A stretch of DNA of 64,000 nucleotides from Alphaproteobacteria bacterium (GTDB lineage Bacteria; Pseudomonadota; Alphaproteobacteria; JAAXGF01), in the NCBI GenBank assembly GCA_963555825.3, contig CAUVXB020000002.1:1792001-1856000 (forward strand), in the 5' to 3' direction. Shown here in pieces: positions 1 through 64,000 of the stretch. How positions within the stretch are numbered: the first letter of the stretch is position 1; each line of letters opens with the position of its first letter. Position numbers and translations under genes: made by a program. The notes beneath the pieces were generated by a model. That model saw nothing but the letters and a program-made list of their open reading frames with translations, searched no databases and was not told where the DNA came from.

Positions 1-86
1 GTCGCGTACAGCAGCATGAAGATGTGCGAATAGGCGTGTCCGACGCAGGCGAATGCGAGCGACAGACCCGACGATTTCTCCGACAT
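1..86 (-). CDS. MFS transporter, N-terminal fragment (runs off window)
   Basis: Reverse strand from ATG at 86 reads MSEKSSGLSLAFACVGHAYSHIFMLLYA, resembling the start of Fsr-like MFS transporters. Confidence 0.55.
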   Translation of the reverse strand, partial: MSEKSSGLSLAFACVGHAYSHIFMLLYA

Positions 87-564
87 GTTTGAGCCTCGGC
101 GCCCAGGAATAACGACTAACGGTTTAGAGCGTTATGGCCGGCGCGGCAAACGTCGCGATCAGTCGTCCCGCGCCGCTTCGGCCGGCCCGAGCGCGTGTTG
201 CAGGGCGCCGAGGTGCCGCTCGAACAAGCGCCAGCGTTCGACCGACGAGGAGTAGATCGGGCGCCGCACCTGGGCCGCGCTGGCGGTCAGCACGGGCCGC
301 TCGGTCTTGTCGAAGTCGAGACAGCGGTCGTCCCAGTCGAGACCGCAGTGCGCGACCAGGCGGCGCGCCGCGCCCTCGAGGTCGGCGACGACGTCCTCGT
401 AACGCAGCTCGCAAATGCGCCCGGGCAACACCGCCCGCCAGTGGCCCATCATGCGCTCGTACAGCCGGTAGTAGAGGCCGAGCTCGGTGAGGTCGTGAGC
501 TATAACCGAATCTTGACGGGGCGGTAAAAAGTCGATTCCTCATGAGAGTCGGCTGGATTATAAT

Positions 565-2206
565 CCGACATTCCCCAGATGATATCCAAATTCGCGGAAA
601 TCGTACCACGGCCCCATCTCCAAGGGAACTCTGTTCCCATTGCAGCCATCCGATGACATGATTTTGGTAATCGGCCAGCGCGTGGAAGGCCATTTGGTCG
701 TTTCTCTTGCCATCCAGACACACCTCTCGTGTCGCAATCTCCTTGCCGTCGATTCCCTCGGCCTACGCCGGAGCGGGTCTTCGTCGTAGATCATCAATCA
801 GGCTCAAGATTTTCTGGAACAAGCTTCTGGTGACTGCAACCTCGGCCAATTGAAATGTGACGTACCGGCCATGGCTGACAACTTTCGCACCGATCTTGAC
901 CAGCTTCTCCCTCAGCGTCGTCAGCGACCATTGCTCCACGGCATCGGGCAACGCCAGGGTACGCATGAAGTTGCCGAGGTTATAGGCGAGTGCATGCAGC
1001 TGGAGCCGGACGGCATTGTTGCGTAACGAACGGCATGACAGCCGCGTCCACTTGATGGCGTTCTTGCCTTCCTTGATCCATTGCTCGGCAGTGCCGCGCT
1101 GATTGTAGAACGCAACAACCCGCTCGGCAGGACGGCTCAGGTTGGTGACGATGAAGCCGACGCGGGGATACAGTTCCCCTGAGTGCCACTCCACCTTGGC
1201 GACGACCCGGCGGGGCTCCGTCCAGCTACCGGCCCGATAGCTGAAGTTCGCGTAATACCGACGAACTTCCTTCGGCGGCCGACCGACGGGGCGCTTGAGC
1301 AGGTGCGCGATGCTGTCGTGCAGCACCTTGTTGGCCGGAAGCCGGATGGCGTACTTGAAGCCTTCCGCTTCCAGAAACTCATAAACCTCGGGCGAGGCGA
1401 AGGCGGCGTCACCACGGAAATAACGCCGGAGTGTCTTGTTCCGGTATCGAGCGACCACCGGGTCCAACACATCGCGCCATTCATGGGCGCTGTGCACGTT
1501 GCCCGGACGCAGGGCGCAACGCTCCAGATCGCCGAACTGGTTGAACACGAACAGCGGGTGATAGCACGTGCAGCCGAAGTGACCGTTGTAGGCCGTGCCC
1601 TCCTGGTCACCGTAGGTCGGGCTGACGGAGCTGTCCATGTCGAGCACGATAATCTTCGGCGGCTTGCGCTCGTTAACCTGGTCGATCCAGATGCCCAAAA
1701 GGTCAGCGAGCGCGGCGAGGTTGTCATTGGTGGCGAGTAACTCCGTCTCGAACCGGCCCATCTGGCTGGTCGATGCGCCGCCGCGCTCGACAGCCCTGCC
1801 GCCGACGATCCACCGCATCGCAGGATCGCGCCCCAGCCGGTCGGCGTCGTTCACGTCCTCGTACCCGGCGAGACGACCATAGACGGATTGGCGAAGGAGA
1901 CCGATGATGCCGTGCCAACCGTTCTTGCCGGTCCGGCTGTCAGCAATAACGTCACCGGCCAGCGTGGTCAGGCCGAGGGCTTCGTCCAGTTCACGATAGG
2001 CGAGCAGACCAGCGTCTGACGTGATCCGCGAACCGTGGAACTCGAACTTCAGTCTTCGGTCGAAAAACGCCCGCAGAAGCCCCCGATCCGACTCACCCTC
2101 CAGGTTCCGCATTCGACCCACCCTCCGTCTGATCTAATCCACTGATTCTTATACAGGAATCAGACGGAAACCGCATCAGATGGATCGGTCACTTGGGGAA
2201 TGCGGG
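565..2206 (-). mobile_element. IS1380-family element
   Basis: Imperfect IRs CCGACATTCCCCAG / CTTGGGGAATGCGGG. 5-bp TSD ATAAT at 560-564 and 2207-2211; the empty site is visible in copy 2 of the host IS. Confidence 0.92.
763..2121 (-). CDS. IS1380-family transposase
   Basis: Motifs ITSDAGLL, LDMDSS, GCTCYHPL, FRGDAAF, YNQRGTAEQWIKEGK. Confidence 0.93.
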   Translation of the reverse strand: MGRMRNLEGESDRGLLRAFFDRRLKFEFHGSRITSDAGLLAYRELDEALGLTTLAGDVIADSRTGKNGWHGIIGLLRQSVYGRLAGYEDVNDADRLGRDPAMRWIVGGRAVERGGASTSQMGRFETELLATNDNLAALADLLGIWIDQVNERKPPKIIVLDMDSSVSPTYGDQEGTAYNGHFGCTCYHPLFVFNQFGDLERCALRPGNVHSAHEWRDVLDPVVARYRNKTLRRYFRGDAAFASPEVYEFLEAEGFKYAIRLPANKVLHDSIAHLLKRPVGRPPKEVRRYYANFSYRAGSWTEPRRVVAKVEWHSGELYPRVGFIVTNLSRPAERVVAFYNQRGTAEQWIKEGKNAIKWTRLSCRSLRNNAVRLQLHALAYNLGNFMRTLALPDAVEQWSLTTLREKLVKIGAKVVSHGRYVTFQLAEVAVTRSLFQKILSLIDDLRRRPAPA

Positions 2207-2210
2207 ATAA

Positions 2211-3821
2211 TTGTGCATGTTTACTTTACGCGACCGACGGACTGGGGAATTGTTTGATCGCTGGTCCGATTTCGGGGACAAACGTCGGCGCCTGATGGAG
2301 CAATCCTGGGCCGGGGTTTTTCGGAACCATCTGCTTGTCGAACTTCCGGTTGACGATCTTTGCCGTCACCTTGATGAACGCATGGGCCGACCATCGAAGG
2401 ATCTACACGTTGTCATCGGGGTCTTGCTTTTGCAGCAGCTGCACGATCTGAGCGATGCAGAGACCGTCGAGGCCCTGGCCTTCAATATGGCGTGGCACTA
2501 TGCCTTGGACGTGCGCAGCGAAGCGGACAGCTATTTCTGTGAGAAAACCCTGCGCAACTATCGCCGTCTGTTTATCGAACAAGGTCTCGATGAATTGCTG
2601 TTCCGGTGTTTGACGGATCGGCTGGTGCAGGGGTTCTCTGTCGATACCAGCCACCAACGCATGGATTCGACGGCCCTTCGTTCGGCAATGCGGGCGCTGA
2701 CACGACTTGGTATCGTTGTTGAGAGCATCTCGAAGTTTGCCCGTGAGCTTGAGCGATATCATCCCGGTCTGCACGAGCAGATCAGCAAGGAGGTGATCCG
2801 CCGCTATGTCGATCGCGAGGGTAATGGCGCGTTCGCGAATACGGCGCCGAGTGTTTCAAAACGGCGCCTCGGCGAAGCGGGTCAGTATCTCCTAGCCCTG
2901 GTGCTGCAATTCCGTGACACGGCGGCGGCAAAGCTTTCCAGTTTTGCGATCCTGGAGAGGGTTCTGCGCGATCAGTTCGAGATCGTTGATGATGAGTATG
3001 GCGATCGTGACGCAACGCGCGCCGCGATTCGAGATCCAAAGGATGTGCCGTGCGATACCGTCGGCAATCCGGCCGACCCGGACGCGAGCTACAACGCGCA
3101 CAAGGGTCAAGGATACATGGCGCAGATCGTCGAAACCTATTGTGAAGATGTCAGTAACGAGGCGGTTGCCGCGACACCGGACCTCATCACCCACGTGGAG
3201 GTCCACAAGATGACGGTGCATGACGGCCATCGCTTAGCCGATGCGCTGGATGATCTGAGCGAGCGCGCGCTGACGCCGGCGGTGATGCTGGGTGATTCAC
3301 ATTACGGTTCCAGTGACAACATGGCTCTGACGCGCGAACAGAACATCAATCTCGTGGCGCCCGCACGACCGCCGAAAGGCGCCGTCTCGGGACGGTTGAC
3401 GTTGGAGGATTTCACTCTCAACGAAGAAGGCTTGGTCTTGCGCTGTCCCAATAACGTCGAACCGGTTTCAGCCTCGCTCGCCAAAGCCAAGCTGCAGGCC
3501 CGTTTCGACCTCTCCATCTGCCAAAAATGTCCCGATATACTGCGATGTCCCGTGCAGGCGGCCAAGCGTGACGGCCAATTTTCCCGCTTTCAATATACCC
3601 CGGCCAGGGCTGCCAACCAAAAGCGCCGGCTTTATGAACAAAGCGATGCCTTCCGCAACGTCTACAGATGGCGGGCCGGCATAGAAGCGACCATGTCGCG
3701 ATTAAAGTACCAGATGAACCTGGCTCACCTACGCATTCGCGGCATGCCGGCCATGCGCTACGTGGTCAATCTGCGTGCCCTCGGCCTCAATATCCGACGC
3801 TGCGCGGCAATCGCACCATAA
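2211..3821 (+). CDS. IS1182/IS5-like DDE transposase (DUF772-type N-terminus, Cys-containing C-terminal DDE region)
   Basis: 536 aa with GRPS...LLLQQLHDLSD, MDST, GDSHYGS, CP...CQKCP...CP and RAGIEATMSRLK. Start may be the ATG at 2217. Confidence 0.88.
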   Translation: MCMFTLRDRRTGELFDRWSDFGDKRRRLMEQSWAGVFRNHLLVELPVDDLCRHLDERMGRPSKDLHVVIGVLLLQQLHDLSDAETVEALAFNMAWHYALDVRSEADSYFCEKTLRNYRRLFIEQGLDELLFRCLTDRLVQGFSVDTSHQRMDSTALRSAMRALTRLGIVVESISKFARELERYHPGLHEQISKEVIRRYVDREGNGAFANTAPSVSKRRLGEAGQYLLALVLQFRDTAAAKLSSFAILERVLRDQFEIVDDEYGDRDATRAAIRDPKDVPCDTVGNPADPDASYNAHKGQGYMAQIVETYCEDVSNEAVAATPDLITHVEVHKMTVHDGHRLADALDDLSERALTPAVMLGDSHYGSSDNMALTREQNINLVAPARPPKGAVSGRLTLEDFTLNEEGLVLRCPNNVEPVSASLAKAKLQARFDLSICQKCPDILRCPVQAAKRDGQFSRFQYTPARAANQKRRLYEQSDAFRNVYRWRAGIEATMSRLKYQMNLAHLRIRGMPAMRYVVNLRALGLNIRRCAAIAP

Positions 3822-4050
3822 AAAACGAAGCCAAGGAGAAGCCAAGGGTAGGTAATATCAGGTTTTATCCACCAGCAACGCGGAGACAGGCAAATATTCT
3901 TCACCGAACCGCAAAGACCTGTACAAGCACGCCATCGGCCAACAACTTTTTACCGCCCCGTCGAATCTTGTGTACGGCGTTGAAATGAAGGCGGCGTATC
4001 CTGGTGATTGTTGATGTCACCACTTGAGCTAAGCCAAGGAAGGATACGCC

Positions 4051-5295
4051 ATGAAAGAGAATACCGTTGTTGCTTTTCAAAACCCATCTGATTTTCAGAA
4101 AGATCCGTTGACGGAAGTCCTACAAGCTGGAGCTCGCGAGTTGTTGGCCCAAGCCGTTGAGGCCGAGGTCTCCGTGTTTTTGGGTAGCCATGCGGCGCTT
4201 GTTGACGCCGCCGGCCGCCGCCGGGTTGTCCGCAATGGATATCTGCCGGAACGCTTCATCCAGACCGGGATCGGCCCGGTGAGCGTGCGCCAACCCCGTG
4301 TGCGGGACCGGGGGGACGGCGCCATCCGCTTCACGTCGGCGATCCTGCCGCGCTATCTGCGCCGCGCCAAGAGCCTGGAAGACCTTTTGCCATGGCTGTA
4401 TCTGAAGGGCATTTCCACCGGCGACTTCGGGGAAGCCTTGGCGGCGCTCCTGGGGAGCTCCGCGCCGGGGCTTTCGGCCTCCACGATCACCCGGCTGAAA
4501 GAGGTCTGGGGGGTTGAGGCGGAGCGCTGGCAACGGCGCGACCTCACGGCCAAGCGCTACGTCTATTTCTGGGTGGACGGCATCTATTTCAGCGCCCGCA
4601 TGGAGGAAGAGAAGCAGTGCATCCTGGTGATCGTCGGGGCCACGGACAAGGGACAGAAGGAACTGATCGCCATCGCCGACGGCTATCGCGAAAGTGAGCA
4701 GTCCTGGCTCGAAGTTCTGCTCGATCTCAAGCGGCGCGGCCTTGAAATGGGTCCGCAACTGGCGCTCGGCGACGGCGCGCTCGGCTTCTGGAAGGCGCTC
4801 CGCCAAGTCTACCCAGGCGCCCGCGAGCAACGCTGCTGGGTTCACAAGACGGGCAACGTCTTGAACAAGCTGCCCAAGGGTCTGCAAAAGAAAGCCAAGG
4901 GGCGCCTGCAAGACATCTGGATGGCCGAAACCAGGAAGGATGCCGAGAGCGCCTTCGACTTCTTCCTGGAAGCCTACGGGCCGAAGTACGACAAGGCCGC
5001 GGCCTGCCTGGCCAAGGACCGCGACGTCCTGCTGACGTTCTACGACTTCCCCGCCGAGCACTGGAAGCATGTACGCACGACCAACCCCATCGAGAGCACG
5101 TTCGCCACGGTTCGTCTGCGCACCTACCGGACCAAGGGCTGCCTGTCGCGCAAGACGGCGATGGCCATGGTCTTCAAACTATGCCAGTGCGCTCAGAGAA
5201 AATGGAGAAAACTCGATGGATCGAACCATCTCGCCGAGATCATTCGCGGCGTCAAATTCGTAGATGGAGAACGCCAGGATCGCGCCGCCGCATGA
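4051..5295 (+). CDS. IS256-family (Mutator-type) transposase
   Basis: RNGY, YFWVDGIY, GDGALG, QRCWVHK, RTTNPIES; protein identical to 61164..62408. Confidence 0.95.
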   Translation: MKENTVVAFQNPSDFQKDPLTEVLQAGARELLAQAVEAEVSVFLGSHAALVDAAGRRRVVRNGYLPERFIQTGIGPVSVRQPRVRDRGDGAIRFTSAILPRYLRRAKSLEDLLPWLYLKGISTGDFGEALAALLGSSAPGLSASTITRLKEVWGVEAERWQRRDLTAKRYVYFWVDGIYFSARMEEEKQCILVIVGATDKGQKELIAIADGYRESEQSWLEVLLDLKRRGLEMGPQLALGDGALGFWKALRQVYPGAREQRCWVHKTGNVLNKLPKGLQKKAKGRLQDIWMAETRKDAESAFDFFLEAYGPKYDKAAACLAKDRDVLLTFYDFPAEHWKHVRTTNPIESTFATVRLRTYRTKGCLSRKTAMAMVFKLCQCAQRKWRKLDGSNHLAEIIRGVKFVDGERQDRAAA

Positions 5296-5315
5296 TCAGC
5301 CCATACACAACTTTT

Positions 5316-7116
5316 GACGGGGCGGTAAAAAGTTGTTGGCCGATGGCGTGCTTGTACAGGTCTTTGCGGTTCGGTGAAGAATATTTGCCTGTCTCCGCGT
5401 TGCTGGTGGATAAAACCTGATATTACCTACCCTTGGCTTCTCCTTGGCTTCGTTTTTTATGGTGCGATTGCCGCGCAGCGTCGGATATTGAGGCCGAGGG
5501 CACGCAGATTGACCACGTAGCGCATGGCCGGCATGCCGCGAATGCGTAGGTGAGCCAGGTTCATCTGGTACTTTAATCGCGACATGGTCGCTTCTATGCC
5601 GGCCCGCCATCTGTAGACGTCGCGGAAGGCATCGCTTTGTTCATAAAGCCGGCGCTTTTGGTTGGCAGCCCTGGCCGGGGTATATTGAAAGCGGGAAAAT
5701 TGGCCGTCACGCTTGGCCGCCTGCACGGGACATCGCAGTATATCGGGACATTTTTGGCAGATGGAGAGGTCGAAACGGGCCTGCAGCTTGGCTTTGGCGA
5801 GCGAGGCTGAAACCGGTTCGACGTTATTGGGACAGCGCAAGACCAAGCCTTCTTCGTTGAGAGTGAAATCCTCCAACGTCAACCGTCCCGAGACGGCGCC
5901 TTTCGGCGGTCGTGCGGGCGCCACGAGATTGATGTTCTGTTCGCGCGTCAGAGCCATGTTGTCACTGGAACCGTAATGTGAATCACCCAGCATCACCGCC
6001 GGCGTCAGCGCGCGCTCGCTCAGATCATCCAGCGCATCGGCTAAGCGATGGCCGTCATGCACCGTCATCTTGTGGACCTCCACGTGGGTGATGAGGTCCG
6101 GTGTCGCGGCAACCGCCTCGTTACTGACATCTTCACAATAGGTTTCGACGATCTGCGCCATGTATCCTTGACCCTTGTGCGCGTTGTAGCTCGCGTCCGG
6201 GTCGGCCGGATTGCCGACGGTATCGCACGGCACATCCTTTGGATCTCGAATCGCGGCGCGCGTTGCGTCACGATCGCCATACTCATCATCAACGATCTCG
6301 AACTGATCGCGCAGAACCCTCTCCAGGATCGCAAAACTGAAAAGCTTTGCCGCCGCCGTGTCACGGAATTGCAGCACCAGGGCTAGGAGATACTGACCCG
6401 CTTCGCCGAGGCGCCGTTTTGAAACACTCGGCGCCGTATTCGCGAACGCGCCATTACCCTCGCGATCGACATAGCGGCGGATCACCTCCTTGCTGATCTG
6501 CTCGTGCAGACCGGGATGATATCGCTCAAGCTCACGGGCAAACTTCGAGATGCTCTCAACAACGATACCAAGTCGTGTCAGCGCCCGCATTGCCGAACGA
6601 AGGGCCGTCGAATCCATGCGTTGGTGGCTGGTATCGACAGAGAACCCCTGCACCAGCCGATCCGTCAAACACCGGAACAGCAATTCATCGAGACCTTGTT
6701 CGATAAACAGACGGCGATAGTTGCGCAGGGTTTTCTCACAGAAATAGCTGTCCGCTTCGCTGCGCACGTCCAAGGCATAGTGCCACGCCATATTGAAGGC
6801 CAGGGCCTCGACGGTCTCTGCATCGCTCAGATCGTGCAGCTGCTGCAAAAGCAAGACCCCGATGACAACGTGTAGATCCTTCGATGGTCGGCCCATGCGT
6901 TCATCAAGGTGACGGCAAAGATCGTCAACCGGAAGTTCGACAAGCAGATGGTTCCGAAAAACCCCGGCCCAGGATTGCTCCATCAGGCGCCGACGTTTGT
7001 CCCCGAAATCGGACCAGCGATCAAACAATTCCCCAGTCCGTCGGTCGCGTAAAGTAAACATGCACAATTATAATCCAGCCGACTCTCATGAGGAATCGAC
7101 TTTTTACCGCCCCGTC
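5316..7116 (-). mobile_element. IS1182/IS5-like element copy 2 (intact)
   Basis: Same IRs as copy 1. Duplicated target (C)AACTTTT(G) at 5308-5316 and 7116-7124, inside the IS256 right IR. Confidence 0.92.
5457..7067 (-). CDS. IS1182/IS5-like DDE transposase
   Basis: 536 aa; differs from copy 1 at two visible residues (KLSSF/KLFSF, FRNVY/FRDVY). Confidence 0.88.
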   Translation of the reverse strand: MCMFTLRDRRTGELFDRWSDFGDKRRRLMEQSWAGVFRNHLLVELPVDDLCRHLDERMGRPSKDLHVVIGVLLLQQLHDLSDAETVEALAFNMAWHYALDVRSEADSYFCEKTLRNYRRLFIEQGLDELLFRCLTDRLVQGFSVDTSHQRMDSTALRSAMRALTRLGIVVESISKFARELERYHPGLHEQISKEVIRRYVDREGNGAFANTAPSVSKRRLGEAGQYLLALVLQFRDTAAAKLFSFAILERVLRDQFEIVDDEYGDRDATRAAIRDPKDVPCDTVGNPADPDASYNAHKGQGYMAQIVETYCEDVSNEAVAATPDLITHVEVHKMTVHDGHRLADALDDLSERALTPAVMLGDSHYGSSDNMALTREQNINLVAPARPPKGAVSGRLTLEDFTLNEEGLVLRCPNNVEPVSASLAKAKLQARFDLSICQKCPDILRCPVQAAKRDGQFSRFQYTPARAANQKRRLYEQSDAFRDVYRWRAGIEATMSRLKYQMNLAHLRIRGMPAMRYVVNLRALGLNIRRCAAIAP

Positions 7117-9127
7117 AACTTTTGACAATAGCTCTGAGGTCGTAGGCGAAGGGCTGGCCCGAGGTGAACAGCGTCTTGTAACACGAGAAGCAGGTGTCCA
7201 TCGGATCGCGCCGACAGTGGATGATCCGCGCGGCCGGCAGCATGGCGTGGATCAGGCCGAGATGGCGATGGTTGAGCGGCATCTTGTCGGTGACCCGCGC
7301 GGCGTCAGGCGCCAGGGCGCGGAGCGCCGCGACATAGCTCTCGCCCAGCTCGCGCCACATCGCGCCATCGATCTCGGCGGCGCATTCGGGATAGCGGTGC
7401 GTCGACGACAGCCGGCGCGGCAGGCCATCGGCGAGGCGCATGATCTCGTCCAGCTCGCCACCGCCATGAACGGCGGGGTGGCTGGCCAGTATCTGCTCGA
7501 CCAGGGTGGTGCCCGAGCGCGGCATGCCGACGATGAAGACGGGCAGTTCGGCGCCGTCGCCGAGGCCGTCAGCGCGCGCGAGGAAGGCATCGTCGAAGCT
7601 TCGCGTGATGCGCTCGACGATGTCTGTTTCGTCGGCGATGTCGAAATCGATGGCGCCGCGCTTGAGCCGGTTGCCCCGCTCGATACAGTCGAACGCCGCG
7701 TCGTTGTCGCCGGTGTCTTCATGGGCCTTGCCGAGCGAGAACAGGAGCCGCGCCGCGTCGGCGTCGGTGAGCGACGGATCCGCGACGCGCGCCGTCAATG
7801 CGGCGATATCGTCGTCGCCCGGCTCGAAAGTCTTCACGGCGCTCATGTTGTGGTGTGCCTCGGCCAGGCCGGGATCGAACGCGAGCGCGCGGGCGTAGGC
7901 CGCGACGGCCTCGTCGAGCCGCCCCAGGTTGGCCAGCACCATGCCCAGGTTGTTGTGCGCCACGGCGAGTTCCGGCTGCAGCTCGAGCGCCTTGTGGCAC
8001 GCCGCGAGCGCCTCCTCCAGCGCGCCCTGGCCGGCCAGCGCGATGCCCAGGTTGTTGTAGGCCTCGGCGTAATCGGGCTTGATCTGGACGGCGCGGCGAT
8101 AGGCCGCCACCGCGTCGGCCTGGTTGCCGCGCGCTTCCAGTGCGGCGCCCAGGTTGAACTGCGCCTCGGCGAGGTCGGGCTCGAGCCTCAGCGCGCGGCG
8201 GTAGGCCGCCAACGCCTCGTCGAGTTCGCCCGAAAGTCGGAGCGCATTGCCCAGGGTGTTGTGCGCCTCGGCGCTGTTCGGATCGAGCGCGAGCGCCTGG
8301 CGGATTTCCGCGACCGCCCGGGCGGGCTCGCCGAGTTCGACCAACGTCGCGCCAAGGCGGCTCCGCCATTCGGCCGCGTCGGGGCGCAGCGCGAGCGCCT
8401 TGCGAAAGGCCGTCGCGGCCGCCTCGTGCGCGCCCTGCGCGTGGCGCGCCATGGCCAGGGTGGCCTGCGCCTCGGCATAGTCGGGCCGCAGCTCGAGTGC
8501 TCTCAAGCAGGCGACGGCCGCGTCGTCGGCACGGCCCGACGCCAGCTCGGCGCGGCCCAGGTTGTTGTGCGCCATGGCGTAGTCGGGCTCGAGCGCGACG
8601 GCGCGGCGGCAGGCGGCGGCGGCGTCTGCGGGCCTGCCGAGGTCGAGGAGCGTGACCCCCAGGTTGTTGTGCGCCGTGGCGAAGTTCGGGGCGGCGGCGA
8701 CGGCGTTTTGAAAAGCCGCCAGGGCCTCTTCGGCCGCGCCCCGTTCCTTGAGGATGTTGCCCAGGTTGTAGTGCGCCTCGGCGTCGTCGGGCGCCGCCGC
8801 GATGGCGCGCCGGATGAGGTCGACGGCCGCGGCGGCATCGCCCCTCTGGTAGCGGATGACGCCGAGCAGATGCAGGGCACCGGCCTGGTCGGGCTGGCGC
8901 GCCAGAACATCGGCGCAGAGCCGCGCGGCCTCGTCGAGCCGGCCGGCGCGCTGGTGGCCCAGCGCCGTCTTGAGCGCTTGATCCGCCGATGCCGCGCCAC
9001 CGCCCCGAGCGGGTTGTCGACCGGCCTTGCCTGACGCGCGTCGTTGCTTCCTGTTCATCGGCTACCGCGAAGACGTGAGTTGAGCCCGGACCATGATACC
9101 CTACCGAAACCGGCCCGCGGTCATTCC

Positions 9128-10033
9128 ATGAGGCCGTATCCCCGTCGGAGCCGATGCTTGTTCAGTGACATTCCCCCGAGCCTGTTCGCGCTGACTTCGG
9201 CGCTGTTGTTCGCGGTCGGCGCGCAGATCCAAAATATCGGGCTTGCACGCGTCGATTCGCGCAACGGCGCGACGATCTCGATCGTCGCCTCTGCGGTCTT
9301 CCTGTGGTTGATGGCGCCGTTCCTGATGGATTGGTCGAACTGGCTCGAGCCGGCGGTGTTGATCTTCGTTTTGGTGGGCCTGTTCCGCCCCTCGGTCTCG
9401 GCCAATCTGGCGATCGCCGGCATGCGCTATCTCGGGCCGACGCTGACGACGACGCTCAGCGCCACCTCGCCGCTGTTCGGCGCCGCCTTCGGCGTAGTGC
9501 TCCTGGGCGAGACGCTGACCTGGCCGATCGCGCTCGGCACCGGCGGCATCATCGTGGCGGTCGCCATGCTCGCCAAGCGCGACGCGCGGATGGCGCAGAG
9601 CTGGCCGCTCTGGGCGCTCGGCCTGCCGATCGGCGCGGCGGCGATCCGCTCGATCGGCCACGTATTTTCGAAGATCGGCATGGAAAGCATTCCCGACCCC
9701 TACTTCGCCAGCCTGGTGGGGTTCACGGTCTCGGCACTGATCATGCTGGTGCTTCACCGCGTGCGGCCGGGCGCGCACCGCGTGCCGTGGCGAACACCCG
9801 GGCCCTATTGGTTCGTCGCCGCCGCCGTTATCATGAGCATCTCGGTCATTTCGCTGAACACGGCGTTGATGCGCGGCCAGATCGTCACGGTGGTGCCGAT
9901 CGTCGCCTGCTCGCCGGTCTTCACCATGCTGCTGAGCGTCCTGGTCTTCCGCCGCGAACGCCTGACCCCGCGCGTCGTGCTCGCCGTCGCGCTGGTCGTG
10001 CCCTCGGTCGTCTTCATCGCGCTGAACCTTTAG
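9128..10033 (+). CDS. DMT/EamA family transporter
   Basis: About 10 hydrophobic segments with duplicated EamA motifs (LLGETLT, FRRERLT). Start uncertain. Confidence 0.85.
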   Translation: MRPYPRRSRCLFSDIPPSLFALTSALLFAVGAQIQNIGLARVDSRNGATISIVASAVFLWLMAPFLMDWSNWLEPAVLIFVLVGLFRPSVSANLAIAGMRYLGPTLTTTLSATSPLFGAAFGVVLLGETLTWPIALGTGGIIVAVAMLAKRDARMAQSWPLWALGLPIGAAAIRSIGHVFSKIGMESIPDPYFASLVGFTVSALIMLVLHRVRPGAHRVPWRTPGPYWFVAAAVIMSISVISLNTALMRGQIVTVVPIVACSPVFTMLLSVLVFRRERLTPRVVLAVALVVPSVVFIALNL

Positions 10034-10062
10034 GCGCCGCGCGCGAGCGTCGCCGGGTCCTT

Positions 10063-10094
10063 GTAGGTCGCCGTGGCAAACGTCAACGGCCTAC
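10063..10094. repeat. GTAG-type REP-like palindrome (degenerate)
   Basis: GTAGGTCG...CGGCCTAC. Confidence 0.4.
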
Positions 10095-10242
10095 GAAGTA
10101 GCAAAAAAACGATAGTACGCCGTTGATGGCAGCTCACAACTACTGATAGTATAGTTTATTGATATTTCGAACTTATCGTATGTGGTGTTCGTGTTCGACG
10201 CGGGGGTCGTGCATAGGAGATATTTTGTAGGAAGGGAATGAC

Positions 10243-11559
10243 ATGGAAGCTGGCCCAGATGTTTCAGTCCCGTTAGATGAACTTGTCGTTTCAGTTGTTG
10301 ATGTAGAAACGACAGGACTATACCCAGGCGGCCATGACCGAATAATCGAAATTGCCGTCGTTCGTGCAAGGGCCGGCGGCGAGATAATCGACGAGTTCGA
10401 GACACTAATTAATCCGAACCGCGATCTTGGTCCGACGCATATTCACGGGATCATGGCCGCTGATGTACAGCTTGCGCCATCATTCTCTGATGTTGCGGGC
10501 GACATCGTTGGACAGCTCCATGGAACCGTTGTCGTTGGCCATAACATCCGGTTTGATCTCGCCTTCCTCAACTCTGAGTTTGGCCGGTTGGGAATTCGTC
10601 TGCCTGATATTCCAAGAATTTGCACTCTGCGCCTTGCTCCCAATCTGGGCATGCGCGTACCGTCACGATCACTCCGGGAATGTTGCAAATTCTTCGGCAT
10701 TTCCCACCATGGTGCACATAGTGCTCTAGGCGATGCACGGGCCACAGCCGGCCTTTATTCAGTGCTCATCCAGCACGCAGCTGCAAACGGCATATTGACG
10801 TTGGGCGATATCGCTCTCGCTCTCGATCTTGCCATGCCAAGCCCAGATCATTGGCCGGACATACCGGCGACCGGCCGCGTGTATGCGCGCAAGCAGGCGT
10901 CCGATCAAACTTCCCACAAAGACAGTTACCTCTCACATTTGGTCGCACGCCTACCTGCAACTTCTGAGCAAGATATGCAGTTCATTGAATATCTCGAACT
11001 GCTTGATCGGGCACTCGAAGATCGAGTCGTGACTGAGGAAGAAGCGGAAGGTCTCCACCGAGTGGCAAGGAATTTGGGATTGGGTCAGGACAAGGTGACG
11101 GAAGTCCACCGATCCTACCTCAATGCGCTTGCAGTCGTCGCACTTGAGGATGGCATAGTTACCAACGCGGAGAGACGGGATTTGCAGGCGGCTGCAAAAG
11201 CACTCAGCATCGACGAAGAGGCGCTTGATCAGATGCTGGAGATTGCCCGAACTGTGATTTCCGACCAGGGTACCGTTGCCGGGCTTGACGATTTAGATGA
11301 CCTGTTTGGCGTGAGCGTATGCCTAACCGGAACATCGCGTTGTTCCATCTCGGGTGAACTCCTTACACGCGCGAAGGCGTTAGAACTCGCGGAGGAAGCT
11401 GGACTAGATGTTCAAAAGAACGTTACCAAAAACCTCGATATTTTGGTCCTCGCCGACCCTGATTCGATGTCTGGTAAGGCAAAAAAGGCGCGGGAGTACG
11501 GTATTCGTACAATGAGCGAAGAGGTGTTTTGGCGAAAAATTGGTATCGATATCGACTAG
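10243..11559 (+). CDS. DEDDh 3'-5' exonuclease (DnaQ-like) with TerB-like helical region and C-terminal BRCT domain
   Basis: VVDVETTG, GHNIRFD, HSALGDARAT; duplicated ALEDxxVTxxE units; VCLTG...VTKNLDILV...SGKAKKAREYG BRCT; lower GC than flanks. Confidence 0.85.
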   Translation: MEAGPDVSVPLDELVVSVVDVETTGLYPGGHDRIIEIAVVRARAGGEIIDEFETLINPNRDLGPTHIHGIMAADVQLAPSFSDVAGDIVGQLHGTVVVGHNIRFDLAFLNSEFGRLGIRLPDIPRICTLRLAPNLGMRVPSRSLRECCKFFGISHHGAHSALGDARATAGLYSVLIQHAAANGILTLGDIALALDLAMPSPDHWPDIPATGRVYARKQASDQTSHKDSYLSHLVARLPATSEQDMQFIEYLELLDRALEDRVVTEEEAEGLHRVARNLGLGQDKVTEVHRSYLNALAVVALEDGIVTNAERRDLQAAAKALSIDEEALDQMLEIARTVISDQGTVAGLDDLDDLFGVSVCLTGTSRCSISGELLTRAKALELAEEAGLDVQKNVTKNLDILVLADPDSMSGKAKKAREYGIRTMSEEVFWRKIGIDID

Positions 11560-11682
11560 ATTAAAATGCCGTCGGCGACCTTCGTCGCACTCTCCCAGTA
11601 CGGCGCGTACTCACGCTGAGTCGGACCCGATTTCCTTGGACACAGAATTGGCTTAATCGAAGTGTCCAAGGAGGACCGGAAC

Positions 11683-12093
11683 ATGACCGACAATTTTGAG
11701 AACAAAGTTGCTGTTGATGGGCCTGTGGTAAACGAGGGCGAGCTTGGCTCGTCCACGTTTTCCCCGGGCCAGGTTTCGCCGGCAGGCCCTCTGGGACTTG
11801 GCCAGCGGTGGACGGTGACGCGCAAGCGTGAGGTTGCCCTGCGGCTTTTGCGTGGCGAGCCGGTGGAACTTTTGTCGCGGCAGTTGGGCGTGGAGATTTT
11901 CCGGCTCGAGCAGTGGCGTGAGAAGGCGATCGCCGGGATCGATGCCTCGCTCAAGGAACGCAAGGGCGATCCGGTGAAGGCGGAACTGGACATCGCCATG
12001 AAGCGGATCGGGGAGTTGATCATGCAGGTGGAACTGCTGGAGGCCAAGACGGAGACGTCCGGCCCTTTGGGGCGGCGGAGGTCGCGGCGATGA
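11683..12093 (+). CDS. IS OrfA (HTH/coiled-coil protein)
   Basis: AGGAGGA RBS; RKREVALRLLRGE HTH region; ATGA overlap with OrfB. Confidence 0.85.
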   Translation: MTDNFENKVAVDGPVVNEGELGSSTFSPGQVSPAGPLGLGQRWTVTRKREVALRLLRGEPVELLSRQLGVEIFRLEQWREKAIAGIDASLKERKGDPVKAELDIAMKRIGELIMQVELLEAKTETSGPLGRRRSRR

Positions 12094-13001
12094 GTGCCGC
12101 CACCTCTCCCGGCACGGGTTTGGCCTACGGCCTCCAGCGGGTCTGTGCGGCCTGGGGTTTTGCCCGTTCCTCGTTCTACGCCATGAAATCCCGGCAGCAG
12201 GCCACCGCTGAGCGCCCACCAGCAAAGCGCCGGGGACCGAAGCCCTCGATCTCGGACGAGGCTCTGCTGGTGGCCATCGAGGCCGACCTGGAGGCATCCC
12301 CCTGGGAGGGCGAGGGACACCGCAAGGTCTGGGCTCGGCTTCGGGTCTGTCGTGGCATCCGTGTTTCCCGCAAGCGGGGGCTCCGGGTGATGCGCGAGAA
12401 CAACCTGCTCTCGCCCCATCGCTGCCGCCGCCGTGGCGGAAATCCCCATGTCGGTGAGATCATCACCCATGCCCCCAACCTCATGTGGGGCACGGACGGC
12501 GTTCGGGTGTTCACGGTGGACGACGGCTGGGGCTGGATATTCACCGCCATCGAGCATTGGAACGCCGAGTGCGTCGGCTGGCATGTGTGCAAGCGAGGCG
12601 ACCGCTTCGCCGCCCTTCAGCCGATCTCCATGGGGCTTGCGAGGCTGTATGCCTCGACCTCCGCCGGTGCGGCGCGGGGGCTGGCCTTGCGGATGGATCA
12701 CGGCTCCCAGTATCTGTCGGACCACTTCACCAACCAGATCAAGTTCTGGGGCATCCAGCCGTCCTACGCCTTCGTCGAACAGCCCCAGACCAACGGCGTC
12801 GCCGAGAGGTTCAATCGCACGCTCAAGGAACAGATCATCCATGGCCGCATCTACCGCAACATCGCGGAGCTGCGGAACGCCGTCCGCGGGTTCGTCGAAC
12901 AGTACAATGCCCAGTGGATCGTGGAGAAGAACGGCTACCTGAGCCCCGCTCAAGCTCGTCAGGCGTGGCACACCGCGATGTCACTCAGGCCCGCCGCATG
13001 A
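12090..13001 (+). CDS. IS OrfB integrase-core (rve) DDE transposase
   Basis: WGTDG, MDHGSQY, NGVAERFNRTLK catalytic triad. Confidence 0.92.
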   Translation: MSAATSPGTGLAYGLQRVCAAWGFARSSFYAMKSRQQATAERPPAKRRGPKPSISDEALLVAIEADLEASPWEGEGHRKVWARLRVCRGIRVSRKRGLRVMRENNLLSPHRCRRRGGNPHVGEIITHAPNLMWGTDGVRVFTVDDGWGWIFTAIEHWNAECVGWHVCKRGDRFAALQPISMGLARLYASTSAGAARGLALRMDHGSQYLSDHFTNQIKFWGIQPSYAFVEQPQTNGVAERFNRTLKEQIIHGRIYRNIAELRNAVRGFVEQYNAQWIVEKNGYLSPAQARQAWHTAMSLRPAA

Positions 13002-13055
13002 GACAAACTTGTGTCCAAGGAACCGGGTGCGATACAGCGCGTACTCACGCACACC

Positions 13056-15011
<1,956 letters not shown>

Positions 15012-15108
15012 TACCGATCGTCTCCCCAACAGGATGAATGGATTTGAGGACTGGCTTGAAGAGACACGACGTTACAACCCCGCTTGGACGTTCGGACCGA
15101 TAATAGTT

Positions 15109-15214
15109 AACCACAGAGACACAGAGGCACGGAGAAGGTCCACAGATGATTCTCCTCGGCGCGAAGCGCAAGAAATAAACCTCTATGTCTCTGTGTCTCT
15201 GTGTCTCTGTGGTT
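15109..15214. repeat. CACAGAG(A/G) octamer-based inverted repeat element, copy 1
   Basis: AACCACAGAGACACAGAG...CGCGAAGCGC...CTCTGTGTCTCTGTGGTT. Confidence 0.8.
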
Positions 15215-15217
15215 CAA

Positions 15218-15502
15218 TTAAACCGCGCGCCGGAACGGCGTGATCTCGGTCTTCTGCCAGACATTGCCGGTGACGTAGGGATCGGTCGCCAGCCATTCGT
15301 CGAGCTCGGCGCGGCTGGCGACCTCGACGACGCAGGCCGAGCCGATCATCTCGCCGCCGTCGTCCAAGAGCGCGCCGCCGCAAATCAGCATGCCGCTTTC
15401 GGCCCGCTCGCGCGCGCCTTCGAGATGGGCCTCTCGCACCGCGAGCCGGCGCGCCGGCGCGCCCGCGTCGGTGCCGTCCCAGTTGACGACGAGAAACTGC
15501 AT
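15218..15502 (-). CDS. YciI family protein
   Basis: RLAVREAHL...GGALL...GS...DPYVTGNVW. Confidence 0.9.
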   Translation of the reverse strand: MQFLVVNWDGTDAGAPARRLAVREAHLEGARERAESGMLICGGALLDDGGEMIGSACVVEVASRAELDEWLATDPYVTGNVWQKTEITPFRRAV

Positions 15503-15651
15503 CGTTCACCTCCTTTGACGTAGCGGCGCCATTATCGCGTAGCGCTCGGCAAATGCCCAGACCGATACGCAACCCTGCCCCGCCTAAACGGCGCTGGCGT
15601 TGCCGCGACGCCGTTGATTAGAAACCACAGACGCACAGAGGGACGATCATT

Positions 15652-15680
15652 GTAGCGGCGGGTTTGAAACCCGCCCCTAC
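15652..15680. repeat. GTAG-type REP palindrome
   Basis: GTAGCGGCGGGTTTGAAACCCGCCCCTAC. Confidence 0.75.
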
Positions 15681-15721
15681 GACAGATATCTTTGTGCTGC
15701 GCACCACGGCAGGTGGATGGG

Positions 15722-16360
15722 ATGCTGACGCTCTACGGAAATCTCGAATCGGGCAACGTCTACAAGGTGCGACTGCTGCTCGCGCACCTCGGCATCGCGC
15801 ATGTCCGGGTCGAGGTCAATCAGGTCGACGGGCATCCCAGGCGGCCCGAGTTCCGCGCCATCAATCCGATCGGCAAGGTGCCGGCGTTGCGTTTCGACGA
15901 CGGCCGCGTGCTGTCGGAATCGGGCGCCATCCTCTACTACCTGGCGCAAGGCACGCCGATGTGGCCCGACGGATCGTGGGACCACGCCCAGGTGCTGCGC
16001 TGGATGTTCTTCGAGCAGTACAGCCACGAGCCGGCGATCGCGGTCAACCGCTACATCCTCAATTATATGGCCGATGCGTCGGGCCAGGCGGCGCGCGTCG
16101 CCGAGAACGCCGAGAAAGGCGCGCATGCGCTGGGCGTCATGGAAGCGCATCTCGCCGCGCAGGACTGGCTCGCGGCCGGGCGCTACACGATCGCCGACAT
16201 CGCGCTCTACGCGTATACGCACAACGCGAACGAGGCCGGTTTCGACCTCGCCGCCTATCCGGCGATTGGCCGCTGGCTCGCGCGGATCGCCGCCCAACCG
16301 GGCCATATCGCGCAGATGGAAGAGACCAGCGCGGCGCCCGTCGAGAGCCTGATCGCCTAG
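15722..16360 (+). CDS. Glutathione S-transferase family protein
   Basis: SGNVYKVRL, INPIGKVP, LSESGAIL, FFEQYSHEP, TIADIALYAYT. Confidence 0.93.
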   Translation: MLTLYGNLESGNVYKVRLLLAHLGIAHVRVEVNQVDGHPRRPEFRAINPIGKVPALRFDDGRVLSESGAILYYLAQGTPMWPDGSWDHAQVLRWMFFEQYSHEPAIAVNRYILNYMADASGQAARVAENAEKGAHALGVMEAHLAAQDWLAAGRYTIADIALYAYTHNANEAGFDLAAYPAIGRWLARIAAQPGHIAQMEETSAAPVESLIA

Positions 16361-16439
16361 AGCATTGTCCGGTCACATTAGGTGACCTGCGCTCAATCGC
16401 CACGCTTGCCAATCTTTATCCCACAAGGCCATTCTTGAT

Positions 16440-18093
16440 GGGTGCGAGTCTCGCATGGCAGTGATGTCTGCGGCTTGGTTCGTTGAGTTCAGGCAGCGAT
16501 TGCCATGGCTGCTGCACGTGGACTGATGTTGTCGTTGGCCGGTGTGTCGGTTGCGCTGATCAGGGCCTTCCATGCCCGCTCGAAGCGGCCGGATTTGATC
16601 AGGGCGCGGAAGGTCAGAACAGCCTGTCCGCCGACGATCCGCCAGCGCATGCCGGAGCGCTTCATGCGCTGTGTCACCAGGGTCTTGTTGGCAGCTTCGA
16701 CCACGCCTGAGCCGATGGCGATGCCCTCTTCCTTCAGGGCGTGGTAGCGCATGCGATGGCGATGCTTGCGGAAGAAGGCGAGTTCCCGCTCGGTCTCGGC
16801 CCGGTCCGGCGCAGCGGCGGCATCGCGAAGGTGGCGCAGCGCCCGGATCACCTTGGCGACGCCACGGGGATCGTGACGGAGGATCTCGCGGTACTTCTCG
16901 AACCAGCCGGGCGCCACGGCATGGTCGGACGCGGTTTGCAGATGTTCGCAAGCATGCCAGAAGTCGATCACCTCGGTTTCGGGCGACAGGGTCTCCAGGA
17001 AGGTCCAGTTGTCGGCGGCGCCATCGGCGATAGCGACGATCCCGATCTCGGGGCGTGCTCGCCTGATGTGTGCGACTTCGCTTGCAAGCTGCGCCTTCAG
17101 CGTGAGCTTGCCGCTCTCCGGCATGCGGCCGAGATAGAGGGTCTTCAGGCGCTTGCCCTCGGCGTCGTGGAAGGAGACCGTGCCGCAGGCAGCCTCGCGC
17201 CAGGAGGCCTTGGCGCGACCGTCCTCGCCGGGTCTCAGCGGCACCATGACGCCGTCGAGGGAGACCGAGGCGGTGGTCGCGTCCTGCGGTATGCCCTCGG
17301 CCTCACGGATGCTGCCCAGCGTCTCCGGGCCGAGGCTCTCCCAGCATTCGTGCATGCTCAGGGTCAGGCGCTGCAGGGTGCTCACCGACGGCGTCATGGC
17401 GCCGGTCTTCGCAAAGAACGCCGCCGCTTCCCGGGCCGTGCAGTGACCCATCATCAGCAGACCGAGCTCGGCCGCCGGCCGCGTCAGGTAATCGTCGACG
17501 AGGCCCAGGCTCTCGTCGACCGGCACCGGCGATGCCCCGCTCGCGCCGCTGCGGTAACGCGCTCGCCGGTAGGTCACCGGACCGAGCGAGGTCATGATCG
17601 TCTTCGGCGTCACCGCGACCCGGAACCAGCTCTGCCCGTCCCGCTCGATCCGGGAAGCGCCATCGTCCCGGTTCTCGATGACGGCGCCCATGACATCGCG
17701 AGCGAACTCGTTCGTGGCCTCACGCACCCGCAACTCGACCTCCTCGGGCGCCTCGGGGCGCGGCTCGGAACGAAGCTCCTCGCGACACAGTGCGAGCACC
17801 CGGGCGGCCGCCTCGACGACCCGAGGAGGCAGGCCGGAAAGATCGATGGACGAAGGCGCCGGAGGCGGGGATACTGCCATGGGAATGCTCCCGATGTTGG
17901 GTTTCGAGACACGGCATCGTACCGCTTCTGGCGGTGCGGAGCGTTCCCACCTTCCCCTGCTCGACCCTGCCGTCGTAACAAAATCCTGCCTTGGAGCGGC
18001 CCATTGTCACGAATAGCCGATTTCGGCCGTTCGTCTCGACACAAAAAACGCACTAAATCAATGACTTAGATTTTCCATACCAGACCCACACCC
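16440..18093 (-). mobile_element. ISKra4/ISLre2-like (prokaryotic MULE) element
   Basis: IRs GGGTGCGAGTCTCGCATGG / CCATACCAGACCCACACCC (15/19). 8-bp TSD TTCTTGAT at 16432-16439 and 18094-18101. Confidence 0.88.
16489..17880 (-). CDS. ISKra4-family (UPF0236-type) transposase
   Basis: SLDGVMV, IADGA, DFWHACEHL, IGSGVVEAANK...RMKRSGMRW. Confidence 0.9.
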   Translation of the reverse strand: MAVSPPPAPSSIDLSGLPPRVVEAAARVLALCREELRSEPRPEAPEEVELRVREATNEFARDVMGAVIENRDDGASRIERDGQSWFRVAVTPKTIMTSLGPVTYRRARYRSGASGASPVPVDESLGLVDDYLTRPAAELGLLMMGHCTAREAAAFFAKTGAMTPSVSTLQRLTLSMHECWESLGPETLGSIREAEGIPQDATTASVSLDGVMVPLRPGEDGRAKASWREAACGTVSFHDAEGKRLKTLYLGRMPESGKLTLKAQLASEVAHIRRARPEIGIVAIADGAADNWTFLETLSPETEVIDFWHACEHLQTASDHAVAPGWFEKYREILRHDPRGVAKVIRALRHLRDAAAAPDRAETERELAFFRKHRHRMRYHALKEEGIAIGSGVVEAANKTLVTQRMKRSGMRWRIVGGQAVLTFRALIKSGRFERAWKALISATDTPANDNISPRAAAMAIAA

Positions 18094-18316
18094 TTCTTGA
18101 TCCCACAAGGATTGGCCGCAGGGGCGGCGGCCCGCCCTCTCGTCCCAATTAGATTGGCGCGGGCTGGCATAGCCCGACCGATTCCAATCGATCGGACTAT
18201 GCTCTAGCCTGGAATTCTCACCATGGACCGGCCAGGTCTGATCCTCGGCAAGCGCAGACCTGACCGGCGCAACCGGCGCTGGTCGCGGCTGGGTGGCTCG
18301 CTTATGGTCGGCGGCC

Positions 18317-19279
18317 ATGGAGGCGCCCCAGAGTCCCGCGGCCCCGTCCGATCCGGTGCGCGGCGCGCTTTGGATGGTCGGCAGCTGCGTTTTCTTCGCC
18401 ATACTGACCGGCCTGATCCGCTATCTGTCGGCGACGCTGGATCCGCTCGAGATCGTCTTCTTCCGTAACCTGTTCGGCATGCTCGCTATGCTGCCCTGGC
18501 TGATGCGCCGGGGGTTCAGCGGGCTGCGCACCCGGCACCTGACGATGCATATCGTGCGCGCCGGTCTCGGCCTCACCGCGATGACGTGTTGGTTCACCGC
18601 GGTCGCCACCATGAACCTCGCCGACGCGGTGGCGCTGAGCTTCACCGCGCCGCTGTTCGCCACGGTCGCCGCGATCGTCGTGCTGCACGAGGTGGTGCGC
18701 GCGCGGCGCTGGTCGGCGGTGCTGGCCGGTTTCGTCGGCGCCATGATCATTCTGCGTCCGGGCTTCCACGAGGTCGCGCCCGAGGCGCTGCTGGTGCTCC
18801 TGTCGGCGATGGTCATGGCGATCGGCGTGACCATGGTGAAGCTTTTGTCGCGCACCGAATCGGTCGGCGCCATCGTCTTCTACATGGTGCTGATCTTGAC
18901 GCCGGCGTCGCTGGTGCCGGCGCTGTTCGTCTGGCAGACGCCGAGCCTCGAGGCGTTCGGGCTCCTGGTGCTGCTCGGCGCCGCGGCGACGGGCGGCCAC
19001 CTGTGCATGGTGCGCTCCTTCGCCATCGCCGACGCGACCGCCGTGCTGCCCTTCGACTTCGTGCGCCTGCCGCTGATCGCGCTGATCGGCTATTTCGTGT
19101 TCGGTCAGGCGCTCGATATCTGGACCGGGGTCGGCGCGGCGGTGATCATCGGCGCCTCGGTCTACATCGCGCACCGCGAATCGGTGCACCAGCGCGCCGT
19201 CGCCCTGCCGCCGGCCCGACCCGACGCCGGCCCGCTCCCCGCGCGAACCCGGCTGGAGACTGGCCCGGCGGCCAAATAA
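18317..19279 (+). CDS. DMT/EamA family transporter
   Basis: EIVFFRNLFG, ALSFTAPLF, LPFDFVRLP; about 10 TM segments. Start may be 18293. Confidence 0.9.
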   Translation: MEAPQSPAAPSDPVRGALWMVGSCVFFAILTGLIRYLSATLDPLEIVFFRNLFGMLAMLPWLMRRGFSGLRTRHLTMHIVRAGLGLTAMTCWFTAVATMNLADAVALSFTAPLFATVAAIVVLHEVVRARRWSAVLAGFVGAMIILRPGFHEVAPEALLVLLSAMVMAIGVTMVKLLSRTESVGAIVFYMVLILTPASLVPALFVWQTPSLEAFGLLVLLGAAATGGHLCMVRSFAIADATAVLPFDFVRLPLIALIGYFVFGQALDIWTGVGAAVIIGASVYIAHRESVHQRAVALPPARPDAGPLPARTRLETGPAAK

Positions 19280-19296
19280 CCGCCCGACAAGGCACA

Positions 19297-19336
19297 CCCT
19301 CTCCCCCGCGCCGGGGGAGAGGGCCAGGGTGAGGGG
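19297..19336 (-). repeat. BoxC-like CCCTCACCC/CCCTCTCCC...GGGAGAGGG palindromic repeat
   Basis: Reverse strand CCCCTCACCCTGGCCCTCTCCCCCGGCGCGGGGGAGAGGG. Confidence 0.7.
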
Positions 19337-19384
19337 GCCGCCCCGACGCCGGCGCGGCCGGCGCCCGTGTCGGTCCGCATTATT

Positions 19385-19519
19385 CACCAGAGGCCAGAGG
19401 CACAGAGGCACAGAGGCACAGAGGCACAGAGGCACAGAGGCACAGAGTAGTTTCACAGAGGAGTCCCTTCGACGCGAAGCGCCAAAAACAAACCTCTGTA
19501 CCTCTGGACCCCTGTGGTT
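19385..19519. repeat. CACAGAGG octamer inverted repeat element, copy 2, with tandem expansion
   Basis: CACAGAGG repeated about 6 times at 19401-19447; same CGCGAAGCGC centre and CTGTGGTT end as 15109-15214. Confidence 0.8.
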
Positions 19520-19561
19520 CAACGATCGGTCGCCGACCAAGCGGTGTTCCAAGCCATTTCT

Positions 19562-19627
19562 TAACGGTGTCAGACTCCTTATTTTATCATTTATATAAAT
19601 AGTTAATAAAAGAGTCTGACACCGTTA
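19562..19627. repeat. GG(G/T)GTCAGACTC inverted repeat with AT-rich spacer (REP/MITE-like)
   Basis: TAACGGTGTCAGACTC...GAGTCTGACACCGTTA. Confidence 0.85.
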
Positions 19628-19671
19628 TTTCTGCAACGTATCGAGACTTCGGATTGGGGCAAGAGCGCCGC

Positions 19672-20154
19672 TCAATCGACGTCGAGGCCGCGGGCTTTGT
19701 GCCAGTCCTCGATCGACTGGTCGGGGTGTTCGGTGAAGCGCGCCTCGCCCGGACCCGCCGGCACGACGGCCCAGGCGGGCGCGTAGTCGAGCATGATGTT
19801 AGCGTGCTCGGGCGCCGCCGGCAGCGGCGTGTCGATCGCCGAGGCGAAGGGATGGACGAGTTCGGGCCAGCGCGGGTCGAAGACCCAGAGCGCGCTGCCG
19901 CAACGCGTGCAGAAGTGCCGCCGGGCCGGGCTCAGGCCGTCCGCGCCCTCGGCGAACCGCACGCGATAGACGGTGATGTCCGCCTCGCCCTCGACCTTCA
20001 GCGTCGCCGCGTCGCCGCCCAGGTTGATCGCGTAGCCGCCGCCGCCCGCGGTCTTGCGGCAGATCGAGCAGTAGCAGCGCATGTAGGGTACCGGCGTGTG
20101 CGTGTTCAGCGAGAAGCGCACCGCGCCGCAGTGACACGAGCCTTCGAGCAGCAT
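19672..20154 (-). CDS. GFA/CENP-V family Zn-binding protein
   Basis: GSCHCGAV, CYCSICRK, RHFCTRCGS. Confidence 0.92.
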   Translation of the reverse strand: MLLEGSCHCGAVRFSLNTHTPVPYMRCYCSICRKTAGGGGYAINLGGDAATLKVEGEADITVYRVRFAEGADGLSPARRHFCTRCGSALWVFDPRWPELVHPFASAIDTPLPAAPEHANIMLDYAPAWAVVPAGPGEARFTEHPDQSIEDWHKARGLDVD

Positions 20155-20176
20155 GGGACCTCCCTTGGCGTGATCG

Positions 20177-20551
20177 TCAACCGTCGTCTTCGTCCGTCCT
20201 GGTGAGGAACGCGCGGGCGGCGTCGAAGTGTTCTGGGCGCATCGCCGATCGCACGGCGCCGATGGCGGCGGCGAGCACGGCGGCGTCGTCGGTGTAGCCG
20301 ATGCCGGCGATGAAGTCGGGGATGACGTCGGTCGGCACGATGAAATAGGCCAGGGCGCCCATTAGCACGGCCTTGACGTACATCGGCGTCTTGCCGTCGG
20401 TCGCGCAGTAATAGGCGGCCAGCGCGTCCTCGACGAAGGGCACCCGGCCGAGGGTCTTGCGCAGCTTGTCCCAGAAGCCTTGGTTGACCAGCGCCTCGTC
20501 GGCGCGCAGCTTGTCGTGGTCGACGTTGCGGTCGTCTTGGTCGTCGGGCAT
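20177..20551 (-). CDS. YkvA/DUF1232 family protein
   Basis: ALAYFIVPTDVIPDFIAGIGYTDD. Confidence 0.92.
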   Translation of the reverse strand: MPDDQDDRNVDHDKLRADEALVNQGFWDKLRKTLGRVPFVEDALAAYYCATDGKTPMYVKAVLMGALAYFIVPTDVIPDFIAGIGYTDDAAVLAAAIGAVRSAMRPEHFDAARAFLTRTDEDDG

Positions 20552-20640
20552 CTGGATAATATGGGGGCGATGCTGGGCGGTCGCAATACATCTTGCGATC
20601 TGCTAAGACGCCGCGAGCTCATAAAAAGCGGAGGACGAAC

Positions 20641-21402
20641 ATGGACGTGAAGGGGCAGGCGGCGCTGGTCACCGGCGGCGCGTCGGGACTCGGCCGGGCG
20701 ACGGCGGAAGCGTTGATCGCGGCGGGCGCCAAGGTCGCCATCCTGGACAAGAATGCCGAGGCGCTGGCGGCCACAGCCGCCGAGATCGGCGCGCTCGCGG
20801 TCGCCTGCGACGTGACGCAAGCCGGCTCGACCGAGGACGCTGTGGCCGCCGCGCGCGCGGCGCACGGGCCATCGCGCGTGCTGATGAATTGCGCCGGCGT
20901 CGGCCCGGCCAAGCGCATCGTCGGGCGCGACGGGCCGATGCCGCTCGAATGGTTCGAGGCCGTCATCGCGGTCAACCTGATCGGCACCTTCAACGCGCTT
21001 CGCCTCGCCGCCGCCGACATGATGGCGCTGGATGCGCTCGACGGCGACGAGCGCGGCATCATCATCAACACCTCGTCGGTCGCCGCCACCGAGGGCCAGG
21101 TCGGCCAGGCCGCCTATACCGCGTCGAAGGGCGGCGTCGCCGCCATGACGCTGCCGGCGGCGCGCGAGTTCGCCCGCCACGGCATCCGCGTCAACACCAT
21201 CGCACCGGGCCTCTTCGGCACGCCGATGCTGTTCAACCTGCCCGAGGATGTGCAGGAGGCGCTCGGCAAGTCGGTGCCGTTTCCCAACCGCATCGGCCGG
21301 CCCGACGAATACGCCGCGCTCGCCATGCATCTGATCGACAACGCGATGATCAACGGCGAAGTCGTGCGTCTCGACGGCGCGCTCCGCATGGCGGCCGGCT
21401 AG
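20641..21402 (+). CDS. SDR family 3-hydroxyacyl-CoA dehydrogenase (HSD10-like)
   Basis: TGGASGLG, NCAG, YTASKGG, INGEVVRLDGALRM; GGAGGA RBS. Confidence 0.92.
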   Translation: MDVKGQAALVTGGASGLGRATAEALIAAGAKVAILDKNAEALAATAAEIGALAVACDVTQAGSTEDAVAAARAAHGPSRVLMNCAGVGPAKRIVGRDGPMPLEWFEAVIAVNLIGTFNALRLAAADMMALDALDGDERGIIINTSSVAATEGQVGQAAYTASKGGVAAMTLPAAREFARHGIRVNTIAPGLFGTPMLFNLPEDVQEALGKSVPFPNRIGRPDEYAALAMHLIDNAMINGEVVRLDGALRMAAG

Positions 21403-21578
21403 AGATTTGTCCGGTCACTTTCTTTGTGCGGTCACCTAAAGGTGACCTGCGCTCAATCGCCGCGCATGCCAGTCTTATGGAATCAAAGCTGGCCGAACGG
21501 TCGGCGGCCCCCCTCTTGTCCAGATAAAGTTGGCGCGGGCTGGCATCATCCGATCGATTCCCATCGATCGGATGATGC
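21399..21578 (+). repeat. Structured TAG-anchored repeat copy 2
   Basis: Starts CTAGAG at the SDR stop; GGTCACCT-AA-AGGTGACC hairpin, GCCGAACGGTCGGC, CATCATCCGATCG...CGATCGGATGATG hairpin. Confidence 0.85.
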
Positions 21579-21596
21579 GTCGGCCCGGAGTAACTG

Positions 21597-22004
21597 ATGG
21601 CGCCGAACGTCGGCGCCGCGCCGACCGCGGCAGATATCGAGGCGCTGGCTCGCACGGCGCTCGAGGACATCCCCGAGGACCTGCGCCGGCGCGTCCGGGG
21701 CATCGCGATCCTGGTCGAGGAGTTTCCCGACGCGGAGACCGAGCAAACCATGGGACTCGAGAGCCCGTTCGAGCTCCTGGGCCTCTACCACGGCGTCTCG
21801 CTCGACCACAAGAGCGTCAGCGACGCGCCCGAGGACGTCGACCGCGTCTTCCTCTACCGCCGGCCGCTGCTGGATTACTGGTGCGAGACCGGCGAGACGT
21901 TGGAGGCCATCGTGCGCAACACGCTGGTCCATGAGATCGGCCATCATTTCGGCCTCTCCGACGACGACATGGAAGCCCTGGAATCGGGCGATGACGACGG
22001 CTGA
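21597..22004 (+). CDS. Minimal zincin metallopeptidase family protein
   Basis: LLGLYHG...LYRRP...HEIGHHFG. Confidence 0.92.
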   Translation: MAPNVGAAPTAADIEALARTALEDIPEDLRRRVRGIAILVEEFPDAETEQTMGLESPFELLGLYHGVSLDHKSVSDAPEDVDRVFLYRRPLLDYWCETGETLEAIVRNTLVHEIGHHFGLSDDDMEALESGDDDG

Positions 22005-22923
22005 CGCGCCACCGGCCCACCGGCTCGTACCGATCCTATTTCTGCTCGGGCTCGGCACCATGTGGGGCGCCAGCTTCTCGCTCGCCAAGATCGCGACGAC
22101 GGCCGGCGCCCATCCGCTCGGCCTGCTGCTCTGGCAGGCGGCCGGCGCCGCCGTCATCGTGCTTTCGGTCGGCGTCGCGCGGCGGCGCCTGCGCGGGCTC
22201 GCACGCCGCAATCTGGGCTATTTCGTGACCTGCAGCCTGATGACCATCGTCGTGCCCTCCGGCGCGGTCTACTGGGCTTCGCCCAACCTGCCGGCCGGCG
22301 TGCTCGCGATGCTCGTCGCGACGGCGCCGATGATCACCTATGGCGTCGCGTTGCTGGCGCGGATGGAGGGTTTCCGATCGCTGCGCGTCGCCGGCATCGT
22401 GCTCGGCTTCGCCGCGGTCATCCTGATCGTCGGGCCGCGCGGCAGCCTGCCGTCGCCCGACATGGCGGTCTGGATCGCGCTCGGCATGGCGGCGCCGATC
22501 GGCTATGGCGTGAGCAACGTCTACATCGCCTATTTTCGCCCGCCGGCCGCCGATTCGATCGCGCTCGCCGCCGGCACGCTGACCACCACCGCGGCGCTCG
22601 TCGCCCCCGTCGTCGTCGCGACGGGCACCGGCTTCGGGGTCGGCCCGCCGTGGGACGCGGTCGATGTCGCGGTGCTCGCCTTGCCGACGATCACCGGGCT
22701 GGCGCGTGTCGTCCTGTTCGAGCTGATCCGCACCGCGGGCCCGGTATTCTTCTCGCTGGTCAACTATTTCACCACCGCGAGCGGCGTGGTTTGGGGCATG
22801 CTGTTGTTCGGCGAGCGACACAGCCCGTGGATCTGGGCGGCCCTGGCGCTGATGTTCGGCGCGCTCGCGCTGGTCAACGCCCGACCGGCCGCGCGCGCCA
22901 CCAACGATGGAAGAGGGCCATGA
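21991..22923 (+). CDS. DMT/EamA family transporter
   Basis: MWGASFSLAK...GPVFFSLVNY...LFGE; hydrophobic. Confidence 0.88.
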   Translation: MTTADAPPAHRLVPILFLLGLGTMWGASFSLAKIATTAGAHPLGLLLWQAAGAAVIVLSVGVARRRLRGLARRNLGYFVTCSLMTIVVPSGAVYWASPNLPAGVLAMLVATAPMITYGVALLARMEGFRSLRVAGIVLGFAAVILIVGPRGSLPSPDMAVWIALGMAAPIGYGVSNVYIAYFRPPAADSIALAAGTLTTTAALVAPVVVATGTGFGVGPPWDAVDVAVLALPTITGLARVVLFELIRTAGPVFFSLVNYFTTASGVVWGMLLFGERHSPWIWAALALMFGALALVNARPAARATNDGRGP

Positions 22924-23243
22924 TCCTCGAGGGAAAGACGGCCATCGTCACCGGCTCGTCGCGCGGCATCGGCCGGGCGATCGCGCTGCGCTTCGCGGCC
23001 GACGGCGCCAAGGTGACGGTCAACTGCGTCACCAATATGGACAAGGCCGAGACGGTGGCGGGCGATATCCGCGCCGCCGGCGGCGCGGCGATCGCCGTCC
23101 AGGCCGATGTCGGTGAGCGCGCCGACGCCGACCGCCTGGTCGCCGAAACCGACGCGGCGACGGCCTTCCTGGCGTCCGACTACGCCGCCTACATCACCGG
23201 CCAGGCGCGGCGCGTCAACGGCGGCATGTCGATGGGCGGCTAG
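22920..23243 (+). pseudogene. FabG-like SDR with in-frame internal deletion
   Basis: N-terminus (TGSSRGIG) joined directly to the C-terminus (FLASDYAAYITGQ...VNGG); NNAG and YxxxK are absent; only 107 aa. Confidence 0.8.
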
Positions 23244-23837
23244 GCGACGGGCCCGAGCGCTGCGGCGAAACGATCGGCGCCATCAAGCTGGCCAGGGAGT
23301 TCTATGGTTATGACACGACCGATGCCAAGGCCGTCGTGGACGATCTGGCCCGGCGCTAGGGCTTGTCTGCTCGCTGTTCTGGTCTGGGCGGTCCCAGCGC
23401 AAGGCGCCGGGCCGTGGCTCAGCTTCTCCGGCGAGGTGGCGCGCGGCGAGACCTTCCGGCATCGGCTCGATCAGGATTTCTGGTTCGAGTTGCAACCCGA
23501 TCCCCAGGGCTGGGGCTGGCACATCTGGATCGGCGACCCGCGGCAGCCCCACGACAACTACGCGGCCGTCGTGACACCGCCCTATCGCGGCGTCAACCAC
23601 ATGCAGCTTTTCGGCTGGCGTTTCCGCAACGCGGACAACAGTGGCGCCAACACGGCGGGTCCGAAGAACGTGAACGCGCCTCAGGAGCTGCGCGGCTTTC
23701 GTTTCGTGCTGAACGACCGAGATCACGACGACGCCATGGCTGCGCTGCGTCGGCTGCTGTGGGGCCCGGTCGAGAGCGACGATGTCGGTCTGCATTTGAG
23801 GGCTTGGCGGCGCGAGCTGGCGAAAGGCGAGGGCCGG

Positions 23838-24962
23838 CTAGTGTCCCGATTCCGAAGTTCGCATGATTTTCGCCTGCTGTTCAGCGATTTCGATTGTTCG
23901 GAGGCAGAAGCGCTGGATGGCGCCGAGGATGTCATCGGCGGATTTGGTCCATTTGAAGGGTTTGGGGTTCTGGTTTGTCGTGTCGATGTAGTCGAGGATG
24001 GTGCGCTCCAACTCCTTGGTGGAGCGATGGACGCCGCGCCTGATCTGCTTGTCGGTCAGCAGCCCGAACCAGCGCTCGACCTGGTTCAGCCAGGAGGCGC
24101 TGGTGGGTGTGAAATGGGCCTGCCAGCGCGGCCGTTTGGCGAACCAGTCGCGGATCGCCTTGGTCTTGTGGGTCCCGTAGTTGTCCATGACGATGTGGAT
24201 GTCGAGATCAGCAGGGACGTTCGCCTCGACGAGGTCGAGGAATTTGCGGAACTCTCGGGCCCGATGGCGCGGGAAACATTTGCCGATGATCTCTCCCGTG
24301 GCGATGTCGAGGGCCGCGAAGAGAGAGGTCGTGCCGTGGCGCTTGTAGTCGTGGCTGCGCCGCTCCGCCTGCCCGGGGCGCATCGGCAAGAGGGGCTGGG
24401 AACGGTCCAGGGCCTGGATCTGGCTCTTTTCGTCGACACAGAGAACCAGGGCACGATCCGGCGGCGCCAAATACAGACCGACGATGTCGCGGACCTTCTC
24501 CACGAAGAAGGGATCGCTCGACAGCTTGAAGGTCTCCGAGCGATGCGGCTGCAAGCCGAAGGCCCGCCAGATGCGATGAATGGTCGAGGGCGCGTGGCCG
24601 CTCGCCCGCGCCATCGAGCGAAGGCTCCAATGGGTCGCGTCCGGCGGCGTCTCTTCCAGCGTCAGCCGGACCGCTTCCGCGATGGCGTCATCGCCGATTT
24701 GACGCGGCGCGCCGGGGCGGGGTTCGTCGTACAGACCGTCGAGGCCCTCCGCCGCATAGCGGCGACGCCACTTGCCCACGGTGTCCGCGCTCGCCTCGAG
24801 ACGAACGGCGATCTCCTTGTTCTCCAACCCTTCCGCCGCCGCCAAGACGATCCGAGCCCGCCGCGCAAGCCCCTGCGACGTCTTGCGACGACGAGACAGC
24901 GCCTCCAATTCGGCGCGCTCGTCATCGCTCAAAGAGATCGTCACCGCCACTCTCGCCATCAA
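23838..24962 (-). CDS. IS630-family transposase
   Basis: [39 protein letters not shown]. Confidence 0.95.
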
Positions 24963-25019
24963 TCGCGCCTCCTAAAAACAAATAGAGACATAATCATATC
25001 AATTTATCGATCAGGACAC
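23841..25019 (-). mobile_element. IS630-family element copy 1 (1179 bp)
   Basis: TA-GTGTCC...GGACAC-TA, inserted in CTAG. Confidence 0.93.
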
Positions 25020-25218
25020 TAGAGATTACGGACATTACCCTCGGCAACCTGGTGACCGGCGAGACCGCCCGTTTCCGGCGCATCGCCTTCACGGTGCGTC
25101 TGGCGCGCTGAGCCGTCCCCGCTTGCCAGAGCCCGGCGACGATGATTGTGGGGACGTGATACTTAATTCCAACTCTACCAAATATACTGCCACCATATAA
25201 TTAAGCGGGCTGTCCTAG

Positions 25219-25881
25219 CTAAGGGCGTTTCTGTCTCAAAATAATCCATGTCTTCAATTGGTTAAGCAGTTCTCGGTGGTCACCTCCGTTGAACCGCCAT
25301 TCGCACTCCTTGAGGAACAGGTGAAAGCTCTGTTTCGGGACGCCATTGAAGCGCCGTAAATGCCGCTTCGCCTGGTTCCAGAAGTTCTCGATCCCGTTGA
25401 TATGGCTCCGCTCGTCGACGAACCGCTCCGAGTGATTGATCCGAACATGGTGGAAGTCCGAAACGTCCAGGGCATCATAGCTCGAAAAGCCGTCCGTATA
25501 GACGATGCTGTCAGGCCGGATCATACGCTCCATAATCGGCATCAACGTGGCAGTCCGGGCATTGGGAATCATCGCCGTGTAGACCTTCCCACCTCGCTTC
25601 AAAAGCCCGAAAACCGGGACTTTTCCGCCAGCGCCTCGACCCCGCTTGCCTTTGCGGCGGCCGCCAAAATAACTCTCATCAACCTCGATCTCTCCGGCAA
25701 AAGGCGAGGCCTTCTCCATTTCCTCGGCAATCACCTTGCGAAGCCGAGTATAAAACGAGGCCGCCGTGTTCCGGTGGACGCCAACCAGTTCGGCTGCTGC
25801 CCGAGCCGTCGTACCCGCAACGAAGTGCTCAATCAGACGACCGCGCTTCCAATCACTGAGCCGGCTTTTCCTCTCGTACAT
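25219..25881 (-). CDS. IS1595/IS1016-family transposase
   Basis: EIEVDESYFGG, GKRGRGA, VYTDG, HINGIENFW, KECEWRFN. Confidence 0.95.
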   Translation of the reverse strand: MYERKSRLSDWKRGRLIEHFVAGTTARAAAELVGVHRNTAASFYTRLRKVIAEEMEKASPFAGEIEVDESYFGGRRKGKRGRGAGGKVPVFGLLKRGGKVYTAMIPNARTATLMPIMERMIRPDSIVYTDGFSSYDALDVSDFHHVRINHSERFVDERSHINGIENFWNQAKRHLRRFNGVPKQSFHLFLKECEWRFNGGDHRELLNQLKTWIILRQKRP

Positions 25882-25915
25882 CCCGCCATCCTAGCCTAAG
25901 CATGCCGCTTAGCTA

Positions 25916-27094
25916 GTGTCCTGATCGATAAATTGATATGATTATGTCTCTATTTGTTTTTAGGAGGCGCGATTGATGGCGAGAGTGGCGGTGACGATCT
26001 CTTTGAGCGATGACGAGCGCGCCGAATTGGAGGCGCTGTCTCGTCGTCGCAAGACGTCGCAGGGGCTTGCGCGGCGGGCTCGGATCGTCTTGGCGGCGGC
26101 GGAAGGGTTGGAGAACAAGGAGATCGCCGTTCGTCTCGAGGCGAGCGCGGACACCGTGGGCAAGTGGCGTCGCCGCTATGCGGCGGAGGGCCTCGACGGT
26201 CTGTACGACGAACCCCGCCCCGGCGCGCCGCGTCAAATCGGCGATGACGCCATCGCGGAAGCGGTCCGGCTGACGCTGGAAGAGACGCCGCCGGACGCGA
26301 CCCATTGGAGCCTTCGCTCGATGGCGCGGGCGAGCGGCCACGCGCCCTCGACCATTCATCGCATCTGGCGGGCCTTCGGCTTGCAGCCGCATCGCTCGGA
26401 GACCTTCAAGCTGTCGAGCGATCCCTTCTTCGTGGAGAAGGTCCGCGACATCGTCGGTCTGTATTTGGCGCCGCCGGATCGTGCCCTGGTTCTCTGTGTC
26501 GACGAAAAGAGCCAGATCCAGGCCCTGGACCGTTCCCAGCCCCTCTTGCCGATGCGCCCCGGGCAGGCGGAGCGGCGCAGCCACGACTACAAGCGCCACG
26601 GCACGACCTCTCTCTTCGCGGCCCTCGACATCGCCACGGGAGAGATCATCGGCAAATGTTTCCCGCGCCATCGGGCCCGAGAGTTCCGCAAATTCCTCGA
26701 CCTCGTCGAGGCGAACGTCCCTGCTGATCTCGACATCCACATCGTCATGGACAACTACGGGACCCACAAGACCAAGGCGATCCGCGACTGGTTCGCCAAA
26801 CGGCCGCGCTGGCAGGCCCATTTCACACCCACCAGCGCCTCCTGGCTGAACCAGGTCGAGCGCTGGTTCGGGCTGCTGACCGACAAGCAGATCAGGCGCG
26901 GCGTCCATCGCTCCACCAAGGAGTTGGAGCGCACCATCCTCGACTACATCGACACGACAAACCAGAACCCCAAACCCTTCAAATGGACCAAATCCGCCGA
27001 TGACATCCTCGGCGCCATCCAGCGCTTCTGCCTCCGAACAATCGAAATCGCTGAACAGCAGGCGAAAATCATGCGAACTTCGGAATCGGGACAC
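25916..27094 (+). mobile_element. IS630-family element copy 2 (1179 bp)
   Basis: Same ends and same protein as copy 1; inserted in the CTAG of the IS1595 IR. Confidence 0.93.
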
Positions 27095-27097
27095 TAG
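25973..27097 (+). CDS. IS630-family transposase
   Basis: Identical 374-aa protein to copy 1. Confidence 0.95.
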
Positions 27098-27131
27098 GAC
27101 AGCCCCTAATTAAGTATCACGTCCACGTAAT

Positions 27132-27209
27132 TCCAAGGTCGCGCCCACGGGCATGATCTTCGTGCCCTGTAAGGACGGCACCAGCCACAACGAGATCGAA
27201 AACGCCGAT
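27132..27209 (+). pseudogene. Relic C-terminal fragment of an M20 Zn-hydrolase (allantoate amidohydrolase/ureidopropionase family)
   Basis: Translates SKVAPTGMIFVPCKDGTSHNEIENAD, matching the family's PTxMIFVPC..G.SHN..E motif. Confidence 0.7.
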
Positions 27210-27304
27210 GGAAACACACTCTTTATTTATATTTTTTTATAATTAATCTACTAATGATAGCTCACTCCTGATATGCTGCGCTGAATTTGCGGAAGGAGGG
27301 AAAC

Positions 27305-27700
27305 ATGCTTCGCACATATCTCGTCGCTGGGGCGATGCTGATCGTCAGCATCGTTTACGGCGGGCCCGCCGTGGCGCAGCAACTGACGGTCGGTACTACG
27401 TACACTTGGGTCAACGAACTCGGCTCGACAATGACGACGTCGTGGGGCGCGGACGGCCTGATAACCGGAACATATGTGAGCCTCGTGGGATGCGGCGCGG
27501 GCACGGCCAGGCCGCTGACCGGCTGGTGGAACAACGCCGCCGTGACATTCACCGTGAATTGGCAGGAATGCAAATCGCTCACGTCATGGACGGGAAACTA
27601 CGGCGCTGGAAAGATTACTACGCTGTGGCTATTAACGCTGTCCGGCCCCCCGCAGTGGAATTCGATCAACGCCGGAGCCGATACGTTCACGCTGCAGTAG
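27305..27700 (+). CDS. Avidin/streptavidin-family secreted biotin-binding protein
   Basis: Signal peptide; WVNELGS, GTYVS, FTVNW, SLTSWTG, TLWLL, WNSINAGADTF; AAGGAGG RBS. Confidence 0.9.
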   Translation: MLRTYLVAGAMLIVSIVYGGPAVAQQLTVGTTYTWVNELGSTMTTSWGADGLITGTYVSLVGCGAGTARPLTGWWNNAAVTFTVNWQECKSLTSWTGNYGAGKITTLWLLTLSGPPQWNSINAGADTFTLQ

Positions 27701-27758
27701 CGATTAATTAAGCGGACGTGATCACTACCGCGCGTCGTCGTCGGCATGTCGGGGGCAG

Positions 27759-28805
27759 TCAGGGGACGGGTTCGGGCGGCGCGCCGAGAGCGGCGCGGAC
27801 TTGGTTCTGGAACAGAACCACGTTGCTTTCCTGCGCCGGCGACAGGCGGCCGGCGGTGTAGACGCCGACCGCAAGGTTGCGCTGCACGGTCTCGCAGATG
27901 CCCATGTCCTCCTCGACGATCTCGCGCGCCCAGGCGAAGGCGGCGTCGCGCTCGGCCGCGGCAACGTCGGCAAACCACATCCAGTTGAGCGATTTGAGGC
28001 GGCCCGGGCCGTCGGGTTCGATGCGCTCGGCCTTGAAGGCGCGTGCGCTGGCGGTCACCTGGAAGCCCGGGAAGCGGTAGAACCAGAGCCCGTCGTCGCC
28101 GCGCAACCGGGCGCCGTCGGCGGCGCCGGCATACGGCACATGGAAGGCGATCGTCCGACCGTCGTCGTAGGGCCTGATCTCGACCGCGTCGCCGACGACC
28201 GCCGCGGCCAGGCGCTCGTGCACGGTCGGCAGGTGGTAGCCCTCGACGGTGTTGTCGCAATAGGTCTTCCAGTTGGCGGCGCCGGTGACGGTGAAGTCGC
28301 CGCCAAAGGTCAGCTCGGGCGGGCCGGGGTACGTTTTGCAGAGGTCCGGGATCGTGCCCAGCCAGGTGGCGAGATCGGGCGCGCCCTCATCGACGCAGAC
28401 GAAGACCAGGCCGCGCCAGGTCTCGACGCGCAGCGCAAACAGGCCGTATTCGGCACGGTCGAAGCCGGGGTCGTCGCCGAAGTCCGGCGCGACCTTGAGC
28501 CGGCCGGCGAGGTCGTAGGTCCAGCGGTGATAGGGGCAGCGCAGCATGTTGCAGCGGCCCTGGCCGTCGGCGAGCAGGGCGGCGGCGCGGTGCCGGCAGA
28601 CGTTGTGGAAGCCGCGCAGCACGCCGTCCTTGCCGCGGATGACGAAGACCGGCCAGCCGTTGACGCGCTCGGCGCGCCAGTCGCCGGTCGCGGCGAATTC
28701 GGCCTCGGGCGCGAACAGGCACCAGTTGGGCGCGAAGATGGCGCCGCGCTCGCGGGCGTGGACCGCGTCGTCGACGTACCAATCGGCGGGCAGGGTTTCG
28801 GGCAT
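27759..28805 (-). CDS. Rieske non-heme iron oxygenase alpha subunit (choline monooxygenase-like)
   Basis: NVCRHR...CPYHRW Rieske motif; NWK...DNTVEGYHLPTVH; EEDMGICE. Confidence 0.9.
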   Translation of the reverse strand: MPETLPADWYVDDAVHARERGAIFAPNWCLFAPEAEFAATGDWRAERVNGWPVFVIRGKDGVLRGFHNVCRHRAAALLADGQGRCNMLRCPYHRWTYDLAGRLKVAPDFGDDPGFDRAEYGLFALRVETWRGLVFVCVDEGAPDLATWLGTIPDLCKTYPGPPELTFGGDFTVTGAANWKTYCDNTVEGYHLPTVHERLAAAVVGDAVEIRPYDDGRTIAFHVPYAGAADGARLRGDDGLWFYRFPGFQVTASARAFKAERIEPDGPGRLKSLNWMWFADVAAAERDAAFAWAREIVEEDMGICETVQRNLAVGVYTAGRLSPAQESNVVLFQNQVRAALGAPPEPVP

Positions 28806-30307
28806 TAGTCAATGCCGGCGCGGCGGCGCACGGCGGTCAGGCCTTGCGAGCGGTCGTAGGCCCGGTAGAGCTGCTCGCGCAGGCCGACCGCGGGCGTTGC
28901 GTTGATGTTCTCGAACAGCGCGATGCGCATCGCCGCCGGGCTGCAGGTCATGTCCCAGATCAGGTTGAACAGGCGGTTCTTGTCGCGCGCGCCGATCTCG
29001 TGGCCGGGCAGGTAATCGTCCAAGAGCGGGCCGATGTCGGGCCGCTCCCAGCTCGCCTTCGGCACGCGTGAGATCAGCCCCTGGCCCGACAGCTCGCGCA
29101 GCAGCTGCATGATCTTCGGGTAGGCGGTGATGGCGCCGAGCCGCCCGGCGGTGACGTATTCGACATTGGGCAGCATGACGCCGCTCTCGGTCGGCTGGGC
29201 GGTCTCGACGGCGGCGGTGACCATGCCCTTGAGCGTCGCCGCATAGGCCAGCACCTCGGCGACGAGATGGCGGACGGCGGCGATGTGGTCGGTGCCCAGC
29301 GCGTCGACGATGGCCTGGGCCGCGCCGGCGAAGAGCTCGGCGCGGAACGCCATGCGCGTGAGGATCTTCCAGAAGGCGAACTGGCCAAGGACGTAGTAGA
29401 TATCACCCAAGACCGGGTTCTTGTAGCTGAAGACGTACTCCCACGGGATGAAGACGTTGTCGAACAGCGTGAGGCTGTCGTTCTCCTCGCCGCCGACGTC
29501 GAGCGGGTGGTCCTCGGCGTCCTCGCTGCCGTCGGTCAGCGCCTCGCGCGAGACCAGCGTCAGGCCCGGCGCGTTGACCGGCAGCGCCGACCACAGCATG
29601 CATTCGGCGGGCATGGTCGGGTTGGGCGGCGGCATCGAGATGGTGCCGATGTTGCCCTGCGCCATCACCGTGTTGCCCGCCTTGGCGCCCGCGACGACGA
29701 CGCCGTCGGCGCGTTCCTCGACGACGCGCAGCCGGCCGGCCTGCTCGGGCATCGGCGTCTTGCGGTTGGCCTGGACGTCGATGATGATGTCGCCCGAGAT
29801 CAGGTTATTGCGCTGGCCGGTGCGCAGGAAGTGGATGATCTTGTCCTGCGCCTCGGGTTCGGCGCGCTTTATGATGTGGTGGAATGCCATGAATCCGATC
29901 GCCTTGACCGGACCGTAATCGGGCGGCCGTCCGAACTCGCCGAAGGTGCGGAAGGTCGAGAACCTGACCATCTCGACGTGGCGCCACAGATCGTCGCGCG
30001 AATAGGGCACCAACCAGCCGGTCGCGATGCGCTCGCCGGTTTCGGCGTCGATCGAGGTCGTGACCTCGGCGTGCTTGGGGTCGAGCTGCGCATCGAACAG
30101 CCCGGCCAGCGTGTCGATGCCGCGCGCCAGCGTCGGCTCCGCGGTGACGTCGTCGACCGCGCGGCCGTCGACGATGACGCGGCGGCCGTCGCGCAAGCTC
30201 TCCTTGAACTGGGCGCCCGAGCGCAGGTTGGGATGATCGGGCGCGTGGTCGACCGGCTTGCCGACCAAGAAGTCGCCCGCGCCGCTCACGGCACGCGCAT
30301 CACTCAC
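28805..30307 (-). CDS. 4-hydroxyphenylacetate 3-hydroxylase-family flavin monooxygenase (HpaB-like)
   Basis: ESLRDGRRV, FGRPPDY, RVVEERADGVVVAGAK, FDNVFIPWE; GTG start coupled to the upstream stop. Confidence 0.85.
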   Translation of the reverse strand: MSDARAVSGAGDFLVGKPVDHAPDHPNLRSGAQFKESLRDGRRVIVDGRAVDDVTAEPTLARGIDTLAGLFDAQLDPKHAEVTTSIDAETGERIATGWLVPYSRDDLWRHVEMVRFSTFRTFGEFGRPPDYGPVKAIGFMAFHHIIKRAEPEAQDKIIHFLRTGQRNNLISGDIIIDVQANRKTPMPEQAGRLRVVEERADGVVVAGAKAGNTVMAQGNIGTISMPPPNPTMPAECMLWSALPVNAPGLTLVSREALTDGSEDAEDHPLDVGGEENDSLTLFDNVFIPWEYVFSYKNPVLGDIYYVLGQFAFWKILTRMAFRAELFAGAAQAIVDALGTDHIAAVRHLVAEVLAYAATLKGMVTAAVETAQPTESGVMLPNVEYVTAGRLGAITAYPKIMQLLRELSGQGLISRVPKASWERPDIGPLLDDYLPGHEIGARDKNRLFNLIWDMTCSPAAMRIALFENINATPAVGLREQLYRAYDRSQGLTAVRRRAGID

Positions 30308-31221
30308 GGCACGCGCTCCGGCGCGACCGCGCCGAGCTCGGGGATCGGCCCGTCGTAATAGGGCAGCCGGTCGACGCGCGGCGACCAGGTGCCGTCGGCG
30401 ATCACCTTGCGGACATGGGCGGCGATCTCCTCGAGCGTGGCGAACCACACGCCGCCCTTCTCGTGCATGTACTCGATCAGCCCCTCGGTGGCGCGCCAGC
30501 GCGCCAGCTGGCCCGACAGGAAGGGGTGCCAGACGGCGATCCACAACCCGCCGTACTGCCACATCGCGTCGAACTCTTCGCGGTAGACCTCGGTCGCGAG
30601 GCGCGCCGGCTTGATCGACATCATGTAGCCGAAATCGCGCGACGCCTGGTAGTGCGGCCAGTCGTCGAGCACGTAGTGGCCAGGCAGCTCGACCACGGTC
30701 GCCGCGCCATTGTCCAAGAGATAGGGGATGTCGTCGCCCATCAGCGAGGCGTCGTAGTCGATGTCCTCGGCGACGAGCAGGTCGAGCGTGTGGCGCGAAA
30801 AACGGTAGCTCGGTGCGCGGAAGCCGCGCGGTCGCCGGCCGGTCATCTTGACGATGACCTCGATCGAGCGCGTCAGCCAGTCGTGCTCCTCGTCGCGCTC
30901 CATCGCGTTAGGGTGCTCGTGCAGATAGCCGTGGTGGGCGACCTCGTGGCCGCCTTCGAGCACCGCCTCGACCGCCGCCGGGTAGCGCTCCATGCACCAG
31001 GCGGGCAGGAAGAAGGTCTGGTGCATGCCGAACTTGGCGTAAGTGTCGACGATGCGCGGCACGGCGATCTCGGGGCCGTAGCGCAGCATCGAGAGCGCCG
31101 CGACGCGGCTGTCGGCGCTGGCGTGATGCGCCAGATGCAGGATGCTGTCGGCATCCATGTCGAAGGTGAAGGCAACGGCGCAGCGCAAGCCGTCGGGCCA
31201 CGGTAACGGGTTCTTGATCAC
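30304..31221 (-). CDS. Polysaccharide deacetylase family (PuuE-like) protein
   Basis: AFTFDMDAD, GHEVAHHGYLHE, GFRAPSY, YDASLMGDD, WHPF. Confidence 0.9.
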   Translation of the reverse strand: MIKNPLPWPDGLRCAVAFTFDMDADSILHLAHHASADSRVAALSMLRYGPEIAVPRIVDTYAKFGMHQTFFLPAWCMERYPAAVEAVLEGGHEVAHHGYLHEHPNAMERDEEHDWLTRSIEVIVKMTGRRPRGFRAPSYRFSRHTLDLLVAEDIDYDASLMGDDIPYLLDNGAATVVELPGHYVLDDWPHYQASRDFGYMMSIKPARLATEVYREEFDAMWQYGGLWIAVWHPFLSGQLARWRATEGLIEYMHEKGGVWFATLEEIAAHVRKVIADGTWSPRVDRLPYYDGPIPELGAVAPERVP

Positions 31222-31308
31222 GGCGTCCTCCCCTGCGCGCGCGGGCCACGCGCCAACCATGACCGCCCCGCTGCGCCGCGGCAACCCTTCCCTCAACAAC
31301 AAACATAT

Positions 31309-31375
31309 TTAATGGGGTCAGACTCCTTTATAATTAAATGTATCAATTGATAATAAAGGAGTCTGACCCCATTAA
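31309..31375. repeat. GGGGTCAGACTCC inverted repeat with AT-rich spacer
   Basis: TTAATGGGGTCAGACTCCTTTA...TAAAGGAGTCTGACCCCATTAA. Confidence 0.88.
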
Positions 31376-31395
31376 TCGTTGGTTGGCGGGATGGC

Positions 31396-31941
31396 TTAGG
31401 GCGCGCCTTCCAGCGGGTAGCTCGCTTCGACGCGGTGGACCGCGCCGGCGGCGCCCAGGTGGCTCGAATAGAGCTGGAACGCGGTGACCGGGAAATCTTC
31501 GGTCGCGAATGCACCGTTGAGCGCCAGGTAGTCGCGCACCCGGGCGAGCGGCGCCTGCTTGAGCCGGGCGAGCGTCACATGGGGCGCGAACCCGCGGCGG
31601 TCGGGCGCGACGCCCAGCTGCCGGAGCCGCGCCTCGATCCGATCGTGCAGGCGGCCGGGCGCAGCGCCGTCGTTCACGCCGGCCCACAAGACGCGCGGCG
31701 CACCGCGTGGCGGGAAATGGCCGACGCCGACGAACGCGAGGCGAAAGGCCGGCGCCTCGACATCGCCGAGCGCCTCGACGATCTCGTCGTAAAGCGCGCC
31801 CTCGACCGCGCCGATGAAGCGCAGCGTCAGGTGGAACTGCTCGGGCGCGACCCACTTGGCGCCGGGCACGCCGTGGCTGAGGCGGGCCAGCGCGTCGCGG
31901 ACCGGCGCGGACGGGTCGATGGCAACGAAGAGGCGCGGCAT
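31396..31941 (-). CDS. thpR: RNA 2',3'-cyclic phosphodiesterase
   Basis: RLFVAI, FHLTLRFIG, PHVTLAR (two HxT motifs). Confidence 0.93.
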   Translation of the reverse strand: MPRLFVAIDPSAPVRDALARLSHGVPGAKWVAPEQFHLTLRFIGAVEGALYDEIVEALGDVEAPAFRLAFVGVGHFPPRGAPRVLWAGVNDGAAPGRLHDRIEARLRQLGVAPDRRGFAPHVTLARLKQAPLARVRDYLALNGAFATEDFPVTAFQLYSSHLGAAGAVHRVEASYPLEGAP

Positions 31942-31969
31942 GGGCGGCGACCATTGAAGGAGGTTGACG

Positions 31970-32168
31970 TTAGAGCACAATCCGATCGATTGAAATCGGT
32001 CCGATTATGCCAACCCGCGCCAATCTTATCCCAACAAGAGGGGGGCCGCCGACCGTTCGGCCAATTCTTGTGGGATAAAGAATGGCCTTATGGGATAAAG
32101 AGTGGCATGCGCGGCGATTGAGCGCAGGTCGGCTTTACGCGCGTAAAGATGACCGCACAATGAACTAG
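31970..32168 (-). repeat. Structured TAG-anchored repeat copy 3
   Basis: Reverse-complement copy starting at the TraB-family stop (CTAG) and ending TGCTCTA. Confidence 0.85.
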
Positions 32169-33100
32169 TAGACGCGGCTGACGGTGTAGCCGCGTTGCTC
32201 GAGGAGGCGCAACATGCCGCGCTCGCCCGGCAGGTGCATGGCGCCGACCGCGACGAAGGCGGCGCCCTCGTCGAGCCGCGCGATCATGCGCTCGGTCATG
32301 CGCAGATTGCGGAAGTCGATCAGCCGTTCCATCATCGATTCAACGACAGCGCGCTCGATATTCCACGACGGCGACATCATGAGGTCGTAGATCGAAGCGA
32401 TGTCGCGCGCCAGATAGAGGCGCGTCATAGTCTCGAGCATCGCTTCGACCTCGGCGCGGTTGTGGACCGCCGAGGCGAGCAGGGCGATGTGCTCTTGCTC
32501 GGTGAAGCCGGCCACCGAATCGAGCTGTTCGTCGATCGTTTCGAGGCCATAGACCGGCTTGCCGCGGCGCATCGCATCGGCCTGCAGCGCTTGGTCGAGC
32601 GGCATCCCCGACGCCGCCTTCATCTCTTCGGGCGGCAGGCCGAGCAACAACCACATTGCCCAGGGCTTCATATGCCTGACCACGTCGCGCTTCAGGCCAT
32701 AGGGCGCGGCGGCGTCGACCACGCGGGCGAACAGCGCGTCGCCGAGGATATCGTCGAGCTTCGGCCCCTCGATGATCATCATGCGCCCCATGGTGCGCAC
32801 CTTCGAGGCGGCGTTCAGCAGCACCTCGATCGAGAGCGACCCGGTCGCGTCGATGGCGTCGGCGACCGGCCCGGGCAGCGTGGTGACGCGCGTATCGCGC
32901 AAGTGGATGGTGCCGAACAGATAACTCGGCGCAGCGCCGCCGCCCTCGATCTTCCACAACAGGCCGAAGCCGTGGAGCAGCGCCTCGGCGCGCACCGCCG
33001 GCTGCGGCAGGGCGAGCGCCAGGACGAGCGCCAGGACGAGCGCCAGCCACAGCGCGACCCGCGGCAACCGGCCCTTTAACCCGTTCGCCGCGATGCCCAT
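32165..33100 (-). CDS. TraB/GumN family protein
   Basis: Signal peptide; LLWKI...SYLFGTIH, GLETIDEQ, RN, FVAVGAMHLPG. Confidence 0.92.
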   Translation of the reverse strand: MGIAANGLKGRLPRVALWLALVLALVLALALPQPAVRAEALLHGFGLLWKIEGGGAAPSYLFGTIHLRDTRVTTLPGPVADAIDATGSLSIEVLLNAASKVRTMGRMMIIEGPKLDDILGDALFARVVDAAAPYGLKRDVVRHMKPWAMWLLLGLPPEEMKAASGMPLDQALQADAMRRGKPVYGLETIDEQLDSVAGFTEQEHIALLASAVHNRAEVEAMLETMTRLYLARDIASIYDLMMSPSWNIERAVVESMMERLIDFRNLRMTERMIARLDEGAAFVAVGAMHLPGERGMLRLLEQRGYTVSRVY

Positions 33101-33101
33101 C

Positions 33102-33756
33102 TCAGGAGGCTCCGGCGCGTGCGACCAGCCGCTTGACGTAGGGCAGCATGCGCTCGACGATGACCGCGACGCCTTTGGCGTTGGGATGGACGCCGTCGGG
33201 CTGGTTGAGGCTGGGTCTGAGCGCGACGCCATCCAGGAAGAACGGGTAGAAGTCGACACCATGCCGTTTTGCAAGCGTAGGGAAGACACCGTTGAACAGG
33301 GCGCCATAGTCGCGCCCCAGGTTGGGCGGCGCGTACATGCCGGTCAGCAGCACCGTGACGCGCGCGGCGCCGAGCCGCTTGAGGATCGCGTCGAGGTTGG
33401 CGTAGGTCGTGCGCGGGTCGATGCCGCGCCGGCCGTCGTTGGCGCCGAGCTCGACGATGACCGCGTCGGGCCGCTCGGCGAGCACCCAGTCGAGACGGCG
33501 CAGGCCGCCCGCCGTGGTGTCGCCCGAAACACCGGCGTTGATCACCTCGGCGGCGACGCCATGGGCGGCGAGCGCGGCCTGGAGGCGCGCCGGAAAGGCG
33601 TCGCGCGTCTTGAGGCCGTAGCCCGCCGTCAGGCTGTCGCCGAGCGCGACGATGCGCGTCGCGCCGGCCGCTCGGGCGGGCAACCAGGGCGCGGCCGTGG
33701 TGGCCAACGCCGCCACGATGACCGCGCGGCGGGTTAATCGACTGGTGTCCGACGTC

Positions 33757-33758
<2 letters not shown>
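33102..33758 (-). CDS. tesA: Arylesterase / acyl-CoA thioesterase I (SGNH)
   Basis: GDSLTAGYG, NAGVSGDTT, ELGAND, DGVHPN; Tat-like TRR leader. Confidence 0.9.
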
Positions 33759-34434
<676 letters not shown>

Positions 34435-34435
34435 C

Positions 34436-36961
34436 GTGGCGGCGACCCTCGGCCTGAGCCTCCGACTCGCCTGGCGCGAACTGCGCGCCGGGGTGCGCGG
34501 CTTCCGCGTCTTCCTCGCTTGTCTCGCGATCGGCGTCGGCGCGATCGCCGCGGTCGGCGCGATCGCCGAGTCGGTCAAGGCGGGGCTTGCCGGACAAGCG
34601 CGCGTCATGCTCGGCGGCGACGTCGACCTCAGGCTTTCGATGCGCCCGGCGGCGGACGCCGAGCGCGCCTATCTCGCCGCCGCCGGGCGGCTGTCGACGA
34701 CGGTCGAGATGCACGCCATGGCGCAGTCGGGACCCCGGGCGACGCCGGCGCTCGTCCATCTCAAGGCGATCGACGGCGCCTATCCGCTGTTCGGCGCCGT
34801 GGAACTTGAGCCCGCGATGCCGCTCGAGACGGCGCTCGAGGTGCGCGACGGCATACCGGGCGCGGTCGCCGAAGCGGGCCTCTTGGGACGCCTCGGCGTC
34901 ACGCTTGGCGACAGCTTGCGCGTCGGCGACGCGACTTTCGAGCTGCGCGCGACGCTGGTCAGCGAGCCCGACCGGCTGGCCATCGGCGTCGGCTTCGGGC
35001 CGCGCCTGATGATCGGGTCGTCCGCGCTCGACGCCACCGGCCTGGTGCAGCCGGGCAGCCTGGTGCGCTACCACTATCGCCTGGCGCTGGCGCCCGGCAC
35101 CGACGTCGGGCGCTGGGTCGAGGCGCTCGGCCGCGACCTTCCGCAGGCCGGCTGGCGCGCGCGCGATACGCGCGAGCCGCAGCCCCGGCTCGACCGCTGG
35201 CTGCGCCGCCTGACCACGCTGCTCACCCTCGTCGGGCTGGCGACGCTGCTGATCGGCGGCCTCGGCGTCGGCGGCGCGACGCGCGCCTATCTCGACGCCA
35301 AGACCGAGACGATCGCGACGCTCAAGTGCCTGGGCGCGTCGCGCCGGACGATCCTCGGCGTCTATCTCGCCGAGGTGCTCGGCCTGGCCGCCGCCGGCAT
35401 CGCGCTGGGGCTGGTGTTCGGCGTGCTCGCGCCGATCCTCGCCGGCCGACTGATCGGCGCATTTCTGCCGATCGAGCTCGCACTCGCCGTCCACCCGGCG
35501 TCGCTTGGCCGCGCCGCGCTGTTCGGGCTGCTGGCGACGCTGGTCTTCGCCGTCTGGCCGCTCGCGCGCGCCGGCGAGGTGCCCGCCGCCAGCTTGTTCC
35601 GCGACCTCGTCGCGCCCGAGCGGACCCGGCCGCCGACCGGCGTGCCGTCGCTCATTGCCGGCCTCGCGCTGGCGCTCGCGGGGCTCGCGATCGTCAGCGT
35701 CGACGACCGTGGATTCGCCGTCTGGTTCATCCTCGGCACGGGCTTCGCGCTGGTCGTGCTGCGCGCCGCGGCGAGCGGCCTGGCGCGCCTCGCCGGCGCC
35801 GTGCCGCGTCCGCGCCGCCCCAGGTTGCGCCTCGCGCTCGCGAACTTGCACCGGCCCGGCGCGACGACCGCGAACGTGGTGGTGGCGCTCGGCATGGGCG
35901 TCACCCTGCTGGTCGCCGTCGCGCTGGTCGCCGGCAACATCACGCGGATGATCGACCAGCGCCTCGCCGAGGGCACGCCGGCCTTCTTCTTCCTCGATAT
36001 CCAACCGGACCAGGCCGCCGCGTTCGATGCCACGGTCGCCGCCATCGCCGGCGACGGGCGCGTCCGGCGCGTGCCGCATCTGCGCGGGCGCATCACGCGG
36101 ATCGACGGCGTGGCCGTCGAGGACGCCGCGATCCATCCCTCGGCGGCCTGGGCGACGAGCAGTGACCGCGGCCTGACCTACGCCGCGACGGCGCCGCCCG
36201 GCAGCCGCCTGGTCGAGGGCGAGTGGTGGCCCGCCGACTACGATGGTCCGCCGCTGATCTCTTTCGACGCGCGGCTCGCCGGCGGCCTCGGCGTCACGGT
36301 CGGCGACACGCTGACGATCAATGTGCTGGGCCGCGACGTCACCGCAGAGATCGCCAACCTACGCGTCATCGACTGGTCGACGCTGGGCATCAACTTCGCC
36401 ATCGTCTTCGCGCCCGGCTCGCTCGAGGGGGCACCCCAGACATTTCTCGCCACGGTCCACGCCGCGCCGGCCGACGAGGATGCGCTGGCGCGCGCGGTGG
36501 CCGAGCGTTTCCCCAACGTCTCGGCGGTCGGGCTGCGCGAGCTGCTCGACGGCGTGCGCCGGGTAATCGGCCAGCTCGGCGCGGCGGCGCGCGCGGTCGC
36601 CGCGGTAACGCTGGCGACCAGCGTCCTGGTCGTCGCCGGCGCGATCGCCGCCGGCCAGCGCCGCCGCGTCTACGACGCCGTTGTGCTCAAGGTGCTCGGC
36701 GCGACGCGCGGCGACGTCGCCAAGGCCTACCTCGCCGAGTTCGCGCTGGTCGGGGTGACCGCCGGGCTGCTCGCCGCCGGGCTCGGCACGCTCGCGGGCT
36801 ACCTGGTGGTCACCCGGGTACTGCACGCCGATTGGCACTTCCTGCCCGGCGCGGTGGCGCTCAACGCGACGCTCTGCCTCGTGCTCGCGCTCGTCATCGG
36901 CTTCGCCGGCACGTGGCGCGCCTTGGGCCGCAACACCGCCGCCGTGCTGCGCCACGCCTGA
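34436..36961 (+). CDS. ybbP: FtsX-like ABC permease
   Basis: RLAWRELRAG, LGGD, two FtsX units (LKCLGA, LKVLGA). Confidence 0.88.
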   Translation: MAATLGLSLRLAWRELRAGVRGFRVFLACLAIGVGAIAAVGAIAESVKAGLAGQARVMLGGDVDLRLSMRPAADAERAYLAAAGRLSTTVEMHAMAQSGPRATPALVHLKAIDGAYPLFGAVELEPAMPLETALEVRDGIPGAVAEAGLLGRLGVTLGDSLRVGDATFELRATLVSEPDRLAIGVGFGPRLMIGSSALDATGLVQPGSLVRYHYRLALAPGTDVGRWVEALGRDLPQAGWRARDTREPQPRLDRWLRRLTTLLTLVGLATLLIGGLGVGGATRAYLDAKTETIATLKCLGASRRTILGVYLAEVLGLAAAGIALGLVFGVLAPILAGRLIGAFLPIELALAVHPASLGRAALFGLLATLVFAVWPLARAGEVPAASLFRDLVAPERTRPPTGVPSLIAGLALALAGLAIVSVDDRGFAVWFILGTGFALVVLRAAASGLARLAGAVPRPRRPRLRLALANLHRPGATTANVVVALGMGVTLLVAVALVAGNITRMIDQRLAEGTPAFFFLDIQPDQAAAFDATVAAIAGDGRVRRVPHLRGRITRIDGVAVEDAAIHPSAAWATSSDRGLTYAATAPPGSRLVEGEWWPADYDGPPLISFDARLAGGLGVTVGDTLTINVLGRDVTAEIANLRVIDWSTLGINFAIVFAPGSLEGAPQTFLATVHAAPADEDALARAVAERFPNVSAVGLRELLDGVRRVIGQLGAAARAVAAVTLATSVLVVAGAIAAGQRRRVYDAVVLKVLGATRGDVAKAYLAEFALVGVTAGLLAAGLGTLAGYLVVTRVLHADWHFLPGAVALNATLCLVLALVIGFAGTWRALGRNTAAVLRHA

Positions 36962-37004
36962 GCCGAAGACCTTGCATTTTTTTCACGAATTCCCACGTCG
37001 ACAC

Positions 37005-37046
37005 TTGAAATGATGTCGATTTATGTGTATATACGCCTATTATGAT
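37005..37046 (+). promoter_or_regulatory. Probable promoter and MarR operator
   Basis: AT-rich TTGAAA...TGTGTATATACGC palindrome; a similar CGTGCAAATACAC lies before the next gene (about 37517-37529). Confidence 0.45.
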
Positions 37047-37061
37047 CGAAGGACACGACCG

Positions 37062-37499
37062 ATGAGCGTCACGACCGACACGCCACAAGCCTGTCTCTGC
37101 TTCAACCTGCGCAAGGCGGCGCGCGCGGTGACACAGCTCTACGATGCCGCGCTCGAGCCGGCCGGCTTGCGCGCGACGCAGTTCTCGCTGCTCGCCGTGC
37201 TCGACGGGCGCGACGCCGTGACGATCACCGATCTCGCCCGCGCCATGGTCATGGACCGCACGACGCTGACGCGCAACCTCGGCCCGATCGAGAAGCGGGG
37301 CCTGGTCGCGATCGCGCCGGGCGACGACCGCCGGACGCGCGAGGTTAGCCTGACGCGGCGCGGCCGCCAGACACTGACGCGCGCGACGCCGCGCTGGCGC
37401 CATGCCCAGACCCGCATGCTCGACACCCTGGGCGACCGCCGCGCGCGGCATCTGCTGGGCGAACTGTCCGACACCGTCGACGCGGCCCGCGGCCCGTGA
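37062..37499 (+). CDS. MarR family transcriptional regulator
   Basis: CLCFNLRKAAR, MDRTTLTRNL, DRR...LT..G. Confidence 0.92.
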   Translation: MSVTTDTPQACLCFNLRKAARAVTQLYDAALEPAGLRATQFSLLAVLDGRDAVTITDLARAMVMDRTTLTRNLGPIEKRGLVAIAPGDDRRTREVSLTRRGRQTLTRATPRWRHAQTRMLDTLGDRRARHLLGELSDTVDAARGP

Positions 37500-37550
37500 G
37501 TTTTTTTGATTGAATACGTGCAAATACACTCAAATGAAGGAGCCCGACCA

Positions 37551-38225
37551 ATGACCGATCTCGCCGTTGCCAACGACGCCGCCTGGAGCGCCTCCGCGAA
37601 GACCCGCATGGGCCTTCTTTTGGCGCTCTGGTTCGCGCTCGCCGCGCTGATCGGCGTGACCGGCGCCGTCGCCGCGGGCCCCGATACGCTGTTCCGCCCG
37701 ATCGCGCTGACCATGGTCGTGCCCGTCCTGGCCTTCGTCGCGCTCTATCTGGGCTCGGCGACATTTCGTGGTTTCGTACTCGGCCGCGACCTGCGCTTCG
37801 TCACGCTGTTGCAGTCCTGGCGCGTCGTCGGCTTCGCCTTCCTGCCGCTCTATTTCTTCGGCGTGCTGCCCGGCCTGTTCGCCTGGCCGGCGGGCGTCGG
37901 CGACGTCTTGGTTGGCCTGGGCGCGCCCTGGGCCGTTTTCGCGCTCTTGCGCGACCCGGCGTTCGCGACGAGCCGCGCCTTCGTCGTCTGGAACGTCCTG
38001 GGCCTCGCCGATTTCATCGTCGCCGGCGCGACCGCGGTGCTCGCCTCGGGCGCGATCCCGGGCCTCGTCGCCGGCGGCGTGACCAGCGCGCCGATGGAGC
38101 TATGGCCGCTCATGCTGTTCCCGAGTTTCCTCGTGCCGCTGTTCGCCATCGCACATCTGACGGCGCTGTTCCAGGTCCGCGCGCTGCGTCGCGCGGGCCG
38201 CGTCGCGGAACGGCGAACCGGTTGA
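37551..38225 (+). CDS. Hypothetical membrane protein
   Basis: Several TM helices; GD...WN..GLAD...P..LFPSFLVP. Confidence 0.75.
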   Translation: MTDLAVANDAAWSASAKTRMGLLLALWFALAALIGVTGAVAAGPDTLFRPIALTMVVPVLAFVALYLGSATFRGFVLGRDLRFVTLLQSWRVVGFAFLPLYFFGVLPGLFAWPAGVGDVLVGLGAPWAVFALLRDPAFATSRAFVVWNVLGLADFIVAGATAVLASGAIPGLVAGGVTSAPMELWPLMLFPSFLVPLFAIAHLTALFQVRALRRAGRVAERRTG

Positions 38226-38291
38226 ATCCGCGGGCCCTCGCGCCTATATAGGGTGCAAGATTCAAGGCAACCACGGATACGGAGTGCTCAA

Positions 38292-39011
38292 ATGGCATTC
38301 GGCAATCAGCGGAACACGGCGACGGTGGCGCGCAGCGTCGATCGCGCGGTCATCGACGAAGGCCTGCGCGCCTATATGCTCCGCGTATACAACTACATGG
38401 CCTCGGCGCTGGCGCTGACCGGCGTCGTCGCCTACGGCGTGGCGAGCACGCCGACGCTGTTCAACGCGATCTACGGTACGCCGCTGATGTGGGTCGTGAT
38501 GCTCGCGCCGCTCGGCCTCGTCTTCCTGTTGAGCGCGCGCGTCGCCAAGATGAGCGTCGGCGCGGCACAGACTACCTTCTGGGTCTTCGCGACACTGATG
38601 GGCGCCTCGCTGGCATACATCTTCATCATCTACACCCAGACGAGCATCGCGCGCGTGTTCTTCATCACCGCGGGCACGTTCGGCGCGATGAGCCTCTACG
38701 GCTACACGACCAAGAAGGACCTCACCGGCTGGGGCTCGTTCCTGATGATGGGGTTGATCGGCATCATCATCGCCTCGATTGTCAATATCTTCCTGGCCTC
38801 ATCGGCGTTGCACTTCGCGATCTCGGCGATCGGCGTGCTGGTGTTCGTCGGCCTGACCGCCTACGACACGCAGAGGATCAAGGAATCCTATGACGTCGGC
38901 GACTCCGGCGCGTTGGCGAGCAAGAAGGCGATCATGGGCGCGCTGAGGCTCTACCTCGACTTCATCAACCTGTTCCTCATGATGCTGCGGCTGTTCGGCA
39001 ACCGCAACTGA
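38292..39011 (+). CDS. Bax inhibitor-1/YccA family membrane protein
   Basis: GLRAYMLRVYNYM, YGYTTKKDL, AYDTQRIK, LYLDFINLF. Confidence 0.95.
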   Translation: MAFGNQRNTATVARSVDRAVIDEGLRAYMLRVYNYMASALALTGVVAYGVASTPTLFNAIYGTPLMWVVMLAPLGLVFLLSARVAKMSVGAAQTTFWVFATLMGASLAYIFIIYTQTSIARVFFITAGTFGAMSLYGYTTKKDLTGWGSFLMMGLIGIIIASIVNIFLASSALHFAISAIGVLVFVGLTAYDTQRIKESYDVGDSGALASKKAIMGALRLYLDFINLFLMMLRLFGNRN

Positions 39012-39035
39012 CGCGGCGCGAGCCGATTTGCGAAG

Positions 39036-39063
39036 GCGCCCGGCTCCGGCCGGGCGCTTTCTT
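39036..39063 (+). terminator. Rho-independent terminator
   Basis: GCGCCCGGC-TCCG-GCCGGGCGC followed by TTTCTT. Confidence 0.7.
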
Positions 39064-39068
39064 CAATC

Positions 39069-39093
39069 ATTAATGGGGTCAGACACCATTAAT
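39069..39093. repeat. Single GGGGTCAGAC-type palindrome
   Basis: ATTAATGGGGTCAGACACCATTAAT. Confidence 0.7.
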
Positions 39094-39128
39094 GGGCGAT
39101 ACGGTCGTTCGGCGGTTCCGCCGGTCGA

Positions 39129-39872
39129 CTACTGGCTGAGCGTCAGGGTGCCGTTGCGCACTTCGTAGCCGTCGAGGCGGCCGAGGAAGGTCATGCCGAG
39201 AAGCGAGCCCGCCATCGGCGCCTGGTTGACCGAGGCGACGACGTCGGTGAGCCGGATCGGGCCGAGTACGATCTCGCGCAGCCGTACCGGCGCGCCGCGC
39301 ACCGTGCCGTTGGCGGTCGAATAGAGCCGGGTGTAGGCCAGGCCATCGACGTCGAAGCCCAGGCGGTTCGCGTCGGCGCGGCTCAGTACGACCTCGCTCG
39401 CGCCGGTGTCGACCAGAAAGCGCAAGCTCACGCCGTCGACCAGCGCCTCGACGTGGAATTGCCCGTCCATGCCGGCGCGGAAGGCGATCTTGCCGGCGCC
39501 GGTCTCGACGCCGCGGAACGGCATGATCTCGCCCACCACGCGCGCGCCGAGCGCGGTGAGCTCGAAGCGGTAGCTGTAGCCGACGACCAAGACCAGCGCG
39601 ACGCCGACCCAGGCGGCGACCTGCTTGGCCGTGTCGCCAAGGCGCCGACGCCGGCCCGCGACCACGCCGCTCGAGACCAGCGCGAGCAGGCCGACCAGAT
39701 AGACCATGTGCATCCAGCCGTCTTCGCCGGCGAGCGCGTCGGGGAAGCGCCAAGCCAGCAAACCGATCAGCGCGACGACGCCGGCGAGCAAGGCGAGCCA
39801 CAGCCAGCCGCCGCCCCGGCGTCCGCCGCCGTCGCCGTCCGGCTCGTCCCAGGGACCGGGATCGCCGCTCAT
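39129..39872 (-). CDS. Clan AA aspartic protease (TIGR02281-type), membrane anchored
   Basis: FLVDTGAS, TANG, SLLGMTFL. Confidence 0.92.
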   Translation of the reverse strand: MSGDPGPWDEPDGDGGGRRGGGWLWLALLAGVVALIGLLAWRFPDALAGEDGWMHMVYLVGLLALVSSGVVAGRRRRLGDTAKQVAAWVGVALVLVVGYSYRFELTALGARVVGEIMPFRGVETGAGKIAFRAGMDGQFHVEALVDGVSLRFLVDTGASEVVLSRADANRLGFDVDGLAYTRLYSTANGTVRGAPVRLREIVLGPIRLTDVVASVNQAPMAGSLLGMTFLGRLDGYEVRNGTLTLSQ

Positions 39873-41011
39873 GCCGCGCCCGCCCCGTCGCGCAGCTCGA
39901 GCAGGCGGTAGACGGCGCGCCACAGCGCGAACTTGCCGAACGCACCCGGCTCGGCGCCGACGTGGCCGAAGCCGTCGACCAAAAACAGATCGGCGCGGCC
40001 GCCCGCCGCGGCGGCCAGCGCTCGGCTCTCGCTCGCCGGGATGATGTCGTCCTCGACGCCGTGCACCAGGATGAGCCGGGCGCCGAGCGCACCGAGATCG
40101 CGCGCCGCCAGGTCGAGCGCCGCGATCTCGGCGCGGATGCCGTCGGGCAGGCCGGCGATCAGCCCGGCCACGCGCGCCGGGTCGGTGTTCTCCAACAGCG
40201 CAAGGACCGCGCGGCCCTCTGCGCCAAGCCGCGCCGTCAGGTCGCCGACGTCGGCGTCGCGGCGGATCAACTTGCGCCGCGCCATCTCGCCCAATGCGGC
40301 GCGGTCGGCGGCGTCGCGCAGCAGGTCCAGGTTGCTCTTGACGAAGACCCACTTGCCATAGTCGTTGGGCGCGCGGTGCCGCCACGCCCCGCCCGGCGCG
40401 TCACGGTAGTAGCCGGTGGTGAAGAAGGTGACGACGGCCTCGATGTCGTGATAGCCGCCGATGCCGACGAAGAAGTCGAGGCGCTCACGCAGGTCGGGCT
40501 CCAGCGCCGCGATCAGCGCCGGCCCGACCGCGTACGAGATCGCCGCGATGCCGATCGGTCCTTGGTTTTCGGGCCCGCGGGCCACGGCCAGATAGGCGAC
40601 CGCGTCGGCGATTTCGCGCGCATCGCCGGCGCGCACCTTGAGGGCGCGCAGCGCGCCGACATCGGGCACCAGCACAAGGAAACGCGCGCGCGCGAGCGTC
40701 TTTGCGAAGGCGACCAGGCGGCGGTCGTCCTTGCCGGCCTCGGCGACGCCCGGCACCAGCACGATGGCGGCGCGCGCCGCCTCGCCCGGCCGGTAGAGAT
40801 CGCCGTCATGCGCCCGGCCGGCGATTTGGTAGGCGACCGGCGTGCGGCTCGGCGCCGGCGTCGCGGCCTTGAGGTCGCTCGGACCGTCGACTGCGGCGAT
40901 GTCGCCGAGCACCCGCGCCGCCTCGAGACCGCGCGGCAACGCACAGCCCATAAGCCCGACGACGAGCGCTGCAACGAGCGGGATGTCACGCGCCCGGCGA
41001 GCCGCTACCAT
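39869..41011 (-). CDS. Alpha/beta hydrolase-fold protein
   Basis: AISYA nucleophile region, LVHGVEDDIIP, GHV. Confidence 0.75.
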   Translation of the reverse strand: MVAARRARDIPLVAALVVGLMGCALPRGLEAARVLGDIAAVDGPSDLKAATPAPSRTPVAYQIAGRAHDGDLYRPGEAARAAIVLVPGVAEAGKDDRRLVAFAKTLARARFLVLVPDVGALRALKVRAGDAREIADAVAYLAVARGPENQGPIGIAAISYAVGPALIAALEPDLRERLDFFVGIGGYHDIEAVVTFFTTGYYRDAPGGAWRHRAPNDYGKWVFVKSNLDLLRDAADRAALGEMARRKLIRRDADVGDLTARLGAEGRAVLALLENTDPARVAGLIAGLPDGIRAEIAALDLAARDLGALGARLILVHGVEDDIIPASESRALAAAAGGRADLFLVDGFGHVGAEPGAFGKFALWRAVYRLLELRDGAGAA

Positions 41012-41069
41012 GCGTGCGTTCCCGCCGGAGCCGTCAACTGGTTCGTCCGAAGGTCGGTGTGCAATGCCC

Positions 41070-41336
41070 AGTACTCCCTTGCACGATTCCACGGCACGTA
41101 GGATCGCGTTTCCCGTTTCCTCGGCAGTCGGGGGCGTGACGGCGATGCCGTGGCATCGCAGAGCGTTCCCGACGCCCCGAGGGGACGGGAAACGCGACCC
41201 GCAGGGCGGCCTTGCGCGGCCGCCGGCGGCGTTGCCCGGCACTTGTGATGCGTCCAGCATCACGGCGCGCCGGGCGCCTTGCCGGACGACCGCGCAAGGC
41301 CGTCCTACGTACCGTGGAATCGTGCAAGTGAGTACT
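41070..41336. other. 267-nt structured element (MITE-like or ncRNA): 34-bp terminal IR enclosing two long hairpins
   Basis: AGTACTCCCTTGCACGATTCCACGGCACGTAGGA / TCCTACGTACCGTGGAATCGTGCAAGTGAGTACT (32/34); hairpins at about 41101-41200 and 41203-41306. Confidence 0.8.
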
Positions 41337-42149
41337 ACGTCCGTCCGATCCGTCATCCATGCCGTCACGCGCTGGACGCTCTGTGCCTGTCTCCTGCTCC
41401 TCGCCCAGTGCCGCATGATGTACTTCCCCGACGCGCAAGTGCCGGTGCCCGAACGCGCCGGCGTGCCCGAGATGGCGGCGGTCGAGCTGACCACCGTCGA
41501 CGGCCTCGACCTCCTCGCCTGGTACCGTGCGCCGCCGCAATCGGCGCCGACGGTCGTCTTCTTCCACGGCAACGCCGGGCACATTGGCCACCGCGCCCGC
41601 AAGGTGCGGCCCTTGCTCGACGCCGGCTTCGGCGTGCTACTCGTCTCGTGGCGCGGCTACGGCGGCAATCCGGGCAGCCCCACCGAGCAGGGACTCTACC
41701 ATGACGCGCGCGCCGCGCTCAGCTTCCTCGCCGACGCCGGGGTGCCGTCGTCGCGCGTCGTGCTCTACGGCGAATCGCTCGGCACCGGGCCGGCGGTTCA
41801 GCTCGCCACCGAGCGACCGGTGGCCGCGGTCGTGCTCGAGGCGCCGTTCACCTCGGTCGCCGAGGTGGCGCAGCGCCACTACTGGTTCCTGCCGGCACGC
41901 CACCTGGTGATCGATCGGTTCGATTCGCTCTCCAAGATCACGCGTATCGGCGCGCCGCTTCTCATCGTCCACGGCGAAAAGGACCGCGTCGTGTCGGTCG
42001 AGATGGGCCGCGCGCTGCTCGCTGCGGCGCGCGAGCCGAAGGAGGCGGTATTTGTCCCCGACGCCGGGCACAACGATCTCTACGACCATGGTGTGGCGGA
42101 CGCCGTGATCGCGTTCGTCGAGCGGACGGTCGGGCCCGTGCACGAGTGA
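41328..42149 (+). CDS. Alpha/beta hydrolase (ABHD13/Bem46-like)
   Basis: FHGNAG, YGESLG, HGEKD, GHND; start uncertain. Confidence 0.88.
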   Translation: MSTTSVRSVIHAVTRWTLCACLLLLAQCRMMYFPDAQVPVPERAGVPEMAAVELTTVDGLDLLAWYRAPPQSAPTVVFFHGNAGHIGHRARKVRPLLDAGFGVLLVSWRGYGGNPGSPTEQGLYHDARAALSFLADAGVPSSRVVLYGESLGTGPAVQLATERPVAAVVLEAPFTSVAEVAQRHYWFLPARHLVIDRFDSLSKITRIGAPLLIVHGEKDRVVSVEMGRALLAAAREPKEAVFVPDAGHNDLYDHGVADAVIAFVERTVGPVHE

Positions 42150-42232
42150 GTCGCGAGCGGGATGCCAAGCGCGCGGCGCCGGGCTATCATGGCGCGCGAC
42201 CGCGGTGCCCGCACGACGTTCGATAGGGATTT

Positions 42233-43042
42233 ATGACGCCATTGTTCCGATTCTTCACTTACGCCCTCGCCGGTTACGCCACGCTCGTCGGCATCATGTT
42301 CTTTGGCCAGCGGAAACTGATGTACCACGGCGGCGCGACCGTGCCGACGCCGGCCGAATACGGCGTCGCCGACATGCGACCGGTCGGCCTGAAAACCGCC
42401 GACGGCCTCGAACTGCTTGCCTGGTACCGCGCGCCGACCGACGAGGCGCTGCCGACCATCGTCTACTACCACGGCAACGCCGGCCACATCGGCCACCGCG
42501 CCGACAAGGCGCGGCCCTATCTCGACGCCGGCTTCGGCGTATTGCTGGTCGCCTACCGCGGCTACAGCGGCAACCCGGGCGAACCGAGCGAGGCGGGATT
42601 CTACCACGACGCGCGCGCCGCGCTCGGCTTCCTCGACGGCGAAGGCGTGCCGGCCGAGCGCATCGTCGTCTACGGCGAATCGCTGGGCAGCGGCGTCGCC
42701 GTCCAGATGGCGAGCGAGCGGCGCCTCGGCGCGGTCGTGCTCGAGGCGCCGTTCACCTCGATGGCCGACATCGGGGCCTTCCACTACTGGTACGTGCCGG
42801 CGCGCTATCTGGTGCGCGACCGCTTCGATTCGGTGGCCAAGATCAAGGACATCGGCGCGCCGCTCCTGGTCGTGCACGGCGAGCGCGACCGCGTCGTGCC
42901 GACCCGGTTCGGCCGCGCATTGTTCGACGCCGCGGTCGAGCCTAAGGAAAGTCTGTTCCCGGCACAGGCCGGTCACAACAATCTCTACGACCACGGCGCC
43001 GCCGAGGTCGTGATCGAATTTTTGAAACGACGTATTCCGTAG
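42233..43042 (+). CDS. Alpha/beta hydrolase (ABHD13/Bem46-like), tandem paralog
   Basis: YHGNAG, YGESLG, HGERD, GHNN. Confidence 0.9.
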   Translation: MTPLFRFFTYALAGYATLVGIMFFGQRKLMYHGGATVPTPAEYGVADMRPVGLKTADGLELLAWYRAPTDEALPTIVYYHGNAGHIGHRADKARPYLDAGFGVLLVAYRGYSGNPGEPSEAGFYHDARAALGFLDGEGVPAERIVVYGESLGSGVAVQMASERRLGAVVLEAPFTSMADIGAFHYWYVPARYLVRDRFDSVAKIKDIGAPLLVVHGERDRVVPTRFGRALFDAAVEPKESLFPAQAGHNNLYDHGAAEVVIEFLKRRIP

Positions 43043-44682
43043 ACGTTATTTTGTGCGGTCACCTTTACAAGGTGACCTGCGCTCAATCGCCGCGCTTGCT
43101 TCCGCCGAACGGTCGGCGGCCCGCGGTCGCGGGCTGGTAGAATTCGACCGATCCCAGCCGGTATGCCTACGCTCTCACTTGGTATGTCGCGCCGCCACTC
43201 GCCTGCCACGACGGCGGCGTAATCGGACGGTTGGTAGGGGAAGACCAGCTCCTTGAGCGGCGCGAACACGCCGCGCTTGCGCCACGGGCTGGCACCGAAG
43301 TCGCGCAGCAGCTCGTCGTGGTAGTGCTGCATATGGGCGATGATGCGGGCGCCGCGCGCCGGGCTGAACGGCATCCACGCCCGTTTCCAGGCTTTCATCT
43401 CGTCGATATCGCGGCCCATGGTGTCGTCGGTCGGCGCTTCGAGGCGGCCGCCGAGCAGCTCGGCGAGCCAGCGGGCCTGCAGGCTGTACGTGAGGATGCT
43501 CGAGATCGTCGCGGCCCGGCCGATGAAGACCAGGCCGGGGACGGCCGGCTGCAGCATGTGGCGATAGAGGTAGAAGCCGTCGTCCTCGGCGCCGAAGCGG
43601 CGCCAAACGTCGGCGGCGAGGAAGCCGAAGTCGGCGGTCCAGCCGGTCGCCAGCACCATGACGTCGATGTCGACCGTCGTGCCGTCGCCGAGCCTGAGCC
43701 CGGTCGGCGTATAGGCCTCGACCGTGGTGTGGTGCAGCTCGATGACGCCGCGCCGCGCCAGGCGGTAAAAATCGGGCCTAGGCAGCATGGTCGATTCGCC
43801 GAAAGCGTCGATCTCGATCGGTGTGTCGGGCACCAGACTGACCCGCATGCCGAAACGCGAGCCGAGTCGGAATTGGAAATAGATCAGCGTCTCGACGAGC
43901 CGCCAATAAAACCAGGCGAGCGGTCGGCCCAGCCCGTGGACCATGCGCTCGACCGGGGTGGCCTGCTGATAGGGCGGGATGAGCGCGCTGGTCAAGCGGT
44001 TGAGCAAGCCCCACTTGAACGGCAGGATGCCGGCGAGCCGGGGCGGCAGCGACCAGTGCGGCTCGCGGATGACACTGTGGGTCTCGGCGGCGACGGCGGC
44101 CGATTCGAACGCCGCGTCGGTGGCGCTCTTGCCGTAGCCGAGCACCGCGACGCGGCGGCCACGCAGTTGATCGCGCGAGTGCAGCCCCGAGATATGCATG
44201 ATCTCGCCGCCGAAGTCGTCCTGGCCGGGGAATTGCGGCATGTTCGGCAGATGCGAGAACAGCCCGATGCAGACGACGACCAGATCGAAGTCGTCGCGGC
44301 CTTGCTCGCCGCCGCGGCGCCAGGCGATCGTCCAGCCCGTACCCGGCCCGCCGCGCTCGGCGATCTCGGTCACCTCGGTGTCGAAGCGGATGCGCGGGGT
44401 GACGCCGAAGTGGGCGGCGAAGTCATCGAGGTACTTCTGGATGATCGGGCCCGGCGTGAAATCGGGCGTGCCCTCGGGCAGCGGCCAATCGGGAACCTCG
44501 TAGAGCTCACTCTGGACCTGCAGCCCGAAGTTGGAATAACCGTCCCGCCAAACGCCGCCCAACACGTCCGCGCGCTCGAACAGCGTGCAGTCGAGGCCCT
44601 CGGCGATCAGCGTGCGCGCGGTCACCAGCCCCGCCATCCCTGCGCCGACGATGCCGACCGTCTTGACCGCCGTCCAGTCCAT
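42985..44682 (-). CDS. Flavin-containing monooxygenase (FMO-like)
   Basis: GAGMAG, GGVW, GYGKSATD, ATGW; the C-terminus runs through the repeat. Confidence 0.88.
   Translation of the reverse strand: MDWTAVKTVGIVGAGMAGLVTARTLIAEGLDCTLFERADVLGGVWRDGYSNFGLQVQSELYEVPDWPLPEGTPDFTPGPIIQKYLDDFAAHFGVTPRIRFDTEVTEIAERGGPGTGWTIAWRRGGEQGRDDFDLVVVCIGLFSHLPNMPQFPGQDDFGGEIMHISGLHSRDQLRGRRVAVLGYGKSATDAAFESAAVAAETHSVIREPHWSLPPRLAGILPFKWGLLNRLTSALIPPYQQATPVERMVHGLGRPLAWFYWRLVETLIYFQFRLGSRFGMRVSLVPDTPIEIDAFGESTMLPRPDFYRLARRGVIELHHTTVEAYTPTGLRLGDGTTVDIDVMVLATGWTADFGFLAADVWRRFGAEDDGFYLYRHMLQPAVPGLVFIGRAATISSILTYSLQARWLAELLGGRLEAPTDDTMGRDIDEMKAWKRAWMPFSPARGARIIAHMQHYHDELLRDFGASPWRKRGVFAPLKELVFPYQPSDYAAVVAGEWRRDIPSESVGIPAGIGRILPARDRGPPTVRRKQARRLSAGHLVKVTAQNNVYGIRRFKNSITTSAAPWS
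43040..43170 (+). repeat. Structured TAG-anchored repeat copy 4 (shortened)
   Basis: TGTGCGGTCACCTTTACAAGGTGACCTGCGCTCAATCGCCGCGC...GCCGAACGGTCGGCGGCCCGC. Confidence 0.82.
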
Positions 44683-44918
44683 CACCGGCCCGCCTTGAAG
44701 ACCAGCCAGAACGCGGCGCCGATCAGCCACAGCACCAGCATGTAGCCGCCGAACAAGAGCCAGAGGCCGAGCGTCCAGAGCGCGTAGTAGCCTGCCCGCG
44801 CGTGGCTCGGCGCGGCATCGGCCGGACCCTCGGCCATGATCAGGCGAAAGACATAAAGCGCGTGAAGCAGGCCGAAGACAACGCCGACGAGCGTTCCCGC
44901 CCAAAGCACCGCCGTCAT
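44682..44918 (-). CDS. Small membrane protein
   Basis: 78 aa, hydrophobic; TGATG coupling to the FMO start. Confidence 0.65.
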   Translation of the reverse strand: MTAVLWAGTLVGVVFGLLHALYVFRLIMAEGPADAAPSHARAGYYALWTLGLWLLFGGYMLVLWLIGAAFWLVFKAGR

Positions 44919-45008
44919 GGTTCATTCCCCCCGAAATGCACCCACAACCCGTGATCCGGCGTTCTGCCGCGCCGGTTTCGCTTATTTTTCAGATATTTGC
45001 GAGTGCTG

Positions 45009-47453
45009 TCAACGCTTCACCCGTTCCATCTTCGGGTCGTAGAGCGGGCGCGGCTGGAAGGTGCAGGGCACGCGCCGGGTCGCGACCTCGAGCTGGTAGG
45101 CGCCCGAGGCGAGATAGTCCGCGTCGACGCCGCCGCCGTTGCGCACATAGCCGTAGCCGATGTTCTTCTCGACCGTATAGCCCCAGCCGCCGCTGGTCAG
45201 CCAGCCGACCCGCTGACCGCCGCGGTAGATCGTCTCGCGGCCCAACAAAATGACGTCCGGGTCATCGACGGTGAAGCAGGCGAGCCGCTTGGTGAGCGGC
45301 GCCTCGGCTTGGCGGCTAAGCGCCTCGCGGCCGAGGAAGGCGTGGTTGGTCTTGAGCTTGACCGCCCAGCCCAAGCCGGCCTCGAACGGCGTGAAGTCGG
45401 GCCCGATATCGGCGCCCCAGGCGCGGTAGCCCTTCTCGAGCCGCAGGCTCTCGATCGCGCGGTAGCCGGCGTTGACGATGCCGTGCGCGGCGCCCGCCGC
45501 CATCAGCGCGTCGTAGACCGCGGGCGTGGCCGCGACCGGTATGTGCAGCTCCCAGCCCAGTTCGCCGACATAGGTGATGCGCAATGCGCGGACCGCCGTC
45601 CCGCCGATCGTCAGCTCGCGCCAACGCGCGAATGGGAAGGCATCGTTGTCGAGCGCGGCGTCCGTGACCGCGGCGAGCACGTCGCGCGCACGCGGTCCCA
45701 TCAGCGACAGCACGGCGTACTCGGCGGTGACGTCGGTCAGCCGCGCGTCGAGACCGGCCGGGATGTTGCCAGCGATCCAGGCGTAGTCGTGGGTCGCGAA
45801 GCCGGTGCCGGTGACGATGTAATAGGCATCCTCGGCGATGCGCGCCACCGTCAGGTCGCATTCGATGCCGCCCCGGCGGCTGCACATCTGGCTGTAGATG
45901 ACGGTGCCCGGCGGCTTGGCGACGTCGTTGGCGCAGATCCAACTCAGCGCCGCCTCGGCGTCGGCGCCGGTGAGGGCGAATTTGGCGAACGAGCTGGCGT
46001 CGAACAGCGCGACCCGCTCGCGCGTCGCGCGGTGCTCGGCGCCGACGGGATCGAACCAGTTCTGGCGGCCGAACGAATAGTCGTCCTGCGCCTCGACACC
46101 TGCCGGCGCAAACCAATTGGGCCGCTCCCAGCCGAGTTTCGAGCCGAAGCAGGCGCCCTGGTCCCCCAGGCGGTCGTAGAGCGGCGAGACGCGCAGCGGC
46201 CGGCCGCTGGCGTGCTCCTCGTGGGGCCAGGCGACGGTGTAGTGCTTGCCGTAAAGCTCGAGCGTGCGTTCGCGCACCCAGGCCTTATCGGCGTGCAGCG
46301 CGGCGAAACGGCGGATGTCGACGACCCAGAGGTCCATCGGCGGCTCGCCGCCGGCGACCCATTCGGCGAGCGCCTTGCCGGCGCCACCGCCGGCGGCGAT
46401 GCCGAAGGCGTTGAAGCCGGCGCCGACGAAGAAGCCGGCGACCTCGGGCGCCTCGCCGAGGATGAAGTTGCCGTCCGGCGTGAAGCTCTCTGGACCGTTG
46501 ATCATCTGCTTGACGCCGGCCTCGGCCAGCGCGGGCACGCGCTCCAGCGCCTGTTCCATCAACGGCTCGAAATGGTCGAGGTCGGAATCCAGCAGCGAGA
46601 AGTGGAAACCCTCGGGGATGCCGTCGACCGCCCAGGGGATCGGGTTGGGCTCGTAGCCGCCCATGACCAGCCCGCCGACGTCTTCCTTGAAGTAGATCAA
46701 CCGGTCGGGGTCGCGCAGCGTCGGCAGGTCGGCCGTGACGCCGGCGATCGGCTCGGTGATCAGATATTGATGCTGGACCGAGGTCAGCGGCACCGTGACG
46801 CCGGCCAGTGCGCCGACCTCGCGCGCCCACTGGCCGGCGCAGTTGACGACCACCTCGCAAGCGATCTCGCCCTGCGCCGTCGAGACGCCCGTGACGCGGC
46901 CGCCGGTGACGTGGATGGCGCCGACCGGGCAGTCCTCGACGATGCGCACGCCGCCGGCGCGCGCGCCCTTGGCGAGCGCCTGGGTGAGGTCGGACGGGTT
47001 GGCCTGGCCGTCGGTCGGCAGGAACGCCGCGCCGACCAGATCGCCGATCTCCATCAGCGGCCACAGCGCCTGCGCGTCGCCGGGCGTCAACAGTTCCATC
47101 TCGAGGCCGAAGCTGCGCGCCGTCGTCGCCTGGCGCTCGATCTCGGTCATGCGCTCGGCGTTGCAGGCGAGGCGCAGGCCGCCGTTGCGCTTCCAGCCGG
47201 TCGCCAGCCCGGTCTCGGCCTCGAGCCGGTGGTAGAGCTCGACCGAGTATTTCAGGAGCTGGGTGATGTTGGCCGAACCGCGCAGCTGGCCGACCAGCCC
47301 GGCGGCGTGGAAGGTCGAACCCGAGGTCAGCTTGGCGCGCTCCAAGACGACGATGTCGCGCCAGCCCTCCTTGGCCAGATGGTAGGCGGTCGAACAGCCG
47401 ACGATGCCGCCGCCGATGATGACCGCGCGGGCCTGGCTCGGAAACGCCGGCAT
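45009..47453 (-). CDS. GcvT-family FAD-dependent oxidoreductase (dimethylglycine/sarcosine dehydrogenase-like)
   Basis: IIGGGIVG, SGSTFHAAG, NGPESFTPD, GWERPNWF, SLRLEKGY. Confidence 0.93.
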   Translation of the reverse strand: MPAFPSQARAVIIGGGIVGCSTAYHLAKEGWRDIVVLERAKLTSGSTFHAAGLVGQLRGSANITQLLKYSVELYHRLEAETGLATGWKRNGGLRLACNAERMTEIERQATTARSFGLEMELLTPGDAQALWPLMEIGDLVGAAFLPTDGQANPSDLTQALAKGARAGGVRIVEDCPVGAIHVTGGRVTGVSTAQGEIACEVVVNCAGQWAREVGALAGVTVPLTSVQHQYLITEPIAGVTADLPTLRDPDRLIYFKEDVGGLVMGGYEPNPIPWAVDGIPEGFHFSLLDSDLDHFEPLMEQALERVPALAEAGVKQMINGPESFTPDGNFILGEAPEVAGFFVGAGFNAFGIAAGGGAGKALAEWVAGGEPPMDLWVVDIRRFAALHADKAWVRERTLELYGKHYTVAWPHEEHASGRPLRVSPLYDRLGDQGACFGSKLGWERPNWFAPAGVEAQDDYSFGRQNWFDPVGAEHRATRERVALFDASSFAKFALTGADAEAALSWICANDVAKPPGTVIYSQMCSRRGGIECDLTVARIAEDAYYIVTGTGFATHDYAWIAGNIPAGLDARLTDVTAEYAVLSLMGPRARDVLAAVTDAALDNDAFPFARWRELTIGGTAVRALRITYVGELGWELHIPVAATPAVYDALMAAGAAHGIVNAGYRAIESLRLEKGYRAWGADIGPDFTPFEAGLGWAVKLKTNHAFLGREALSRQAEAPLTKRLACFTVDDPDVILLGRETIYRGGQRVGWLTSGGWGYTVEKNIGYGYVRNGGGVDADYLASGAYQLEVATRRVPCTFQPRPLYDPKMERVKR

Positions 47454-47456
47454 GAC

Positions 47457-48341
47457 CTAGCGCGCCTCCCTGAACTCGGCATAGGCGCGTTCGAAGCGCG
47501 CCAGGTTCTCGGCGGTGTAGGCGAGGTAGTCGAAGTCGATGTCGAGGTGGATCTCGGAAACCATGCTCCACATCGATTCGCGCAGTAGCGAGGCGCATTT
47601 CATGGCTTTCAGCTTCATGCGTATCTCGTCGTTCGCCGGGGCCTCGAAATAGGCTTCCAGCAGGCCATCTTCTTGCGTCTGGCTGAACTGGTTGTTGGAG
47701 GCCAGGTTGGCGAGGTCGAACAGCGGCGTGTTCAACCCGGCATAGTCCCAGTCGATGAGCCACAGACGCTCGCCGTCGTCCATGAAATTGGCGGGCAGCA
47801 GGTCGTTGTGGCCGAAGACCATGCGCACCGCCCCGAGCGCCGCTTCGAGCTCGGCGTTGATCGCGAGGTAGCGCGGCACCTCGCCCAGCATGCGACTATT
47901 CCCTTCACGCAGGCTGACGGCGTAGCCGCGCACCACCTGGAACACCCAAAACGCCAGCAGCGGACCCTGGTAGTGCTTGGGAATCTCGTCGTGGACGCGG
48001 CGGATCAGCGGCACGATGCGGCCCTCGCCCAGGGCCGCGCGCACCTCGGCGTCGCCATACGTCGCGCCGTCGATGAAGCGCAGCACCAGGGCGCCGGGCT
48101 CGGCATGCACCACCTCGGGCGAGACGCCGGCGGCAAAGGCCGCGCGGCTCGCCGCCAGCTCGTTGAAGCGCATGATGCCGTGGACCGGGATGTCGTCCGC
48201 GACGCGCACCACGAAGCGCTCGCCCCGGTCGGCGACCACGAAGTTGAGGTTGGTGATGCCGCCGGTCAGCGGCTCGGGCTCGACCGGGCCCGACCAGAAA
48301 CTCAAACCGGCGGCCTTGGCGGTGGCGGCTTCGGCGCTCAT
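47457..48341 (-). CDS. Choline/ethanolamine kinase-like phosphotransferase
   Basis: GGITNLNF, HNDLLPAN, IDWDYAG. Confidence 0.9.
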   Translation of the reverse strand: MSAEAATAKAAGLSFWSGPVEPEPLTGGITNLNFVVADRGERFVVRVADDIPVHGIMRFNELAASRAAFAAGVSPEVVHAEPGALVLRFIDGATYGDAEVRAALGEGRIVPLIRRVHDEIPKHYQGPLLAFWVFQVVRGYAVSLREGNSRMLGEVPRYLAINAELEAALGAVRMVFGHNDLLPANFMDDGERLWLIDWDYAGLNTPLFDLANLASNNQFSQTQEDGLLEAYFEAPANDEIRMKLKAMKCASLLRESMWSMVSEIHLDIDFDYLAYTAENLARFERAYAEFREAR

Positions 48342-48350
48342 GAAGCTCTC

Positions 48351-50360
48351 CTACTCAAGGCCCAGCTCGCGTTTCTTGCGGCGGCTCCAGGCCGAGATCA
48401 GCCGGTCGGAGATCATCGCGATGAAGGCGACGCAGGCGCCGGCCACCAGGCCGCGCCCGGTATCCGCCTTGGTCAGCGCGATATAGACCTCCTGGCCCAG
48501 GTCGCGGGTGCCGACCAGCGCCGTGATGACCAGCATGGAGAGGCCGAACATGATGGTCTGGTTGACGCCCAGCATGATCTCGGGCAGCGCGAGGCGCAGC
48601 TCGACCTTCCACAGCCGCTGCCAGCGGTTGCAGCCGGCCGCGGTCGCCGCCTCGATGATCGACGGCGGCACCTGGCGGATGCCGTGGTCGGTGTAGCGGA
48701 TCGCCGGCACCAGCGAATACATCACGACCGCGATCATCGCCGAGAAGTCGCCAACCCGGAACAGCATGACGACCGGGATCAGGTAGACGAAGGCGGGCAG
48801 CGTCTGCAGCGTGTCGATGGCCACCTGGACGACGCGGTGAACGCGTTCGTTGCTCGCCGCCCAAATCCCGATCGGCATGCCGATCAGCGAGGCGAAGGCG
48901 ACCGAGATGCCGACCAGATAGGTCGAGATCATTGCCTTTTCCCAGTTGCCGGTGACGACGATGAAGGTCGCCAAGCCGGCGACCAGCGCGGCCAGCCGCG
49001 CACCGCCGAGCTGCCAGCCGGCGAGCGCGAGCATGCAGATCACCGCCGGCCACGGTATCGCCAGCAGGAAGCGCTTGAACGGGATCAGGACGTTGAGCAG
49101 CAGGAACGTCTTCACCGCCTCGAGCTGGTCGAAGAAGTTGATGTTGATCCATTTGACCAGCGCGTCCCAGAACGGCCCGGTGGTCAACGACCAGGCCTCG
49201 GGGAACGACTGGATCGGCGGCACGACGATGCCGAGCGCCGTGGTGACGGCGATGATCGCGGCCGCCGCGGCGAGGTGCGGGTGGCGCTTGAGGAAGCCCG
49301 CCGCCGGGTCGCGGCGCTCGGGCGGCGGCTTGGCGGCGAACGCCTGGCTGAGCCGGTCGAGCGCGATGGCCAGCAGCGTGATCGCGATGCCCGCCTCGAG
49401 GCCGTCGCCGATCGCCAACCGGCGGAGCGAGGTCAGTACGTCGTGGCCCAACCCGCCAGCGCCGATCATCGAGGCGATGATCACCATGTTGAGCGACAGC
49501 ATGATGACCTGGTTGACGCCGACCATCAGGGTCGGGCGCGCCGAGGGGATCATCACCTTCCACAACAGCTGGCGCCGCGAACAGCCCGCCATGTGGCCGA
49601 ACTCGACGATCTCGGCGGCGACCAGCTTGAGCGCCAGCATGGTACAGCGCACCATCGGCGGCATCGCGTAGATGATCGTCGCGGTCATCGCCGCGACCGG
49701 GCCGAAGCCGAACAGGAACAGCACCGGCACCAGATAGGCGAATACCGGCACGGTCTGCATGAGGTCGAGCACAGGCGTGATGATCGCCTCGGTGCGCGCG
49801 CTGCGCGCGCCCCAGATGCCGACCAGCAGGCCGCCCAATACGCCGAGCGGCACGGCGACGACGATCGACGACAGCGTCACCATCGCGCTGTCCCACTGGC
49901 CGAACACGGCGAGATAGAGGAAGCACAGTCCGACCAGCAGCGCGAGCCACTTGTCGCGCGCGTGGGCGCCAAGCATCGCGACGACCGCGACGACGGCGAT
50001 CCACGACAGCCGCGGCAGGCGGTAGACGACGTCCTCGTCGGCGCCGAAGACGAGCTTGAATCCCGAGGCGAGCAGGCCATCGGCCGCCTCGAGCGGCCAG
50101 GTCAAAAGCCATGCGATCGAACGCGTCAGCTCCTTGAAGGTGAACAGGCCGAGATCGGCGCTGTTGATAAGCCATTTCATGAAACCGCTGATCCAAACGC
50201 GCAGCGGCACGACCCAGTCGCGCGGGTACTTCGCCGCCCAGGGCAGGTACTCGACCGCGGCGTAGAGCGCGACGGTGAGCAGCAGCGCGATCGCCCAGGC
50301 GATCGCCCAGCGGCTGGGCCGCGCGAATGGCGCGCGGGCGGTCTGGCTCGCCAGGCTCAC
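48351..50360 (-). CDS. Glycine betaine/proline-type ABC permease (fused double ProW)
   Basis: Two QT.P.F.YL.P / GVNQ units. Confidence 0.92.
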   Translation of the reverse strand: MSLASQTARAPFARPSRWAIAWAIALLLTVALYAAVEYLPWAAKYPRDWVVPLRVWISGFMKWLINSADLGLFTFKELTRSIAWLLTWPLEAADGLLASGFKLVFGADEDVVYRLPRLSWIAVVAVVAMLGAHARDKWLALLVGLCFLYLAVFGQWDSAMVTLSSIVVAVPLGVLGGLLVGIWGARSARTEAIITPVLDLMQTVPVFAYLVPVLFLFGFGPVAAMTATIIYAMPPMVRCTMLALKLVAAEIVEFGHMAGCSRRQLLWKVMIPSARPTLMVGVNQVIMLSLNMVIIASMIGAGGLGHDVLTSLRRLAIGDGLEAGIAITLLAIALDRLSQAFAAKPPPERRDPAAGFLKRHPHLAAAAAIIAVTTALGIVVPPIQSFPEAWSLTTGPFWDALVKWININFFDQLEAVKTFLLLNVLIPFKRFLLAIPWPAVICMLALAGWQLGGARLAALVAGLATFIVVTGNWEKAMISTYLVGISVAFASLIGMPIGIWAASNERVHRVVQVAIDTLQTLPAFVYLIPVVMLFRVGDFSAMIAVVMYSLVPAIRYTDHGIRQVPPSIIEAATAAGCNRWQRLWKVELRLALPEIMLGVNQTIMFGLSMLVITALVGTRDLGQEVYIALTKADTGRGLVAGACVAFIAMISDRLISAWSRRKKRELGLE

Positions 50361-51451
50361 TTGCCGTCCTCGGCGCCGTCGTCGGCGGTCCTGCGCACCA
50401 GCACGTCGAGCACCGCCTCGCGGGTCAGCTGGCCGATCACCTTGCCGTCGCCGTCGGTCACCGCTACGGGGCGGTCCTGGTCGACGACGCGCGCGGCGAG
50501 GTCCTCGATCTTGGTCGCCGCCGCGACGCTGCCGGCGAAGTCGGCGCCGGGCGCGGCGGGCGCCATCACCGAGCGCGCCGACAGCACCTTGGCGCGCGGG
50601 ATCTCACGAGTGAACTCGGCGACGTAGTCGGTCGCCGGATCGGTCACCAGGTCCTCGGGTGTGCCGATCTGGATGATCGCGCCATCCTTCATGATGGCGA
50701 TGCGGTCGGCGAGGCGAATCGCCTCGTCGAAATCATGGGTGATGAACACGATGGTCTTGTGCAGGACGCCCTGGAGGCGCAGGAACTCGTCCTGCATCTC
50801 GCGCCGGATCAGCGGATCGAGCGCCGAGAACGGCTCGTCCAAGAGCCATATCTCGGGCTCGACGGCGAGCGAACGCGCGATGCCGACACGCTGCTGCTGG
50901 CCGCCCGAGAGCTCGCGCGGGTAATAGGCCTCGCGGCCGGCCAGACCGACCAGCTCGATGACCTCGCGGGCGCGCGCCTCGCGCGTCGCGCGGTCGACCC
51001 CCTGGACCTCGAGCGGAAAGGCGACGTTGCCGAGCACGCTGAGGTGCGGCAGCAGGGCGAAGTGCTGGAACACCATGCCCATCTTGTGGCGGCGGATTTC
51101 GATCAGCGCCTTGGCGGACGCCTTCAGCAGGTCCTCGCCCTCGAAGACGACCGCGCCGGCGGTCGGCTCGATGAGCCGGGACATGCAGCGCACCAGCGTC
51201 GACTTGCCCGAGCCCGACAGCCCCATGATGACGAAGATCTCGCCGTCGCCGACGGCGAAGCTCGCGTCACGCACCGCGCCGATCAGGCCGGCCTCGTCGA
51301 GCGCCGCGTCGCTCGGCGCGTGATCGTGCGCCGCGAGGAAACGCTCGGCGCCCGTGCCGAACAGCTTCCAGACGCCGCGGCAGGTGATCTTGGCGTCGGG
51401 CGGCGATGCGCCGTTCTGCCCCGCCGCCGGTGTCGGCCCGGTTGCCGCCAT
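50357..51451 (-). CDS. ProV-like ABC ATP-binding protein
   Basis: GLSGSGKS, LSGGQQQR, DEPFSALDPLIR. Confidence 0.93.
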   Translation of the reverse strand: MAATGPTPAAGQNGASPPDAKITCRGVWKLFGTGAERFLAAHDHAPSDAALDEAGLIGAVRDASFAVGDGEIFVIMGLSGSGKSTLVRCMSRLIEPTAGAVVFEGEDLLKASAKALIEIRRHKMGMVFQHFALLPHLSVLGNVAFPLEVQGVDRATREARAREVIELVGLAGREAYYPRELSGGQQQRVGIARSLAVEPEIWLLDEPFSALDPLIRREMQDEFLRLQGVLHKTIVFITHDFDEAIRLADRIAIMKDGAIIQIGTPEDLVTDPATDYVAEFTREIPRAKVLSARSVMAPAAPGADFAGSVAAATKIEDLAARVVDQDRPVAVTDGDGKVIGQLTREAVLDVLVRRTADDGAEDGK

Positions 51452-51531
51452 TTCTCTCACTCTCGCCTAAAGCGAAGCGCGCCGCAGGACCATTGCGGGT
51501 CCGGCGGCGCAGGATCGGAAGACGCGCCCGC

Positions 51532-52497
51532 CTAGCCGGCGCAGGCGCCCCACTTCCGCCAGGTTCCCTCGTTGGTCTTGATCCAGCCCTCGACGGCGTC
51601 GTCGACCGACTTGCCGTCGAGATCGACCTCGACGATCAAGGCGCCCATCGTGTCGTTGTCGATGTGGAAGTTGCGCACCGCCTGATAGGCGCAGGCCCAC
51701 TTCGCCTCGCCCGCCTTCCAGCCGACCTTCTTGATCCAGCCGAACGGCTTGCCGCAGTCGTACTGCATGTCGCCGTTGGAACCCCAACTCGGGTCGTCGT
51801 AGCAGGCGTCGGTGTATTCGGGGAACTCGACCCACTCGCCCTTGAACTTGAACGGCGCCCAATGCGGCGCGTAGACCCAGCCGAGGAACGGCGCCTCGCG
51901 CTCATAGGCCGACTGCAGTTCGGCGAACAACGCAGCGTCGGTGCCGGCGTGGACGACCTCGAAGTCGAGGCCGAGCGCCTCGGCGCGCTCGTCGTCGAAG
52001 CCGGCCCAGGTCACCGGACCGCCGAGATAGCGGCCCTTGGGGTGTGTCTCGGGCGTCGAGAACGCCTCGGCGCAGTCGTTGAGCGCCTTCCAGTCGGGCA
52101 GACCGGGGCATTTCTCTTTCATGTAGATCGGGTACCACCACTCTTCCTTGGCATCCATGCCGGTCTCGCCGAGATCGACGGTGTTGCCGGTGGCGAGGCT
52201 TTCGTCCATGGCCTGCTTGCCGGTCGTCTCCCACATCTCCATGGCGATGTGCAGATCGCCCGACTCGAGGCCGGCGAACTGAGCGATATAGTCGGCCTGC
52301 TGGTACTTGATGTTGTAGCCGAGCTCCTCGAGCACGCGGCCCATGATATGGGTCGTGATGTACTGGCCGGTCCAGTCGTGGATTGTGAGGATGATCGGAT
52401 CTTTCGATTCCGGGACGCCGGCGAGCGCCGGCGTCGAGAACGCGACGGTCAGCGCCATGGCCCCCGCCGCGGTTGCGGTCGCGAATTCCTTGAGCAT
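51532..52497 (-). CDS. Betaine-type ABC substrate-binding protein
   Basis: Signal peptide; DWTGQ, EMWET, YAPHW. Confidence 0.9.
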   Translation of the reverse strand: MLKEFATATAAGAMALTVAFSTPALAGVPESKDPIILTIHDWTGQYITTHIMGRVLEELGYNIKYQQADYIAQFAGLESGDLHIAMEMWETTGKQAMDESLATGNTVDLGETGMDAKEEWWYPIYMKEKCPGLPDWKALNDCAEAFSTPETHPKGRYLGGPVTWAGFDDERAEALGLDFEVVHAGTDAALFAELQSAYEREAPFLGWVYAPHWAPFKFKGEWVEFPEYTDACYDDPSWGSNGDMQYDCGKPFGWIKKVGWKAGEAKWACAYQAVRNFHIDNDTMGALIVEVDLDGKSVDDAVEGWIKTNEGTWRKWGACAG

Positions 52498-52632
52498 GAA
52501 GGGTCCTCCCAATGACCTGCTGATGCCGGAACCGAAAGGTTCACGGCCGTTTGGACGGGCCAATTTTTCGGCCCATGCCGATGCCGGTCATCAAAACCAG
52601 TTTGACCCGAAGATTCAAGCAAATTGTCATGT

Positions 52633-52693
52633 ATCCACAGAATTCCACGTAAATTTTGTGGATTATTGCTATAATTCCACGTAAATTTCCACG
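52633..52693. promoter_or_regulatory. Probable DeoR operator array in the divergent promoter
   Basis: AATTCCACGTAAATTT at 52641-52656 and 52673-52688; ATCCACA...TGTGGAT inverted pair. Confidence 0.65.
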
Positions 52694-52719
52694 ATCGTCA
52701 TCGTTCGGGGCCCGTCATC

Positions 52720-53487
52720 ATGCTCATGCCCGACCGCCAATCAGCCATCCTGAAGGCCGTCACCGAACAGGGTAGCTGCCGGGTGGCGGCGCTCGCGGCG
52801 GCGCTCGGCGTCTCGGGCGAAACGATCCGCCGCGACGTCGCCGAGATGGCGCGCGACGGTTTGGTGCGCAAGGTTCATGGCGGCGTCGGCCTGCCCGATC
52901 CGCTGCGCGAATCGGGGTTTCGCCATCGCCTGCGCCAGAATGCCGACGCCAAGCGGCGTATCGCCCAGGCCGCCGCCCGAGAGATCCGCGACGGCGCCGC
53001 GATCATGATGGATACCGGCTCGACGACGGCTTATGTCGCCGAGGCGCTGCGCGACCACCGCGGTTTGACGGTCATGACCAACTCGGTCGACATCGCGCAT
53101 GGCTTGGCGACGCGCAACGGCAACCGCGTGTTCATGGCCGGCGGCGAGCTGCGCGCCGACGACGGCGCGGCGCTGGGCCCCGGCGTTGCCGGCTTCATCG
53201 GTCAGTTCCGCGCGCATGTCGCGGTGCTCTCGGTCGGCGCCATCGACATCGAGGACGGCGCGATGGACTACCACTACTCGGAGGCCGAGTACTCGCGCGT
53301 CGTCGTCGAGCGCGCCGAGCGCACCATCGTCGTCGCCGACCGCACCAAGTTCGGCATCCGCACGCTGGTGCGGATCGCCGGCTTCGACGCCATTGACACG
53401 CTGATCACCGATGCCTCGCCGCCGCCGCCGTTCGCCGACCGCCTGGCCGCCCATGATGTCCGGGTGGTGGTCGCCGACCCGGCCTGA
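52720..53487 (+). CDS. DeoR/GlpR family transcriptional regulator
   Basis: VSGETIRRD, KVHGG, DTGSTT, ADRTKFG. Confidence 0.94.
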   Translation: MLMPDRQSAILKAVTEQGSCRVAALAAALGVSGETIRRDVAEMARDGLVRKVHGGVGLPDPLRESGFRHRLRQNADAKRRIAQAAAREIRDGAAIMMDTGSTTAYVAEALRDHRGLTVMTNSVDIAHGLATRNGNRVFMAGGELRADDGAALGPGVAGFIGQFRAHVAVLSVGAIDIEDGAMDYHYSEAEYSRVVVERAERTIVVADRTKFGIRTLVRIAGFDAIDTLITDASPPPPFADRLAAHDVRVVVADPA

Positions 53488-53579
53488 CGCGCCGGCGATT
53501 TCGGCGTCCAATCACCGCCGATCTGATACACTCGCGCGCCAGCGCCGGGGGGCGGCGGCATGGGGAGCAGGGAGCTTCA

Positions 53580-54335
53580 ATGGCGCTCTTGGAAGTTCGC
53601 GATCTAAGCCGGCACTTCGGTGGCCTGGCCGCCGTCGACGGCCTGAGCTTCGGCGTCGAGGAAGGCGAGATCCGCGGTCTGATCGGCCCCAACGGCGCCG
53701 GCAAGACGACGACCTTCAACGTCATCAGCGGTTATTACCCGCCGACCGCCGGCGACGTCGTCTACCGCGGCGAGACGATCGCCCGGCTCAAGACCAGCGA
53801 TATCGCGGCGCGCGGCCTGGTGCGCACCTTCCAGTCGACGACGCTGTTTCAGGAGTTCAGCCTGCGCGACAACGTCTTGGTCGGCTGTCACCTTCACGCC
53901 CGCGTCGGCGCGCTCGGCGCGATCCTCGGCACCGGCCGGCGCGCCGAGGCGCGTGCCGCGGAGAGGGCCGACGAAATCCTCGCGTTCATGGGCTTGGACG
54001 GCCGCGCCGACGAACGCGCGTCGGACCTGCCGCACGGCCACCAGCGCACGCTGGGCATCGCCGTGGCGCTCGCCGCCGATCCCAAGCTGTTGCTGCTCGA
54101 CGAGCCGTTCACCGGCATGAACCCCGAGGAGACACGCCGGATGATGGCGCTGGTCAAGCGCGTGCGCGACGAGCGCGGTGTCACGATCCTGCTCGTCGAG
54201 CACGACATGCAGGCGGTCATGGGGTTGTGCGAAAAGATCACCGTGCTCAGCTTCGGCCGGCTTCTGGCCGAGGGTTCGCCGGCCGAGATCCGTGCCAACG
54301 ACGACGTCATCGAGGCCTATTTGGGCGCCGCCTGA
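53580..54335 (+). CDS. livG: Branched-chain amino acid ABC ATP-binding protein (LivG-like)
   Basis: FGGLAAV, GPNGAGKT, VEHDM, EAYLG. Confidence 0.88.
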   Translation: MALLEVRDLSRHFGGLAAVDGLSFGVEEGEIRGLIGPNGAGKTTTFNVISGYYPPTAGDVVYRGETIARLKTSDIAARGLVRTFQSTTLFQEFSLRDNVLVGCHLHARVGALGAILGTGRRAEARAAERADEILAFMGLDGRADERASDLPHGHQRTLGIAVALAADPKLLLLDEPFTGMNPEETRRMMALVKRVRDERGVTILLVEHDMQAVMGLCEKITVLSFGRLLAEGSPAEIRANDDVIEAYLGAA

Positions 54336-54336
54336 C

Positions 54337-55044
54337 ATGCTGTTCCGCCTGGCCGATATCCATGTGCATTACAACAAGGTCGCCGCGCTCAGAGGCGTCT
54401 CGATCGAGGTCGGCGCGGGCGATATCGTGACCCTGATCGGCGCCAACGGCGCGGGCAAGTCGACGACGCTGCGCGCGATCTCGGGCCTGACGCCGCCGAG
54501 CGCCGGCGAGATCTGGTTCGACGGCCGGCGCATCGACGGCCTGGCGACCGAGAAGATCGTCCGGCTCGGCATCGCCCATGTGCCGGAAGGCCGCCGCGTC
54601 TTCCCCGACCTGACGGTCGCCGAGAACCTGCAGATCGGCGCCTATCTCAGGCGCGACAAGGTCCAGATGGCGCGCGACCTCGACGACGTCTTCAGCCACT
54701 TCCCGATCCTCGCCGAGCGGCGCGGCCAGTCGGGCAAGAAGCTGTCGGGCGGCGAGCAGCAGATGCTCGCCATGGGCCGCGCGTTGATGGCGGCGCCGCG
54801 GCTGCTGCTGCTCGACGAACCGTCGCTCGGCCTGTCGCCCGTCATGGTGCAGAAAATCGCCACGATCGTTATCGACATCAACGCCAAGGGCGTGGCGGTC
54901 ATCCTGGTCGAACAGAACGCCGAGCTGGCGCTTCGCCTGGCACGCTACGGCTATGTGCTCGAGACCGGCCGCGTCGCGCTCGAGGGCCCGGCCGTCGAGC
55001 TGCACGAGCACGCCCATGTCAGGAAGGTCTACCTTGGTGGTTGA
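54337..55044 (+). CDS. livF: Branched-chain amino acid ABC ATP-binding protein (LivF-like)
   Basis: GANGAGKS, VPEGRRVF, LSGGEQQM, DEPSLGL, VEQNA. Confidence 0.88.
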   Translation: MLFRLADIHVHYNKVAALRGVSIEVGAGDIVTLIGANGAGKSTTLRAISGLTPPSAGEIWFDGRRIDGLATEKIVRLGIAHVPEGRRVFPDLTVAENLQIGAYLRRDKVQMARDLDDVFSHFPILAERRGQSGKKLSGGEQQMLAMGRALMAAPRLLLLDEPSLGLSPVMVQKIATIVIDINAKGVAVILVEQNAELALRLARYGYVLETGRVALEGPAVELHEHAHVRKVYLGG

Positions 55045-55684
55045 CGCGCGTGGGGCGGCTGACGCGCGTCGTTGGGTGCTCGCCGACCAGCTGTGGGAGC
55101 GCCTCGTCGAGGCCGGCTTGGCGGCGTTCGACGCGGGCCGCCTCGATGACGCCGGCGCGCTGTGGATTTCCGCCCTGGCGCATGCCGAGCGCTTCGCCGG
55201 CGACGATCCCAGGCGCGCGACCGCGCTCAACAACATCGCCGCCGTGCGGCATCTGCGCGGCGGCGCGGCCGAGGCCGAGCACTTCTATCGCGCCGCGCTC
55301 GACGCCTGGGCCGCCGCCGAGCCCTGGATCGAGGCCATGGCGATCGCGCCCCGGGCGCGCTCCTCGCTGTTCCACCTGCGGCTCGAAGAGAAGCACCGGG
55401 CCGGCTATCATCGCATCGCGCGCGGCGAGCTGCGCAAGCTGCTCGACGAAGGCCGCGCGACATGCCTCGCCAACCTGGCGGCGCTGTGTCGGTCCGCCGG
55501 CCACGGCGCGGACGCCGCGGTGCTCGAGGCGGAAGCCGCGGAACGCGCGCCGCGCGGCGTGAAACCGGGGCTGGCGCGATGGGCCGTGCTGGCGCCGCCC
55601 GGGCCGTGCGACGAACGCAAACTGGCGGCGGCGGCGTTATTGCTGGCGCAGCCTGCAGGACAACCCGACGAGACTGCGCCATGA
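55037..55684 (+). CDS. TPR-like hypothetical protein
   Basis: DPRRATALNNIA TPR-like unit; ARSSLFHLRLE. Confidence 0.65.
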   Translation: MVDARGAADARRWVLADQLWERLVEAGLAAFDAGRLDDAGALWISALAHAERFAGDDPRRATALNNIAAVRHLRGGAAEAEHFYRAALDAWAAAEPWIEAMAIAPRARSSLFHLRLEEKHRAGYHRIARGELRKLLDEGRATCLANLAALCRSAGHGADAAVLEAEAAERAPRGVKPGLARWAVLAPPGPCDERKLAAAALLLAQPAGQPDETAP

Positions 55685-55764
55685 CAGAGCACCTGGCGGG
55701 TGGTAGAGACCCAGGTGATTTCTTCGTAGCGGACCGACCGAATTCGCCGATACGCGAATTTTAC

Positions 55765-55799
55765 TTGTCTTATTTTGATAGTACCATTATCATAGTAGT
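55765..55799 (+). promoter_or_regulatory. Sigma70 promoter overlapping an ArsR operator; likely leaderless arsR
   Basis: TTGTCT-17 bp-TATCAT, 6 nt before the ATG; TGATA-7 bp-TATCA palindrome at 55776-55792; no SD. Confidence 0.65.
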
Positions 55800-56144
55800 A
55801 TGGAATCAACTCAAGCCATCGACGCCCTCGTGGCGCTCGGCCAGGAAACGCGGCTCGCGGCCTATCGGCTACTCGTCGAAGTCGGGCCTAGGGGTCTGCC
55901 GTCGGGGGAAATTGCAACGCGACTGGAGATTTGTCCTTCCACGATGTCTCATCACCTGGCGCAGCTGGAAAGGGCAGGTTTGCTCCGGTCATCGCGCGAA
56001 AACCGACATATTCTGTACGCGGTCGACTGGGACAGCACCGACCAGCTCCTTCAATTCCTTACCGAGGATTGCTGCAAGCTCCACCCCGAGGCGCGTGATG
56101 ACCTGCGCGTGATGGCGACCGCGCGTGACGCCGTCCAGCCGTGA
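55800..56144 (+). CDS. arsR: ArsR/SmtB regulator with C-terminal CC pair
   Basis: ALGQETRL, STMSHHL, FLTEDCC. Confidence 0.9.
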   Translation: MESTQAIDALVALGQETRLAAYRLLVEVGPRGLPSGEIATRLEICPSTMSHHLAQLERAGLLRSSRENRHILYAVDWDSTDQLLQFLTEDCCKLHPEARDDLRVMATARDAVQP

Positions 56145-56171
56145 CGGAGCAACCGATTTGGAGGGAAAACA

Positions 56172-56600
56172 ATGAAGCGCATTCACATTGGTCTGGAAGT
56201 CAAGGACCTGGAAGCTTCAATCGACTTTTACTCGGGCCTGTTTGGCGCCCAACCGTCGCATCGAGAGACGGATTACGCCAAGTGGATGCTGGAAGACCCC
56301 CGGGTAAATTTTGCCATCCAGTGCCTAGGGGCTGAACCGGTCGGCAGTGTCCACTTTGGCGTCCAGGTCGAAAATAGAGACGAGTTGGCCGAGTGCACGC
56401 GCTGGCTGAAAGAAGCTGGCGAGACCGTGTTGTCAGAACCCGGCGCGGAATGTTGTTACTACGTATCCGACAAAGTCTGGGTGGCGGACCCCGATGCCTT
56501 TCGCTGGGAGACATTCCTGACTCTTGGTCGACACACGGAATACGGCGAAAGCCGCGGAATTCCACTCGATAGTGCGACCGGAAAGGAGATCGTACGATGA
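56172..56600 (+). CDS. arsI: ArsI/CadI VOC-family C-As lyase
   Basis: HIGL, YAKWMLEDP, HFG, ECCY...DKVWVADP...WETF. Confidence 0.85.
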   Translation: MKRIHIGLEVKDLEASIDFYSGLFGAQPSHRETDYAKWMLEDPRVNFAIQCLGAEPVGSVHFGVQVENRDELAECTRWLKEAGETVLSEPGAECCYYVSDKVWVADPDAFRWETFLTLGRHTEYGESRGIPLDSATGKEIVR

Positions 56601-57034
56601 AACGTGCGCACATTTGCCTCATCGTGAAGAACATCGACGCCAACGTGACGTTCTATACGAGCCTATTCGGCGAGCCGCCAACCGTCCTGAAGCCGGATTA
56701 CGCCAAGTGGCGACTCGAGGATCCGAAGCTCAACTTCAGCATCGACGCCCATGGCGATGAGCCCGGCCTCGATCATCTTGGAATCGAGCTCGAATCCGCG
56801 GAAATGGTGACCGCTGCCCTCGAGGACTACAGGCAAGGCGGCATCGATGTGTTCGGCGAGACACAAATTGTGTGCGGCTATCACAGGACCGACAAGGGTT
56901 GGGTTACCGATCCACAGGCTGTCCTTTGGGAGACGTTCTTCTCCCCCGAGGTCACGCCACACTATGGGTCTCTCAACGAGGAAGTCACCGCGGAGGTAGA
57001 AAAGCGAACGCAAGAGATTGCCGACTCGGCCTGA
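56597..57034 (+). CDS. Second ArsI-like VOC protein lacking one of the vicinal cysteines
   Basis: HICL, YAKWRLEDP, DHLG, VCGY, DKGWVTDP...WETF; ATGA coupling. Confidence 0.8.
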   Translation: MKRAHICLIVKNIDANVTFYTSLFGEPPTVLKPDYAKWRLEDPKLNFSIDAHGDEPGLDHLGIELESAEMVTAALEDYRQGGIDVFGETQIVCGYHRTDKGWVTDPQAVLWETFFSPEVTPHYGSLNEEVTAEVEKRTQEIADSA

Positions 57035-57189
57035 GCACGTAATCGGAAATCAGGCGTGTTGTAAACCGACCTCCTTTCGCTCCGGACCCCTTTACGAATC
57101 GGTCGAACGCGGTTCGAACGTCGAATCTTCGATCGCGTCTTCGTCCTCCAGAACCCGGGCCAGCCGGAACTCGATCGGGAGACATGTCA

Positions 57190-58083
57190 ATGAGCTACCC
57201 GACGCATAGGCGCCACGGTTCGGTTCTCGTCTTCGACGGCCCGAGCTCGAACCTGCAAGCGACTCAGGCGTTGTTTTCGGAAGCGGATCGCCTTGGCATA
57301 GCTCTGGAAAATATCATCTGCACCGGCGATGTCGTGTCCTATTGTGGCTCGCCGCAGGAGACGGTCGATCTGATTCGGGAAAAGGGCGTGACCGTCATCC
57401 AAGGAAACTGCGAACAATCAATCGGGGACGATTCCGATGAGTGCAGCTGTGGCTATGACCCGAACAGCGTCTGCGATTTGCTATCGCGGCAGTGGCACGC
57501 CTATGCGCGGACGCATCTTGACGACGCGGCCAAGGCATGGTTGCGCCGACGACCACGGCAATTGGCCCTTGAAATCGGTGGCCGTCGCCTTGCCGTCGTG
57601 CACGGACATTTCGGTACTTTGGCCCCGAACCTTACATTCTACCCCTCGACTCCGAGAAGCCAGAAGGCTAGCGAAATCGACGCATTCGGCGCCGATGGAA
57701 TTATCGTCGGCCACACCGCACTACCCTTTGTCGAGCTCGTCGGTACACGGCTCTGGCTAAACACCGGCAATATTGGCTTTCCCGCCAACGACGGAACGCC
57801 ACGCGGTTGGTACAGCTTGATCCATGAGCGCGGGGATGGCCTGGAGATCGAGATTCGAGCCCTTCACTACGAATACAAAATGGCGGTCCACGCTATGCGG
57901 GCAAATGGCCTGGATAACGCTTACGCCGAAGCTCTCGAGACTGGGGTGTGGCCGGGTATGGACGGCGTGCCGGAACCAGACCGGGCTGGTCGCGGCCGTC
58001 CACTGCAGGAAAGGCGCCTGATGTGGCCTAGCCGGGTTTCGGCTGGACCGGATCCTTTAGCTGCTCCAGTGGCATCACCTTGA
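57190..58083 (+). CDS. Metallophosphoesterase family protein with Cys-rich insert
   Basis: CTGDVVSY, GNCE, CSCG...C, VHG, GHT, NTG. Confidence 0.85.
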   Translation: MSYPTHRRHGSVLVFDGPSSNLQATQALFSEADRLGIALENIICTGDVVSYCGSPQETVDLIREKGVTVIQGNCEQSIGDDSDECSCGYDPNSVCDLLSRQWHAYARTHLDDAAKAWLRRRPRQLALEIGGRRLAVVHGHFGTLAPNLTFYPSTPRSQKASEIDAFGADGIIVGHTALPFVELVGTRLWLNTGNIGFPANDGTPRGWYSLIHERGDGLEIEIRALHYEYKMAVHAMRANGLDNAYAEALETGVWPGMDGVPEPDRAGRGRPLQERRLMWPSRVSAGPDPLAAPVASP

Positions 58084-58394
58084 ATCGGCCGTGCAGATGA
58101 AGCAGTCCGTGTTTTCGACCACTACCCAGAAATTTTCGAAGCATGCAGGCCTGTTCCGCCGTCGACACGTCTTTCGGAACTGAGTGCCCACGGAGATCCG
58201 CTGGGACGGTTGCCGAAGTTAGTGGGTCGTGGTCATTCCGCTCGGATGCAGCCAAGACGCCGCAGCGCCCAAGAAGACCTGATTGAAAGGTCCGTTCGAA
58301 ATCATGTCGGAAGCGTTCCTGACGAAGGAATATGAGGCCATGTACAGCATCGATGCTGCTGGCGAAAAAGTCACGAAATCGGAGGAGCCTTGAT

Positions 58395-59286
58395 ATGTCG
58401 GACTATAGCCATCCCACGTTGTTTCCAGGTTTCGTCGAGAAAAGAATCAAAACGAGCCAAGCCGAGATCAATCTGGTCGTCGGTGGCGATGGCCCGCCCT
58501 TGTTGCTGCTCCACGGCAACCCGCAGACACACGTCATTTGGCACAAGGTTGCCCCGCGTCCCGCGGCATTTCACCGTTGTCGCGACGGATTCGCGAGGTT
58601 ACGGGGACAGCTCCAAGCCGCACGGGGAACCGGACCACTCGACCTATTCGAAACGGGCGCTGGCGTTGGATCAAGTCGAATTGATGGAAACTCTGGGCTT
58701 CACAAGCTTTCATGTCGCTGGCCATGATCGGGGCGGCCGGGTCGCCCATCGCATGGTTCTCGATCACCCGGACCGGGTAAGCAAGGTCGCGTTCCTCGAT
58801 ATCGTGCCGTCCTACGATCTGTACCGGCAAACAAACAAGGAGTTCGCCATCTCTCATTGGAGCAACTTCTTTTACATGCAGCCCTATGATCTGCCGGAGC
58901 GGCTGATTGCCGGCGATCCGGAGTATTTTATCCGCAGAAATCTCATGGACTTCGCCGACGCGGAAGCGGTCTTCCCCGAGGCAGCCGTCGCCGAATATGT
59001 GAGATGTTTTACGCCGGCAGCGGTTCACGCGGCTTGTGAGGACTACCGGGCGAGCTTCAGCATCGACGACGAGCACGATACGGCGGACCGGCACCTCAAA
59101 ATCCGCTGTCCGACCCTCGTGTTGTGGGGACTGAAGGGTGCCTGTGAGACGTGTTTCGACATCAGGAGTATTTGGCAGGATCGCGCTGACGACGTGGTCT
59201 ACAAGGCGCTCGACACGGACCACTACCTTGCCGAGGAGGACCCTGATGGAACCTTCGAAGCGCTCCACGGGTTCTTCGGGTCATAG
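58395..59286 (+). pseudogene. Haloacetate dehalogenase-like alpha/beta hydrolase, frameshifted near 58560
   Basis: Frame 1 [19 protein letters not shown]; frame 2 [15 protein letters not shown]...GHDRGGRV...CEDYRA...HYLAEE. Confidence 0.8.
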
Positions 59287-59337
59287 GTGGACAGAGTTTT
59301 TTGAAGGGACCAACATGCCGCACAGGAAGACCGGAGT

Positions 59338-59823
59338 ATGCACGAAGATTTTCTGATCGAAGTCAACGATTTTTTCGGCCGGGCCACGGCGGCGACCTAT
59401 GCCGGCAGCGGTCCTCGGGTCGCGTCCGAGCGGAGTGGCTTCCAGGAGCTGGTCTTCGAGGACGGCGACTGGTCCTACCGAGACAGCTACACCGGCGACA
59501 TCCGGTCGCGCGGCCAGGAGATCATCCGCTACCGGGGAGATCCGGTCTGGGCGCAGTCCTATGGCGGCGGCATGGAGGGCCGTTTCGCCCGGGATCGTGA
59601 CCTGTCCGACAGAAACATGGCATTTCTCAAAACAGCGCTCTCGAGCGGCGATAAACGCACCAGGTTTCAGCCGCGGGGACCGCGCGAGCTGGTCCATGGG
59701 GACTGGCGTTACGCTGCGGAGTGGGTGGGCGATATCGTCGAGTTCCGCGGTGCCGAGGAGATCCACCATCAAGGAGGGCTTGTCTTTACTCACAAGTTCA
59801 TCGGCGGCCTGATTGAGCCCTGA
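59338..59823 (+). CDS. DUF5680-like protein
   Basis: TYAG...YRDSYTG...GQE...W...YGG...RGP. Confidence 0.7.
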   Translation: MHEDFLIEVNDFFGRATAATYAGSGPRVASERSGFQELVFEDGDWSYRDSYTGDIRSRGQEIIRYRGDPVWAQSYGGGMEGRFARDRDLSDRNMAFLKTALSSGDKRTRFQPRGPRELVHGDWRYAAEWVGDIVEFRGAEEIHHQGGLVFTHKFIGGLIEP

Positions 59824-59826
59824 TTG

Positions 59827-60528
59827 ATGACCGACGCACCGACGACGCCCGAATTCGACCTGCCGCGGCGGCTCGCCGCCGAGGCGATCGGCACCGCCAT
59901 TCTGCTCGCCGGCATCGTCGGTTCGGGCATCATGGCCGAACGTCTGGCGGGCGGCAACGAGGCGATCGCGCTGCTCGCCAACATGGCCGCGACGGGCGCC
60001 ATCCTGACCGTCCTGATCCTCGTCTTCGGGCCGATTTCGGGCGCCCATTTCAACCCGGCGGTGACCGTCTCCTTCGTCATGCAGCGCACGCTCGGCCCGG
60101 GCACGGCGGCGGCCTATATCGGCGTGCAGATCGTCGCCGCGCTGGTCGGCGTCGCGCTGGCGCATCTGATGTTCGATGAGCCGATCATCCAGGCCGCGGT
60201 CAAGACGCGCAGCAGTCCCGGCATCTGGGCCGCCGAGGTCGTCGCCACCGCCGGGCTGGTGGCGACCATCATCGGCTGCGTCCGCTTCCGGCCCGAGGCG
60301 GTCGCCTACGCGGTCGGCCTCTACATCTCGGCCGGCTACTGGTTCACGGCCTCGACCTCGTTCGCCAACCCGGCGGTGACCATCGGGCGCGCCTTCACCG
60401 ACAGCTTTACCGGTATCCGCGCCGCCGATGCGCCGGCCTTCATCGTCGCCGAGTTGATCGGCGCGGTTGCCGTCACGCTGCTGTTCCGCTGGTTGCTGGC
60501 GGACCGGCGAAACGACCCCGACATTTAG
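59827..60528 (+). CDS. aqpS: MIP/aquaglyceroporin of the ars-associated AqpS type
   Basis: GSGIMAERL, AHFNPAVT, YWFTASTSFANPAVT. Confidence 0.85.
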   Translation: MTDAPTTPEFDLPRRLAAEAIGTAILLAGIVGSGIMAERLAGGNEAIALLANMAATGAILTVLILVFGPISGAHFNPAVTVSFVMQRTLGPGTAAAYIGVQIVAALVGVALAHLMFDEPIIQAAVKTRSSPGIWAAEVVATAGLVATIIGCVRFRPEAVAYAVGLYISAGYWFTASTSFANPAVTIGRAFTDSFTGIRAADAPAFIVAELIGAVAVTLLFRWLLADRRNDPDI

Positions 60529-61132
60529 GTCCCGCATCTCGGGGAGGGAGGCAACCATGGCCGATCGCGAGATTTCCACCGAGACCGTCGCGGCCGCCGA
60601 GCGGCTCGCCGCGGTCGAGTTCACGCCGGCCGAGCGCGCGCAGATGCTCGGCAAGCTCGACGAGCATGTCGGCCGGGCCCGCGCGCGGCGCGCCTTCGAA
60701 CCGGCCAACGGGCTGGGCCCGGCAGTCGTCTTCGACCCCCGCCTGCCGGGTGTCGCGCTGGCGCCCAACGACGGCGGCTTCCACCCGTCCGAACCGGCGC
60801 CGACGCCGTTGCCGGCGCGAGACGTGGACATCGCCTTCGCGCCGGTCAGCCAACTTGGCGCCTGGCTGCGTCGCGGCGACATCACCAGCACGCGGTTGAC
60901 CGGGATTTATCTCGAGCGGCTCAAGCGCATCGGCGCGACGCTCGAATGCACGGTGACGTCGACCCGCGAGCTGGCCATGGCGCAGGCCGCCAAGGCCAAC
61001 GCGGAGATCACTGCGGGACGCTACCGCGGGCCGCTGCACGGCGTGCCCTGGGGCGCCAAGGATCTCTTGGACACCGACGGCATCGCGACGACCTGGGGCG
61101 CGACACCGTACAAGGACCGTGTCGCCACGCGC

Positions 61133-62507
61133 GAGCTATTGTCAAAAGTTGTGTATGGGCTGATCATGCGGCGGCGCGATCCTGGCGTTCTCCATCTACG
61201 AATTTGACGCCGCGAATGATCTCGGCGAGATGGTTCGATCCATCGAGTTTTCTCCATTTTCTCTGAGCGCACTGGCATAGTTTGAAGACCATGGCCATCG
61301 CCGTCTTGCGCGACAGGCAGCCCTTGGTCCGGTAGGTGCGCAGACGAACCGTGGCGAACGTGCTCTCGATGGGGTTGGTCGTGCGTACATGCTTCCAGTG
61401 CTCGGCGGGGAAGTCGTAGAACGTCAGCAGGACGTCGCGGTCCTTGGCCAGGCAGGCCGCGGCCTTGTCGTACTTCGGCCCGTAGGCTTCCAGGAAGAAG
61501 TCGAAGGCGCTCTCGGCATCCTTCCTGGTTTCGGCCATCCAGATGTCTTGCAGGCGCCCCTTGGCTTTCTTTTGCAGACCCTTGGGCAGCTTGTTCAAGA
61601 CGTTGCCCGTCTTGTGAACCCAGCAGCGTTGCTCGCGGGCGCCTGGGTAGACTTGGCGGAGCGCCTTCCAGAAGCCGAGCGCGCCGTCGCCGAGCGCCAG
61701 TTGCGGACCCATTTCAAGGCCGCGCCGCTTGAGATCGAGCAGAACTTCGAGCCAGGACTGCTCACTTTCGCGATAGCCGTCGGCGATGGCGATCAGTTCC
61801 TTCTGTCCCTTGTCCGTGGCCCCGACGATCACCAGGATGCACTGCTTCTCTTCCTCCATGCGGGCGCTGAAATAGATGCCGTCCACCCAGAAATAGACGT
61901 AGCGCTTGGCCGTGAGGTCGCGCCGTTGCCAGCGCTCCGCCTCAACCCCCCAGACCTCTTTCAGCCGGGTGATCGTGGAGGCCGAAAGCCCCGGCGCGGA
62001 GCTCCCCAGGAGCGCCGCCAAGGCTTCCCCGAAGTCGCCGGTGGAAATGCCCTTCAGATACAGCCATGGCAAAAGGTCTTCCAGGCTCTTGGCGCGGCGC
62101 AGATAGCGCGGCAGGATCGCCGACGTGAAGCGGATGGCGCCGTCCCCCCGGTCCCGCACACGGGGTTGGCGCACGCTCACCGGGCCGATCCCGGTCTGGA
62201 TGAAGCGTTCCGGCAGATATCCATTGCGGACAACCCGGCGGCGGCCGGCGGCGTCAACAAGCGCCGCATGGCTACCCAAAAACACGGAGACCTCGGCCTC
62301 AACGGCTTGGGCCAACAACTCGCGAGCTCCAGCTTGTAGGACTTCCGTCAACGGATCTTTCTGAAAATCAGATGGGTTTTGAAAAGCAACAACGGTATTC
62401 TCTTTCATGGCGTATCCTTCCTTGGCTTAGCTCAAGTGGTGACATCAACAATCACCAGGATACGCCGCCTTCATTTCAACGCCGTACACAAGATTCGGTT
62501 ATAGCTC
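61133..62507 (-). mobile_element. IS256-family element, intact copy (1375 bp)
   Basis: IRs GAGCTATTGTCAAAAGTTGTGTA / TACACAAGATTCGGTTATAGCTC. 9-bp TSD GCCACGCGC at 61124-61132 and 62508-62516. Confidence 0.96.
61164..62408 (-). CDS. IS256-family transposase
   Basis: Identical to the 4051..5295 protein. Confidence 0.95.
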   Translation of the reverse strand: MKENTVVAFQNPSDFQKDPLTEVLQAGARELLAQAVEAEVSVFLGSHAALVDAAGRRRVVRNGYLPERFIQTGIGPVSVRQPRVRDRGDGAIRFTSAILPRYLRRAKSLEDLLPWLYLKGISTGDFGEALAALLGSSAPGLSASTITRLKEVWGVEAERWQRRDLTAKRYVYFWVDGIYFSARMEEEKQCILVIVGATDKGQKELIAIADGYRESEQSWLEVLLDLKRRGLEMGPQLALGDGALGFWKALRQVYPGAREQRCWVHKTGNVLNKLPKGLQKKAKGRLQDIWMAETRKDAESAFDFFLEAYGPKYDKAAACLAKDRDVLLTFYDFPAEHWKHVRTTNPIESTFATVRLRTYRTKGCLSRKTAMAMVFKLCQCAQRKWRKLDGSNHLAEIIRGVKFVDGERQDRAAA

Positions 62508-63590
62508 GCCACGCGCGACGCCGCGGTCGTCGCGCGGCTCACCGAGGCCGGCGCGGTACTGATCGCCAAGCTGACGCTCGGCGCGCTCGCGTTTGGCGAC
62601 ACCTGGTTCGGCGGCAAGACGCGCAACCCGTGGAACACCGCCGAGGGCGCCAGCGGCTCGAGCGCCGGCTCGGCGGCGGCGGTCGCCGCCGGACTCGCCG
62701 GCTTCGCCATCGGCACCGAGACGCTCGGCTCGATCGTCGGCCCGTCCGAGCGCTGCGGCACGACCGGCCTGCGCCCGACCTTCGGCCGCGTCTCGCGCGC
62801 CGGCGCCATGGCGCTCTGCTGGTCGCTCGACAAGATCGGGCCGATCTGCCGCTCGGTCGAGGACACGGCACTGGTGCTCGACGCGATCAACGGCCACGAC
62901 GCGGAAGATCCGGGCTCGATCGCCATGCCCTTCGCCTTCGACGCCGGGCGGTCGGCCAAGGGGTTGCGCCTCGGCTATTCGCCGGCCTGGTTCGACGGCG
63001 AGGAGGCGACCGCGCTCGACCGCGTGGCGCTCGACGCGGCGCGCCGCGCCGGCCTCGAGACGGTCGCGCTCGCGCTGCCCGATCTGCCCTACGGCACGCT
63101 CGAGACGATCCTCGACGTCGAGGCCGCCGCCGCCTTCGAGCACCTGACCCTGAGCAACCGCGATGATGAGCTGCGCCTCCAGGGCGAGGCCGCCTGGCCA
63201 AATACCTTTCGCGCCGCGCGTCTGGTCTCGGCGGTCGACTTCGTCCAGGCCGAGCGCCTGCGCCGCGCGGTCATGGCGGTCGCCGGCGGGTTGTTCGCCG
63301 AGGTCGACGCGGTGATCGGCTCGTTCGCCAACGGCTCGATGCTGGTGATCACCAACTTCACCGGCCATCCGTCGCTGACGCTGCGCGCCGGCTTCGTCGA
63401 GCATTGGAGCCGCGGCATGACGCCCAAGAGCGACGATGCCGACATGCGGCCCGACGTCGGCGGGCGAACGCAGCGGGTGCCGCATGGCGTGACGCTCGTC
63501 GGCCGGCTGTTCGACGAGGGTACGCTGTGCACCATCGGCATGGCGCTCGAAGCCGAGTTCGGCGTCGGCGGCGAGCGCCCGCCGACGGGG

Positions 63591-63745
63591 TAGGCCTTAT
63601 GTGCGGTCATCTTTGACTCGTGCAAAGCTGATCTGCGCTCAAACGCCGCGCATGCCAATCTTTTTCCCACAAGGACTGGCCGAACGGTCGGCGGCCCGCA
63701 GTCGCGGGCTGGTACAATCCGATCGAATTCGATCGGATTGTACAC
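63591..63745 (+). repeat. Structured TAG-anchored repeat copy 5
   Basis: TGTGCGGTCATCTTT...AAAGCTGATCTGCGCTCAA...GGCCGAACGGTCGGCGGCCCGC...TACAATCCGATCGAATTCGATCGGATTGTA. Confidence 0.82.
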
Positions 63746-63835
63746 CAGGCTCAATCGATCCTCGGGATAGGCTTGGCCGCTGTGCGCCGCCGCGGCTGGC
63801 GCGAACATCCGCCATAAATTGCAAATGATTTCTAT

Positions 63836-63892
63836 GGGGTCATACTCCTTTAAAATTAAGTAATAACAATATCATAAAAGGAGTCTGACCCC
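63836..63892. repeat. GGGGTCA(G/T)ACTCC inverted repeat with AT-rich spacer
   Basis: GGGGTCATACTCCTTT...AAAGGAGTCTGACCCC. Confidence 0.85.
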
Positions 63893-64000
63893 GCTTATTT
63901 GGAGTCCCGTATTTATGTGTGACCCAATTTATATGGCGTTACGGTTCGTCTTCGGGGGCCCGTTTGACGGGCCTTGTCTGCTATATGTCGATCGACCCCG

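What the first reader, a model, noticed from the sequence alone, without database searches (positions are those of the whole stretch)
497..7134. An IS1182-like element inserted at the identical register of both terminal inverted repeats of an IS256 (candidate IS-targeting hyperparasite)
Seen: compared with the intact IS256 at 61133-62507, one invader copy sits in the left IR (GAGCTATAAC[CGAATCTTG]TGTA) and one in the right IR (GAGCTATTGT[CAAAAGTTG]TGTA read inward). Both duplications cover IR positions 11-19 (12-18 under the 7-bp reading), although the duplicated sequences differ. Both copies point their transposase inward. Each has its own TSD and they differ at two residues, so these look like two separate insertions. 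Known: IR-targeting is described for IS4321/IS5075 (IS110 family, Tn21-type IRs) and IS231 (IS4 family, Tn4430 IRs); I know of no IS1182-like/IS256 pair. Inference: the invader recognises the IS256 end (GAGCTAT-N9-TTGTGTA) or the IS256 transposase bound to it, and cuts at a fixed offset.
Basis: partly seen in the sequence, partly recalled or inferred. Interest (0 to 1): 0.9.

Follow-up and report, generated by a model that had tools for sequence, protein, structure and literature searches.

The report
Insertion sequence that hunts IS256 ends
A 1.8-kb jumping gene in this bacterium lands almost only inside the end-repeats of another jumping gene (IS256 type), always at the same seven bases, so it is a mobile element that specialises in, and breaks, another mobile element.

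Summary
Window 497-7134 is one IS256-family element, bounded by its own 9-bp duplication. Each terminal repeat is split at positions 12-18 by a copy of an 1801-bp IS1182-like element with a 7-bp duplication. The left copy is itself split by an IS1380-family element.

Genome-wide, 73 of 75 invader ends abut IS256-family end sequence at this register. The other 2 flank one copy at a look-alike site. Both orientations occur (17 inward, 20 outward), so "both inward" is not a rule.

All 113 matches to the 19-nt motif in the genome are IS256-type tips, and 38 are occupied. The palindromic core alone occurs 7,691 times.

Relatives of the transposase down to about 50% identity sit at the same register of diverse IS256-type tips in other genomes, one plasmid and metagenomes. 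In a genome with 31 copies and no detectable IS256 transposase, the element uses look-alike sites (14 of 62 flanks against 0.8 expected).

The best reading is that the element's own DDE transposase recognises GAG[C/A]TAT-N3-C-RA-N3-TY. It cuts 7 bp apart, four bases in from the heptamer.

I found no report of this pair in the paper library. I rate it a new variant of transposon-end targeting. It is untested at the bench.

The parts
488..496 (.). Left copy of the 9-bp duplication (TGAGGTCGT) made when the IS256-family element inserted here
   Evidence: Identical 9-mer at 7135-7143. Contigs of runs X1, X3 and X18 join 487 to 7135 with 9 shared letters, which is the empty site.
497..514 (+). Outer 18 nt of the IS256-A left terminal repeat. 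Positions 1-11 are GAGCTATAACC. Positions 12-18 are GAATCTT, the first copy of the invader's duplication.
   Evidence: Matches the intact copy at 62507-62490 on the reverse strand.
515..3962 (+). Invader copy L. The 1801-bp IS1182-like element is in two pieces (515-564 and 2212-3962) with terminal repeats GACGGGGCGGTAAAAAGT. Its transposase ORF is 2211-3821.
   Evidence: Inverted-repeat pairs I1, I2 and I14. BLAST 1-49 and 45-1799. Pfam DUF772 + DDE_Tnp_1_6.
565..2206 (-). IS1380-family element (1642 bp; transposase 763-2121 on the - strand) nested in invader copy L. Its 5-bp duplication ATAAT lies at 560-564 and 2207-2211.
   Evidence: NCBIfam IS1380 at 391 bits against a cut-off of 180. Pfam DDE_Tnp_1_4. 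Inverted repeat I15. Overlap of 45-49 between the two BLAST pieces.
3963..3969 (.). Second copy of the 7-bp duplication GAATCTT for invader copy L
   Evidence: Read directly from the sequence.
3970..5308 (+). Interior of IS256-A (positions 19 to 1357), with the Mutator-type transposase ORF at 4051-5295
   Evidence: NCBIfam IS256 at 320 bits against a cut-off of 150. Pfam Transposase_mut. 100% identity to the intact copy over 9-1365.
5309..5315 (.). First copy of the 7-bp duplication AACTTTT for invader copy R (right repeat positions 18-12)
   Evidence: Read directly from the sequence.
5316..7116 (-). Invader copy R, an intact 1801-bp element with transposase ORF 5457-7067 on the - strand
   Evidence: 100% full-length BLAST match. 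534 of 536 residues identical to copy L.
7117..7134 (-). Second copy of AACTTTT (7117-7123) plus the outer 11 nt of the IS256-A right repeat (7124-7134, GAGCTATTGTC on the - strand)
   Evidence: Matches the intact copy at 61133-61150.
7135..7143 (.). Right copy of the 9-bp IS256 duplication TGAGGTCGT
61133..62507 (-). Intact reference copy of IS256-A (1375 bp) flanked by the 9-bp duplication GCCACGCGC

Best explanation
The 1801-bp element is an autonomous insertion sequence. It has 18-bp perfect terminal repeats, GACGGGGCGGTAAAAAGT. Its transposase of about 534-536 aa carries DUF772 and DDE_Tnp_1_6 and is distantly IS1182-like.

The transposase chooses its target by DNA sequence. It recognises the outer end of IS256-family terminal repeats. 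The consensus, in positions counted from the IS256 tip, is GAG[C/A]TAT (1-7), N3, C (11), R-A-N3-T-Y (12-18), then G.

It makes cuts staggered by 7 bp at positions 11/12 and 18/19, four bases inside the heptamer. It inserts in either orientation.

The core C-RA-N3-TY-G is palindromic, as expected for a two-fold symmetric transposase complex. The heptamer on one side supplies most of the specificity.

Consequences (inferred): the IS256 end is split, leaving 18 nt of tip separated from the rest by 1.8 kb, and is probably disabled. Elements hit at both ends can invert, as the window's arrangement would allow, or lose their core by recombination between the two invader copies. That leaves solo invaders flanked by two IS256 tips. 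IS256 ends serve the invader as harmless and abundant landing sites.

Shown: the anatomy, the register, both orientations, the genome-wide exclusivity, conservation across the clade, and use of look-alike sites without IS256.

Inferred: that the transposase itself reads the motif, which domain does so, and the effect on IS256 activity.
For: Own genome
- 36 left and 39 right invader ends were found. 73 of the 75 abut IS256-family end sequence at the same register. The other 2 flank one copy at the look-alike site GAACTAT-ATC-C-GATCATC, with a clean 7-bp duplication and no IS256 gene nearby.
- 24 of 25 full-length copies have identical 7-bp duplications on both sides.
- Three different repeat sequences from two IS256-type elements (76% DNA identity, about 70% protein identity) are hit, each in both orientations.
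- The full 19-nt motif occurs 113 times. All 113 are IS256-type tips, and 38 are occupied. The palindromic core alone occurs 7,691 times.
- The SNP haplotypes of 24 ungapped full-length copies are not partitioned by target class.

Other genomes
- Homologs of 52-88% protein identity abut GAGCTAT-type tips or IS256 genes (L032, L034, L037, L038, L045, L046, L050, L051, L053).
- A 71% homolog on a Microvirga plasmid sits between two such tips.

Metagenome contigs
- 75 unique flanks came from 53 of 80 loci. 19 have at least 6 of 7 matches to GAG[C/A]TAT at the IS256 register, against at most 1 at each of 15 other offsets.
- Pooled over all data sets there are 45 distinct tip sequences. Controls gave at most 2 at any of 19 other offsets.

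Sequence rather than partner protein
- G001 gave 0 hits to the IS256 transposase model but holds 31 distinct full copies.
- 14 of its 62 unique flanks match GAGCTAT at 5 or more of 7 positions in register. That compares with 0.8 expected (binomial P 8e-14). Of the 25 other offsets scanned, 24 gave 0-2 and offset -1 gave 5.

The locus itself
- The 9-bp IS256 duplication surrounds the composite. The empty site is present in three runs.
Against: - The right repeat of the second IS256-type element (GAGCTATGTCCGAAAGTTG) carries the full motif but is occupied in 0 of 16 copies. Its left repeat is occupied in 10 of 15. A pure sequence-reading model does not explain this.
- Insertion regenerates the whole 19-nt motif on the tip side, because the element begins with G. 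Even so, the own genome has no tandem re-insertions.
- In G001 only 14 of 62 flanks reach 5 of 7, which is under half of the 31 copies. The heptamer is therefore a preference and not a requirement.
- G001's completeness was not given, so a missed IS256 gene cannot be excluded.
- Copies at different loci are not proven to be independent insertions. Gene conversion and recombination among copies are evident.
- There is no biochemical or genetic test. The structure model was too poor to locate a DNA-reading surface.
Confidence: 0.82

Rival explanations
1. The invader recognises IS256 transposase bound to its terminal repeat, or the IS256 synaptic complex, rather than the naked DNA motif.
For: - Association with IS256-type ends is near-exclusive in the own genome.
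- The right repeat of the second element has the motif but is never used, 0 of 16. That could reflect different occupancy by its transposase.
Against: - G001 has no IS256-family transposase hit but 31 copies, with the heptamer enriched at the exact register.
- The own genome has one insertion at a look-alike site with no IS256 gene nearby.
- Tips of many different IS256-type elements, 45 distinct sequences, are used by relatives.
Confidence: 0.07
2. Only a few original insertions happened. Most copies arose because IS256 carrying an invader kept transposing or being duplicated as a unit, so the apparent specificity is inflated by hitch-hiking.
For: - The whole composite in the window is flanked by a 9-bp IS256-type duplication.
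- The tip plus the invader's first base keep 19 nt of the IS256 repeat intact.
- The 10 versus 0 asymmetry between the two ends of the second element would be less surprising if the events were few.
- The Microvirga unit of tip, invader and tip is flanked by a 9-bp direct repeat.
Against: - At least six classes exist in one genome (three repeats, each in two orientations), plus a look-alike site and a relic.
- Haplotypes are shared across classes.
- The same register is seen on 45 distinct tips in unrelated genomes and metagenomes.
- G001 has no IS256 to ride on.
- A flanking 9-bp duplication is equally expected if the invaders arrived after IS256 did.
Confidence: 0.06
3. The element has only a weak preference for the palindromic core CRA-N3-TYG. 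Selection removes harmful insertions, so only those in neutral DNA such as other insertion sequences survive.
For: - The core is visible on both flanks in G001.
- Relatives at 39-45% identity show core-like duplications without the heptamer.
Against: - The genome has 7,691 core sites, but occupied sites are confined to the 113 that also carry the heptamer.
- No invader end abuts the genome's many IS1380-like copies or any repeat other than IS256-type ends, although those should be equally neutral.
- In G001 the heptamer is enriched at one register only.
Confidence: 0.03
4. The nested arrangement is an assembly artefact caused by repeats.
For: The region consists of high-copy repeats, and no single contig or read spanning all 6.6 kb was seen.
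Against: - The genome is in 2 contigs.
- Contigs of run X15 cross host, tip and invader at both outer junctions.
- The same junction types recur at 37 tips with different host flanks.
- Three other doubly invaded copies exist.
Confidence: 0.02

Closest known systems
[quoted passage not shown]
   Same: An insertion sequence whose preferred or exclusive target is a fixed position inside the terminal repeat of another transposable element. I saw only the title of Partridge and Hall 2003, in the reference list of PMC11208160. The details below are recalled.
   Different: Those elements use a DEDD recombinase. From recall, they insert in one orientation without a target duplication, and the family is now known to be guided by a bridge RNA (abstract listing of PMC11208160). 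Here the enzyme has Pfam DDE domains, makes a 7-bp duplication and uses both orientations. No copy of the heptamer lies inside the element, and no Rfam family matches.
IS231A (IS4 family), with a preference for the ends of Tn4430
   Same: A DDE insertion sequence with a preferred target in the terminal repeat of another transposon. This is recalled.
   Different: It is a different family, and its host element is a Tn3-family transposon rather than an insertion sequence. From recall, the IS231 preference is a hot spot among many other sites. Here 73 of 75 ends in one genome are at the target, and the trait holds across a clade down to about 50% identity.
IS1182 family proper (for example IS1272)
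   Same: The Pfam architecture DUF772 + DDE_Tnp_1_6 is shared, and the best NCBIfam model is IS1182. IS1272 is reported to target inverted-repeat structures (abstract of PMC5678879).
   Different: The score of 172 bits is below the 270-bit cut-off. Identity to transposases annotated as IS1182 family on plasmids is at most 28%. According to that abstract, IS1272 inserts without target duplications by replacing the repeat. This element makes a clean 7-bp duplication at a sequence motif.
IS30-type targeting of hot-spot sequences and of its own inverted repeats (recalled, not checked here)
   Same: A DDE transposase that can select a long, specific DNA target, including the ends of insertion sequences.
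   Different: IS30 targets its own ends and a palindromic consensus. Here the target is the end of a different family and the decisive part of the motif is asymmetric.

Membership tests
IS1182 family (invader) | Transposase scores above the curated cut-off of the NCBIfam IS1182 model NF033551 | tested here: not met
   172.2 bits against a cut-off of 270. It is still the best-scoring family.
IS1182 family (invader) | Pfam architecture DUF772 (PF05598) followed by DDE_Tnp_1_6 (PF13751) | tested here: met
   Both domains are above their cut-offs in both copies and in most homologs.
IS1182 family (invader) | Sequence kinship with named family members | tested here: inconclusive
   Identity to plasmid proteins annotated 'IS1182 family transposase' or 'ISMno10' is at most 28% over about 90% of the length. 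Close homologs are named only 'transposase' or 'hypothetical'. ISfinder could not be queried.
IS1182 family (invader) | Terminal inverted repeats and a short target duplication (the family ranges are recalled) | tested here: met
   18-bp perfect repeats (pairs I8 and I14). 7-bp duplication, identical on both sides in 24 of 25 full copies.
DDE transposases | Conserved acidic catalytic residues and the Y-R-E-K signature near the last one | tested here: inconclusive
   D362, E492, Y485, R488 and K499 are invariant and D152 nearly so in 82 sequences. The assignment of the triad is my inference. The structure model was poor and the Foldseek search of PDB gave nothing at E <= 0.001.
Transposon-end-targeting elements of the IS1111 / IS110 type | DEDD recombinase, insertion without a duplication, one orientation | tested here: not met
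   Pfam finds DDE domains only. There is a 7-bp duplication, and both orientations occur, 17 against 20.
Transposon-end-targeting elements (functional class) | Insertions concentrated at one fixed position of another element's terminal repeat | tested here: met
   73 of 75 ends in the own genome. Register controls.
IS256 family (the targeted element) | Mutator-type transposase above the NCBIfam IS256 cut-off, with 8-9-bp target duplications | tested here: met
   320 bits against a cut-off of 150. 12 of 15 fully intact copies have perfect 9-bp duplications and 1 has 8 bp.
IS1380 family (element nested in the left invader) | Transposase above the NCBIfam IS1380 cut-off, with a short duplication | tested here: met
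   391 bits against a cut-off of 180. 5-bp ATAAT duplication.

The most novel reading that the evidence does not exclude
This is a whole clade of DDE insertion sequences, with transposases down to about 50% identity and found in several bacterial orders and many metagenomes. These elements are dedicated hunters of IS256-family ends. Their transposase carries a built-in reader for an asymmetric motif of about 12 specified bases and cuts at a fixed 4-base offset. It needs no protein or RNA from the prey element. By splitting the repeats, and then promoting deletion of the core, the clade acts as a natural brake on IS256 expansions. It would also be a compact, protein-only, sequence-specific DDE insertion system of a kind not described for this superfamily.
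Probability: 0.4. Interest if true: 0.8.

Novelty: new variant of a known kind. Interest (0 to 1): 0.68.

Why it matters
Most DDE insertion sequences choose targets loosely. The few that home in on the ends of other transposons are mainly IS110-type elements, which use a different enzyme and, as is now known, a guide RNA.

This element shows near-exclusive, register-exact targeting of another insertion-sequence family. The same behaviour recurs across a broad clade and across habitats. That would give a clean natural system for asking how a DDE transposase reads a long target sequence.

It would also document parasitism between insertion sequences. That interaction can inactivate, invert or delete IS256 copies in genomes undergoing IS expansion. 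Here the genome occurs in runs labelled sponge metagenome.

There is a practical side for annotation. Tip-invader-tip units and tandem copies could otherwise be misread as new composite elements.

Tried and rejected
- Structure. AlphaFold2 on a 13-sequence alignment gave mean pLDDT 48.5. On 82 sequences it gave 66.3, pTM 0.54, with only residues of about 340-490 confident. The Foldseek search of PDB gave 0 matches at E <= 0.001. The best were short, non-significant overlaps with retroviral integrase cores. I draw no structural conclusion beyond four invariant cysteines, C412, C437, C440 and C446.

- Guide-RNA idea. No copy of GAGCTAT lies inside either invader copy. There was no Rfam match in 1-8000 at E <= 0.1. 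The 3' non-coding 150 nt do not align between distant homologs.

- Hitch-hiking test by haplotypes. It was not decisive, because gene conversion blurs lineages.

- Relatives. The element was not found by DNA in 25 other genomes searched, 12 of them from the same family. Many of these are fragmented, at 200-500 contigs, so this is weak.

- Literature. Searches found no report of an IS1182-like element targeting IS256 ends. The library lacks most subscription journals, and ISfinder/TnCentral could not be consulted. Supplementary files were not opened.

- Script faults. My first pairing script for G001 double-counted reversed loci, so its numbers are superseded. The 'inner-like' class rests on a crude pattern and is only indicative.

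- Depth figures were not used for any claim.


Full report
**Anatomy of the window**

ORF listing, repeat finding and direct reading, together with Pfam and NCBIfam scans, show three nested insertion sequences.

The outermost is an IS256-family element, which I call IS256-A. It is 1375 bp, with a 414-aa Mutator-type transposase that scores 320 bits on the NCBIfam IS256 model against a cut-off of 150. An intact copy lies at 61133-62507, flanked by the 9-bp duplication GCCACGCGC.

At 497-7134 the same element is bounded by another 9-bp duplication, TGAGGTCGT, at 488-496 and 7135-7143. Here each of its terminal repeats is split by an 1801-bp element.

That element has 18-bp perfect ends, GACGGGGCGGTAAAAAGT, and a 536-aa transposase carrying DUF772 and DDE_Tnp_1_6. 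The left copy occupies 515-3962 and the right copy 5316-7116.

Each copy has its own 7-bp duplication, GAATCTT on the left and AACTTTT on the right. In both cases the duplication covers positions 12-18 counted from the IS256 tip.

The two transposases differ at 2 of 536 residues. The left copy is itself interrupted, just upstream of its transposase start, by a 1642-bp IS1380-family element at 565-2206, with the duplication ATAAT.

The composite interrupts a gene for a protein with TPR repeats and a sulfotransferase domain.

**Is the locus real?**

Contigs of run X15 cross both outer junctions, reading host, then tip, then invader. X15 may be the sample the window was assembled from.

Contigs of runs X1, X3 and X18, from three studies, join 487 directly to 7135 with nine shared letters. 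That is the empty site with one copy of the 9-bp duplication.

The insertion is therefore polymorphic among related populations. No piece spanned the whole 6.6 kb, so the internal order rests on the two-contig assembly.

**Genome-wide test**

BLAST of the invader against the 6.04-Mb genome found 36 left and 39 right ends. I classified every flank.
- 73 of the 75 ends abut IS256-family end sequence at the same register.
- The other 2 are the two flanks of one copy at GAACTAT-ATC-C-GATCATC. This site has a clean 7-bp duplication and no IS256-family gene nearby.

The occupied targets are the left and right repeats of IS256-A and the left repeat of a second element, IS256-B. IS256-B is 76% identical to A in DNA and about 70% in protein.

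IS256-B settles the length of the duplication. Its intact tip and the outer copy at occupied tips read TGAATCTTG, while the inner copy reads CGAATCTTG. The flanking C and G therefore belong to the invader, and the duplication is 7 bp.

24 of 25 full-length copies have identical 7-bp duplications.

Both orientations occur: 17 tips adjoin the invader's left end and 20 adjoin its right end. The window's 'both inward' arrangement is thus one of several.

Of 33 IS256-A cores:
- 15 are intact at both ends;
- 12 are invaded at one end;
- 4 are invaded at both ends;
- 2 are otherwise truncated.

Occupancy by tip type:

| Tip | Occupied | Total |
|---|---|---|
| IS256-A right repeat | 14 | 43 |
| IS256-A left repeat | 13 | 38 |
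| IS256-B left repeat | 10 | 15 |
| IS256-B right repeat | 0 | 16 |
| Relic tip | 1 | 1 |

One further degenerate IS256-A left tip is also occupied.

The pattern GAG[C/A/T]TAT-N3-Y-RA-N3-TY-G occurs 113 times in the genome, and every occurrence is one of these tips. The palindromic core CRA-N3-TYG alone occurs 7,691 times.

**Secondary products**

Recombination between copies is visible in several ways.
- One copy has mismatched duplications.
- Three invader units are flanked by tips on both sides (G000 C1 525863-529095, C2 767367-770329 and C2 3360198-3363430). This is what deletion of the IS256 core between two direct invader copies would leave.
- One IS256-A copy is inserted inside an invader.

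The SNP haplotypes of 24 ungapped full copies are shared across target classes.

**Other genomes**

A scan of one genome per species returned 53 loci. Copies 97-99% identical occur in genomes whose record titles name several alphaproteobacterial orders and one other phylum. In contrast, 25 relatives of the window's genome lack the element by DNA. This points to horizontal spread.

Homologs of 52-88% protein identity again abut GAGCTAT-type tips or IS256-family genes. tblastn found an IS256-family gene in 10 of the 53 loci.

The only close plasmid homolog, at 71% in a Microvirga plasmid, lies between two tips that are in turn flanked by a 9-bp direct repeat.

80 metagenome loci at 39-86% identity gave 75 unique flanks from 53 loci. 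19 of these match GAG[C/A]TAT at 6 or more of 7 positions at the IS256 register. At most 1 does so at each of 15 other offsets.

All 22 flanks that the script classed as tips (5 or more of 7 matches) come from loci of 50% identity or more, within L086-L128. None comes from L129-L164, at 39-45%.

Pooled, there are 45 distinct tip sequences.

**DNA motif or partner protein?**

G001, the genome holding L003 and 20 other loci, gave no hit to the IS256 transposase model. It nevertheless holds 31 distinct full copies.

Its sites are ordinary genomic DNA, but 14 of 62 unique flanks match GAGCTAT at 5 or more of 7 positions, exactly at the IS256 register. Of the 25 other offsets scanned, 24 gave 0-2 and offset -1 gave 5. 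The expected number is 0.8, with a binomial P of 8e-14.

The unselected flank profile also shows the symmetric core: C at position 11, R at 12, A at 13, T at 17 and Y at 18.

This favours direct reading of DNA by the element's own transposase. The caveat is that the completeness of G001 was not reported.

**Mechanism proposed**

A DDE transposase complex binds the palindromic core symmetrically and gains most of its specificity from the heptamer four bases away on one side. It cuts with a 7-bp stagger and inserts in either orientation.

Four invariant cysteines (C412, C437, C440, C446) lie just upstream of the invariant Y485-R488-E492-K499 signature. They form a candidate zinc motif.

Whether that motif or the N-terminal DUF772 region reads the heptamer is unknown, because structure prediction and fold search were uninformative.

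Splitting the IS256 repeat probably disables that end. This is inferred.

**Unexplained**

- The right repeat of IS256-B is never used, although it carries the full motif (0 of 16).
- The own genome has no tandem re-insertions, although the tip-side junction regenerates the full motif.
- Head-to-tail tandems with a 7-nt spacer do occur in six loci elsewhere (L013, L036, L051, L098, L099, L126) and in a contig of run X18. Their spacers often differ from the flanking duplications. That hints at a circular intermediate with a 7-nt junction which recombined with a resident copy. This is speculation.

**Comparison and novelty**

The behaviour resembles IS4321/IS5075 in Tn21-type repeats and IS231 at Tn4430 ends. 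Both comparisons are largely recalled; I saw only titles or reference lines.

The enzyme class, the 7-bp duplication, the use of both orientations and the prey family all differ.

The element is only loosely IS1182-like. It scores 172 bits against a cut-off of 270, and identity to annotated members is at most 28%.

Seven searches of the paper library found no report of this association.

I rate this a new variant of a known kind. The sequence evidence is strong, and there is no bench test.

Noticed in passing
window 565-2206: An IS1380-family element (1642 bp, 5-bp duplication ATAAT) is inserted in the left invader copy, directly upstream of that copy's transposase start. It separates the gene from its native 49-nt leader. 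Another invader copy in the genome (G000 C1 1503705) also begins at invader position 45, but next to different DNA.
   Followed up: partly
window 488-496 and 7135-7143; window 1-496 and 7144-9058 (- strand): The whole composite has a 9-bp IS256-type duplication and interrupts a gene for a TPR-repeat plus sulfotransferase protein. Nine or so 102-bp (34-aa) repeats lie at 7836-8835. The uninterrupted allele is present in contigs of runs X1, X3 and X18.
   Followed up: partly
G000 contigs C1 and C2 (IS256-B copies, e.g. C2 947550-948927): The right terminal repeat of the second IS256-type element, GAGCTATGTCCGAAAGTTG, is never occupied by the invader (0 of 16). Its left repeat is occupied in 10 of 15.
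   Followed up: partly
L013, L036, L051, L098, L099, L126; contig of run X18: Head-to-tail tandem copies of the invader or its relatives, separated by exactly 7 nt. The spacer often differs from the outer duplications.
   Followed up: partly
G000 C2 2832172-2833546: An intact IS256-A copy sits inside an invader copy, with the 9-bp duplication CCAGGTTCA. The two elements therefore disrupt each other.
   Followed up: no
G000 whole genome: The genome is very rich in insertion sequences. It holds about 40 invader copies, 33 IS256-A cores, about 14 IS256-B copies and several dozen IS1380-family copies in at least three identity classes. Runs holding the window's words are mostly labelled sponge metagenome.
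   Followed up: no
G001 (loci L003-L023, L054-L083): Only 13 of 31 full invader copies keep identical 7-nt duplications. This implies many rearrangements by recombination between copies in that genome.
   Followed up: no
L129-L164 (metagenome relatives at 39-45% identity): More distant relatives keep the ...GTAAAAAGT end motif and core-like flanks (CAA..TT) but lack the IS256-type heptamer. The IS256 specificity therefore seems to have arisen within the family.
   Followed up: no
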